Positions 1-64,000 of a stretch of DNA of 64,000 nt are shown here, one piece after another. Position numbers and translations under genes: made by a program. The notes under the pieces are model-generated. The model did not search any database. It was not told where the DNA came from and worked only from the letters and a program-made list of their open reading frames with translations. How positions within the stretch are numbered: the stretch's first letter is position 1; every line of letters begins with the position of its first letter. The DNA lies in assembly GCA_907165135.1 (NCBI GenBank), contig OU015567.1, positions 15,190,001-15,254,000 of the forward strand. The letters are read 5' to 3'. The DNA comes from Oikopleura dioica (Eukaryota; Animalia; Chordata).

Positions 1-223
1 TATTTGTCCTATTTCGATGAAAATGAAAAATCGAAAAAAATTGCGATTTTCACGCTAAGTACAATTTACATGCATTTTCCCGAACTTTGGGAGCGAAAAT
101 TTCGGGGATGCATTTATGTAAAGGGGTACTATCATATATCAAAATGATTCTCAGAACACGAGGAATCTTATCATTGGCAATAATGGCCGGTGCCAAAGTT
201 TTGAAAAATCGGGGGGTGATCCC
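1..223. mobile_element. Right end of a non-autonomous DNA transposon ending ...GGGGGGTGATCCC followed by TTAA (Kolobok/piggyBac-type target)
   Basis: Non-coding, low-complexity sequence ending gatccc|ttaa at 223-227; other end lies outside the window. Confidence 0.4.
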
Positions 224-239
224 TTAATAATCTGAAAAT

Positions 240-715
240 CTTTCTTCTCGAAAATTTCGAGTCGAAATCGTGCGGTTTAGAAGCAAGTTTAACCTGAGGA
301 TGCATTAACGCTTGAACGCATATTGCGCAGATTTCTGCGCCGTGCCCCTTTGAAGCTCGATATCTCGTACTTTTTTGACCAAAATTTTAAATGTACCCCC
401 ACTTTAGGAGCTCTTTTTCGATGAGGAATCCGAATCTTGCATTGAAAAAAAAAATTTGACTTCAGGATAAAAATTTGGCTTCAGAATGAAAATTTCCGAT
501 TTTTACGAATCATGTTTTTTAGGTTTTAAACAGTTCTGTATTCATCTTTCCGTCGATAAAAAATATTCTTTTCGACGTTTTATCGCATTTCTGCATCGAA
601 TTCAATATAAATTTTATTTGAAAAGTCATTTTTGGTGTTTTAGTTGCTCCCAAAGTTTCAAACTTGTATCTATTACAGGGAAAAAGTTGATTTTTTTGTG
701 CGTTATGCCTATAAA
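240..715. repeat. Interspersed repeat mosaic; 620-715 resembles the inner arm of the 19945-23701 element
   Basis: aaaaagttgatttttttgtgcgttatgccta (~683-712) matches ~23121-23149 and the reverse complement of ~20186-20216. Confidence 0.55.
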
Positions 716-777
716 TATCTTTTTTGAATGCTTGCATTTAAGATCAATGAAAAAGAAAAAAAAAGTTGACTGCTTAA

Positions 778-1222
778 AGCGAAAGCGAAGCGAAGGCGAA
801 AGGATCTTTCTCTCGGGGGCGAGAGGGAAAATTTCGCTTCGCTTTCGCTTCGCCTTCGCTTTGATGCGAATTTTCCAAGCGAATTTAAATGCCTGGTCAC
901 CCCTGATATCGAGTTTATTACTAACTTGGAATAATCTACAGTTAGACCCACCTTTCGGCCTATATTGACGAGCTGAAAAAAGTACAGTAACAGATTTTTT
1001 TGATATTTTCTGCCCCAAAAATAGGTTTTTGAAATCATCTTCGCTTTTGAGTGTCTGATTGCTAAAGATTCTTGCCAGAGAATGCGTTTCAATTCAAGCG
1101 AAAAAATTTTCGCTTTTTTTCGCAATTTTCAATGATATTTCGCTTCGCACATAGGCGAAAAATTCGCTTCGCTTTCGATTCGCAAAAAATTTGAAAAAAT
1201 GTTTCGCTTTCGCTTCGCTTTC
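778..1222. repeat. Palindromic (GCGAA/TTCGC)n composite repeat
   Basis: agcgaaagcgaagcgaaggcgaa ... ttcgcttcgctttcgcttcgccttcgct at 778-860; same motifs again at 1097-1222. Confidence 0.7.
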
Positions 1223-1503
1223 GCACTAGGATTTCGGCTGATATTAAGACCCCTGTTCCACTCATTTTCTCTCTCTCTTTAGACTTGCAGAATAAGTATT
1301 CTGTCAAACAGAGGGTGGTTATATTTGCTTTACTGAGTTATAAAATAAAGATAAGCATCTTCAAAGTATAAACTAATCGCATGATCTGGCAGTTTTGGTG
1401 GGAAAAATGTTCTCTGTAACCGGCGATTAATAACAAAAATGTTTAAATATTTGTTGGCTGATAATGACCAATAAACCCTCGCGCTACTTTTCTTCCATTG
1501 AGA

Positions 1504-2272
1504 ATGTCAGAGAAAAAGAAAAATGATCGCATAAATAGTTTGGAATGTCCACTTGGGGATTTTAGAACAGATATCACCGATGCCGACGTCGAAAGTCACT
1601 ACAAAAGATCAATCAAGACAAACAAATTAAACACTAATTGCGGAAACGAAACGAAACACAAGGTTTGTTGATTTGTTATTTATCGAAAAATCTTCTTCAT
1701 CAAATTAAGATTCGAGCATTAATGGATGCGCACTTTCATTTGAGTGAAACGAATAAAAAACAGGCACAGAAGATCAAGGGACTAGAAAAACAAGTGAATG
1801 AATTGAAAGAGAGTCTGTCGAAATTGATGAAAAATACTCACAGCGAATCCTGCTCAACGAAAACAGCGCATGTGGAGATGTCAAGCTATGAAGAACATAC
1901 CGGTAGTCAATTAGAGTCCACAGAGTCACCGGTACCAAGTGAGGAATCTTTTTCATCCATCGAATTCTCTGAACGACAGAAAACAACGGAAACGAATGAC
2001 TTCACGGAAGAAAGGATTGATTGCTTGTTTGGTTATATGGCAAAAATCTCCGAACAATATGAAATTTAAGGTTTCGAATTGCGAGCTTATCTATTTTTTG
2101 TTTATCTACTCTTATTTAGACAGAGAATCGAGACGCCTTTCAAACTATTCGTCAGAACCAGCGAGAAATGAACGAAGACATTCAAATGAATATCAGTCGC
2201 GTGAACAAGCTCTTTCCACAAGCATCATTTCCGAATTCTAAGACAAGACTTCACAGAAGAGATTCAATTTGA
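1504..2272 (+). CDS. Uncharacterised coiled-coil protein, about 3 exons
   Basis: MSEKKKNDRINSLECPLGDF..., gt..aag intron near 1660-1707, KQAQKIKGLEKQVNELKESL heptads, last exon ends RRDSI-stop. Confidence 0.6.
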
Positions 2273-2342
2273 ATGGACTTTAATAAAATACAATAATATA
2301 GAAAAGAAATCATTTACGAGTATGAAATTATAATCCAATTCT

Positions 2343-3828
2343 TCAAGGGTTATTCAAAAGTTTTTTTTTATAAAACCAAAATACAGTTTATTTTTTCTTC
2401 AAAAGTGATGGCGAAGCCAAAACAAGTCGCCCGATAAGAACATGCTTTGTAGCAGAATGCATCAGGTTCTCTTAAAATAGTAGTTCTTCTATTAGAAACA
2501 GAATCATTAGAACTTACATTTCGTTAACTGACGGAACAGGTACTTTTCTATAATCCAAATTTCCGATACCGTGATCCACATTTTCTTTTCCTGGACAAAC
2601 GAGCAATCCTAAAATCTCAGCTAAAATCTTTCGCACACCTTAAAGCTTGCCTTTATGATTGTTGTTAAACGGGGTCATCTGAGAAAGTCCTCTCGGGCAA
2701 AAACTTTTGAACTCACAAGCTTTCGGAGTTTCAAAAAGAAATGCTGAGAATCCATAAGGTTGGCGAGAGCAATCTCGCATTCTCTTCGCTCCGGTTGTTG
2801 CTGTTCCCGATCCATAGCCACAAAAAGAACAAGCTGATGATCCACGAGAATCAGAAAAGAAGCCCTTTGGACAAATGAATTCCTGTTCGTTTAGACAGTA
2901 ATGTCCCGTATCACATGGCTCGCAGATATTTTGCCTCCCTGGTCTTTTTTCTCCGGGATTGCAGACGCAATAGTGAGTCATGCCATCTTCAGTGGGATCT
3001 TTATCGATACAGTCTCGCCCATTGGAACATGCAATTTCTGGGTTTTCACATTCGTTTATGTTTTCACAGGATTCAGCATGAATTTCCTCGTTATATTTGT
3101 ATTCATATCCAAGTTTGCACTTGCAGATGTTTTCTTCTGAATCAAACTCCGCAAAATCCACACATCTTGTAGCACTTTCTTTTTTACACAGGTCAAAAAC
3201 CTGTCGAATTGATCATCTTCTTCTTCTCGGAAATGCGGATGGAATTCTGGCTGGCAAGAACACTGTCTTTCGTTGACTTGCTGCTGTTTTTCCTAACAGT
3301 GAAATATTTTTATTGAAAACAAGCCTTCGGTTCTTTATTCTCGTCCAGTTGAACAACGACGGTTGTTGCGCTAGAACGACAGCAAATTGTTGGCTCAGTG
3401 GTGTAATAATCAGTGGGATAAGTTTCATTTCCAACTGTCAGCGATTCAAAGAATGACGGAGTAAAACCAGGATTGCATAAACACTTTTCTTGTTTTCTCC
3501 GACTACATTTTTAAAAATTCGATTATCGAAAACATCCCTCATTTCCAGTTTTGAACGCTTTTGGATCTCGGCAAGTTAGACTTGCCCACCAATGTGTGGT
3601 GGAGATATCAGCTGCTGAGTTGGAAGAGGAAGTGTCATCATCAAATTCTTCGAAGTTAGGGTTTTCAGAATTTTGCCTTCTCACTTTCCTTGGACCATTG
3701 ACAAGAACATTCGAAATCAGCAAAATTGACCGTAACCACAGGGACATTCTCTTTCTCCGGCTGCTTCTTCCAGCCTTCACTTCATATATTCTTTTAGAAT
3801 ATTCTGACATGGCGGTCAAACAATACAC
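2343..3828 (-). CDS. Secreted or extracellular protein with Ca-binding EGF and GCC2/GCC3 (ephrin-receptor-like Cys-rich) repeats
   Basis: ENINECEN..C..G..C EGF pattern and CPKGFFSDSRGSSACSFCGYGSGTATTGA repeat in ORF 2640-3161; further spliced exons on both sides; start uncertain (3747 or 3828). Confidence 0.7.
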
Positions 3829-3933
3829 TTCCGAGTTGAAAAAATTTTTGTTGAATATTTTATGTTCTTTTCATTGTTTTGATATGAAGGTGTTCGGCAA
3901 GTTACATAGTAAATTCTCAGAATAGGAAATGAG

Positions 3934-6554
3934 CTAGGCGTTTACGTAAACAGTTATATCTTCGTAAGGCTTTCGCTGTTCGATGAAAATTTCTTCGCGA
4001 GCTGCTTCGACGAGACTTTGGTAGAAAACGCGGCAAGCATTTGTTTTTGTTCTTCGAGGGAGATTTCTTATGATTCCAAGAACAGATTTTCGTGGAACAT
4101 CAGGATCCTTAAAGCTTTAAAACACGTGCTCTTTCTATTTATTTTTCACCTTGAGAAGGTCACGTGCTTGCGCAGGAGTGATCAAATCGGCCGTTGATGG
4201 AGGATGAAGATGAGCAAAATCTGGAGGAGCGATTTGTTGAGGAACAGTGAATGGAGATTCGTTGAGTGAATTGAAATCAACAGTTTTAGGGGTTTGAATT
4301 GACATGTCGGGCGCTTTATTTGGATTTTCATCTTCTCCAGTAAATCTTCAATACTTTGGAAAAGAATTCAAGAATGCGCTGTTACCTTGGGTCGATTCGA
4401 ACTCTTTTCGAAGATGGGCATTTTGTCTTATCAAGTAGCGAATCCGCTAGAGTCTGCGGCTGTTCTGGCTCTCTGTGAACTTCTGCTTGTCTCTTTTTTC
4501 TTCAATTCAAAACATCACTTTATGAAAGCACAACGATAGTACCTTTTGTTAGGTTGTTCTTCGGATATCATGTTTCTTCTGAAAGTTTCTTCGAAATAAG
4601 GCGAGAGTAATTTGCTGCTGAGGAATGGAAAGTCGAAAAGTGTTTTTGGCCTGGAATATTTGTCTGGAACTTGAAACTCTGGCGCGAATTCCGGCTCATC
4701 TATCATCGGAGTTGGATCATTTCGGCCAGGATTATCTAAAAAGATTAACAGGGCTGTATAAGAAAACAAAAAATACCAGCAATAATTTCGTTGTCCAAAA
4801 TGAGCTTTGATTTTTTCTTCTTAATTTTCACCGTTTCTTCTGTTTCTTTCGGCGTCGACATCTGCGCATTCATCAACGAAGGCGTTTCCATCGGCCCCGG
4901 TGTCAGCAGCGAGCCAGGCGTATTGAGAATACTTTTTCCATCGGTTGTGCTCATCGTTATTTCAGAGTTCACATTTTTGTTCATAATCGACATTTCGGGA
5001 ACGGGCATATCGGGAGCGAGGAGTTCGGAGTTGTTGATGCCGCCATTTGTAGCGGTGCTGATAGCGCTTTGGTCTGCTCTTCTTCCATGCTCGTTTACGG
5101 ATATTACTGAGTACGAGTTTCCAAAAGAATTATCATAAATGAGATAATTTCAAAAAAATTTTTGCGGGTCCGGAAATCATAAAAAATCTGAAAGTGCAGT
5201 TTTCTTCAGCTCGTCGAGACGAGTCGAATGATGGGTCAAACTTTTGATGACTCTAATGATTAACCGGTTAGCCGGCAATTTCCCGGAAAATACATTTCCG
5301 GTCGCCGTTTTTGTTCTAGAAATGCTAGAATGACAAAAAAGCGGGAAACTGGTCCTTGAAGTTAGTTCTTCTGTGGGTGAAAAAATGAGAATCATATCTC
5401 TAACCATAAGATGCTTATCACCAAAATTCTATTTTCTTATGAAAATGGGACCGAAAATTAGGAAGGTGCAGCAACAACGAAATACATACAAAATTTAGAA
5501 TTTTTATCGTTAAAAAAAGTTTCGCTATATATTTGACCAATATCTTTTTGCCCACAGTAGAACTGACCATAAGGATCAGTTTCCGGGTTCATTCATTATC
5601 CTAGCATTTCTAGAACAAAAACGGCGACCGGAAACGTATTTTCCGGTAACCAGCCGGTTAACCGGTCAATCTTTGGAGTTATCAAGAGTTTGACCCACCA
5701 TTCGACTCGTCTCAACAAGCTGAAGAAAACTGCACTTTCAGAATTTTTACGATTTTCAGACCCGCAAAAATTTTTTTGAAATTATCTGAGTTACTGTTAG
5801 AAAAACTGTTCCTGTCATATTGTTAGAAAGCAGAGTTTGGTCTTCAATCGCGCTTTTACAAAGCTCCTCCATTTCTTTCATCAGCTCAGGGTCGTTAAAA
5901 TCCATTCCGTTCTTGAACGCGCTGGAAAGTTCCGCTTCTTCAAGGTCGATATTTCCAACGTTGAGAAATTCAGAGTCATCGCGAAGGGTGATTTGGTCCA
6001 TCCTCGCCTTATCAGAAAGTTAAAGATTCAATAGAAAAAATGGAGAAGCACCTTATTTTGATTGAAGAAAGCATTGTCGAATTTTATTTCTGGGAGCTCT
6101 TCGTCCATTCTTTCCAGTCCAAAGAGAGTCTGAGGGTCTTTCTTGGTCTTCTGTTTCTTTGACTTCTTTTCGGCCTCGTTTTGCAGACGAAGGGGAAATT
6201 TTAGTTGAGCATGGAATCTCTCACAATCTGTCAGAAAATATGTGACTCTAAAATTAAGGTAAAAACTGGCGAATTTTTTGTTAGTTTACTTTTTCTCGTG
6301 GACAACGACGGAGCCTTTCAAAAGAATCGCGGACTTGATCAATGGAACTTGGCTTTGGCTGCATAAACTGTCGATTATGCTCATCAAATCGACTGTAAAA
6401 CTGAGAGAGGTTGTTTGTTTTGAAGTTTACCTGTGAAAACTTTTGAATAAGTCAATTTCTTGCCCAGGCGAGTTCCATGAAGTGTCGCCGCTGTCCATAG
6501 CAAATTTAGGTCATCTCTCTTCCCGCTTCCTACATAAAGATCTGCGAGAACCAT
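3934..6554 (-). CDS. REC8: Rad21/Rec8-family kleisin (cohesin subunit), Rec8-like assignment tentative
   Basis: Spliced N-terminus LNLLWTAATLHGTRLGKKLT...AILLKGSVVVHEKKVTYFLTDC and C-terminal winged helix ACRVFYQSLVEAAREEIFIEQRKPYEDITV match the two Rad21_Rec8 domains. Confidence 0.85.
5142..5787. mobile_element. Foldback/MITE element with ~250-bp inverted arms inside the Rec8-like gene
   Basis: agataatttcaaaaaaatttttgcggg... (5142) is the reverse complement of ...cccgcaaaaatttttttgaaattatct (5787); arm homology continues ~250 bp. Confidence 0.85.
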
Positions 6555-8239
6555 TGCGGCGATTTTTATTAATTTGGTAAGCTTTGAAAATCCATCAGAA
6601 AATATCTTCTATTCTAGAAAAACTCGACCAAGATCAAACAGCTTTGATTTTCAAGAGATCGAAATCTTGAAATTTCTTTCTTCCTTGATTTCGTGATCAT
6701 TGATAACTACAGTGAGGAAAGACCAACTGAGTCGAACTTATCGACTTGAAACAAAGATGGGGATGTATGTATTGGGCAGTGTATAATATCTGGTGGCAGC
6801 TTTATGCATCAATTGAGGCGGATGAGCAGCGTTTATCAGACAGAAGCTAACCGGCATGCTGATTGAGCCGCCTTCAAAATCATCCAACACGATATCCTCC
6901 TAAGGCTCATTTTCTGTCAGACTCATTTTTTAAATCTCCATACAGTGGGATTGAACTTGGCTGAAGGTTGAAAATGTCTTTGAAACTGCACTGAGAAGAA
7001 TGCGCTGAAACATTGGTGTATGGTGTGGGACTAATCGATTTTGAGCGTAAAGATGCTCAAATCAATAAACCTTTTTGCCACTTAGATCTCCTTAATTATT
7101 TAAGAACATGAATTATCAAGTTGAATCTGTTACGCGGACGAAGCCGGTCCGTTTTACTACTCATAAACTGTTTCAAATAATGTTCAACAAGATGGTCTTT
7201 TATGGAGAATTGATCGTTGATTTATTGTTGGTTCATAAAGATTCTCTTCTATGATTTCAACCATTTTTTTTGACCAAAACTTTTTTATTGAAGAAAATAA
7301 AACTGACGATGCCCAGCGTCACAGAAATACAGTAAGATGCAGTGGCGATACAGTCGAATGTACTGGCCGTTTTCTTTGACACCGTGTCAATCCGCTTGGC
7401 GACAGTGGATCGTCATGGTGCCAAAAATTCAGAACCAGGATTTTTTTTATTTATCCGCTTTCAGGTTTTGTACCGTATTCTCCGTCTCTCTTTCTCTCTG
7501 CGGTTAATGTGGATAATCCAGAAAAGGATTAAGAGCTTTGGACAAAAAGGACACTGAATAAAAAAACGAACGATAGCAAACCTTTTATGGAAGGTCTTGG
7601 GCCAGAGCGCCCCCGCGCGCCATCTATGTTTATAGACTTTATCAAACAGAATTATCAATAATTTTTCTTAAATCGCGGAGGTTCGAAAGATAATTTGTTT
7701 TCGAGATTTTTAAATTTGAACCCAGTGAGGAAGCGATTCAATAAAGAGTCGATAAAGAGCACTTTTCATTTCAAATTTCGAATACAATGTAATTATCTTT
7801 TTTATCGTTCAAGAATCTTGAGTGAATATCAAATAAAACTTGCTTTTGAGTCTACTTTTGATCCTCTTTCTAAGTCAACCATGAAATATCATCGAGATTA
7901 TAATTTGTATTGACTGGTTAAACATATTCGCATGCATTACGAGAGTCCTGTTCCGTACCAGATATCGACATTACTTGTCAATAAAAAATCACTTGGCGGC
8001 AGAAATCTATCATTTATTTAAAAATACCTATCGTCTCCATATTTTTCTCGCTTCAATCTCAATTTTAACCTTGATTTTCTCGATATCTTGAGAAATGAAA
8101 TGAAATGAAGTTGGAAGTGCGTATTGGGCTTTCTCGGCGGGGGATCTTTGTTTTGGTTTCAGGCGAATTTGAGTTGTGTAATCAGTCAGATATTAAACCA
8201 AGGAGATATGTAAACGATCAATCAAAGAGCTTTTATGAA

Positions 8240-8700
8240 CACCTAAGCCTAAGCCTTACCCAAACAAGGCGGAAGTATGCATTGCATACTATGAACTGGT
8301 ACAGGACCAATGATTGTATTATTTGGCTAGAATTGGTATGACGCCCCTAAGCGGCAGGCACTGAAAATGTCATTAATGTCACGAATGTCACGAGTTGGCT
8401 GAAAATGTCACGAATTTCGAAAAATTGACTTCCATTATTTTTCATAACTCATTGTTTTGGCGGGGCCCAACTCTTGCTGCACGCAAAACTCAAAATTTTC
8501 GGCCCCTCTTACTGACGATGTCACGAAAAATGTGGTCAATTTCGTGACATTCGTGACATTTTCAGTGCCGTCGCCCTAAGCCTAAAGCCTAACCCAGAGG
8601 GCTACGGCCCCCGGGACTCCCCTAAAGCCTTATCCAGGGGCATTCCCCCGGGACCCGCTACTAGGTAATTCAAGCCCCTAACCCTAATTCCTAACCGAGA
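8240..8700. repeat. Telomere-like (CCTAAG/CCCTAA) GC-rich interspersed element
   Basis: cctaagcctaagcc and ccctaagcctaaagcctaacccagagggc...cccctaaccctaa; resembles the reverse complement of 45860-45940. Confidence 0.55.
8357..8569. mobile_element. MITE with GGCACTGAAAATGTCA terminal inverted repeats, nested in the telomere-like element
   Basis: ggcactgaaaatgtca ... tgacattttcagtgcc; subterminal atgtcacga repeats; no clear TSD. Confidence 0.75.
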
Positions 8701-9304
8701 AAAAGGTTTGATATCAGACCAATTCGAGCCTTATTATAGAAGAATTGGTCAGACCAATTTGGTCTGTAACAATTCTAATTGCAACCTTTCAAACAGGCTA
8801 GGCTTACCTATGCGGGATATAAATCAAGCGGTAAGTAATCAAATATTACAGTATATAATATAGTCGAGGGTCGTGATGGCTTGATCAGGATAAGAGCATT
8901 AATCGGTGACGACGAGTGCTGAATAATTTAAAAATTCCGGCTGCCGTTTTTATCAAAAATGCAATTTACAATTCGACTAAGAGATGCATCCACCTGAATA
9001 TTTTATAACTTTATTTCTAAGTAATGCGCTTTTTTGACGAAAAAAGTCTATCTTTTAAACTTTCGGCGGAGCATTCCATTCCATTGTAACCCTTTTAAAT
9101 AACGAATAATTACGGAAGCATTTCCCCTTGTACTTGTAATCCAGCGCTTTTTGAACTCAAGTATCTGAAGCTGTATTTGCTGACTCGCGGTCATTTTCTT
9201 TGAAGAAGCATCAATAGTTATTCTTAGCAGGAGTTTTTATTTGATTTATTTTTTGAAAACTGTAGAACTGTGGAACTGAAAACTGGCGAACTGTTCTTGA
9301 GGTT

Positions 9305-12300
9305 TCATTGGCTTTGGAAAGACGTTACATAAGTTACTGTACAGTACTGTATGGCTAAATACAGATCAGGAAACGACCCCGAGGGAAGGGCTTTTGCCCC
9401 TGTGAGGGTCACCGCGGGCGACACGCGAGCCGAACATTCTGAAATCATGGATGAGAAACCAAATTTTTTTGGAGACAACGAGGACTTTCTCTAGAACGGG
9501 TATTGTTTATATTTACCTATCGACTCTTCCCATTCCACGATTCATTCTTCGATTAAGTTCAGGTGATGCGTGCGGCTTGACTCGAGGATCTGAGGACTCC
9601 TTCACATTGATAAGCCTAAATTAAGGTTATTAGAGCTGATAAGACACCTGCTAAATAATGATATGCAGCATATGTATCTTATATCTATCACCATATCATA
9701 TGCTGCTTATATAGTGGGTTATTACTTTGTATCTTTTTGATTTCTCGGTCGGTGCGTTTGAGCCCGATACGATCGATATAAATTACAGAAGGCTTGGCGA
9801 ATATCATCATGAGATGAGTCCTTGTTTGATATCTCCGTAAATCCGCATTCTTTAAGAAAATTAAACAAAAGAAGAAAAAGTTTCTTTTCGAACCTAATTC
9901 TTGAGCTTTTTCTTTCGCAGTTTTCGTCGGTATCGAATCTTTGCTCCTTTTATCGGTGTGCGTTCCTACTAGAATGACGGGAGGGTTGAACCACTGGTCG
10001 GATTTGACTTGTTTCTCGCGGTCTTCGTTTGCGCTGCGGATTTTGTCCTTGAGTTTGTGTTTCAAAAACTCAAGTCGGGGCGGCGTGTGGTAATGGCTGA
10101 TTAATAGCCGGATTCTGGTCACTTCGTCGAAGCTTTTTGGGTCGTTGATGTCGAAGAGGATCATGAATGCATCGCCCCAACGGATTTTGTTTTCATACAA
10201 GTCGGACTTCTCCATATTGATCTAAAAAGAGCACAATTATTCGGAGAAAACGACCACCAAAAAGGTGTTTTTGAGATGGAAGAAATTGATAAATATCAAT
10301 TGCTCAGGATTCTCTAGAACGCGTGTTGCCCTGAGGGGTGTTTTCGCCTTTTTCGTCAGTTCACTTTTTGTCTACCTAAGGAAAGGAGCCAAAAAACCCT
10401 GTAATGGGAGAAGAAGCCGGAAGAAAATTCGCGCAAATCGCCGCCAAGTCCAAGGGCCCTGGACCCGGAAGATACCTTGTAATGAAACAGTAAGCATTGA
10501 ACCGGTTTTGACGGCGATTTTTAGCTTCCCTCCACCTGCGGCAAGGAAGGCCACGATATTAGCCAGAAGAAAGCTGCTTCTTATTCTTTTGGCAAGTATC
10601 TTGGATCATCCTTTATTAACAAAGTAAGTTCTTAGTCATTTTATTTCATAAATTCCATTTTTAACACACACAAGATTTATGACTTTTTTCCTCAATTTAC
10701 TAATTAAAAAAGTCGAATTCTTTTTATTTATGGCCTTATTCAAAGCGCCAAAGTGTAATATAAAAATATGAGTAAAATTGACGTAAAACTCTTTCAGGTG
10801 TGCAGTCCGGGACCAATCTACCGAGTGGACCCCCAGCTGACCCGACACGGCAAGGACGGAACCGCGCGATACACGCAGCAGGGCCGCCACGCCGAAATTT
10901 CCGTTTTCAACACTCCCGGACCAGGACGCTATCATAATGAAAATTGCCATCCTCAGGGAGAGCGAAATGCCCCCAAGTACTCCATGGGATCTCGAACGAG
11001 GTAAAAATCCTGAAAAACAAACAAAACTAGAATTCGCGTTCTAGAGAAACTTGAAATTTTGAATTTTTTTCCAATAAATCAAATCCCCTTTTTAGATACC
11101 GAAAGAGCGACAACTATCCGTCGGCGAACCATTACAATCTGCCGTCGTTGATGGGACCCAAGATCCCCAACATGGCTGCTTCTTCAGCCTTTACGATGAA
11201 ATCCCGACGACAGATCGGGTCCTTTACTCAGGATCTGTCCAAGACCCCTGGTCCCGCCCGATACGAGTAAGCCCCTCCTCCCTTCTTCCTCTTTACTAAC
11301 AATTCCTTTCAGCATTGTTCCCCAGGACCGATACTCCCAGCGACCACCCCAGTTCTCCATGCTCGCCCGACGATTCGTCCCCGGTGACAAGACTAACAAG
11401 CCCGGCCCTGGCAAGTACTACCCAGAAAATGTTAAAATCAACAAGAAGTCGGTACCCATGTACTCGATGGGCATCAGACACTCTGAATACATCGCTCCAC
11501 TCATTGAGGGTCAAGAAGCCAATGAATAAAAATTCTGTAATGAATTTGAGAATAAATGATAAATTTATTAGTATTACCAAAACCGTGTCTTTTATTATTG
11601 AGTGGTTGAGAGAGCAGTAGGCAATCTGTGTAAAAACCTGTGTCAAGGGACCCTGACTCAGGGCCCTGAAAGCTTGGCTCGGCAACCTGTGCCTGGGGTC
11701 GGTCTGTAGGTCCTGTGTAGAAACCTGAGTCAGGGCCCACGCGGCTCTTTCAGGCTGGGCTCGGCAACTCGTGTAGAAAACCTGAGTCAGGGTCTGAGAG
11801 AGCTGAAACGAAAAGCCGCGCTAGAATTTTTCATAGATTGTGATGGTAGTATTCGCGAAGCCGCTACGCGGCTTCGTTTTTAAAAGCCGCTGCGCGGCTT
11901 TTCGTTTCAGCTCTTTCAGACCCTGACTCAGGTTTTCTACACAGGTTGCCGAGCCGAGCCTGAAAGAGCCGCGTGGACGCTGACTCAGGTTTCTACACAG
12001 GTTTTCGGGCCATGGTAGTGGTAAGTTTTTGAGTAGTAGTCCTTTGATTTAGGGAGTAGTTCAAGAGCATAATTACTTGGCGTTAAAAATGTTATCGAGC
12101 CCGGGGCTGGGCGATAAATATTCGAGACTGTTCTCTCATTTCCTAAATGACATTCGTGTCTCCGGTGTTTCTCCAGAGTGCACTAACATGTGGCAGACGG
12201 ATTACTGTATGCACAATATGCTGATTGGGCTTCTTACCTCGTAAGATGTATCCAAAATGTCGAAATAGGCGATTTCGTTGTCCACATATGTGAAGTGATT

Positions 12301-13595
12301 ATATCTCATTTCTGAAAGAATGCATTAATGTTGCTGTAAGTTATTTTGGCGCATGATCTTTTAAACTTTCTCGTGAGAAAATTAGTCAGGAAAAAAGACA
12401 GACGTAAAATTTTTCATTCTTCCTCGTGGAAAAAATAACTTTACGTAATTTTCGATGGAAAAAACACGATAAATTTGGGGTAAATTTATGGACGCGGCAA
12501 TTAATCCTTACCACAAGAATCTTTACTGACCTGTCTTGGCGTACTCGGAGATGAATCTCTTTGTCATAAATCGTACGCACAGGGCTTAAATGAACTTTAG
12601 ATTTTGTTTTTGCTTCGGAATTCCAAGGACGGGCAACTGGGGTTAAGATGTTTGATTCAATAAACTTGCGGCTAAGTTGTCGTCATATTTAACTACCTGC
12701 AGGAAGAGAGAATATTACGATCTTTTGATAGCAAACGTAACGTGCCAAGTGAGTAGGATGTCGAGGAACTGTCACGTGCCTGGAGAAGATGACTGTCCTT
12801 TTGCGTACTACTATTTGGTATTGATAATCAAAGTTGGAATGCCACATTCTATTTGGCGCGGATTAGGAATGTCCAAATTTTGTTTAAATTTGCAAAGTTC
12901 TACAATTGTAAAAACCAAGGGCGACTTGATTTTGTGATTTTCAAATGAATGAATTGCTGTTTTAAAATGTCGATTTTGCAGATTACTGAGTAAGGGCCAG
13001 ATTGCCGGAAATTTTGCTAACTGTGGAGGAAATACTTAATATTTGAGGCTTGCGTTTATGAGCATCTGCTAAAATGTTATCGCGCTGTATAACGCCTCGC
13101 CTGTAGCTGTACGTTAGCTCTTCTGAATTTGCTGTTCTGCTGACTTTTCTTAGTACTGCGCTAGCGAGTGTCTTTCTAGGACTTATTCTTCTTGTTGGAA
13201 AAGTTTGTGGAAAGACGCCCGGGCTGCTGGATCGACCGGAAGTGCGATCAAAGAAGGAATCAAATGCAGAGCTATTTTCATCAAATGACAAGCGGAAACG
13301 TATCGCGCAAGAGTTTTATCTGCTGCCAGCTGAAATCATAATTTCACCGTTTACCCGACTCAGAAAAAAGTCTCTTCCGTTAGGGTGCATTTGCTTCTTT
13401 TGCTGATCTAGGCGATTCTAGGCAATTCCGCAATGAGATTAAAAAGAACAGCGCCACCTGGCGGAAAGCTCAGCCAATAAGATTCCTGCATTTCAATATT
13501 TGACAATTTAGCTCGTCTCTTACCAGTTTTACCAACATTTTGAGTGCCCAATAGAACCACTTTGACTTGTTTCGATTGCGCAACAGCGATAAGTT
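9305..13595 (-). CDS. RERG/RASL11/RASL12-like small GTPase with atypical G3/G4; true start and end not resolved
   Basis: Exons 13595-13524 (VKVVLLGTQNVGKT), 12584-12531 (ALCVRFMTKRFISEYAKT), 12311-12238 (DNEIAYFDILDTSYE), 10233-~9896 (IRWGDAFMILFDINDPKSF...PVILVGTHTD), then C-terminal exons. Confidence 0.85.
10404..11529 (+). CDS. ODF3: Outer dense fiber protein 3 / SHIPPO1 family (PGP repeats), about 5 exons
   Basis: KGPGPGRY, CSPGPIY, TPGPGRY, KTPGPARY, KPGPGKY repeats and C-terminal YSMGIRHSEYIAPLI. Confidence 0.9.
11627..12002. mobile_element. Composite/nested copy of the CTGGGCTCGGCAAC MITE family
   Basis: Core 11755-11958 with TIRs gggctcggcaac..gtgtagaaaacctgagtcagggtc; outer symmetric arms 11712-11754 and 11959-12002. 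Confidence 0.85.
13450..13464 (-). promoter_or_regulatory. CTCF-like core motif
   Basis: Reverse complement reads CCGCCAGGTGGCGCT; sequence match only. Confidence 0.3.
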
Positions 13596-14233
13596 CTTAA
13601 ATAAAGGGATAAAAATATATTTTCAACGATGAAAATAGTAGCTTGTGTGGGAAACAACAGTAAGTCTGGCTGGATACAGTAGTCAAGCTTGTTTCCGCAA
13701 ACTTTGAGTTGTTGCAAAGTATCGGCCGCTATCTCGGAGAATCAATATTTGAGAAGCGAATTTCCATGTCTGAGACATTCTTCTTGCTAGAATTACTGAT
13801 TTCTCTTAGTTCTACTGTAGTTACAATAAGCAAACAAGCTTCCTTTTTCGAAAAAAGCATAGATTCTTCTTCACCCTAAAACAACCGCTCTCAGCGAAAA
13901 GAAGCGACGTCAATAAGGCTCGGGTGTGTTTCTGCCGTAAAAATTCACTGTGCCCGGAAAATTAAAAGATAAAAGCGATTTCGTTTTGGCGAACGGGCTC
14001 ATTAAATTTGGCGACATTTGGCCGAGTCAAACTTTTTTTCGCGATTCTTTTTGGTTAGATGAGTTTCTTGCAAAAGCGAAGGTCTCCATTTGTTTAAAAA
14101 TAAGGGGTTCCCTTAATTTAAGGATAGGGATCACAATTTACCTATATGAGAGGTTGTAGCTGGTCTTCGAAAACGCCTTTGTCTTTGCGGCGGGTTCGTT
14201 GATACTCTGGCTTTCTTTTCAAAAGATTTTGAA

Positions 14234-14266
14234 GATGATGATGATGATGATGATGATGACGATGAT
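14234..14266. repeat. (GAT)n microsatellite
   Basis: About 11 GAT/GAC units. Confidence 0.9.
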
Positions 14267-14964
14267 TTTTTTCACGTAAGTAACGACCTTGAAATCTCCA
14301 AGTGGAGAATGTAGGGAATGTTCGACAAGTGTTTTGGGGAAGTATTTTGGAATCATAAAACAAAAAAGTGTTCTGGGAACTTTCGACAGCGGACGAATGT
14401 TCAAATACAGACTATTTCAATTCGAAAGCTCGTGGCAGCTCGGCACCTGAACAGTCCTAAGTGTGATTTTTCTTGTCACTTTCAAGTTTCAGAGAGCAAC
14501 TTTTACTCAGAAGGAATGAAAGAAAATAGACTATGCTTTTTATGTAGAAAAATCGATTTTCTGCTTTACCGATTCGAACAATTATTATTTCTTCAAAATC
14601 CATTCCTTGTCATTTTTGATGTCTTCTTCTTGTATGACTGCATTTCTCCTGTTGCTCACCCTAGACATACAATACTAGTTTCTTCGGTTATTCTCTTTTT
14701 GGTTAGTCGGTTTATTTGCGTGTTCTTATTATTCTCTGGTGAAAAAAATGAAAATACGGAAAATCTGCTGAAAATGTAAATGTAAGTTTGTGAAGTTTAA
14801 AACATCAGAAGCTGGAGTCAATTCGGCCGCTGGACAAGCGGCGCTGCGCAGTATTTATCTTTGCAGCAATTGCTATTATCATAATATCCAAATGAGCTTA
14901 TTAAAATATCACTCTGTATTTATCACGTGATCGTTTTTGACGAAAAAATTGATTATTCCTATTA

Positions 14965-16440
14965 CCGGTGGTCTCGATTGCTCTTTTCGAAATCTTCTGT
15001 GTAGAAAACCTGATTCAGGGCCCCTGAGAGGACTTTGATAGAGATTGTTACTTTGGAGAAGCTTTTTTTTTTCAAGGAAGCCGCTATTGGGATTTTTGTA
15101 ACAGCCATTTTAAGATCCTGAGTCAGGATTTCTACACAGGTTGCCGAGCCCAGCTCTACAATTCTCTGAACAGGAATCGTCATCAAAAAAGTCAACGAAA
15201 GTCTATTATCATCCATTTTCAATTGAAAAATCTCTTGCTTTAGCGGAAAAAATGACCGAGTTTATGAGACTGATGACTGAAGACTGATAATTAACGCGTC
15301 AAAAGACAACCCCCGCTAATCTCTATAATCTGACAACAAAAACGCCGGGGATTATTTTTAAATACCAACTTCAGAATCAGAAAGTTCGTTTACCTTTTTT
15401 TGTGACTAGTTCCTAGCATGAGCAGCATTCCAAGCGTTTTGAACTTCATGGAACTAAAGTTCTCTGATTCAATTTTTTCGAATTCCATTAAAAAAAATAA
15501 GCCCTTCTCTCTTCTCTCGTAAATCTTACTTTTTTGAAGAAGAAGAAAAATCGAATATCAGAGTTGTTTACACTTTCGTGTCCAAGAATGATGTGACAGA
15601 TTACGGCAGAATTGGCAAGCGAAGCCAAACAAGAGGATTCACTATCGCTTGCGTTTTTGCTAAAATAACAGACATTTGTGACCTTAGCTCGTGATGGAAT
15701 TCGACTGGACATTCCTTGGCTCGGCAGCCTGTCCTGAAACCTTAGTCAGGGTTCAGAAAAAACCTTGATAAAAAAGCCGCGAAGATGATATTTTTTCGAT
15801 TGCAGCGTAGCCGCTCAGCGGCTTCTTCAAAAAAAAAAGCCGCGGCCTCATTTTGTATTGAAGCTCTTTCAGAACCCTGACACAGGTTTCTACTCAGGGT
15901 ACTTTGTATATCTTTGAAGAATTTACCTCGGAACTCGCTAAATTTGACACTTGTTCTCTAACCAAAAGACTGTAATTACTCCTTTTACCAAAATTTTTCA
16001 AATTCCGTAGCTGTCCATCAAATAAGCCGAAAAACTACTGTGTACTTTTCTCCTGTGATTGGACATAAACTTCCTCCGAAAAGCGATAAAACGACTGTAG
16101 TGTTGATCTTTCTTTTCTGAAGCCGCGTTTTGATCAGACCCTCGACCTCGAGTCCGAATCATGCCTGCACGAAAACTGTTAAATGGGGATCATCCCTTTT
16201 CTGTATCAGCCAGATTTGATGCCGGCTCATTAACAAGATCATCCTTTTATTTCATTATATGCAGCTTGGAACAGTTAAAAAGGGAGACGAAATTATGAAC
16301 TCAGAACTGCTCAATAAAAGCAGCAGTTTTTGGAAATTCTACACCTGTCTAACATTTGTATTGAGGTGAGCCACTTGATACGAGTCCAAACCACGAAGCG
16401 TTAGAAATGATCGTCCATTCTGCACCTGAACTAGCTGCGC
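14965..16440 (-). CDS. Probable uncharacterised multi-exon gene
   Basis: Splice-bounded open stretches such as ECPVEFHHELRSQMSVILAK (from 15714), KIYERREEGLFFLMEFEKIESEN and QEIFQLKMDDNRLSL; not all joins resolved. Confidence 0.35.
14997..15153. mobile_element. CTGGGCTC-family MITE copy
   Basis: ctgtgtagaaaacctgattcagggcc ... cctgagtcaggatttctacacaggttgccgagcccag. Confidence 0.85.
15715..15899. mobile_element. CTGGGCTC-family MITE copy
   Basis: cttggctcggcagcctgtcc...agtcagggttc ... gaaccctgacacaggtttctactcaggg. Confidence 0.8.
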
Positions 16441-16567
16441 CCTAAAAACTTTTATCGCTCTCTCCTTCGGGAAATTCTATTTGCAATTCAAAATTCAGTC
16501 AAAAGAGAAAAAAATTATACAGAACAAATGGTTTTGGGCAAAAAAAATTTGCGGAATTCTTATTTTG

Positions 16568-16771
16568 GCTGAGCTCTGAGCGATTTTTGAGCGATAAACG
16601 AGCGGAGTGACAAAAACTTAAACTTGAGAAAACGCTTGCTGCTTCGAATTATTCGAAAAAGAACCGCGCAAAGCGCGGCTAAATTGATATCTTCTTGAAG
16701 CCGCAAGCGGCTTCTTGAGTTTTATTTGTCGCTCCGCTCGCTCATCGCTCAAAAATCGCTCCGAGCTCAGC
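16568..16771. mobile_element. MITE with GCTGAGCTC.GAGCGATTTTTGAGCGAT TIRs
   Basis: Long imperfect inverted termini; internal gccgc..gcggc hairpins like those in the CTGGGCTC family. Confidence 0.8.
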
Positions 16772-17483
16772 GGAACTGGAATTCTTGATTTTTAAATCAG
16801 ATTCTCTTCCATGATTTCAGCGTCGCCCGTCCTTGTTTTCCCTACATACTTTCCTTTGATAGACGTACATTTGGTAGTTCTGACGCTAATTTAGCGATAG
16901 TGATTGAGTCGGATAAAAAGCACGTCAAAAGTTGAGCCCAGCCCAGGTGTTCAAATCCGCGCAAACAACGCGAGACAAGCAACACGTCAAAAGCGCAAAT
17001 AAATCAGTACTTGAATCTTTTCACTAAAATTCTTCGCCCCTCTCTATTTTCCTCATGCAAGGAATGAACTTCAGGCTGTCATCAAACGACTGTACAGGCA
17101 AAGACAGTATATACACCTTGAATTGAAAGAAAAAGCTAACAAAACTGACCTTTCAAAAAGTGGCCAAAGATTTGAAGATTCATATCCTCCGACGAAAAAT
17201 TTCCAAGAGTTCAAAGAAATGATAAAAAAATGGACCCGAAAAGCGTAAAACGGAATAAAGAAAATGGACATGAGAATCGTATCATCCAACGAATGAAAGA
17301 TTATTATAGAAACTTCTGCAAAATAAGTTGCTGTTCGACTGAAAAGAAACAAATTTATGACGACTTTTACGGGGTGTAATTGCATAGAATGATAAATAAT
17401 AACGAGTTCAAATGCATGCTATTACTTCCGCTAACTCTTCTCGTCACAAGAAAAAGTCTTCCAAAAAGCTATAGAGAGAAAGT

Positions 17484-18869
17484 ATGCTCGTTCTTTTTCA
17501 TTTTTTGCTAGGGCTTGGCTCTGCATGCGAGTTCTTCGATCTAAGCTGCAATCAGACTCATGCAACACTGTCCCTGTCAAGTTTTGAAATCAAGAAAGAA
17601 TTAATTTTTTGTCTTTACAATTTCAAAACGAAATGAAAGAGCACAAGTTGTGGCAATAACACTGCTTATTTCGACTCAAATTTTACCGGATTGTATATCT
17701 CTCAGACGAAAAGTCTTGACGTCAAGACTCAGCTCAATTCAAACTGTGAATTGTCATCAACGATGGACTTTGAATACGTTGCTTGCTTTCAGGAAAATCA
17801 AGGTAAAAAGAGAAATTTCTCACTCAAAATGATGTTTTTTTAGAAAATTTTACCGGATATTTGGTCCAATATTTGGAATTTGAAGGTTCTTTTGTTCCTC
17901 TTATGACCCGCGAAGCTCAAGAACTCGTTTGCGAGCGTGCATCTTACGATAATTACACCCATCCTGATGAGATTCCTTTTAACCGAACAGGTATGAGACA
18001 AACAACTGTATAATCATTTGGTGAAATCACAGCTTTACTAACAACAACGCACGGTGTTGCTGGAAAAATTCCCCTTACGGAAGACTCGGTTCCTGAAATA
18101 TCTTTGACAACCATCGGTGGCAGCAAACTAGGAGATAAAATGGTACTAAAAGGAGTCACAAGTTTCGGCACACCTGGCGTTATTCTCGTCAATTGTACTC
18201 TTCGCATGGAGAACAAAACTTTCCAAATCATCGATAACAAGTTTGTTCATGAAAAGAGACAGTATACCAGAAAAGTTTTAAGGGAGATAACTGCCGTAGG
18301 ACATATTATAAAGGGCGAAATAAGATGTGATCATTCTTTTCAATTCAGACGCTTTTCTACATCTCCTGACACAGGAAAAAGGTTTAAATAACTACCTAAT
18401 TTACTGTAGAATGAACGATAAAATATCTTTCAAAAAGCTTTTTCGATTGATTTCAAATGTCTCGTTGAGCTTGGCCCAACCCCGCGAACCGCTCTCGGCT
18501 GTTGCTGCGAGTTTACTTCAGCCTATGGTGGCGGCAGAACCTGTATTGCGACAGGTTGATTACCCGAATTAATTACTGTAGTGTTACTGTATTTTATAAG
18601 GAGAACTTTACAACGGAAGGGACATTTATGACTGCGACGACGGAAAATCAATGTTTTATTGGAGCTGGACTCATCCAGCGTGGTACCTGGGCACTGGCTT
18701 CGAACTAGGTTATATTACGTATAATTGAAGAGGACAATACGGCCACAGCGGTATGTGTCTTGGAGACTATGGCGAGTTTGAAACTGGAATTTACGAGTGG
18801 ACTGCATTATCATACACTATTGATTTGGCATTGGAATGCAACGTTCACTATCCGAAAAAGTACTTTTAG
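17484..18869 (+). CDS. Secreted Cys-containing protein, paralog A (degenerate ZP-like; oikosin-like by inference)
   Basis: Signal peptide MLVLFHFLLGLGSA-CEFFDLSCNQTH; VILVNCTLRMENKTFQIIDN; GCCCEF; several short introns; close paralog at 27020-28426. Confidence 0.7.
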
Positions 18870-20322
18870 AAGAAATTCCTTTAAGACTCATGCGAGCCCG
18901 AATTTTTCAATAAAACAATGCGTCAAAAAATAATTCTGGTGTTATTTTTTACAAAAAATAAATGCGAATTACTGAAAGCAAAATTGATTTATTAGAAATT
19001 TTTCACATAAGCGACATAAATGATATTCATTTGAAAAAATTTTGAGCGGAAGGCGTGCCGCACATATCAGCAAAAATTGATAGGATATTTCATGCTCTAG
19101 TAGATTTGTAGAATTCTAGTCGTTAGCACTTTAAAAGGTCTGTGGCTATTCTGTTACGCCGCGTTGTTTGTTATCTTCAAAGCGGTCTCGGTCTAACCTT
19201 TCGTTCAGTACCTTCTATTCTTACTAGCAGATGGCATGGTGCAAGCAATTCGGAGTATCAAAAAACAAAAGTTCTTACGAGTTCACTTTCTTTATAAAAA
19301 CGACAAAATGTCTCAATTAAAGATAAATAGACTTAGATTAATCCTGCCATGGTTTTGATTTTGCAGATTTTCAAGTTGCTTATTTATCTATAAGCAATTT
19401 TATTTCTTTTATTTTTTGTCGACAGAATTATTTATTTGTACCTTCCTAAATTTCTAAAATAACATCATTTGAGCGTTTTTTTTCTTCTTTGCGAAAAAGC
19501 TTTAAAATTTTCGGGTCAATTCGTAACGCCAACCTAAATATTCATCAGTTGGCTTGGAACATTTTTTAACTAAAACTAACGAAATTGCTCTATAAACCAG
19601 AAATAATGAAGCCTTTTATGCCTAAAGAGATATGAAGACACTATCTATAGCCGGTCATTTGCTTTTTAAAGGTCTTTGGTTATTCTGCCAAGCGGCCTCA
19701 TTTGTTTTCTTCAAAGGACTCCCGGTTTTACCTTTCTCAGTGTTCTATGTTGGATATGACTCGAAAGAACATATTTGAAATCTCAGTACATATCTCCATA
19801 TCGTACAAGGTTGTTAGCCATTTCTTCATTATTGAAAAGGATCAAGACGAAATTACCAATGATTCAGTTAACTGCCTTAATTTGAAATCTTTTCATTGTG
19901 AGGATTTATAAATCCAAAACATTACCTGTCAGTCTAATTGTTAAGGATATAGCCTTGAATATTGAACTTTCGTAGCGCCGAATCCCTGTTACGAATTCAT
20001 TCATTTTCAAATTAACCCTACCTAAAATTCATCGTAGATTTCGAAAATGACCTTATTTTTAGTACTTTCTATGGTGTTTGTACCTAAAAATCGCCTTTAA
20101 AATAAAACAGACCGTCGTTCTCTGAAAATTTCCATTAAAAAGGTAAATCTGGATTGATGATATGAAAGATTGAAGCCTTATCTCTAGGCATAACGTACAA
20201 AAAAATCAACTTTTTCCCTGTAAGAGATATCAATTTGAAACTTTGGGAGCAGCAAGAGTACCCAAAACGACTTTTCAAAATTTTTTGGAAAAAAAATTTT
20301 GGTACTTTTTAGTACTATTTTT

Positions 20323-20541
20323 CTCCAATCTAGCGGTGGATTTTGTAAAAATATTGAAGATTACGGCTTCTAGGAACTGGTTTTTTATTGTACTTCGAAA
20401 TGGAGAGTGGCGCGCGCTGCCAATCAGAGCGAGGGGAGAATCCCAGTTAGATTTCGTCCAAGCTGTCGACAAAATTTCTCCCGTAAAATAGGATGAGCGA
20501 TGGCTGAGTGAGATTTTCCCCTCGCTCTCATTGGCTGCGCG
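20323..20541. mobile_element. Truncated copy of the CTCCAATCTAGCGG MITE
   Basis: Near-identical direct match to ~23155-23372. Confidence 0.85.
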
Positions 20542-20679
20542 TTTCATCCCAACAATGGTTTTTGCAATTTGATTCGGTTCACCCTTCAGAAAACGTTCAT
20601 AGAGTCGCCTATAGCAAACCGCTCTTTTTGCAGGCTATATTCAGTCAATAAAATAAGTTTTGAAAAAAAGAAGCCCAGT

Positions 20680-22363
20680 GCCCGTGATGCATCGTACAGC
20701 CTACACTTGGGCTCGACAACATGTGTAGAAAACCTGGGTCAGGGTCCACGCGGCTTTTCGTAAACGCAGACTCAGTTATTCTACACATGTTACGAAACCC
20801 AGTTCTACTGATTGAACATTCGTCGCTCCCAAGGTTTCGAAACTCTCAATGAGAATCGAATTAGCCCGAAGTTGAGTGTAGCTTGAAACTGGGCTCCTTA
20901 TTCGGGCCTTAACCAAAATGTATATATGGAAATTAACAATAATGAATTGAGAGCCCAAGCAAGAGTCACTCAGAATAAAGCTGATTTTCTCGACAACCAA
21001 TTCCAAAATTTCCAGAGCCTTCAGCTCAGCGATGACTTGCCGCTTGATGTCCTCAGCTTTCTTTCCGGTATCAGCCCTCACAAGGGACAATAAAATGCTT
21101 GAACCTTCTTGATCAATCAGACTGAACGAGAGGCTCAAAAATAATTTCAAAAAACTGAATCAAATCAGAAATCACTTTGAATTTTGGCTCAGGTTTTTTA
21201 CACTGATTTTGGAGCCCAGCTAAGTGCTAAAAGTGGCACTTGTCGGTTCGTAACGGTACCATCTTTGTGCTTGGATAAGTAAACTCAAAAAAACCTAGGG
21301 TATCTCACGCCAACCACTTCCTAGTGCTAACGTTACATATTCCGAAGATTCGAGGAACTGTACACGTTGAGTTTGAAGGACAGCTGGAAATCCGGGTACA
21401 AGAGAATTTATATACGATTGGGAAGGAATCGCGTATTTAACTCGGCCATTTTCGGTTTTCCGGAGAGGGCCCAAGCACTTGTTGGCGTCAACAACGTTCT
21501 GCAAAAATTTTACAATGCCCGTCGTGGGTAGATTCTCCATTTTACTCGTAATCAACATCTGCAACATAACATAATTCCACGTCTTCTGAGAGCCTTGACC
21601 AGAAAAGGATTTATTCTGATCAAAGCTTTCTTCTGGTCTTCTTATTTTTGAAAAAATATTTGCCAAAGAACTAAGAAATTAATAATAATAATAATTTTTT
21701 TTTAAACAAACCAAGTATCAGAGAGCTCTGGAAGAGTTTGATCCATTTCAATATCGGGGGTATCATACATAATATAGTCTTCATCACTATAATCTGGAAG
21801 AGCAGGTGGAGCTGGTCGTTGAATTTTCAAGCAAAAATAATAATCGTCTGGGTTATTGGGAGAATGAAGCAAGCTCACAAGATCTCTGCGAATTTGCTGC
21901 GAAGAACGTTTTGGAAAATCAGCGATATCAAGAACTTCAGGTGGAAACAAGAGGTGTCGTTTAGACGGATCGAAAATTCCACTGAAAAATTAGGTATTTA
22001 AAAATGACGAGTTCATTTTTACTTATGAAGGTAATTGTTGATCTTCGAACTCCCTTTCGATCGATAGTAGGATGAGCATTTGATATAATCTCGCCATCTT
22101 TGTTTGTATCCTTGGTTGTAAAGAGAAACATTTTCGTTCCATTCATCTTCAGTTGTGACACCATTCGCAATAAGAATCTTCTTCACACTCTCTACAGTTA
22201 GCACACAAAAATCAGTCGAATGACTGATTGTATAAAATGTCGAAAAAAATAGTAAAAACAAAGATCTCATTTCGAAAAAAGCCAATGCGATCGGCAAGTG
22301 AAGTAACCGGCGTTCAAGAAGCGTTAAAAATGCGTGCTTGCAGAATACAAGGCGCCGTCTCAA
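20680..22363 (-). CDS. Intron-containing DDE transposase of the CxxH clade (hAT/P/MULE/Kolobok); C-terminal part truncated or disrupted
   Basis: Spliced core YAIPSQSYINSLVP...YVTLALDGTVTNRQVPLLALSCLIDQEG...KISFILSDS...QLRAN...VELGCTMHHG gives D1, D2 and CxxH; 5' exons uncertain. Confidence 0.7.
20706..20802. mobile_element. Short CTGGGCTC-family MITE, almost coextensive with a transposase intron
   Basis: cttgggctcgacaacatgtgtagaaaacctgggtcagggtcc ... actcagttattctacacatgttacgaaacccag. Confidence 0.8.
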
Positions 22364-22429
22364 AGACTTAATTTAGAGAAAAGGATTTTTAATTTTTTGT
22401 TCTTCAAATTTGTGAGTTCTTGAACTACA

Positions 22430-22830
22430 GTGACCTTAGATGACCTCAATTTGAACTTTCGTGTGACTAGATAAAAAATGTCCACTTTTTTAACGTGGAA
22501 CCCATAAATTTTACGTTAGTCATGATTTTTCCGAAAAGTTCAAAAAATTAAAAATTGAACTTTTGACCTTGAATGACCCCAAGATGAACTTTTTAAAAAT
22601 TTTCGATCATGTGATCGAAATCCTCGACATTTTTTATGTTGAACCAATAAGTTTCAGGTAAATGCGGTATTTTTTTCAAAAATCAAATTTTTGAACTTTG
22701 ATGACCTCGAGTGACCCCAAGATGAACTTTTTCAAAATTTTTGATCACGTGATCGGAATCCTGGACATCTTTTATGCCAAACCTATAAGTTTCAAAAAAA
22801 ATCATGTTATTTTTGAAAAAGGCCGATTTT
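22430..22830. repeat. Three-copy ~135-138-bp tandem repeat
   Basis: Units start tgaccttagatgacct (~22431), tgaccttgaatgaccc (~22564), tgacctcgagtgaccc (~22703). Confidence 0.8.
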
Positions 22831-23149
22831 TGAAATAAGTGATGACTCATCAGATTCCGAGTTTTTCATCCCTAGAATCCAGAGAACCCCCAATGCACCC
22901 CTTTTTATTGAAGTTTCTTACTCAGTTTTTTGCGCTCTTTCAAATGAGCATACTTACAACCCCGTAGCTTGGATTGCTCGAAAAATCAATTTTTTGACAA
23001 CTTTGGGGTACTTAAAAAGTACTAAATTTGAAAATTTTGAATTTTTTTTTATTTGTAATGTTATCCGAGCACAAAAATCTATATCATATCTGAAAATCAG
23101 CTTCCTGCGACCTTCAGATAAAAAGTCGATTTTTTGTGCGTTATGCCTA

Positions 23150-23468
23150 CTTATCTCCAATCTAGCGGTGGATTTTGTAAAAATATTGAAGATTATTATT
23201 ATTACTAACTGGTTTATGATTGTACTTCGAAATGGAGAGTGGCGCGCGCTGCCAATCAGAGCGAGGGGAGAATCCCAGTTAGATTTCGTCCAAGCTGTCG
23301 ACAAAATTTCTCCCGTAAAATAGGATGAGCGATGGCTGAGTGAGATTTTCCCCTCGCTCTCATTGGCTGCGCGCGCCACTCTCCTTTTCGAAGTACAATA
23401 AAAAACCAGTTCCTAGAAGCCGTAATCTTCAATATTTTTACAAAATCCACCGCTAGATTGGAGATAAG
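23150..23468. mobile_element. Complete palindromic MITE inserted in the right arm of the TTAA element
   Basis: cttatctccaatctagcggtggattttgtaaaaatattgaagatt ... aatcttcaatatttttacaaaatccaccgctagattggagataag. Confidence 0.85.
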
Positions 23469-24088
23469 GCTTCAATCTTTCATATCATCAATCCAGATTT
23501 ACCTTTTTAATGGAAATTTTCAGAGAACGACGGTCTGTTTTATTTTGAAGGCGATTTTTAGGTACAAACACCATAGAAAGTACTCAAAATAAGGGTTTTT
23601 TCGAAATCTACGCTGCATTTTAGGCAGGGTTTCTTTGAAAAATGAATAAATTCGTAACAGGGATTCGGCACTACGAAAGTTCAATATTCAAGGCTATATC
23701 CTTAAACTTATTCCATAATCGAGCTTCAACAAAAAAGTCTGTGTTACATGAATTAAAATAAACGTCTAACAAAAAAATTTATCAAAGAAATGAAATGTCA
23801 AAAGACAAATTGTCTATTTAAAAGTCTGAAAACAGAAAATATTAACAATAATAAAATTCAAAAAGAAAAATATCATCTTGTTATTTTGCTTACCGATAGA
23901 GGCATCCGCGCGCTTTCAGTAATAGAAAAGCGGCAACAAGCAGCTTGATTTTCGGTTTGGCGCAAGAGCGCCATACTGTATCATATACGAGACACGGTAT
24001 TCTCTCGCTATAAAGATCGAATCATTTCGATCGTGTTATTATCAGAATCTCCAGAAAAAGAGTAAACTTTACTTTTTGGTACTGAAAG

Positions 24089-25883
24089 ATGAAGATTGCT
24101 CAATACCTTTTTGCCGTCGCTCAAGCAAGCGACTATCAAACTGGCTACATTTCATACTTGAAAGGAGATCCCGTCCATGACGCAAAACTCAATTATATAG
24201 GCCATCAAGGTAAAATAAGTCACTTTGATTATCATTAAAATAAATTTTTTTGTCAAGCTTCCATCGAACGCCGAATGGGCTGGCAGCGCTCTTCAGCTGG
24301 TTTTGCTTTCCCTGGCTGTACAGAAGAAGATATCTTTAAGGGATCTTTAAGGTCAGCTTAAAGAGTTTCTTTTCGCTTAAACTTGTTTTCTAGTGATTCG
24401 GTGATCAACGAAACAGTCGTCAATTTTGCCGGTGAAGTTCTGATCGAGGCTGGTAAATCGGGAACAACTGGACAGTACTATGTCGACGAGATGGATGACT
24501 CTGACAAGTTAGAGTCAGATGCTCACTACTGCTTCGGAAAAAAGAAGGAAGGCTTCCTCGTCAGTGAGCCTTTTATTCATCGTGGTCAAGGATGCTGCAT
24601 CACTGATTTGACTGACGATGACGGAAACAGTGTCGGTGGAGAGTACAAAATTGAAGCAAAGGTTTATGACCTTGATAACAAATCACCTTCTATTTTCGGG
24701 TAAATACTCTTTTAATCTTTGCTTTAATGTTCTAATATTATTATTTTCTTTTAGACTTCCGAACAGATGGAATATCATGTTTGGCTGCCAGAACCAACAG
24801 CTCGAGCTTGCTCCACACGACCCTGATTCTGATGACGAAGTTCGATGCCGCTGGGCTACGTTCGATGAGGCGAAGGGAATGGCCCGGGTCAACGGAACGT
24901 TCGATTCTTTGGTGCTCGACGAGACGCTTTGCACGATCACATACGTACCCGAACTGAACAAGTCTCCTGGATTTCAACCGATTGCTATTCAAATCGAGGA
25001 TTTCGACATTTTTGGAAATATAAAATCTTCCATGCCCGTTCAACTCAGGGCAAACATTTGGACTCCGGATGCAGAATTTCCAACTTACTGTGAGAATCGG
25101 CCCACATTTACAAGCTTGACGCCACAAAATAGGGGCGAAATTAATGTTTTCTATAAAACCAACATTGTTTTCTTTGCATCATATTTTTTTAATAACAAGG
25201 AACGCTTTGATATGGATCGAATCGTATTTTCAAAGCCTCCAGGGATGACTTGTACAGAAATAAGTAAATTTACGGGTCATTCCTGGTGCACCTGGCGGCC
25301 AAGCAGTACAATCGATCGAGAGTTCTGCGCCGTTGCTTATGATCCGATGAACCGAAATACTGAACGAGTCTGTGTATCTCTTGCTGTTCAATCAAGAACC
25401 CATAACGCCCCAGAATGCAATGTTTGCAGCGGTGCTGGGAAGACATCTGCGGAAACGTACAGTGATTGCAAAAATTCAATGGTTAAAAAAACCTGTAGAT
25501 GTGAGGGTTGTTATGTCATTCCAAAATTAAAAATTTAAAGATGGTGATATCTGTGGAGTCGAAGTAAGAATGAATCGTGGAGAAGTGACTCAACTTGATA
25601 TGCGATGCAAGAATGAATATCAATGTATAAGAAACATGAAGTAAGTTTTGAAACGAGTCTCATTCTAACCAAACTTTAATTTTCTAGCAATAACTTCCAG
25701 CTCCCAGTAACTAAAAGTGCTTGCCGACCCGAGCCTCACCTTCAAACACGATATTTTGGCCAGTCGACTTGCTCCGGCTGTTTGAGAGCCTGTGGTAACG
25801 GTGAACCGTGCTATGATCCGACCACAAGTTACGACTTGGGCTTAGTGCCTAGAATTGCTTGGACTGACATCAATTACATGTAA
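24089..25883 (+). CDS. Secreted multi-exon protein with an integrin-beta-like (Sib-type) repeat module and Cys-rich tail
   Basis: Signal-like MKIAQYLFAVAQA; DPDSDDEVRCRWA...IAIQIEDF...SSMPVQL...NRPTF motif order; splice-bounded exons end DINYM-stop. Confidence 0.65.
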
Positions 25884-25937
25884 CACGCCACATTAAGAAG
25901 ACCTGATGATAATGGAAAGTTTGATTCCTCTCAAGAG

Positions 25938-26708
25938 CAGGGTAAAAATGGCGCGTGTTTCGCGCGGGATCTCCTGCGCGCGGAGAAAAAACCTCCCAGG
26001 GAGTGTGGGAGGTGGCGCCACTATCACAGAAAACCTTGTGAGGTGCCTCAAAAGCAACATCCCCGCACGCGCTGTGAGCTCACAGAGCTCGGGGGAGCTA
26101 TTCAAAACAGGCGGGCGCCTTACCAAATGAGACTCACCATTAGTTCAACTCGAAAGCAATAATTTAACTTACCTAAAATATAATATTTATTAATCTCTTC
26201 TGTACAATATGATAATCTTAGGCGCCCTTTCGGTCACATGGTATTTTTTTCCAAATTTTCAACTAAAGATAATTAAGTGACTCCCATTTTTAATATTGCC
26301 AAAAGTAAGTTTGAATTATTGTCTTTTTTAGGAGTTATTAATGTCATTTTTTATAGAGATAAAAGTTTTCGTACTAAAAAAAACTAAGTGTTTGAAAATA
26401 TTAAGTAAAATTCTTTTTGGTAATTTCAACAATTGTAATAAAAAAAAATCATGATAAAACATTCCTTATTTATACAAGCTTCTGATCTTATTGAGTCAGA
26501 GTGTGCACCCACCGAGATAATGACGCTCGCTCATGCTTTTCAAATGTCCCGCGCAGCGCGAGAGCCGTAGTGCGCCTTTACTGTTGCTCGTTTTGGATTG
26601 GAGCTCCCTCGCGCTCTGTGAGAAGACGAAAACCTCCCACACGCCCTGGGAGGTTTTTTTGGCGCGCGCGCGACATCCCAAGAATATCCCCCGCCATTTC
26701 TCACCCTG
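25938..26708. mobile_element. 771-bp non-autonomous hAT element
   Basis: CAGGGT..AAATGGCG TIRs; perfect 8-bp TSD CTCAAGAG at 25930-25937 and 26709-26716. Confidence 0.9.
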
Positions 26709-27019
26709 CTCAAGAGTGGAATATGACAACTTTCTTGATTTAAACGTCCTACTAATACTTGATTTATAATTTGCAATTATAAAGAATTCAGAATAAACAA
26801 ATCTATTAAAATTCGTCTTTTTCTTTATATTGTATATTGCGAGCAAATTGTTTTTATGTTCATCAATATAATTTAAAAAAGAAACAAATTTATGATACCT
26901 CGAAGCAGCGGAAATATTTCATTTTGCTCAGATTTTACGATTTTAACAGGATGTTATTATACAATTAACTGTCTGTCATCAGCAAATCTTTATTCGAAAA
27001 GAGAAACTATGCAAAAAAC

Positions 27020-28426
27020 ATGCGAAACACCTTTTATCAGTTTTTTCTAGCGCTTTGCTCCGCATGCGAGTTTTTCGAACTCAGCTGCAACCAGACTCAT
27101 GCAACTTTGTCCTTGTCGAGTTTCGAAATCGAGTGCGTTGAAAGATAGCTTTTTTCGAGATGATTTTCAAAGCACAATGAAAGAGCTCTAACTGTGGAAA
27201 TGCGACTTCTTTCTTTGATTCGAATTTCACCGGACTTTATGTCTCGCAGACAAAAAGTCTGTCAGTCAGACCAAATTTGCCAGCGAGCTGTAAATTGTCT
27301 TCAACGATGGACTTTGAATTTTCCGCCTGCTTTCAAGACCATGAAAGTACAAAAATCTATCGTTAGCTAAAACTTAATAGTGTTTTAGAAAATTTCACAG
27401 CGTATTTGGTTCAATATTTGGAATTCAACGGCTCTTACGTTCCTCTAATGACTTATGAAGCTCAAGAACTAGTTTGCGAACACGTTACTTTTGAAAATTA
27501 TACTCATCCGGACCCTGTTCTTTTCAACCGAACCGGTACGATTCTGTCTGCTAAAGTCGTTTACAAACTTAAGCGAAAAATTTGACAACGACTCACGGCG
27601 TTAATGGACAAATCCCCTTTACAGAAGATTCTATTCCTGAAGTATCTTTGACAACGAGTGGCGGCAGCAAACTCGGCGAGAAAATGACCCTCAAAGGAGT
27701 CACGAGCTTCGGCACTTCTGGACCTGGCGTTATTCTCGTCAATTGCACGATTCGGATGGACAACAGGACCTTTCAAATAATCGAAAACAAGTTTGACTTT
27801 TTCTTATAATTCCTAGAGTTCACGTGCTTCAGGGAAATCACTTCTATTGGACATCTTCTCAGAGGTGAACTAAGATGCGACCATGGCTTTGAATTCAGAA
27901 GATTTTCCACTTCCCCCGACACAGGAAAAGACCCCAAAATTCAATTAAAATGGAGGGTTGAGAAAAAAAATCTTTAAAAAAGCGCACACGATGAATTTTG
28001 AATGTTCGGTTGAGCTAGGGCCTACTCCTCGAACTGCACTTGGCTGCTGTTGCGAGTTTTATTCTGGTTTTATCAATAGAAACTGCATCGCGACAGGTTC
28101 AACTAGTTTTTGACCGACATTAATTTTTCTTAAGGAGAACTAAAGAATGGAAAGGACATTTATCAATGCGAAGGGAGTACTAAAAAAGTAGTCTGGGGCT
28201 CAAAATGGGGAATGTGGAGTGGAGGAGGCTATTACTCTTTGGGCACGAGCGCTCACGACAGTCGATGTCTTGGAGACTACGGCGAATTCGAAGGCGCAGA
28301 TTATGTCTGGCAGGAAAGGTTCTGAGTAAACTGTAGTTTAAAAATCTCACAAAATACAGCACCTGCGAGTAGAACGGTTATCAACTGAAGCTGGAATGTC
28401 TTATTTACTATCCGAAAATATACTGA
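27020..28426 (+). CDS. Secreted Cys-containing protein, paralog B; apparent frameshift at A5 run 28182-28186
   Basis: MRNTFYQFFLALCSA-CEFFELSCNQTH; similar exon layout and motifs to 17484-18869. Confidence 0.7.
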
Positions 28427-28644
28427 TTAAAGATACTGTAAATAAAGCACAAGTAATAATCGACTTTCTTCTGATAGATTTAGAAAAAGGTTAAATTTAT
28501 TGAATGAGCAGATTTTCTAGCTGTATAAAGGTTGTGAGAGCACCGGAATGTGGCAAGTGCAACATAGTTTAAATTTCGAGGAAAGTAGAGTCACCTAAAA
28601 TCTATGTTGATTTCTGTTATACAATAAATATTTTTACCTATATC

Positions 28645-29304
28645 TTATCGATGAAACAATTCGTTGTAGACATCCCAGAAGAGATCGTTAGAGGCCTGGC
28701 GTCCGCGACCAGAGACCGGATTCAGTCGTCCTCCGTCCAGCTCGATCATGTAAGTGAGAAAGTAGGCTTCGGCCATTTGCAGCCAGAATCGCTCTTTTCC
28801 ATGGATCCGAAAGAGTCCATCGTACTGGTACGCATTGTATTCCGAATCGGCGAGCCACGTGCAGAAAACTTTTCCTGGGCTTCCGTACATATCGATTTCT
28901 ATCTTGAAAAAGGGTTCGTTTTTGATTTTAGAGTATTTTCAGACATAACTGTCTGTCAGACAGCAGACAGAAAGACATCACAAATGAGTAACGACGGCTA
29001 ATTTTTAGACACTAGTTTACTGTCCAAAATACTTAAAAGAGTTTTTAAATTAGAAATAAGAACCCATGCTCGTACTCGATCTTTGAAGATCTTGCCCACT
29101 CGTTATACTGTTTCCGCTCTTTCTTTGTACGGTATCCGTTCGTTTTTTGCATTATCTCGAAAAGCGCCTATATTTGAATTCTTAGTTTTTTGATCGAGAA
29201 ATGCTTTTGAAACTTACCTTTGACATTTTTTCGCTTGCAATCGTGGAACTTCGAGTTCCAGGTGGCAAAGGAAGTTCTTTTCGCTCTCCGTAAGGTACCG
29301 CCAT
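28645..29304 (-). CDS. Uncharacterised protein, about 4 exons
   Basis: MAVPYGERKELPLPPG exon with gtaag donor; ALFEIMQKTNGYRTKKERKQYNEW exon; last exon ends WDVYNELFHR-stop. Confidence 0.55.
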
Positions 29305-29726
29305 AATTTCAGTTTTGTTGTCTAAAATCGTTTTTCTCTATGATATGGTTTGTTTACTGCGAAAAAATTTTTCGGTAGTTCTGATGAAAAAGCACAGTTA
29401 AATCCGATTAATTCTCTTTCCGGTCCTGTTTTTCAGAACTGGCGCGAAGAAGTGTCCCAGATAGTCTTCCTTCAGTCACGAGCCAATCATACGACGTAAA
29501 TTACTGTCTCCCATATTTTCAATTTTTTATCAAAAAAGCGCTTATCACTGAAATTGAGTTATGACCAGAAAACAATAGAAAACAAGATTTTTAATATTTC
29601 ATTAACATTTTTGAAATTATTTTTTTCAAAAAATCATAAATGGCGGCGTCCGTCTTTGAACTCTAATTTGCGTAATTTTCCATTTTTCGCAAAACAAAAC
29701 TTTTTTTTTCTCTTCTAAAGAAAATC

Positions 29727-31696
29727 ATGAGAGAAGAAGACACAAATTCCGTTTTTCAAAATTTCGCGAAAACCACGACTCTCCATGGACCCGGGAATAT
29801 TTTCAGAGCAATCAGAAAATGGGCAAAAATTGTCTGGACAGTCTCGTTGTTGTCTTCATTTTCCGTTTTTATTTGGCAAGCAATCTCGCTTGTTCAAGAG
29901 TATTTTACTTATCCAGTGAGTACTTCTGGCTTCATTCTCCGGCAAACAGAGACGTTTTTTCCGACAATTACTGTGTGCAATCAAAATCCAGCGAAGTCCT
30001 CGTTAATCCACCAAAACGACGAGACGAGGCTCAGGGACCTCGCTTCCATCAACAATCTTTTCCAGGGCTGCAAAGATATTCTCTACTCTGGAGAGGGATA
30101 CAGAACTGTTTATGCCAGCGACTTGGGCTTCAATTGTAAGAATGATACGACCGTGCTCAAGAATATCACGACTTTACAAACATGCTTGGAGTATTATTGG
30201 TTCGATAAACTTGAAGAAGTGAAGATAAAATTCGAGAATAAAACTGAGTACGAAAAAATCATCGCTGAAAAGTCAGCAACTTGCAGGAATTGGGCCTTAC
30301 GCACTTTAATTCTCTTTTTATTGAAGTTGGAAAAGAACAACTACCCAGGTAGAGCCCATTTTCTAGAGCTCGAAGACAAGCGGATGACTTTGAGTGGTGG
30401 TTACCCGATGAAACCTTTCTTTTATCTCCTCACACGCAGGTTTAATTTCACAGAAATTCAGCTACTTCAAACCTCCTTTTCAGAATTATACTGATCTCTG
30501 GGCTGACCTTATTCATTCTTCAAAAAACCTCGAGCTTTTAAAAATCAATTCTCTTTTCGAACTCGATCTTTCAGAAGCAAAAACTTTCAGCACGAATCCT
30601 GAAGATTTCATCCTTCTGTGCTCTTTCGACGGAAAAGCATGCCACCCAAGCGATTTCAAAGTCTTCCAAAACAAAGAATACGGCAACTGCTTCTCTTTCA
30701 ACCACGGAACTGGCGGCGCTCAGATTTTACGAAGCGACAAAACTGGCGCTAGCTCTGGTCTTTCGCTGGTCTTGAATACCAATCAAAGTGAAAACTTTTA
30801 CTCTGACTTGAATGGTGCACGACTGGTGATTTCTAACCCCTACGAGTATCCGTTCCCGCAGCAAAACGGAATCAACCTTGGAGTTGGCGTTCAAACGCAA
30901 ATTTCAATCAAGCAGCACGAAATTATGAGGACACAGCTTCCCTACGGCGGGCAAAATTGCTCTGACGACTTTTTGTAAGCGAAAAATTCATTCCCCTTTT
31001 TGAATCATATTAAGGACTCCTTGTGTCTTTGATGGAATCTACACTTTTTCCGCTTGTATTCGAAGCTGTATCCAGTTAAAAATCATTGAAAAATGTGGCT
31101 GTATTGATGAAATTCAAGCGGTTTCCTCTACTAGACGATGCAATGCTACTGTTGCTGATGATCGTGAATGCAGAGAAAAGGTTTATTCCGACTTCGCTGA
31201 AGGCAAAATCGACTGCGACTGTGTTCACCGCTGCAACGAGATTTACTACACCATGGAAAGCAGCATTTCTGAGTGGCCCTCGAAAAAATACGAGCCATAC
31301 TTGTGGGCTTCCTTGACTAAAAAAGTGCCGAATATAATGTCGGAGCTGGAAACAACCAAATTGACGAAAGAGAACTTGATGTCGGTGAAAATTTACTTCA
31401 GCGAATTGAATCGGTCTGTTTTGAAGGAGAGTCCGAAATTTACGATTTTTGGATTGATGTCGACAATTGGAGGAAGCTTGGGTCTTTACGTTGGCATGTC
31501 TTTTATAACGATGATAGAGTTTTTTGGCTTCCTGCTCGATCTTGTCAAAAGATGTGTCAGCAAATCTGCGTACTCACTTCGAAGGAAATGTTTAGGATTA
31601 GCAAATACCAATTATAGCAATTTTATAAGCAAAAATGACAAAAGAAAGCAAAAACTAAATGATCCTAAACAAATATTAGTTCTACCACAGCAATAG
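29727..31696 (+). CDS. DEG/ENaC (ASIC/ENaC) sodium channel subunit
   Basis: TTLHG motif, TM1, FPTITVCNQNP, ILLCSFDGKAC...YGNCFSFN, Cys-rich thumb, TM2 IGGSLGLYVGMSFITMIEF. Confidence 0.95.
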
Positions 31697-32238
31697 TCGA
31701 TTCTTCATCTGAAAAATGAAAGCCTCTGTCTAACCGCTACTTATATATGACATTAATAGTGTCTTATTTTAAATGAATAAACTGATTCGATATCTAAACC
31801 ATCATCAAGATATTCGCGTACGATCATCCTAATGTATGCAAGGAGGGGTTGGAGACTTTCCCGAAGACTAGCGTAAGCAAATATGCGTTGAAATAGTTTC
31901 GGAATTAAGGCCTAAGTTTCTTATCTCTAGCAGAAACATCCTGGTGCTGATTACTTCTCAACGCCTCTTGCCCTGGCTTGGATCCTCCATCAGAGAATCT
32001 GAAGCTAATAATCTCTGAGATTCAAGCTATATTTTTATCGAGGAAAATAAGAAATACCGGTCTCACCACGCATGGCGTTCTACCGCCCAAACAGTCTGGG
32101 AAACTTCTTCTCTCCCATTATATTGATTGAAAGAACCCCTTTATTCAGTTTGACGAGACTTGACGGAAAGAGTTTGCATTGAAAAAGAATAGATAATTGC
32201 CAATTATTAATTGGTATTCCTGTTAAAGAGATTTTACA

Positions 32239-32980
32239 ATGAAAACTTCGAAAGAAATGAGCTTCGCTAATTTCCAGAGAAAATATCACGAAGCCAGCGC
32301 AACGATAATCCAAAGAGACTCAGAAATAGCAAATCTCAACGAAATCATCGAATCAAAGGACCAGATCATCAGAAACCTTCAAGCTTCATTTGAAAAACTG
32401 AGAAAAGAAGTAGAGAACGAATCTTCAAAAAGAAGCACACGCGAAATTATGAAAATCAAGGAAAATAATAAAAACGCGCTAGTTTTTCAGAAATCACAGA
32501 TTCAGCGGCTAGAGCGGCAGAAAGAAAAGCTAGAGGATGAAGGAAGAAAACGCAAAGAGCTCCAAGATGAATTAAAAAAGGAAATAAACGCGTTGAAAGA
32601 AGAACAGCAGAGAATGCGGAATAAACAGCAAGAAGATGAGAACCAAATTATTCAACTTAAAGCAGAACTTGACGAAAAATACAAGAAAAATCGACTTGGC
32701 GACGGGACAACTGAAATCGGAATCGAAGGCTCGACGAGTTCTCTCCTTCATCAATCAACAACTGAGCGATCTAAATCGAAAATTCGACAAGCAAACAGAT
32801 GAAATCACTGAATTACGTGGACAAATGCAAGAGCTCAAGATGGAGAATCAAACTCGCGTGGCCCTGTACAGCGGCGAGAGAAAAGTAATTTTTTAGTTGA
32901 GTTTATTTAAAAAAAATATTTTCAGAACGATTTTGAGAGACAGACGAGTCCGGCAAAGAAAATCTACGCAGTTAAAAATT
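32239..32980 (+). CDS. Coiled-coil protein with an apparent +1 frameshift at 32686-32690; end approximate
   Basis: Heptad-rich 187-aa ORF continues naturally in the overlapping frame (KIDLATGQLKSESKARRVLSFINQQL). Confidence 0.6.
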
Positions 32981-33031
32981 GAATTATCTTCATCAAAAGA
33001 TTCATTCTCAAGCATGTTTTTTAAATAACAT

Positions 33032-33651
33032 TTATTCTTTCGTATTCACTAAAGGTGAAGGAACACATTTGTTGTTTTCACAAATTTCATCAAAGGCACA
33101 GTAGACATTACTTAAACATTCAACTGTATGACACTTGTTCTTTTTGCAGATTTGATTTGCATCGCAGTGCCTGTTTCTATCGCATTCAACATACTCGCAG
33201 AAAGGAAGGCTGATTGGGCTCCAAGACGTTGACCTTATACAGCGTCCTTTCTCACCGCAATCACGATGCTGAGCGCATTTGACTTCAACGCAGATATTTG
33301 ACCATTTGTCGCACATATGAGGGCGATCGTATTTGCAAGTATAACAATGATTATTCTTTGTGCATTCAACCGGCATGCATTTGTTCTCAACGCAACGGTA
33401 GGGTCCTCCTTCTTTGTAAAGTTCAGCACAGTGTTGATTTCTTAAGCATTCTCTAAACTCGCAAACACCACGAACACAAGCACATTTTCCATCTCTGCAT
33501 TCAAGATTACCGTTGATCAAACAATCATTTTTATGTAAACATTCTTAATTAAGAATGGATTTATTACCAATTTTCTGAAAATTAAAATAAACTAACCTCT
33601 TGTCGCAGCATCTGCTTGATAGACAAACCAACAAAAAATGAATACAATCAT
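33032..33651 (-). CDS. Secreted Cys-rich repeat protein (VEC-x3-HC repeats)
   Basis: Signal exon MIVFIFCWFVYQADAATR with gt donor, then 6-7 repeats. Confidence 0.85.
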
Positions 33652-34028
33652 CTTCAAATTCTAGTTTTTTGAAATACAAGATTGACTGATTTTTCATTTT
33701 ATAGAAGAATTGGTGGAGCCCCCGAGTTCCATACGCGGAAAAAGTATTTTTTGAGCTTCTTGTTTTACTCGTTTCATTTCACCGCTAAAATAACTTCCAT
33801 GACGAGATCCCTTGTTGGGTAATGAAATAAAAAAATAGTCCAAAAAATTTCTTTCAACGAAAAAAATTCTGAAGTTATTGTAGCGGTCGACTTAAACGGG
33901 TGGAACCAGATTCTTCAAGAAGAAAAAAGGATGTGATTTTGGTTCTTGAAACTCGGTAGCACCACCACACCATAAAAAGGACGGAAAAGCTCGAGAGCAA
34001 AGAAAAAAAAAAGAGAAATCTTGTCATC

Positions 34029-34802
34029 ATGAAATTCGATGTCAATGTTTTTTTGCTTTTTTTGACCAGTGCGACAGCTTATGGTAAGAATTTGCTGATT
34101 GTAAAAAATGACCAGAGATCTTCTATTTTAGAACCCTGTTATAATAATAATGACTGTACCTCGCAATGTCGTTCGATTGGAAGCTGCATCTGCAATGAAC
34201 GCATATGTGTAGAAGTTGAATGCACCAAAAACGAGCACTGCTCAATGCGCTACGGAGATAAAAACGGGTTTATTTGTAACGAATCTCATCATTGTCAAAT
34301 GGTACAGTGTACAAATAATCTTCATTGCCGCGTTTTTTGCCAAGATGAAATCTGCATCTGCGCCGAAAACAAGTGCCGGGAAGTTGAGTGCACTAGAAAC
34401 CATCACTGCGTCGAGCGATACGGAGAGGAAGAAGGTTATATCTGTAACAAGTCTCATCAATGTGAAAGGGTCGAGTGCACCAAGAACCATCATTGCATTG
34501 GTTGCCGCTACGAAAGCTTACCTTTCGCCTGTGATAAAAAATCAAATCGATGCGTGGAAGTCGACTGCGTGAGAAATGAGCATTGTAGGGAAAAAGAACG
34601 ATGTATTTACAAAAAATGCAAAGTGATGTTTGAGTGCGAAAAACACAGTCATTGCAAGGACGATGAAATATGCAGAGGAAATCGCTGCTACAAAAGAGAA
34701 TGCTACAGTAATTTCCTTTGCGGGGATAACGAAATCTGCAAAAATCATAAATGTATACCCGGGAAATCGAAAAAGCCCGGTTCATCTTACTCTTACTATT
34801 AA
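34029..34802 (+). CDS. Secreted Cys-rich repeat protein (VEC-x3-HC repeats), divergent paralog
   Basis: Signal MKFDVNVFLLFLTSATAYG; about 8 repeats; probable short intron after the signal (gtaag ~34084). Confidence 0.85.
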   Translation: MKFDVNVFLLFLTSATAYGKNLLIVKNDQRSSILEPCYNNNDCTSQCRSIGSCICNERICVEVECTKNEHCSMRYGDKNGFICNESHHCQMVQCTNNLHCRVFCQDEICICAENKCREVECTRNHHCVERYGEEEGYICNKSHQCERVECTKNHHCIGCRYESLPFACDKKSNRCVEVDCVRNEHCREKERCIYKKCKVMFECEKHSHCKDDEICRGNRCYKRECYSNFLCGDNEICKNHKCIPGKSKKPGSSYSYY

Positions 34803-35401
34803 ATTTGCTCTGAAAGCTTCTTATAATAAATTGCCTTACAAAAATGCTCGCTTTATTCATTCTTTATTTCTCAGAATCGAGAGGTTCAACTTCAAAAAAC
34901 TTTTTGTCCCTCCATCCGAAAAGTTCAACGCCCTCGAATATGCGGAATCGTAGGCTTCAGCTTCATGAAACCGGCTACATCGATAAAATTCAGGCTGTTT
35001 CCTCTAGTAGAAGATGCGATTCTACTATTGCGGGTGATCTTGAATGGAGAGAGAAAGTTGAGAAACAAATGCTATTCTTGATGATTTTCCTACGAGGGAA
35101 AAAAGTAAGCACTGTTTTTTATTGAGCGATTAATCTTGCAATAATCAAAGTCTGCACAATAAAAATGTGCCATAATTCGACCAAAAACAGAAAATACATC
35201 ATCGTTATAATGCTAAAGCTGGCCAATGAGAACGATTCGATAGGAAAGACAAGGATTTTCTTTCAAAAGTCAGTTAGATCAGCGAAATAAAATTTGAATA
35301 ATAAGCCCGGATTAGCGAGCTCTCTTACCCCAACGCCACCAGACAATCAAAAATATTCTATAAAAGCAAATTTTTCATTCGAAAACTCAAAAAAAGACTA
35401 G

Positions 35402-36232
35402 ATGAAACGGATTTTTTCAGCATTTTTTTTCCAGTCAGCAGCAGCTTTCTTAGCTGAGCCAGGTTCGGGTGAGCAACCTGATGCCTTCTATGTCGACTTC
35501 CTCGACTTTTGGAGACAGGCTGATGTCGCCGCCTTTCAATGTCGCGATTCGATCGAACGCAATGCTTGGAGAGGTCTTGCCAATCGTTTCATGGAATATT
35601 ACAAAATAGCCCGAAAAGCTGCAAAATTTAACAACGGATGGATCTACGGCGGTGAGCAAGACGTAGGAGACTGCGTGTGCATATTCTGGCCTCCACTTTC
35701 AATTCATTTTGATGAGAAAGCTAGCCCACAAGCGAATATTGATGATTTGCTGCATAAACTGGAATGTTGGATCCAGGAGAGTAAAACAGATATTTACAAA
35801 TTATTTATTACCAATAATTTTTAAATATATTTGTTAAACAAGGCAGTGGCATACAAGTGACATTCCTGAAAACATCAAGAGCGCGTTGAAAAACATTGAA
35901 AAAATTGCGAGCAAAAAGCCAAACCAAGACGAGCCCGTTTCTTACCACATTTCCCATGCGAATATGAGTCATATTATATGACCTATCAACAAGCTCGCGG
36001 CTACTGCTTTGAAAAAGACATGTGGCTAGCTGATCCTGAGAGCCCTGACATGCTTCAAGGGATTCGAAAACAATTAGTGCAAGAAAATGTAGCAAGTCCT
36101 CGGCCAGATGTTTTTAGATTGAAAAAGAAATTACAAACAATATTTCTTCTTGGCAAAAATGGTCCCTCAAATCACTTTCTGAAAATTCTTATAATATCCA
36201 TTTCCTATTTATCTTATATATCCGTGCAATAA
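35402..36232 (+). CDS. Secreted protein with a partial C-type-lectin-like motif; possible frameshift; end approximate
   Basis: Signal MKRIFSAFFFQSAAA; later YMTYQQARGYCFEKDMWLA resembles a CTLD start. Confidence 0.5.
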
Positions 36233-36456
36233 AAAGAAAAAAATGAAAAACACTTGTCGTCCTTTTTTTAGTTTTCGCCACTGGCGGCGCTTTTTTGACT
36301 TTCAAGCCGCCAATCACAAATGCGACTCAATAATTAGCATTTAAATTCGATGTGCGAAAGCTGGAACTCTTGTTAAAATATTCTGCCCAATAGCCTGGAG
36401 ACTTTCTGGCCTTGAACCAATCAGCATTCTCGTAAGAATCGTAAGAGTTAATTTCG

Positions 36457-39400
36457 ATGAGAGGACCGGTTTACGAAAATCTCGATTACTTCGCCGATTT
36501 ACTAGAGAAAACGATACAATGCAACTTGGATCCAGTGACTGAGCTGTATTTTTCGAACACTGGAACAGGCGAAAAACATGCGTGGATTCGAGACAATCTC
36601 TGGGCAGTTCAGGTCATTGTTTTATAAATTCGTTCTTTTGTAATTTTTGCTTTTCCGATTATCTTTTCAAAACTGCAAAAAGTCTGTCTGGGCGCTGGCC
36701 CTGTCTTTTCGAAAATATGGTGACACTGACGACGCTCGGGCTAAGTTTCAAATGTTCGCTGGCTCTGCTACCAAAACTATGAGATCACTGCTGATGTGCA
36801 TGATGCGCCAGAGTTCGAAAATTGAGAGCTTCAAGAAAACGAAGGCCACTGGAGACGCGATCCATGCGAAATTCAATGTGAGAACTTTGTCCACTGTTGT
36901 TGGCGATCATGACTGGGGACACTTACAGCTCGATGCTACTGGTTTGTTTGTTCTGCAACTTGCACAGGTTTTGACTAGTTTTGTTTGATATTATAGTAAT
37001 TCGTAGATGACCGCGTCTGGTCTGCAGATCATTCTTTCACTAGAAGAAGTCGATTTCATTCAAAATCTCGTGTTCTACATCGAGAGCGCTTACAAAACCG
37101 TCGATTACGGAATCTGGGAGCGTGGTGACAAGACAAACCATGGAGTGCCAGAACTCAACGCCAGTTCGATCGGGATGTGCCTCGCTGCTCTCGAAGCGAT
37201 AGACGGGCTTGACCTGTTCCAATGCCAAGGCGGCTATAGGAGCATCATTCACGTTTCCCCTGATGAAAAGGCCAGGTGCCAGGATGTGTTGGAGTCACTC
37301 TTACCGCGAGAATCAAAGTCAAAGGAAGTTGGTGCTGCGCTCTTGCCGGTCGTCCTATATCCTGCCTTTGCGGTATCTAACTCTGATATTGTCACAAAGA
37401 CGTTGGCAATTATCGATGAAAAACTTCAAGGTTTGGGCTTTTAAAGTTCAAACTCTTTCTATTAAAGATTCGTAGGGGAATTCGGATACATCCGATTTCA
37501 AAGAGACGGCTATCTGACCCCGATAGAAGATCGACATCGTCTTCATTACGATCCTCTGGAATTGGAGCAGTTTGAAAAGATTGAGTGTCAATGGCCGTTA
37601 TTTTTATGCATGCGACTTGTCTCCAAATGTTTTCAGCGAGGAGCGGCAAAGCCTCAAGTGAGTGAGGAAATCAAGGATCTGGAGAATCAAATCAGGGCTG
37701 TTCTTGTCCATGATGATCCTGAGGAAGATCTGTTTAGGGATTTTGAAATATAAATTATCGGATAGCGAACGGATGTCTTTCACTACTGTATGTTGTAGGT
37801 GAAAAGATTAGTTAAAGGCTTTGCTTGAAAATCCCGAAGAAAGCCTTATCTTCCAATGGCTTATGCCATTGATAAAGACTCAGTTGCCATGGAGAGAAAA
37901 GCTCCTGGATCTGCTAAGCGAGATAACGTTGGCTTTCTTCCGCATATTTGGGGACAATCGTTGTATATTCTGTCGCGCCTTTTGGTGGAGGACTTTGTCA
38001 GTCCGGGCGAGCTCGATCCGCTCAACAGAAGAATGGCCATGCAGAAAAGACCGGAAGTTATTGTTCAGGATTTGAGTTGAATAAGTATCTCGATTTAACA
38101 AACGCTTGTGTACAAAATATGCTGAACAAATTAGTGTCTATCAACACTGTTTTGACAAAGAAGCCAGACAATGGATCATTCCCTTTATAACTCAATCGCA
38201 GGTGTCATTCTTGGCACTCGACGATCTCACGCAGGATACTTTCAACGAGCATGGACACCACTTTCAGCGAGCTGAGGACATTACAAAGGTTCGTGTACAT
38301 CCGGTGACTGTTCTCTCCGATTTGTACAAGAATCTTGGAAAGTCGGATATGCTTTGTTTGAGCGGCAGGAAAGGATCTTTTTCGGGATTAATTTTATTGA
38401 AACAGAACCAAATAGGTTTTCAGAATGCTTTTTGATGGCTTATCCGCCATTTTTCGTTGAGTTGATTTTTCATGTTTGTGCAAATTTTCATGCCAGAGCG
38501 CACCAAAGATGAAATTTCATCAGAAAGACTTGATTTTAGAAGATTTTCTGGCATTCTTGTCGGACGTTGAAAAACTGGCGGCATCCAGTTTTCTTCTTGA
38601 TCATAGAGTGAGATTGCCGTGTGGCGATCTACTCTGTAAGCTTGGAAGATATAGTAACCACTGCATAGATTCGCAAACGGGAAAAATAACACTATTTTCA
38701 TTTTTCGGAGTAAAAATGGATAACGGAAGGCTAGAATGATCATCATATAAATATATTTGGTTACAGAAGCTTTCGTAATCCTCGGTAATCTTGAAGGATG
38801 CGCGTTCGTTCCCTAGCATCCATTCATTCGTGCATCAGTGCTTCGAATCTGGAAGCAACCATGAATTAATTTTTGGCTGGAGACAGGCCTTTGATGTAAT
38901 AATTCTACGGAAATCACTCCATGTCGAGTGTTGATCACAGATCCTAAATAGACCCAAAGGACGAATTGGCATTCTAAGCACTTCGAAGTTCTACGAACTG
39001 GGAGACGGAACGATGACCTTCTTCTACCCGGAATTTTCAAACATTGATCAGAATTGGATCGCAGCTGATGTCAACATCTTCATTGAGGAGGTTCAAACAG
39101 AGCTGAACTACATTCAATCGCACTGGAATCACCCTGGACGCCCTACAATTGTCATTCCGCTGAGCACCGAGCTTATTTGGAATACATCAGATTCTTGTGT
39201 ACATAGGCTGGGGCTAAGCGATAGTTTCCTTTGATTTTCTTAGTATTTTACCCTTGCTCTTGATTGACCTTCACAATTGAATGACGTAATCTTGACAGAA
39301 AATTCACTCTATTACGATTTCATCACCGCTTACCCCTTCTAAAGCGAAATAATTAATCTCGTCCGAAAAATTACTTCTGGATACATCGCAGGAGTACGAG

Positions 39401-42062
39401 TCAAGTCAGCGAAGCTCGAAGAATTTCTCCCGACTTCAAATGTTTCCAAGCTTCAATTCGCAGATGTAAAAGACGGAATTTCTCCAAAATCGAGCGCATC
39501 AAAGACTCTTTCATTGCCAAAACTACCAATAACTCCAATGCGATCGCCCAAAGACTTTCATAAAGCGAGAGTCATAAACATGAACCTTGACCTAACAGAT
39601 ATGACGCTCGTGCCGAAAATCAACCGTCGAAGATCGGAAAGCCACAGCTTCACTTCCACTCGATCAGGCCGGGATGATTCGTATACAATTCTCACCGCCA
39701 AGTGTCTCGTCGATCAAGCTGGCGTTCTCCTTGAAATTTCCGAAGCAACCGACGAAAACTATCGCGTTCAAATACCCTCTGTTGGTCCTGTCCAAATCAC
39801 TCCACTCCTAGAAGAAGTCTTCGACCGAGCATGTCGCGAGCAACAATGGTTATTAGCGCGCGAACTTGCTGGTTATTTGAACAAGCCACTTCCAGGGCTA
39901 GATCAAGCGGTTACAGACATCCTTGTGCGCCAAAAAAGCATCACCGTTGGTCTGCCGCCGGACAGTCGCGAAACGACAATCGACAAGCCACTTCAGTCGG
40001 GTGAGATCGAAGCTATGATACTCGAGGCGTGTGGCGATGGCGACGTCGCTATCCTGCAACAGGAAGTTATTCTGTGTTCGGGTTCTAAGTTTTGACAGGG
40101 CTATTCGGAACAGTCTTTATTGAATTATTTTCTTAATGTTCGAAATCGACCTCCCGCGTTTTTCCCGGAATTTTCGCTGGCAAAAGGCAGGAAATAACTG
40201 CTTTGAACCCACGTCAAGTATTTGGCGATGTTGATCCGTGGGCAACCAACTCTATTTAACGATTTACTTCGTCTCCGGGTCGGACTTATTGTGCAGGTGC
40301 TTGCTTCCGAGTTGGCCAGACTTTTCGATTGTTCTGGACGCGAAGCATCGTCATGCCTTTTAGCTCTGCCACCTTCTGAATTAAAGGTATTTCTGAAACA
40401 ACTAGAATAGACGTAAGTCTGCGGTCTCGCACTTTCGAGTCTCTATTTTTCATTATGTAATGAAGCGCTTATATGCAGAGTTAATAAAGAGCCCTATTCA
40501 AGGCACTTCTACACTCTCTCCTTTCTGGTCACGAGATAGCAATCGCCCAAGACGGCAAAAAAGGAATCCGAGCAAGGTCAAATTCAAGAACTCGTCGTGG
40601 ATCTATCGTTTCTCCCTTTACCGAGCGCGGACGAAAAATGCCCAACGAAGCCAATTCCTCAAATCGGACTAGAAGTGGCGATCGTCTAAGTCGTCAGGAC
40701 TCGACGCATCAATCCCTCATGCTGACTCTTGGAGGCCTCAACTCGGAAATAGTCGTTGAAGATCCAGGACAGAGGGCTGGATCGTGGCTTCGGCGAAGAC
40801 AATTAGACGGAGCTTTAAATCGCGTTGCCACAGACTTTTACAGGAAATTGGTCTGAGTTTTGTAAGATCTAGTCTTAACTGATCGGCTTGTCAGTTTCTA
40901 CAGATACTGAAAAAAGAATGACCAAGGTCAGTCGAGTTTGGCAAGTACTCGCCCGCTGTCATGGGCTTCAAATTGGAGGCAGACTAATACAGGTGAATGC
41001 ATCAGGAGTGTTTGCTCCAGTAAGCCCAACTTACAGGCGAATTACTTGTGGCTTCTGTTTCAGTTGTCACCCGATTCTGAGATTTGAGAATCTATTTACC
41101 AGTCATTCTTTCGTCAATGAACGCATTATTATTTAAAATATTTGAACAATTACGAATTCATATTCACAAAAAACTGCCTTTTAACGCTTCAAAAATGACG
41201 TCTAATTACGATATTCTCGCACTTAAAAAGCATTTAGGGGACGGTTACCAGGGAAATGACCTCGAGTGAACTAAAATTCGCGCTTCTCGTCGAAAATACA
41301 CTAAATGGAATTCCGGAGCCAGAAAGAAGGCAAATGGTGGTCGAAGCACTTTCTGTTCTTTCTATGCTCGCTTCTTTTCAGGTAATTTTTTATGAGGATT
41401 GATTTTTAATTCTGATAAGACAAAAGTTAACGTTGAATGGATAATTGATGTGGACGTCATTCTCAGTCTAGGAAAGGTTCAAGATAAATAATCTAACTAT
41501 CAATTTAAATAGCAATTTGACAGATAATATTGCTCAAAAGTCCTTCAAAGCAGTATTTGTATCTTCCAGTCGAAAGGGGACTGATTAACCCTAGCCCTAA
41601 CCAAACAGAACCAATCCAAACCAAACCAAACCTAGTCAAAACGGGACTGATTCACACAAACCCTAACCCTAACCTTAACCCTAACCCAGTTCCGCATAAA
41701 AATGACTTGATACAACGATAGATCGCTGTAATTTTGAATGTTATTTTTCATTTTGAAAGCGATAACTTCAAAACAAACTATCGTTCATACTTTGATTTGA
41801 AGCCAAATAAAACTAATCCGCCGACTACTTTTGAACTCGCTCCCTCATTTTTTTCAAAATCTTGAACGCATCGACAGCTGAGCAATTTTTCCGGGAAGAT
41901 CAAATTCTGGAAGGCATTCAGAGCGACGTGAGCCACGAGGACTTTTACGATTCTGCTCCGACTGGAAGATTCGGGACAATGGCGTATCTCGTCCGCGCAT
42001 GTACGGATATTCTGGAGAAAGAAGCCGAGCAAGGAGAATCCAAGCATTGTGCTGTGCAATAA
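36457..42062 (+). CDS. PHKA: Phosphorylase kinase regulatory subunit alpha
   Basis: [72 protein letters not shown] and CaaX-like CAVQ-stop. Confidence 0.95.
41586..41690. repeat. Degenerate CCCTAA telomeric-like tract in the last PHKA intron
   Basis: aaccctagccctaacc ... aaccctaaccctaaccttaaccctaaccc. Confidence 0.75.
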
Positions 42063-42099
42063 ATATAATCCAATATTGTGAAATCAGGAGCAAGATGAG

Positions 42100-44100
42100 C
42101 AAGGGTCGGAATACGATCCTTTTGGCCCTGGTCCGTCTTTTTAAAGACTTTGTTGTCCACCCATTGAAGCATTGTATTCTATTTCGCTGTGTGAAAAACT
42201 CAATCAAACCTCTGCCTATTTTTTACTCACGCGATCCTGCAGGCTATACGGGGCAATTCAGAGAAGGGAACATAAAAGAAGATCAAATTGGGCAATAAAC
42301 TTTTCAAAAATTTTCAGGAAGCGATGCGGAAGTTGAAATCGAAATTTGGTATTTGCTTTTGAGCATTTGTGGGAGAATAATTTTTATGGCGCTTTTCAGA
42401 TTTTAATTTCATCTAAATTTTATATCTCGCATTTTTCATGCCAATTTACTACTGTTTCAGATACAGAAGTAGAGTGCCAACCCGCTGTGTTTGCCACTTA
42501 TCTACTAAAGTACTACCAAAGGTCTTGATAATTTTTAATAAGAGAACTTCTCTCTTCTATCGTCTCCATAGAAAATCGGAATAAATATTTGAATGGCTTC
42601 TCGCATCCATAAGGAGCTTCATTTCTGTCCCCTTTGCTAAAGGCAGAGTAGAATTGGCCTTGAAAAAGAGATTGAAAGAACGCCACTGCGTGGTCAAAAT
42701 AATAATCACGCGGGATCGAGGAATTTTCGACAATCCAGACAGCACGAGAGAATTTGAAGACAACAGTTGCATTAGCTCCAAACAATGTGAGTAGACGCAC
42801 GGTTACTCTTGAATACTTGCTCAAGCCCACGCCGCGGGGCGAATCATACAGGCCCCGAATTTAACTTATTTTCAAGTTTACGACTTTAAAAGTAATTCTA
42901 TTTACAGAAGCGTAAGAAGCGTAATACTCGTGCCTACAGGCAATTTTCGAGTGCTATAATTGAGTTATTCCTACAGTAAATATTTCTACACTTGAAACAG
43001 GAACAGTAGTGAGGACGCGCGCAAACAGATTTGCGCATTTCGTCTCCGCCCAAATCTCAGCTAAATAAATTCCCAAGCTAAAGCCGCTGGCAAACACTAT
43101 TTGAATTGAGTCCAAATTACAGTTTTCCTCTTGTATCTGCCAGGCCGTCTTTGATGCAACTTTTATTGACCTCGGACCGTAGAACATGAATATCTGGCCT
43201 GTAATAATAAAAGTGTCCAGTGGTTTAACCAGCGAAACCAAATTCTCAGTGGCTTACTGTCCGTATTCAGATCCTTGTCCAAGAGAGCTCCGATTAAATA
43301 TTAAATTCTCACTTAAAAATTTAAAATTTAAAGGGAGATTAACTTTCTTAAAGGAATACCTAAAGACCCTTATTCTATTCGCTGCGTTATCAGTATTTGC
43401 GAAGAGCGCGAATAAACATTTTCCGGTTCCGACGTTCTCTGAAGTTTGGATCACTTCTATCACCTGATATGAAGTTGATCATTCTTTGCTCCGCCATCCA
43501 TCAAAACTGTCCAACACGTAGCGATACGATGCTCTACCTTTAATACAGTAAAAGCCGATCGGATGCGACTAAAGAAACGGCGGACTTCCGGGCGCCGTCA
43601 AAATTTGAATTCGTATTTGATCGTCTTTACTGATTGAAAACACTTTTATACTTTGACTTTTTGAGCATATTATTTAAGCGTAGACTTGATGGCCCCATTG
43701 AACACTTGTTTTCTTCTTTGAAATACAGTAAGGTAGGGCGTTTGAAGATCCAACGGGGAAACGACCCCTCAAATAGAGCTTTGGTCTTCAACAAATTTAC
43801 CCGAGGCTTGGAGAAAAGAGCACAGTTGACACAATCTTACAATCCAGGACACGATATTATTGATAGGTCTAATTCCCAGCTGTCAGTTTTTGATCCAAAA
43901 CTACACTGTATCTTCGTCGCTACCTTATAATTTTCTGGAAAGAACGTCAGAATATTCCATTTTGAAAATGTCTACACATCAGCTTAGTCCGGAAAAATCC
44001 TTATATAATAGAAGTCTATGGCTTGGCACTCAATTCTGTCGCGGATTATCGAAACTCATTCTATGGAAATCCGCTTATAGAAAAATGAGTTTCTGTGGTT
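42100..44100 (-). CDS. Probable uncharacterised multi-exon gene; limits approximate
   Basis: Several protein-like minus-strand ORFs (42513-42830, 42954-43241, 43254-43463) separated by AT-rich gaps; no family recognised. Confidence 0.3.
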
Positions 44101-45118
44101 AACCACTTAGTACGCTACTAATACCAGTCCTGCTCGTTAAATATTGAATTGAGCCTTCTTGTTTCACTATTCTTTTATGGAAACGCGAAAGTCAATTAGG
44201 AACGACTTCTTTTTAATAATTTTTCTCTAACTATTTTTGAGAAGAAGTAATTAGCTAATCATAACAAATATTCTGAAGAAGTTGTTTTTTTTGAAAGGCA
44301 GTAAAAATCATAACGAAAAAGAGGCCACGTGACCTCTTATTCTGAATCTTTGATAACTGGTCATTTTATCAATAATCTATAAACCACATGATAGTAAGTT
44401 TCTTCCAAACGATCATATAACGCGCCTGGGGCAGCGCGTGTTCTAGAGGAGGGCGCTGCTCCTACTACAGCCGCTCAAAGAGAGACTTTGCGAGGTGCCT
44501 CTGGCCGAAGTTAATTCCATTTGGCGGGAGGCTGCTCAAGTCTCTTCAAAAACTGAAATACAAAAGAGAGATAACGCCAAAGTGGATACCAAAGCCACCC
44601 AGCGCACAAGAGAGAACTGAAAACTGAACACTAAACGAGACCGAAAAATCCGGTATGATTTAAGAAAAAAAAACTAAATATTGAAAAAACGGGTCAATCA
44701 CCAAGACCGCACCAGAAAAATCGATTTACTTAGTAAATTTAAGCTTCGCAACGACCTTTCTTTACAATTGTTACTGTTGTCTTTTCCACCTGGGTTACAG
44801 TGTTTCGCCCAGACATTCTGATTTGATCCCATTTGTCTGTTTCCGAGGCTTCTTTCTTTCATTGAAACTCTCGTATCTGCCCAATAGAACATTTATAGGG
44901 CCCTTTACGAGACAGATTCATTGATAAACGAGGGAGATTATGTGAGAGCGTAATCGAAGATATCAAATGAAATATCTATTTGCAGAGGTGAAACGGGCAG
45001 TAAACTGGCGCCAAACGTTCTTGATATTAATTTACTCTTTAGTCTCTTTTACATCCGAAGCAACAATCAAAATCAGAAGAAGCACTAGAAGAAACAACCC
45101 AACTTGAAGTTTTCTTGA

Positions 45119-48711
<3,593 letters not shown>

Positions 48712-49702
48712 AGCTTTTCCTGAAGCCAATTGCTTGAAAGAAAAAATCGATGAATTTTAATTTATTTCAAAAAAAAAATTAATCCTGAACATAAAAAAAC
48801 AGTAGCTGGGCTTGTCGCTGTCCTAACAACTTACAGTAGCTTTAGCCATTACTGACCTGGGCATAATGCATAAGCTACAGGCCTTGATCATCATAAGACA
48901 ATTTCAAAAGGACAAATTTTCATTTTTCCTCCTTTGGGGTGGTCTTATAATGAGCACGGTCTGCAAAATGCCTAAAAACACTTCTCAACATTTTCAAAAA
49001 AAAAGAATAATTTCTTCCGAAAATTTCTTTTCGAAGCGATTCTTCTTATGGTTGCATAATCTTTCCCCTTCTATAACAAAAAGGTTCACTCTTGTTTCTT
49101 TTCTACCTGTAAAAAGCGCTTCGTAACCCTGTACAGAACTATTTTCGACCTAAAATGCTGAGTTCTCCTGCATAAACCTCAATAAATGCAAATGTTTTTT
49201 GTCAAGAAGACTTTGTAGAATTTCAAAAAATGTCAGCGGCAAGACGTTTTCTAAACTACTATTGTCATTAAGTTTGGGCACGTCACTCCAGCTGCCTGGT
49301 GATCGGCCCTAGAAACGATGCGCCCCGGGCTGCGCAAATTTGAGCAAAAAATCTTCATTGTTTCCAAAAGCATAAAAAACTAATCAAAGCGGAAAATTTC
49401 CGTAAATTAAAGTCGCCTTACTTTACGCATAAAAATCGTAAAGGTCGAACAGGAGCGCAGTCATTCCGGAATAGTTTGTTACGGAAACGAGTAAAATTTT
49501 CATTCTATATATTGCTATAAAACGTTTCGATTTGGTTTTCTATGTAGCGCAGTAATCAACAGGAGAGACAAAAATAATCGGTTGCCAAGATTGATATCCA
49601 TTCGCAACAACATCGATCGAAGCGATATTCTCTTCGGAATCTTTTACTAAGTTCTCAATAATCATATTCGCTTGATTATAAGATGCTGCTATTATTTAGA
49701 GG

Positions 49703-49720
49703 TTAGGGTTAGGGTTAGGG
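49703..49720. repeat. (TTAGGG)3 interstitial telomeric repeat
   Basis: Direct reading. Confidence 0.85.
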
Positions 49721-50907
49721 TTGGATAAATATTACACAATCATCAGCAGACATTGAAACCTTGTCCTAAAGTAATTTTGTGAATCCGCGACAAATCTTCG
49801 TCCCAGCCGGGAAAAAAAAGTAAAGTTGTCAATTAGTTTCGCTGATAAAACAAATACTTTCTAAATAGGAAGAAAAGTTTCAAAGCAAAAAGGAATGAAT
49901 TTTTGGTTGCTCAATCGCATTTGCATCCGTCTCTGTTACTTCTTCAATTACCATTGTGAGCGATCTCTGGAAGAGAAAAAGCTTTTCTGAAGATAGTTTG
50001 AAAATTATCGAAATGGACTTTACTGCTCGCTCTGACAGTTCGACAGCTTGCTCTTTCGACTAATTCGTCTACCATTAGCCACTACCCTGTGCTTATAAAG
50101 TACAAAGGTCGCATTTGAAACCGTCAATCGCATAAAGAATTGTCATTACTTCAAAAGACAACATTTTCTTCGAGAACTCATGAATTAAAAAATCCGGGGT
50201 CTCTGAGACTCATGACTCCGAGACTTTGAAATCAAGGAGGAAACAGTAGCAGCAGTTGTTTTTAACTTTGACAAACCATAAGCGCCCGTTTTTGAAAGCA
50301 CGCTTCGATTTTAATGACATTCTTTCTAGTGCCTACTGCAAAACAACAGTTGCAAAATGCCAAGTGCGCAGCACCAAAGCTCCTCTTAGGCCAGCTGTGT
50401 GCCAGGACTCCTCCATGATTCTCTCTTTTTATGTTTATTTGCAACGCAGTGCTTTCTCTTATCTTTTACGTTACATCTTTATTTTAAGATACTGTCCACA
50501 CTTTTTCCAGAATCATGAGGAGGAAATGGCAGACACTTGGAACTAAATTTTGTCAGCAGCCCAAGCGGCTGCCCCTTTCTAACAAAATCGAATATTCAGA
50601 TCAAGCTCTGAAAATTGGAATGCCAACTTGGAACTAGCACTTCAAAGAACACTGTCGTTCTTGTCTGAAATGTTCCAAGTGAGCACTTCCAAGTTTGCGA
50701 AGGATCATCAAACACCTGGCTTATCAAACGCCATGATAGAGGTATCAGATCTAAGATCTCGCTAATAGACCTTAATGAACAGCTTCATGAAATCAACCCC
50801 ACCTGCTTCAAAATGATGATGGCGCCAATTCTCCGGCATATAAGCAACCCCGATTTAATTCAAATCATCAAAACAAAACAAAAACCGCAACAACAACAAC
50901 GACGAAA

Positions 50908-51171
50908 ATGTCCGCTTCTGCTATCCTCATAAACGAATCTGACATGGAAAAGTTCCTCTCCTCAACTCTTAAAAAAGTCGAAGTCTCCAGAAGATCCAGA
51001 AAAACCACGGCGTCAAGAAACCAGAGGACATTCCTACAGAAGCGTAAAATGCAGAAAATCTGCGAATACAAAATGCGCCAGGATGTTTACAATAACAATT
51101 TATCGTCAATCGCCTCTGTCTTCAAAAGACTGTTATCGTATGGATCTGTCGATGAAGGAACCCCTGTTTGA
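50908..51171 (+). CDS. Intronless 87-aa basic protein, possibly IER2/IER5-like
   Basis: Clean ORF; CCAAT (50825) and TATAA (50839) upstream; A/C-rich leader. Confidence 0.55.
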   Translation: MSASAILINESDMEKFLSSTLKKVEVSRRSRKTTASRNQRTFLQKRKMQKICEYKMRQDVYNNNLSSIASVFKRLLSYGSVDEGTPV

Positions 51172-51258
51172 GATGGCGCTTCCTGTGTTTGTACATTTAT
51201 TCTGTAAATTTTCAATACAATCTATCTATGAAATCAAGCTCTTTTTATTATTCTTTAA

Positions 51259-52010
51259 TCACAAGTTCAGGCGTTTGAGGAAGTTTATGGTCGACTCGCG
51301 GGGAGGAACAGGGGTCTTGGTCGGGTAAATCGGTTTCAACTTCGGAACAGCGAAGTATTGTCTGTACCTCTTTGTCATTTTTGCTTCGGAGGGTCGGTTT
51401 ATATAATCTTTGTTCCAATACTGAAAATATTTTTTATTTCTCAAAAGTTAAAAAATGAAATCACCGCTGAATTTCTAGCATTTCTCCTAGGTGTGGCACC
51501 GTCGCTAAAGGGAACGTTTAAACTTCTTTGAACGCTGATATCTCTTTCTCGCCGCAACTGTAGCGTGGGAATCGGTCTTGATAGATGAAGGGATTGGTGT
51601 AAAGAGTGTCCGGATTCGGATGCGACCGAGTATTCGACCGAAACGTGGCTTAGACGATCCCAGTTTGACTGAAATAACGAATTACTAATTTGAAAATTTT
51701 TGATTTGGGTAGGAAACCTGAGTCAGGATCCTGAAAGAGTTCCAAGAAAGAAACGGCTCTTGCAGGACCCTGACTCAGGCTTTCTACACAGGTTTCCTGG
51801 GCTAACAAACCTGAGCTAGTGGAAATTCGTTGAACCTCTCCCTTGACAATCTGAGCCTCATTCTTTGCTCCTTTTCCGCGCGAATCTCTTTGAAATACTT
51901 CGCCTGTTGATGCAAACTGTAGTAGCTCATCACCTCCTGCGTGAAACCACACTGTCTTTCATGAAATAAACCGCCTCGTTCTGGAGCGCGGATCCAGCTT
52001 ATTCAGAAGA
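51259..52010 (-). CDS. Uncharacterised basic multi-exon gene; start unresolved
   Basis: Exon ...QQAKYFKEIRAEKEQRMRLRLSRERFNEFPLAQ|gt; last exon ...RESTINFLKRLNL-stop. Confidence 0.45.
51709..51803. mobile_element. CTGGGCTC-family MITE copy (intronic)
   Basis: aaacctgagtcaggatcc ... ggaccctgactcaggctttctacacagg. Confidence 0.75.
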
Positions 52011-52420
52011 GATCAAAATCTTTTTATTCCTTTCGTTTTCTCTGAAAATGTTTGCGATTCTATTGTGCCAGGCGGCTGTGTGTCCTCAAGCGTTAGAATA
52101 TTTGCCATAAATGGTTTTGTTAGCTACACTCCGGATGTTGTTCAGACTTCTGTGTACTTCTATTTGCGCGGTTTTCAACGATTAATTCGAAATAAATGCG
52201 GAAGCCTGTGAAGAAAACTTGAGTCAGAAATCCTTCAAGAGTTTGTATGAAAAGCCGCGTAGCTGCTTTTTAAAAAAACGAAGCCGCATAGCGGCTTCGC
52301 CAAGATTAACATCACAATTTATTTTTTGAGCTTTTGAGATGGACACGAACGCAGATTATGGATCGCAGATCTTGAGCAAGTCCGTCACAATCAGCCTAAT
52401 TTTAATTATATTTTTATTTA

Positions 52421-52676
52421 CTCGCAAGTACCAATGCATTGGCCTTTCTGTGCCCATGTTTTTGGTAACTTTATTACGCATCATGTGATTTATACACTGA
52501 TCGACCGAAACAAACGTTTATTTTTTGTCACTTTTTTTGAGGAACTTCTTCAAGAAATTCTAAAAAGTGACAAAAAATAAAAGTTTGTTTCGGTCGATCA
52601 GGGCATAAATCACATGATGCGTAATTAAGTTACTAAAAACACGGGTACAGAAGGCCAGTGCATTGGTACGTGCGAG
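52421..52676. mobile_element. Near-perfect 256-bp palindromic MITE (CTCGCAAGTACCAATGCA termini)
   Basis: About 115-bp arms with few mismatches around a short loop. Confidence 0.85.
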
Positions 52677-52845
52677 AATAGTGCGGTTCTGGGCGGCGGC
52701 GGGTCGCGCTCGCCCTGAAGGCGCAGGATTGGCCGAAGCCTAACTCATCTCAATACGAATTTGCACCACATCGCGCACCACCATAAAACAGAGCCAGAGA
52801 ATAAATTCCAGAGAACGAAGGAAAAAGAAGCTTGAAAGATCAAAA

Positions 52846-54638
52846 ATGGGAGGAAGAAGAAAAGGTCGAGATCCAAATCATGGCAACTCGACCATGGTTA
52901 AAATGCGCAGATTTATGGTGCAGGTAAATTTTATCAAAATTTTTCTAGTTGGTACTTTTTCGTTTTTATGTTTACGTAAAAAAGGATCTTTGATTTTTGA
53001 GAGATCCAAAGATGGGCAGGGGTAGACAGAATTATTGCATAAAAAATATGCATGATGCCTATCATAAAAATATTCAAGAGGTTGCAATAAGTCTCAATTG
53101 GAAATAGGTGTCCCCTTTTTAAAGGATTTAAAATTCCTCAGAAAAGACCCCATTTTTAAGGTTTTTAAAACGACTGGGCTCGGCAACCTGCAAAGAAAAA
53201 AACTATAGCCAGAATATCTTTTAGACCCTGACTCAGGTTTTCTACACAGGCTGCCGAGCCCAGTGCCTCGGGTTTTTTGCAACAAATATCTGTTAAAAAG
53301 GAGACCCTAGGTACTTTGGAATCCGTTAAAAAAGGGGCATCTTTGAAGAACTTTCCCGTTGAAATGAGACCCTTTTTATTTTATAATCAAGTTTTCAGAC
53401 GAAAAAAGCCGAAATCACGAAGTACAAAGAACTGGACCCGATCATCCTGGCAAATCTTTGGACGCTGTGCCAAATCACCATGGCTAAATTGAAATTTCCG
53501 ATCGAAAAGGATAATAACTTGCCCTTCCCTTTTGCTTATTTATTGTTTTAACAGCTAGCTGTATTCGTTTTATTATCCGGGAAATAATTGCCTGTGAACT
53601 CGGGCGTTTCTACAACAAAGAATCTGTAATTGAGCTGCTTCTTGATCGACACACGCTCGCGGGCAAGTTTCCACCTGAGACGCACAAGAAATGCATGCAC
53701 ATTCGAAATATGAAGGACATTACTGAACTCACTTTGGTCATCAACCCAAATCACAAAAAGGAGCTCCAGCCAGTTACCATGTTGAATGGAACTTCTACAG
53801 TCGCTGGCACTGAAGATGGATCGCCTTATCACTGCCCAATTACGGGACTGGAGATGAATGGAAGATACAGATTCGTGTTCTTTTTGACTTGTGGTTGTGT
53901 TGTATCAGGTAGTTTTTCATCTACCATTTGTTCCCCTTTCGCCCACTACAGTCAAAAAGATATCAGTACAAAATATTGAATTTCAGAGCGCGCATATCAA
54001 AATGTAACCGATGGAATGTGCCCAAAGTGCGGCACTGCTTACGGAAAGACGGATTGCGTCGATATCAACCCAGTCGCCGAAGAGCGCAAAACCAGAGCTA
54101 AAGAAAACATGGAAGATCGACGACTTCGATTAAAAGAAGGTACAGACAATGAAATTTCTCTCGTCCTACTCCTTGATCTTCTTTTCAGCAAAAAGAGATG
54201 CAAAGTTGCGCGAAAAAGTAGGAGATGCGGGCGATGTATCGAAAGAAGATCACATTGCTGCGTGGCTGAGTACTGCAAATGCGGACAGAAGAGGATCCAG
54301 CAGCTCGTCGGTTGATACTGGCATTTCCGACACGCGAAGACTGTCGATGGTCAGTGCTCTAAGCGCAGGTGGATCAATCGGAGAAGCGGAAGATAAACAG
54401 GCACGAAAACGCAGACTTGAAGGTAAACGAGAGCTTGATCTCTTCATTATCACTTGTCTTTTTAGCTTGGGCTAAAGAAGAACGCCGAAAAAGCCTGGGC
54501 GACGAGGAAAAGGCGAAGAAAATCCGCCTGATCAAAGAGCAACTGTTGAAAAAGAAACGCGCCCTGATTGCTGCCCGAATAAACGAAGAATCGTCCGACT
54601 CGTCAGATTCGTCCGATTGTTCTTCTGACAGCGATTAA
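52846..54638 (+). CDS. RTF2: Replication termination factor 2-like, copy A (intron-rich)
   Basis: WTLCQIT, IACELGRFYNKESVIELLLDR, YHCPITGLEMNGRYRFVFFLTCGCV, CPKCG; Ser/Asp tail. Confidence 0.88.
53174..53263. mobile_element. CTGGGCTC-family MITE copy in RTF2 copy A intron 1
   Basis: ctgggctcggcaacctg ... gaccctgactcaggttttctacacaggctgccgagcccag. Confidence 0.85.
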
Positions 54639-54855
54639 CTCTTTTGAGTCAAGTTCTGACTGCCATTTACATATTTCCCGATGAGAAATGCATAACGACA
54701 AACGATCGAGTATGCTTTCAGAAATCTGCTTTGCCGCGAATCTGGTGTACACTGACTAACTGAGCGAATTTGAAATCCTGGTGTCCTTTGTTCCCATTTT
54801 CCTTATTTCTTCAATTCCAAAGCGACTATTCATTTATCCAAAGCACTCATTTAAC

Positions 54856-54862
54856 TTTTCAG
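54856..54862 (+). promoter_or_regulatory. Putative trans-splice acceptor upstream of DHRS11
   Basis: ttttcag 11 nt before the ATG; similar AGs before SLC35B2 (57459) and LARP7 (~61997). Confidence 0.4.
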
Positions 54863-54873
54863 AAATTGATTCA

Positions 54874-55709
54874 ATGGAAAAGTTCGCGGGGACTATCGCG
54901 ATAGTGACGGGCGGATCTGCCGGCATTGGAAAAGCGTTGATAAAACGACTTTTGGATAAATCTGTGGATCTGACTGTGGTGGGACTTGCAAGAAGGCCAA
55001 TTGAAGAGTTCGCTTCATTCAGCAATTTTCGTGGTTTTCAATGCGACGTTTCCAAAGCAGATCAAGTTCAAGCCGTCATTTCGTCGATTCAGCGGGAGTT
55101 TCCTGGGAAATCTGTCCAGCTCTTAGTCAATAATGCTGGGCATGGAAAGCCTCTTCCATTGCTTGACCATTCTTCTTTGAATGACTCCTGTACGATCAAA
55201 GTGGATAGCTTAGAAGATGTCTCGTCCGTGTACGCATCCCAACTCAATACGAACGTCCTTGGGTTGTCTCTCATGACAAGAGCTGTAAGTTCGCCTCGTT
55301 AAAAAATGAATTTTCATAATTTCAGGTCTCAAAATTGATGGACCATCAAAAATGCGGCAACATCATCAACATAAACTCAATGTCCGGGCAGCGTGTCGTC
55401 CCAACACCGAATTCGCACATGTACTCAGCGACAAAGTTCGCCGTTACTGCTCTTACAGAAGGAACGCGCCAGGAGCTCCGTCAGATTAATTCGTCAATCA
55501 GAGCGAACCAGATCTCTCCTGGCTACGTGGATACTGACTTCTTCCAGGCATTCAGCATGGAGGAGGGATACCAGGAGAAGATGAAGGAGATTGTCAAGAC
55601 CGCCATCACTTCTGAAGACATCGTAAATTCGATCATGCTGTGCGTCGAGGCGCAACCAGGCTGCCAGATTGGAGATATTCAAATGCGCCCGACTGTTCAG
55701 AAGTTGTGA
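54874..55709 (+). CDS. DHRS11: Short-chain dehydrogenase/reductase, DHRS11-like
   Basis: VTGGSAGIG, NNAG, GNIININSMSG, YSATK, IGDIQMRPT; one intron ~55286-55325. Confidence 0.9.
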
Positions 55710-55870
55710 TCATTGACAAGCCATGAATGGCTTTTAATTTTTCATTTCACCGTGATTTTCTTGATTTTTAATTCTTTCTCTTCAATGATACGCCAATATT
55801 TCTCCATAGCGAATCAAAATCGAAATTCTGATATTTAGAATCGTAAATCGGTAAAAACTATCGCTCGAAA

Positions 55871-57194
55871 ATGGGGCGAGATGGTCTCGTTTTCGTCAAT
55901 GTCCGCAAGGACATCGTCAAGCTCAAGCGGAAGGCGAATCTGTCCGAAGCTGGCTTCATGGAACACGGAAAAGGAACAACGAATCGCTGGTCTCACTGCC
56001 GAATAACTGGGAGACCGCTTGACCGTCCCGTGTTCGACGAGTACGGCTTTTTGTACAACAAGGATTCAGTGATTGAACTTCTCATCGACCGGAAAAAGGC
56101 GACGAAAGCCGCAAGAGCTGCTGAAAAATCAGAAAAGAAGTCGAAGAAAAAGAAGCGAAAGGGACGATTGATGCTGAAAGACAACGCCATCCCAGCTGAA
56201 ATTCATAAGAACTCGGTGCACATCCGAGATCTGAACGATATCTGCGAGTTGCGAATCAAGCTGAATCCGAATTACAACGAAAATACAACCTACAACACCT
56301 TATCTCTCGGGCACGCAAACGCCAGTACAATCGAGCAGGGCTTTGTGAAACAGCCGAAATTTCTTTGCCCGATCTCTGATTATCCGATGAACGGGGCGAA
56401 ACCGTTCTTTGGGAACTGGAACTGTGGCCATTCCGTCTGCGAGGCGGTTTTAAAAGAAGTCGAATCTAAAACGGAAAAGAAGCAATGCTGCATTTGCGAG
56501 AAACCTTACAAACGTAATTCCTAGAATTCACAATTTCTTGAAGTAAAGACTCGTTTTAGCAATTGACCTAATCCGCATCAATCCAATCCACCCAGAGCAC
56601 AAAAAGAAGTCTCTCGAGCAATTCAAAAAGAAAAGAAAGCAACGACTCCTCAAATCGAAGCTGGATAAACAATACAAAAAGGTGTCCTCTTAAAATAACT
56701 CTTGTATTCATCAACGATTTTTAGGAAATGAAGCTGTTAAAAAATCGAGCTGTGAAGACGGAAAGAATTTCTTCTAGCGAAAGCGAGTACTCATCTGATT
56801 CTTCCGAGTCATCTTCGGATTCTAGTTCATCGGACTCAGATTCAGACTCTGAGCCCTCAAGTTCTCGGCCAAAGAAGATCAAGAAAGAGTTCAAAAAAGA
56901 AGAACCCAATGACGTTAAAATGGAGCCAATAGAGATTGACTCTGATAGCAATCAGATAGAGGTGGGTAAAAGATCTAAGGAAAAGAACTAAGAAGGAATA
57001 TTTTCTAGGTGCCATCAAGCGGGGAAGAAAACGAAAGGAAAGCAAAGAAAGAAGCCGACTTCCAAAATTTCCTCGAAAGAGAAAAGAGCGCCCGAGCAAA
57101 ACTCGCCGCGATCGAAGCACTGATACGCAAGAAACAGTTCAAAGAGAAAAACCCGGACCCGGGAAAGCCGATTGTCCTCAGCGACTCCGATTAG
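55871..57194 (+). CDS. RTF2: RTF2-like, copy B (long first exon)
   Basis: MGRDG, WSHCRITGRPL, GFLYNKDSVIELLIDR, FLCPISDYPMNG..F..NWNCGH, CCIC; Ser/Asp-rich tail. Confidence 0.8.
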
Positions 57195-57459
57195 ACTTTC
57201 TTTTCTCTTCTGTTGCATCTTTTATTATGCTCATTATTCTTGGCCCTACTCGTTATTCTTTCCCTTATTGTTCACCGCCACTTTATTTTGGCATTATTTG
57301 CAACCAGATATCTTCATTCCGCTCTTTTTACCTATTTTTTCAATCTCACGAGACTTTTTAAAAGACCTAATAAGCCACATCTCCAATTTTTTTCTTCTTT
57401 TTCCTGTTCAAGGTGAAAAATTTTCCCAAAAAAAGAATTCTCATATTCCTGCGATTCAG

Positions 57460-60400
57460 ATGTTGGGAGTGGGGCTTTTATTCCTGATCCAAGCTGTTAT
57501 GGCGCAGGAGGACTCAACAACAGAGAGCTTCTGGGTATTTCGTCTGGCGACGAACTTGATGGGCTACGCTTCCATCATTGTTCCGGCGATCTTCCTCAAG
57601 CGTCATCTTGATAGCAGAAATTACAAAGGCAAGAGCAACACCAACCTTTTTGTTTTTATCTGTACGTAGATAGCGGATCCGGAGTCTTCTACCCCTACTT
57701 GGTCAACTTCTTCTACGGCAAGGACGTCCATGACATTGAACAAGGATCGAAAGATACTGTATCTCCGGCAGCAAAGCCACAAATGACCACTGTTCAAATC
57801 GCCATCAAACTTGTCTTTTGCGCCGGCGGTCTTTATGTAAGAAGCAACAACTATTTCCAATTTCATCTGAATAATTCTCCTAGTCTTCCTATTTGACCTG
57901 GGGTGTGCTTCAAGAGCGAATTATCACACGAAAATACGGTGCTAATGAGAACAACGAGGGCGGCGAAAAATTCACCGACTCGCAATTCCTCGTCTTTATT
58001 AATCGATTCTCCGCTTTCATCATCGCCGGAATCTATCTTCAAATGAAACGACAGCCCAAGCATGGGTAAGTTTTCTTTCTTTTATTGATCTTCGCTTACA
58101 TGTAATTGGCAAAAAATGATGAATTGGTTTTCTAAAGCATGAAATAAGCGGAAAGAGCGAGCGTAGTAGCAGACGCGAGGGTCACGGCAGCATCTCCAGT
58201 GATAGCTTCATTGATTTTCGTTTCCTCGGTTTCTCTTCTATACGCATCGCAGATAGCACGTGTCCAGCATCTGTTGAGAGCATTGGGCTCGGAGTTCTCT
58301 GCTTCAATACAGATCATGTCATCATCATTCGTAATTCTTGCGCAAGGATGCTCGACAGTCATTTTGACAACACCGCTTGTCTCGTCGTCAGACGATCTTT
58401 TTCGCCTAAATGGCTCGTTTGTTTCGATTCCATAAGTGCTGTAAATTGGATCGTATCGCCCTTGGCATGCAGAAGCTACCTCGCATGAGTACACACCTAG
58501 AAAACGTTTAATAGATCTTACTGTCACTCCAAATCTCTGGTTTACCGAAAGCAGGTGGCAAGCACGCATCGACAGTGCACTCGATCGACATCGTCAGCTC
58601 GCTTAATTTGTCAAAGTCCATGAAGGCGATTTGCCCGATTTTATCAAACGCAATCGTCTCACGAACCTTATCGAGGACTGTGAAGGGTGCATTCATCGAG
58701 CAACCGTTTTCAATGACATCGAAGCTCTCAGCCGCGTCTCCGTCGCCGAATGTGAGAGAGCAGGAACGCAAATGAGCGTATCGGTTGTCTGTCTTTGCTC
58801 GAACCTAGAATTATCTTAGAAATATGATCGATAACGGGTTTTTTACCTTGAACCAAAGCATGGGATCATCAAGCGAGTCAGGTGAGATATTGATTATTGA
58901 ACTGTCGGTAGTTTCCTCGCAGGATTCATCCGTGCATCTGAGAATCTCAAACTCGGTGGCGGCCTCGTCGGTGAGATTTGTGGAAAGACGATCTCCTTCG
59001 GCCAGGAGATCGGAATCGACCTTTCCCGACCGCTTGATTCGGCATTCGAAGTCGTGGTGAGCTCCTTTTCGGTAGACAACTTCTCGGGTCCCAATTTTGC
59101 CCACGAGATCGTCGTATCCGATCGTACCTTTCTTGGGCTATCATTTTGAGCGCTAGATCAATAGATCTCTGTTTTGATAAACCATTCCTGAGTAAATATC
59201 GTACAAGTTTTCATCATCAAACTCGACAAAGTGGTTGATTTGGCATTCATCCACTCCCTCCAGCGGCCCCCGGAAAATGAGAAAGTTTTCAGACTCATCA
59301 ACATGAAGACAGCTAGAGTTGGCAAAGGAAACTCCTTCTTCGTAAAAAGGGATGAGAGTTTGAAATCGGTTGTCTTCGATGTACTTGTGTTTGATAATCT
59401 TCGGCACTTGCATTTCGAACTGCGGTACGGTAGCGTCGTCCGAGGAGCATCGAAAGCTACTCATCCGTTGAATTTGCTCGAGAGGGACGCATTTGCGAAA
59501 GGTTTTTCCATTGAAGCCCTCGACGAGGACGCTTTCTTGGTTTTCGGGGCATTCCGTGACGCAGTGGTAGTCGCAAGGGTTGTTGATGGGATCGCTCTGG
59601 GCGCAGCTCTCGCCCAGTCCACGGCATCGAGCAGGCACTTTGTTTTCGCAGTCGATGGAGGCTTGGCATTCCTAATTGATAAAATATTACTGCGGGTCAT
59701 CTTTACTTTCAAGAAATACCTGATAGAGAGGTTCCACGAGCTCCATGATCGTCGGAAGTTTTGGGGTAGAATCGCTCTCGAGAAGAATTCCTTCATCAGC
59801 TGATTTCGACTCGACCTCAACTTGAGGTTCGACCTGAGGTTGCTCTCCTGAAGATTCTTGCGCAAAAACAGTAGTGAATAAAATTCCTGAAATTTTCATT
59901 TTGAAGATTTCGAAAAAAAAGTGATGGAATTTGGTCGATGGACAGGGTTTTATCGCATCCCTATAAAATTGCCTCGCGTGCGACTAATTCCATGCTATTA
60001 AAAGTGCTCCGTAATTAGGAGGGATGATTTTTCTCTTTTTTCGAAGAAACGTGTCATGGAAATAATAAAACTTTATCATCCACATCATCAAGGCTCGCCG
60101 AAATTCGAATAATCCCCTTTCTATTGCTTCTTATTTCCTCTAAAAACATGTTTAGATGCCCCTTCTACAAATATTCTTTCTGCTCACTCTCGAATATTCT
60201 CTCCTCTTGGTTCCAGTACGAAGCGTTGAAATTTGTTTCCTTCCCGACACAAGTGCTCGCCAAGGCCTGTAAAGTCATCCCAGTAATGTTGATGGGCAAA
60301 GTCGTGTCTGGAAACAAGTATCCACTTTTCGACTGGGCTACTGCTGCTCAACTGGGTGTTGGCACATCCATCTTCCTCCTCTCAAATCACGATGGTAAGC

Positions 60401-61069
60401 TTTCCACAATTTCCTCTCGTTAAATTCTTCTAAAGATTCTGGTGACGGAAGCACAACTACTTTTTCCGGCCTCTTGTGCTTGATGGGTTACATGGTTTTC
60501 GATTCCTTCACTTCTAACTGGCAATCCGAAGTTTTCAAGTACAAAATGAGCTCCATGGAAATGATGTTCGGCGTCAACGTCTTTTCATGTCTCTTCACCT
60601 CCTGGTCGCTTATTTCTCAAGGTACCAAATTTATTCAATTATTTCTTCTAATTTATTGTCTCAGGATCCTTTGCTGAATCACTTGGCTTCATGCTCCGAC
60701 ATCCAGACTTTACTTTCCACGCCGTTGTCTTGTCCGCTTGCTCAGGTAAACAGGATTAATGAAAATTTATTCTAACATTTACATTTTAAGCTCTCGGCCA
60801 GTTATTTATTTATTACACCATTTCTGAGTTTGGTGCCGTTGTTTTCACCATCATCATGACCACCCGAAGTGCTCTTGGTAAGCCATTTTTTCGGAATCAG
60901 CTATTTGATCTTCTTTCTAGCGATTATTTTGTCGTGCATCATCTACGGTCACCCAGTCAATGGCCAGGGCGCTTTCGGTCTCCTCGTTGCCTTCTCCTCT
61001 CTTGGTCTTCGAATTTGGTACAAAATGCAGCAGAAAAAGAAGGCCCAGCAACAAAAAGGTCCAAACTAA
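57460..61069 (+). CDS. SLC35B2: PAPS transporter 1
   Basis: [29 protein letters not shown]|[37 protein letters not shown]; 2.09-kb intron 58066-60155. Confidence 0.95.
58132..59899 (-). CDS. Secreted ZP-domain protein with furin site and hydrophobic (GPI-like) tail, nested in SLC35B2 intron
   Basis: Signal [13 protein letters not shown]; [28 protein letters not shown] pattern; RRKR; C-terminal [19 protein letters not shown]. Confidence 0.85.
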
Positions 61070-61135
61070 ATCCAGAAATTTGCCTGTATGTTAAGTAGAG
61101 ACACGGTGCTTAGTTTCGCTATAAACTTATGAGAT

Positions 61136-61222
61136 GGGCTCGGCAACCTGTGTAGAAAATCTGAATCGTAGGCCGAATGATCTTTCAGGCCCTGACTCAG
61201 CTCTTCTGCACAGGTTGTCGAG
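61136..61222. mobile_element. CTGGGCTC-family MITE copy
   Basis: gggctcggcaacctgtgtagaaaatctgaatc ... ccctgactcagctcttctgcacaggttgtcgag. Confidence 0.8.
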
Positions 61223-61639
61223 GTCAGCTTATGAGCAGTCATTATGTTGAGCATAATTGATTCTTATAACCGCGCAAATTTATAATACTGGCGATTGCTA
61301 TTTAGCTTTATCTGGATTTTCCGATAGAGCAAAACTGCTTTTTCTATAAAATATTTCAGAAGACAAAGTCCCCCTCCTTGCCGAGAACAAATAATTCCGA
61401 AGAGAAAGTAACACAAGTCTTCCGGAAACAAAATCTAGCTTTACTTCTTTAATTCTTATTCAACCCTATTTTCTGTGCAATAACACTATTCGAAAAACAT
61501 ATATTCAAAGATAATGATGTAAAAATCCGAAACGTGCCTTTCATACCTAGCTTGAATCGAGAAAATTCTGTTTGAATATTTTGTGTATTTTTCAATTTTC
61601 ACAAATAGGAAGTTCTATTGTTGATCTTATATTCACTGA

Positions 61640-61785
61640 CTGGGCTTGACAATTTGCATAGAGAACCTGAGTCAGAGTCCGAAAAGAACTGAAATCCTAA
61701 TCTATTTTGTGGCTTCTTTTTCAAAAAAGTCGCTACGGGGCTTTTCCTTTGAACTCTTTCAGGACCCTGACTCAGGCTTTCCGAG
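61640..61785. mobile_element. Degenerate CTGGGCTC-family MITE copy
   Basis: ctgggcttgacaat..agaacctgagtcagagtcc ... ggaccctgactcaggc. Confidence 0.65.
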
Positions 61786-61999
61786 CTCTTCACACAGATA
61801 GTTCTTGGTTTCTTAGTACATTTGCCTCTTTTAAAAATCATCTTCAACAAAAAAGTGTCTCCGATTTTTCACCATCATTCTGTTTTCTGTAAAAGTTTCC
61901 TTGCGACGTATTTATTCCCTGTACACCTAGACGATAAATAAACACATACCTATATAATATTTAATCAAACAAACGCTGAGCGAACCTCTTGCTTCAGGG

Positions 62000-64000
62000 A
62001 TGAACAAACCTGAGAATCGGAAACCGCGTTCGCGATTAAAAACCCTCGTCAAGAAAATAATCGCTCAGCTTGAGTTCTACTTTTCGGAGCCGAATTTGAG
62101 ACGGGATTCCGTCCTCCGTCGTTTGGCAGGGCCCAGTGGGACGCAGCCAGTTCCGATTGCCTTTATTCTTAGATGCAATAGACTCAAGCAGATAACGCAA
62201 GATTTCAACCTCGTCCGACGGGCTGCTTTTGTCAAGGGATCAGACAATCGCAAGATTGGCTCGGAAACCTGTGTAAAAACCTGAGTCAGGGTCTTGAAAA
62301 AGCTTCGGCATCTATTCTTCAAGCGATGTTGCTTCGTTTAAAAATAACCCGCTAGGGGCTTTTATCATCTTTTAAGACTCTGACTCAGGTTTTCTACATA
62401 GAATGCCGAGCCTAGGTCGCAAGCCTTCTATTTTTGTTAATATTCCTGTTAACGATCCCTCTATGCAGACAGTAAAATATTAAAGCTGGCAGATTTGACA
62501 GTGGAATATGATCAAGGAGGCATTTGTCGCGTCGATCCAATACCACCAAGTCCTCGTTCAATTCGCCACAAGACGGTGTTTATCGAGGGTCTGCCAAAAG
62601 ATGCCACTGTCGAATGGATGGAGGCTCTTGTCAAGGCACTCTCAGATTGCACCCCTTCATTCATAACGATCCCAAGGCACAAGAAGGGAAATGCCTGTGG
62701 GTATGCCTTCCTCGAGTTCAACTCGATAAAGCTCGCGCAAAAAGTCCACAGCGGTAAGCCTTTTTACGTATATCTGACGCGGTTAAAATCAATAAATATC
62801 ATTTTGCTAGCATTTTTTCCATGGAAGTCAACTAAGTTTAGATTTCAACTCGAAACGAGCAATGTCGACAGCGTTTTTGCTTACAAGTAATCGCCGAAAA
62901 CTCTTCCAAAACAAAATGCGCGAAAAACAGTCGAGTATCTTGGAAGAAGACATTCCGATCCCTCCTCCTTGTTTGAGATTTCTCCCAGAGGATGAAAGGC
63001 TTCGCCGGAAACCAAGAACTCCCTTGGTAGAGGTACAGTCAAATAACCTTCAACGAGATGACGCGAAAAATACAGCTGAATTGCCAAAAACCCAGACTGA
63101 AAAGCAGATGAGTATAGATGAAAATTATGTAGATATTCAACTTACTGACCAGGTAAACGATATTAATCTGAAAGTTTATCATTTTAAAAAGCCGGAAATT
63201 CCGACTGATCGAGTCTCCCGTAAAAGGAGAAGAAGTCCGAGCTCACAAGACTTGATTGACGGACTTGAGTGTCATCCGGTAAAGGAACTGAAAATCGACC
63301 CAGATTCGATTGAAGTGCAAGCAGAACCCGCAGAAGAGCATGAACTTATTATCCAGGAATCGAAAGAAACTCAAGATGCCGTCGAGCCCAGTGAACCCAC
63401 TCGGCCCATCTCGTTGTTTTTACGAGCAAGGCGAAATTCATTTCCCCCACTGTTCGGCTGTTACGCTCATCATGGACTGACCTATTGGCAGGGATACTAA
63501 AACACTTGCACGAAAACACTTTCAAATGTCGTACATGCATAACTTATGTAAACGATGGTCATTATCTCTCTAAATTATCGATGTGTGAGTTTTTAGTATC
63601 CAATAAAAGGGCTCCTGAACTTTACGCGTTTGAACAAGGAACGGTTTCGTCGAACCCGCCTGCCATATCCAACGGCCTGCATCAAGACGTCTTGATTCCA
63701 CCACAAAATGGAGGATCAGCGACTAAGTTGTCACAGCCTGAGCGCGAGCTTATCTCTACAGGCACCCAAACCGAATCAAGTTCTATCAACGAGCGCGTGG
63801 AGCATTTGCTGAAGTATGGGCGAAGTCAAGCAGAACAACTCAAATCGAGAAAGCGCAAGATCCCTTCGACAATCAGCGTCGTTCCGGCGAAGAAAAGACG
63901 GCGGAAAAGCCGCATTCGACGGAGAAACAAAGGAGTATCAAAACCTATCAATACACGAAATCGAAGATCAATGTCGAATTTGATCATTCCTTCCTGGGGA
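62000..64000 (+). CDS. LARP7: La-related protein 7-like (La motif + RRM); 3' end outside window
   Basis: IIAQLEFYFSEPNLRRD La motif; TVFIEGLP and GYAFLEF RNP motifs; basic central region. Confidence 0.8.
62258..62412. mobile_element. CTGGGCTC-family MITE copy in LARP7 intron 1
   Basis: ggctcggaaacctgtgtaaaaacctgagtcagggtc ... gactctgactcaggttttctacatagaatgccgagcc. Confidence 0.85.

Follow-up and report, generated by a model that had tools for sequence, protein, structure and literature searches.

In maize, Ds/dSpm (hAT/CACTA) insertions are reportedly spliced out of exons, as Wessler and colleagues are said to have described. Closer to the species studied here, the larvacean Fritillaria borealis is known to possess MITE-derived introns (Henriet et al. 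2019, Curr Biol, as summarised in PMC11282704). In the introners of Micromonas and Aureococcus, one of the two splice sites is provided by the transposon, the other by the duplicated target site (TSD) (Huff, Zilberman & Roy 2016; PMC11282704). In Oikopleura dioica, introns of the G[ACG]-AG class make up about 11-12% of all introns, and 11% in the OKI2018_I69 assembly (PMC8008620; Denoeud et al. 2010). No published transposon origin for the G[A/C/G]-AG introns of O. dioica emerged from the literature searched. The locus presented here could link this class of introns to the other classic puzzle of the species, its massive intron turnover.

The locus lies in a 64,000-nt stretch of O. dioica DNA, which was analyzed as a whole and is called the window in the following. 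We lean towards the view that three segments of a gene on its minus strand are spliceosomal introns that were derived from one hAT-like MITE family, within the coding sequence of a gene that is itself borne by a carrier transposon. MITE-derived intron gain is thus regarded as probable, not as proven. What gives the locus its value is that one MITE family would account for three G-N donors, and that a relative of the gene provides two empty sites as well as an older insertion shared by both copies.

A single gene in a carrier transposon

The gene at 20645-22270 is the only gene of a carrier element whose coordinates, together with those of exons and introns, are given in Table 1. With its TTAA TSD and TIRs that begin with purines, the carrier agrees with the Kolobok superfamily (Kolobok/piggyBac-style TSD); its termini differ from those of the MITE family described below. 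Starting from the ATG at 22270, the minus-strand model comprises 412 stop-free codons, with phases consistent across all seven exons, and reaches its stop at 20645. This model requires the removal of candidate introns 1 and 3. Candidate intron 2 is spanned by an ORF (20776-21150); its length is a multiple of three and it is free of stops, so that the open frame of the window copy needs no removal at this site. In both the window gene and its relative, the stop follows soon after a GCTM motif. Because both known copies end there, the product would have about 410 aa and not the size of a full hAT enzyme.

Table 1. Coordinates of the carrier element and of the exons, ordinary introns and candidate introns of its gene. 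Slashes within sequences mark exon-intron borders or, for the carrier element, the border between TSD and terminus.
Feature	Position	Strand	Remarks
Carrier element	19941..23705		3.76 kb; long complex TIRs and long subterminal inverted repeats; both ends read TTAA/GGATATAGCC
Exon 1	22023..22270	-	from ATG 22270; donor CATAA/GTAAAA
Ordinary intron	22022-21982	-	GT-AG, 41 nt
Exon 2	21712..21981	-	between two canonical introns
Ordinary intron	21711-21671	-	GT-AG, 41 nt
Exon 3	21309..21670	-	equals the 123-aa ORF; followed by a canonical intron
Ordinary intron	21308-21263	-	GT-AG, 46 nt; GTGAGA...CACAAAG
Exon 4	21217..21262	-	..GTVTNRQVPLLALS; final 3 nt CTG are MITE nt 1-3
Candidate intron 1	21122..21216	-	GG-AG, 95 nt; CTTAGCTG/GGCTCC...CGTTCAG/TCTG
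Exon A	20955..21121	-	LIDQEGSS...ILSDSCL; 54% identity with L001 179-328
Candidate intron 2	20889..20954	-	GC-AG, 66 nt; TGCTTGG/GCTCTC...GGAGCCCAG/TTTC
Exon B	20799..20888	-	SSYTQLRANSILIESFETLGATNVQSVEL; alignable to L001 (score 39, 0/5000 shuffles)
Candidate intron 3	20701..20798	-	GT-AG, 98 nt; GAACTGG/GTTTCG...CCAAGTGTAG/GCTG
Last exon	20645..20700	-	(G)CTMHHGHWASFFQNLFY, then stop

The identity of the protein was searched exon by exon. Pfam returned no family up to E 10 for any of the exon ORFs, a PDB sequence search gave nothing meaningful, and the two word searches with the 124-aa and 123-aa ORFs came back blank. HMMER, run against 1.84 billion proteins, found one real relative, P0002, which is encoded on the 1,110-bp ENA metagenome contig L001; a scan of JGI metagenomes with the exon-A alignment revealed no relative. 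The second HMMER match, P0001 (3245 aa, E=7e-19), was rejected as spurious: it is a bacterial repeat protein, and its score is summed over 13 repeats, each matching at about 35% over 58 aa. In a language-model search, exon 3 was weakly similar to a cluster with 13% DBD_Tnp_Hermes (hAT) members, the score of 0.88 falling below the line of 0.9, and the AF2 model of the same exon (pLDDT 40) was unusable. A hAT-like reading of the protein from its motifs (..GSGW.., ILSDSC and GCTMHH) was likewise rejected, since serine stands where the first catalytic aspartate is expected and both copies stop at a point past which a hAT transposase would extend. Given that there is no recognisable domain and that both copies end soon after GCTM, an active transposase may not be encoded; the first-pass annotation had spoken of a transposase core, and none of the Pfam, PDB, HMMER and word searches yields a family for it.

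Other parts of the carrier show structure of their own. Upstream of the gene, 22564-22820 consists of two tandem 119-nt units that are 81% alike. For 22368-22532, two contig versions are present in DNA run X3, one identical to the window and the other differing from it by 7 substitutions and 3 gaps over 164 nt; the latter points to another allele, or to another copy of the carrier, about 94% alike. Furthermore, the carrier contains a subterminal 227-nt direct repeat (95% identical; 20275-20547 and 22954-23379, both on the minus strand). Its units contain same-strand open frames of 90 and 141 codons (..ANESEGKISLSHRSSYFTGEILSTAWTKSNWDSPLALIG..), which is unusually long for DNA of 37% GC. Pfam assigns these ORFs to no family, and the repeat ORF could be connected with the gene, in frame, via candidate introns 20674-20635 (GC-AG) and 20582-20535 (GT-AG).

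The MITE family and its distribution in the window

The MITE family is real and hAT-like. Its consensus reads CTGGGCTCGGCAACCTGTGTAGAAAACCTGAGTCAGGGTC, followed by the inverse arm, and its copies are non-coding elements of 90-200 bp with terminal inverted arms of about 40 nt. The word CTGGGCTC occurs 8 times in the window where 0.85 occurrences are expected, and the longer arm CTGTGTAGAAAACCTGAGTCAGGGTC also 8 times with an expectation of 0. A profile derived from nine arms matches 24 arms, or about 13 copies, in 64 kb; in one DNA run, the arm word reaches a depth of about 5,460. The TSD is 8 bp long, as seen at 61137-61223 (CTTATGAG, 8/8) and at 62256-62415 ((A/G)TCGCAAG, 7/8), and at both sites of the gene that can be compared with L001 (sites 1 and 3) the insert equals the element plus 8 nt. 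A TSD of this length makes it a MITE of hAT style. An autonomous hAT transposase with matching termini was not seen within the window.

The copies are gathered in five clusters of 2-3 copies each, at 11.6-12.0, 15.0-15.9, 20.7-21.2, 51.7-53.3 and 61.1-62.4 kb. Clustering hence characterises the family or the region, and not the transposon-borne gene. The proposal that this gene had been targeted repeatedly is not upheld by this distribution, nor by the three insertions in the gene, which differ in age. At 11620-12011, at least 3 copies form a nest in which one is inserted at the centre of another's palindrome. Even among copies whose TSDs are perfect, the arms diverge by 10-20%, so that divergence from the consensus cannot date an insertion.

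Most of the copies seen in the window are situated outside exons. A copy at a coding junction is found only in the transposon-borne gene and possibly in a La/RRM gene at 62000-62890. The latter is an expressed, LARP-like host gene on the plus strand, whose La exon (Pfam E=3e-15) and RRM exon (E=2e-4) are separated by the MITE at 62256-62415, a young copy of the same family (TSD A/GTCGCAAG, 7/8). The only in-frame joins there are GA-AG, with one donor on the border between TSD and MITE (CGCAA/GATTGG); an apparent original donor, GC, of a 50-nt intron is retained in the second TSD copy.

Candidate introns and their counterparts in a relative

The three boundaries given in the first-pass annotation were recovered when the minus strand was read again: TG/GGCTCC...GTTCAG/, TTGG/GCTCTC...GAGCCCAG/ and CTGG/GTTTCG...AGTGTAG/. 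With these model borders, all three candidates match the G-N...AG class, being short, with G at +1 and AG at the 3' end, and the proposed donors coincide with positions 3-5 of the MITE terminus. That the candidates are spliced, and at exactly which sites, is predicted. If any G is allowed as a donor, frame-keeping site pairs are easily found (5/20 GN-AG pairs near candidate intron 2 and 4/21 near candidate intron 3), and the splice sites are therefore not unique. At candidate intron 1, GG at 21216 is the sole nearby donor starting with G that preserves the frame as well as the homology at LIDQ, and its use would leave one extra codon.

The amount of MITE sequence varies among the candidates. 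Candidate intron 3 is a 96-bp copy (20802-20707) without its first 4 nt but with 6 nt of the second TSD copy (GTGTAGGC, 20706-20699; the first copy is CAGTAGAA, 20810-20803). Its arms are recognized by nhmmer with the arm profile at E=3e-10 (20708-20746) and 0.026, its 3' arm agrees with the consensus at 36/39 positions, and in its 5' arm a C>T at MITE position 6 turns GC into the canonical GT. Candidate intron 1 consists of a decayed copy (21219 to about 21130) and the second TSD copy TCGTTCAG (21129-21122), which matches the first one, GCACTTAG at 21227-21220, at 4/8 positions; the 5' arm is found by the same profile at 21219-21185 (nhmmer, E=7.7e-4), and the 3' arm has decayed, ending in GAGCC. 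In candidate intron 2, a mini-palindrome of the form TTGGGCTCT...GGAGCCCAG, only the 7-8-nt termini of the window copy are MITE-like (TGGGCTC and GAGCCCAG), neither of them significant alone.

For the earlier claims, this means that the family is real, that candidate intron 3 is a clear and candidate intron 1 a decayed copy, and that candidate intron 2 keeps termini only. An intact frame had been said to need all three introns, which is accurate for 21216-21122 and 20798-20701 and does not apply to the 66-nt segment 20954-20889. The element had also been described as closing with its own acceptor; candidate intron 2 does use the CAG of the MITE, and candidate introns 1 and 3 use an AG located in the TSD copy. 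Because the origin of the acceptor differs among the candidates, the element is not a uniform ready-made intron.

All three candidates fold into end-to-end hairpins, with -46.5 kcal/mol (z -6.8), -16.5 (z -2.6) and -21.4 (z -1.9), respectively. Two of the three ordinary introns have no such fold; in the third, 22022-21982, there is just a short hairpin near the 5' end (-5.4 kcal/mol, z -3.1), which does not join the two ends. The TSD pairs of the three insertions match at only about 4/8 positions, a clock that is limited to 24 positions in total; accordingly, the insertions look old, while the reading frame has stayed open. A contig piece of DNA run X3 is identical to the window over 20701-20969, so the insertions are no assembly artefact.

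Contig L001 contains exons 4, A and B and the last exon in the same order as the window, in a diverged copy with 56% amino acid identity over 84 aligned codons. The comparison was made by tblastx and exon-wise alignment; a global MAFFT alignment is unreliable across the indels. For exon B, the alignment is better than 5,000 of 5,000 shuffles and than every other frame of L001. Over the 84 codons, pN is 0.34 and pS 0.77, which is saturated, giving a pN/pS of 0.44; third positions differ 51 times, versus 26-34 at the other positions. Judged by this codon pattern, the gene is under protein-level constraint.

At the sites of candidate introns 1 and 3, L001 reads NRQVPLMGLSLIDQAGNS and NLHQVGCTM without a break. 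At site 1 it continues as ..SNRQVPLMGLS-LIDQAGNS.., and the window has TNRQVPLLALS, 98 extra nt and LIDQEGSS. This block is the 90-nt element plus 8 nt, and excision of the element with one TSD copy restores ALS/LID as in L001. At site 3, ..NLHQV-G-CTM.. in L001 is matched in the window by ..NVQSV-E-L, the candidate intron and G-CTM. The block of 104 nt equals 96 + 8, its second TSD copy encodes the V-G found in L001, and excision of the element with one TSD copy again yields V-G-CTM. At site 2, L001 possesses a MITE of its own of about 100 bp, which follows Ser-Asp-Ser codons as in the window and begins with CTGGGCTCTGCAAGTGTGAAGAGAACCT. The 5' arm of this MITE reaches a score of 36 (0/2000 shuffles), an inverted 3' arm of its own is present, and the variant CTCT after GGG is common to it and the window copy. 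As the site-2 MITE is present in both copies, its insertion is older than their split; going by the distribution in the two copies, the insertions at sites 1 and 3 are later.

L001 carries a stop after its site-2 MITE, with no in-frame AG acceptor upstream of the exon-B homolog, and may be dead. Within Ile-Leu-Ser codons that are continuous in the window, L001 has a canonical 42-nt GT-AG intron (318-361, versus window 20973-20966; CTGAG/GTTGAT...TTTTTAG/TGAC), which reveals intron turnover, by gain or loss, in the lineage of this transposon-borne gene.

The RNA runs X8, X9 and X5, which bear the same species label, contain 0 reads on 20545-22545, even for the highly repeated arms; they are uninformative and probably stem from another lineage or leave the locus uncovered. 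None of the sequence words occurs in the RNA contig runs, and the stretch is represented only in the DNA runs of one study; DNA runs X1-X4 are of the Okinawa lineage, whose animals carry the locus. The case for introns is weakened by the 0 reads of these three uninformative runs, and by the host gene being transposon-borne itself.

Origin of the candidate introns and known systems

The insertions are located in coding sequence, the codons of L001 are uninterrupted at two of the three sites, and the gene retains 412 stop-free codons along with its constraint; together, these observations fit a removal of the insertions from the mRNA. The C>T at MITE position 6 of candidate intron 3, which creates a canonical GT, also favours splicing indirectly. 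According to the model of MITE-derived introns, the insertion at site 2 would be old and common to a distant gene copy, and those at sites 1 and 3 would have followed later. In a host that accepts G-N donors, splicing would start at the first usable in-frame G of the G-rich MITE terminus, i.e. at CTG/GG, CTGG/GC or, after C>T, CTGG/GT. It would end at the AG of the duplicated target site in introns 1 and 3, and at the terminal CAG of the MITE in intron 2, leaving 3, 12 and 6 extra in-frame nucleotides, respectively.

What has to be weighed against this model is that the MITEs may be nested in a transposon gene which is silent or dying, and may never have been removed from any mRNA, the apparent introns being chance pairs of G-N and AG that happen to keep the frame. 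We consider this main rival less likely. Chance would be in line with the 4-5 alternative frame-keeping site pairs per site, but at intron 1 there is a single G-donor compatible with the frame and also with the L001 alignment. Decay would be in line with candidate intron 2 being readable in frame, and with L001 showing a stop and lacking a usable acceptor past its MITE; yet 412 stop-free codons and seven in-phase exons are very unlikely to persist in DNA of 37% GC under neutral decay since insertions with TSDs of about 4/8, and the constraint (pN/pS 0.44, with saturated pS) is observed between copies that share the site-2 insertion. A silent gene would also be compatible with the 0 reads in the three RNA runs, themselves uninformative, with the searches that returned neither a transposase domain nor a family, and with a MITE family that also inserts into other repeats and is clustered in general (five clusters, the three-copy nest at 11.6-12.0 kb among them). 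Quite improbable is a third scenario, in which the introns are ordinary and pre-existing, the MITEs landed inside them or resemble them incidentally, and L001 lost introns 1 and 3 precisely: turnover is evident from the 42-nt GT-AG intron of L001 that is absent from the window, the intron-2 region of L001 reaches about 75 nt past its MITE as if an older intron hosted the element, and the copy at 62256-62415 appears in or at an existing intron of the La/RRM gene, but the extra DNA at sites 1 and 3 is exactly the MITE plus the 8-bp TSD (98 and 104 nt) without any non-MITE intron sequence, and the spliced model retains 1 and 2 codons more than L001, which precise loss would not give.

Returning to MITE-derived introns, we tentatively extend the model beyond this gene: the hAT-type MITE family may be an active intron generator in O. 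dioica, with G-N donors that its G-rich terminus CTGGGC offers to a relaxed spliceosome, acceptors from the TSD or the terminal CAG, and a hairpin that joins the two ends. Exonic MITE insertions would be tolerated at first and polished later, one example being GC>GT at 20797. Should such a generator exist, it would explain in concrete terms where some of the species' G[ACG]-AG introns and its fast intron gain come from, and it would act even on genes borne by other transposons.

The likeness to the reported maize Ds cases is that the termini of a non-autonomous hAT element offer cryptic donors, and that the insertion is removed from the mRNA with few extra codons left. Unlike Ds/dSpm, which are reported as young mutant alleles with leaky, heterogeneous splicing, the insertions described here appear old and fixed in the gene lineage. 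With the introners, candidate introns 1 and 3 share the pattern of a donor in the transposon, here the MITE, and an AG in the TSD copy. Introners are near-identical, very numerous and scarless (Huff, Zilberman & Roy 2016; PMC11282704), whereas the copies found here are diverged, would leave 3-12 extra nt, and are mostly non-exonic in the window. The introns of Fritillaria borealis resemble the candidates in occurring in a larvacean tunicate, in combining TIRs and TSDs at lineage-specific positions, and in a spliceosome that tolerates non-GT donors; their borders are mostly AG-AC/AG-AT, and they are genome-wide and RNA-verified (Henriet et al. 2019, Curr Biol, as summarised in PMC11282704), in contrast to the G-N...AG model borders in one TE-borne gene presented here. 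Finally, the proposed GG-AG and GC-AG borders fall in the G[A/C/G]-AG class of O. dioica itself (Denoeud et al. 2010; PMC8008620).
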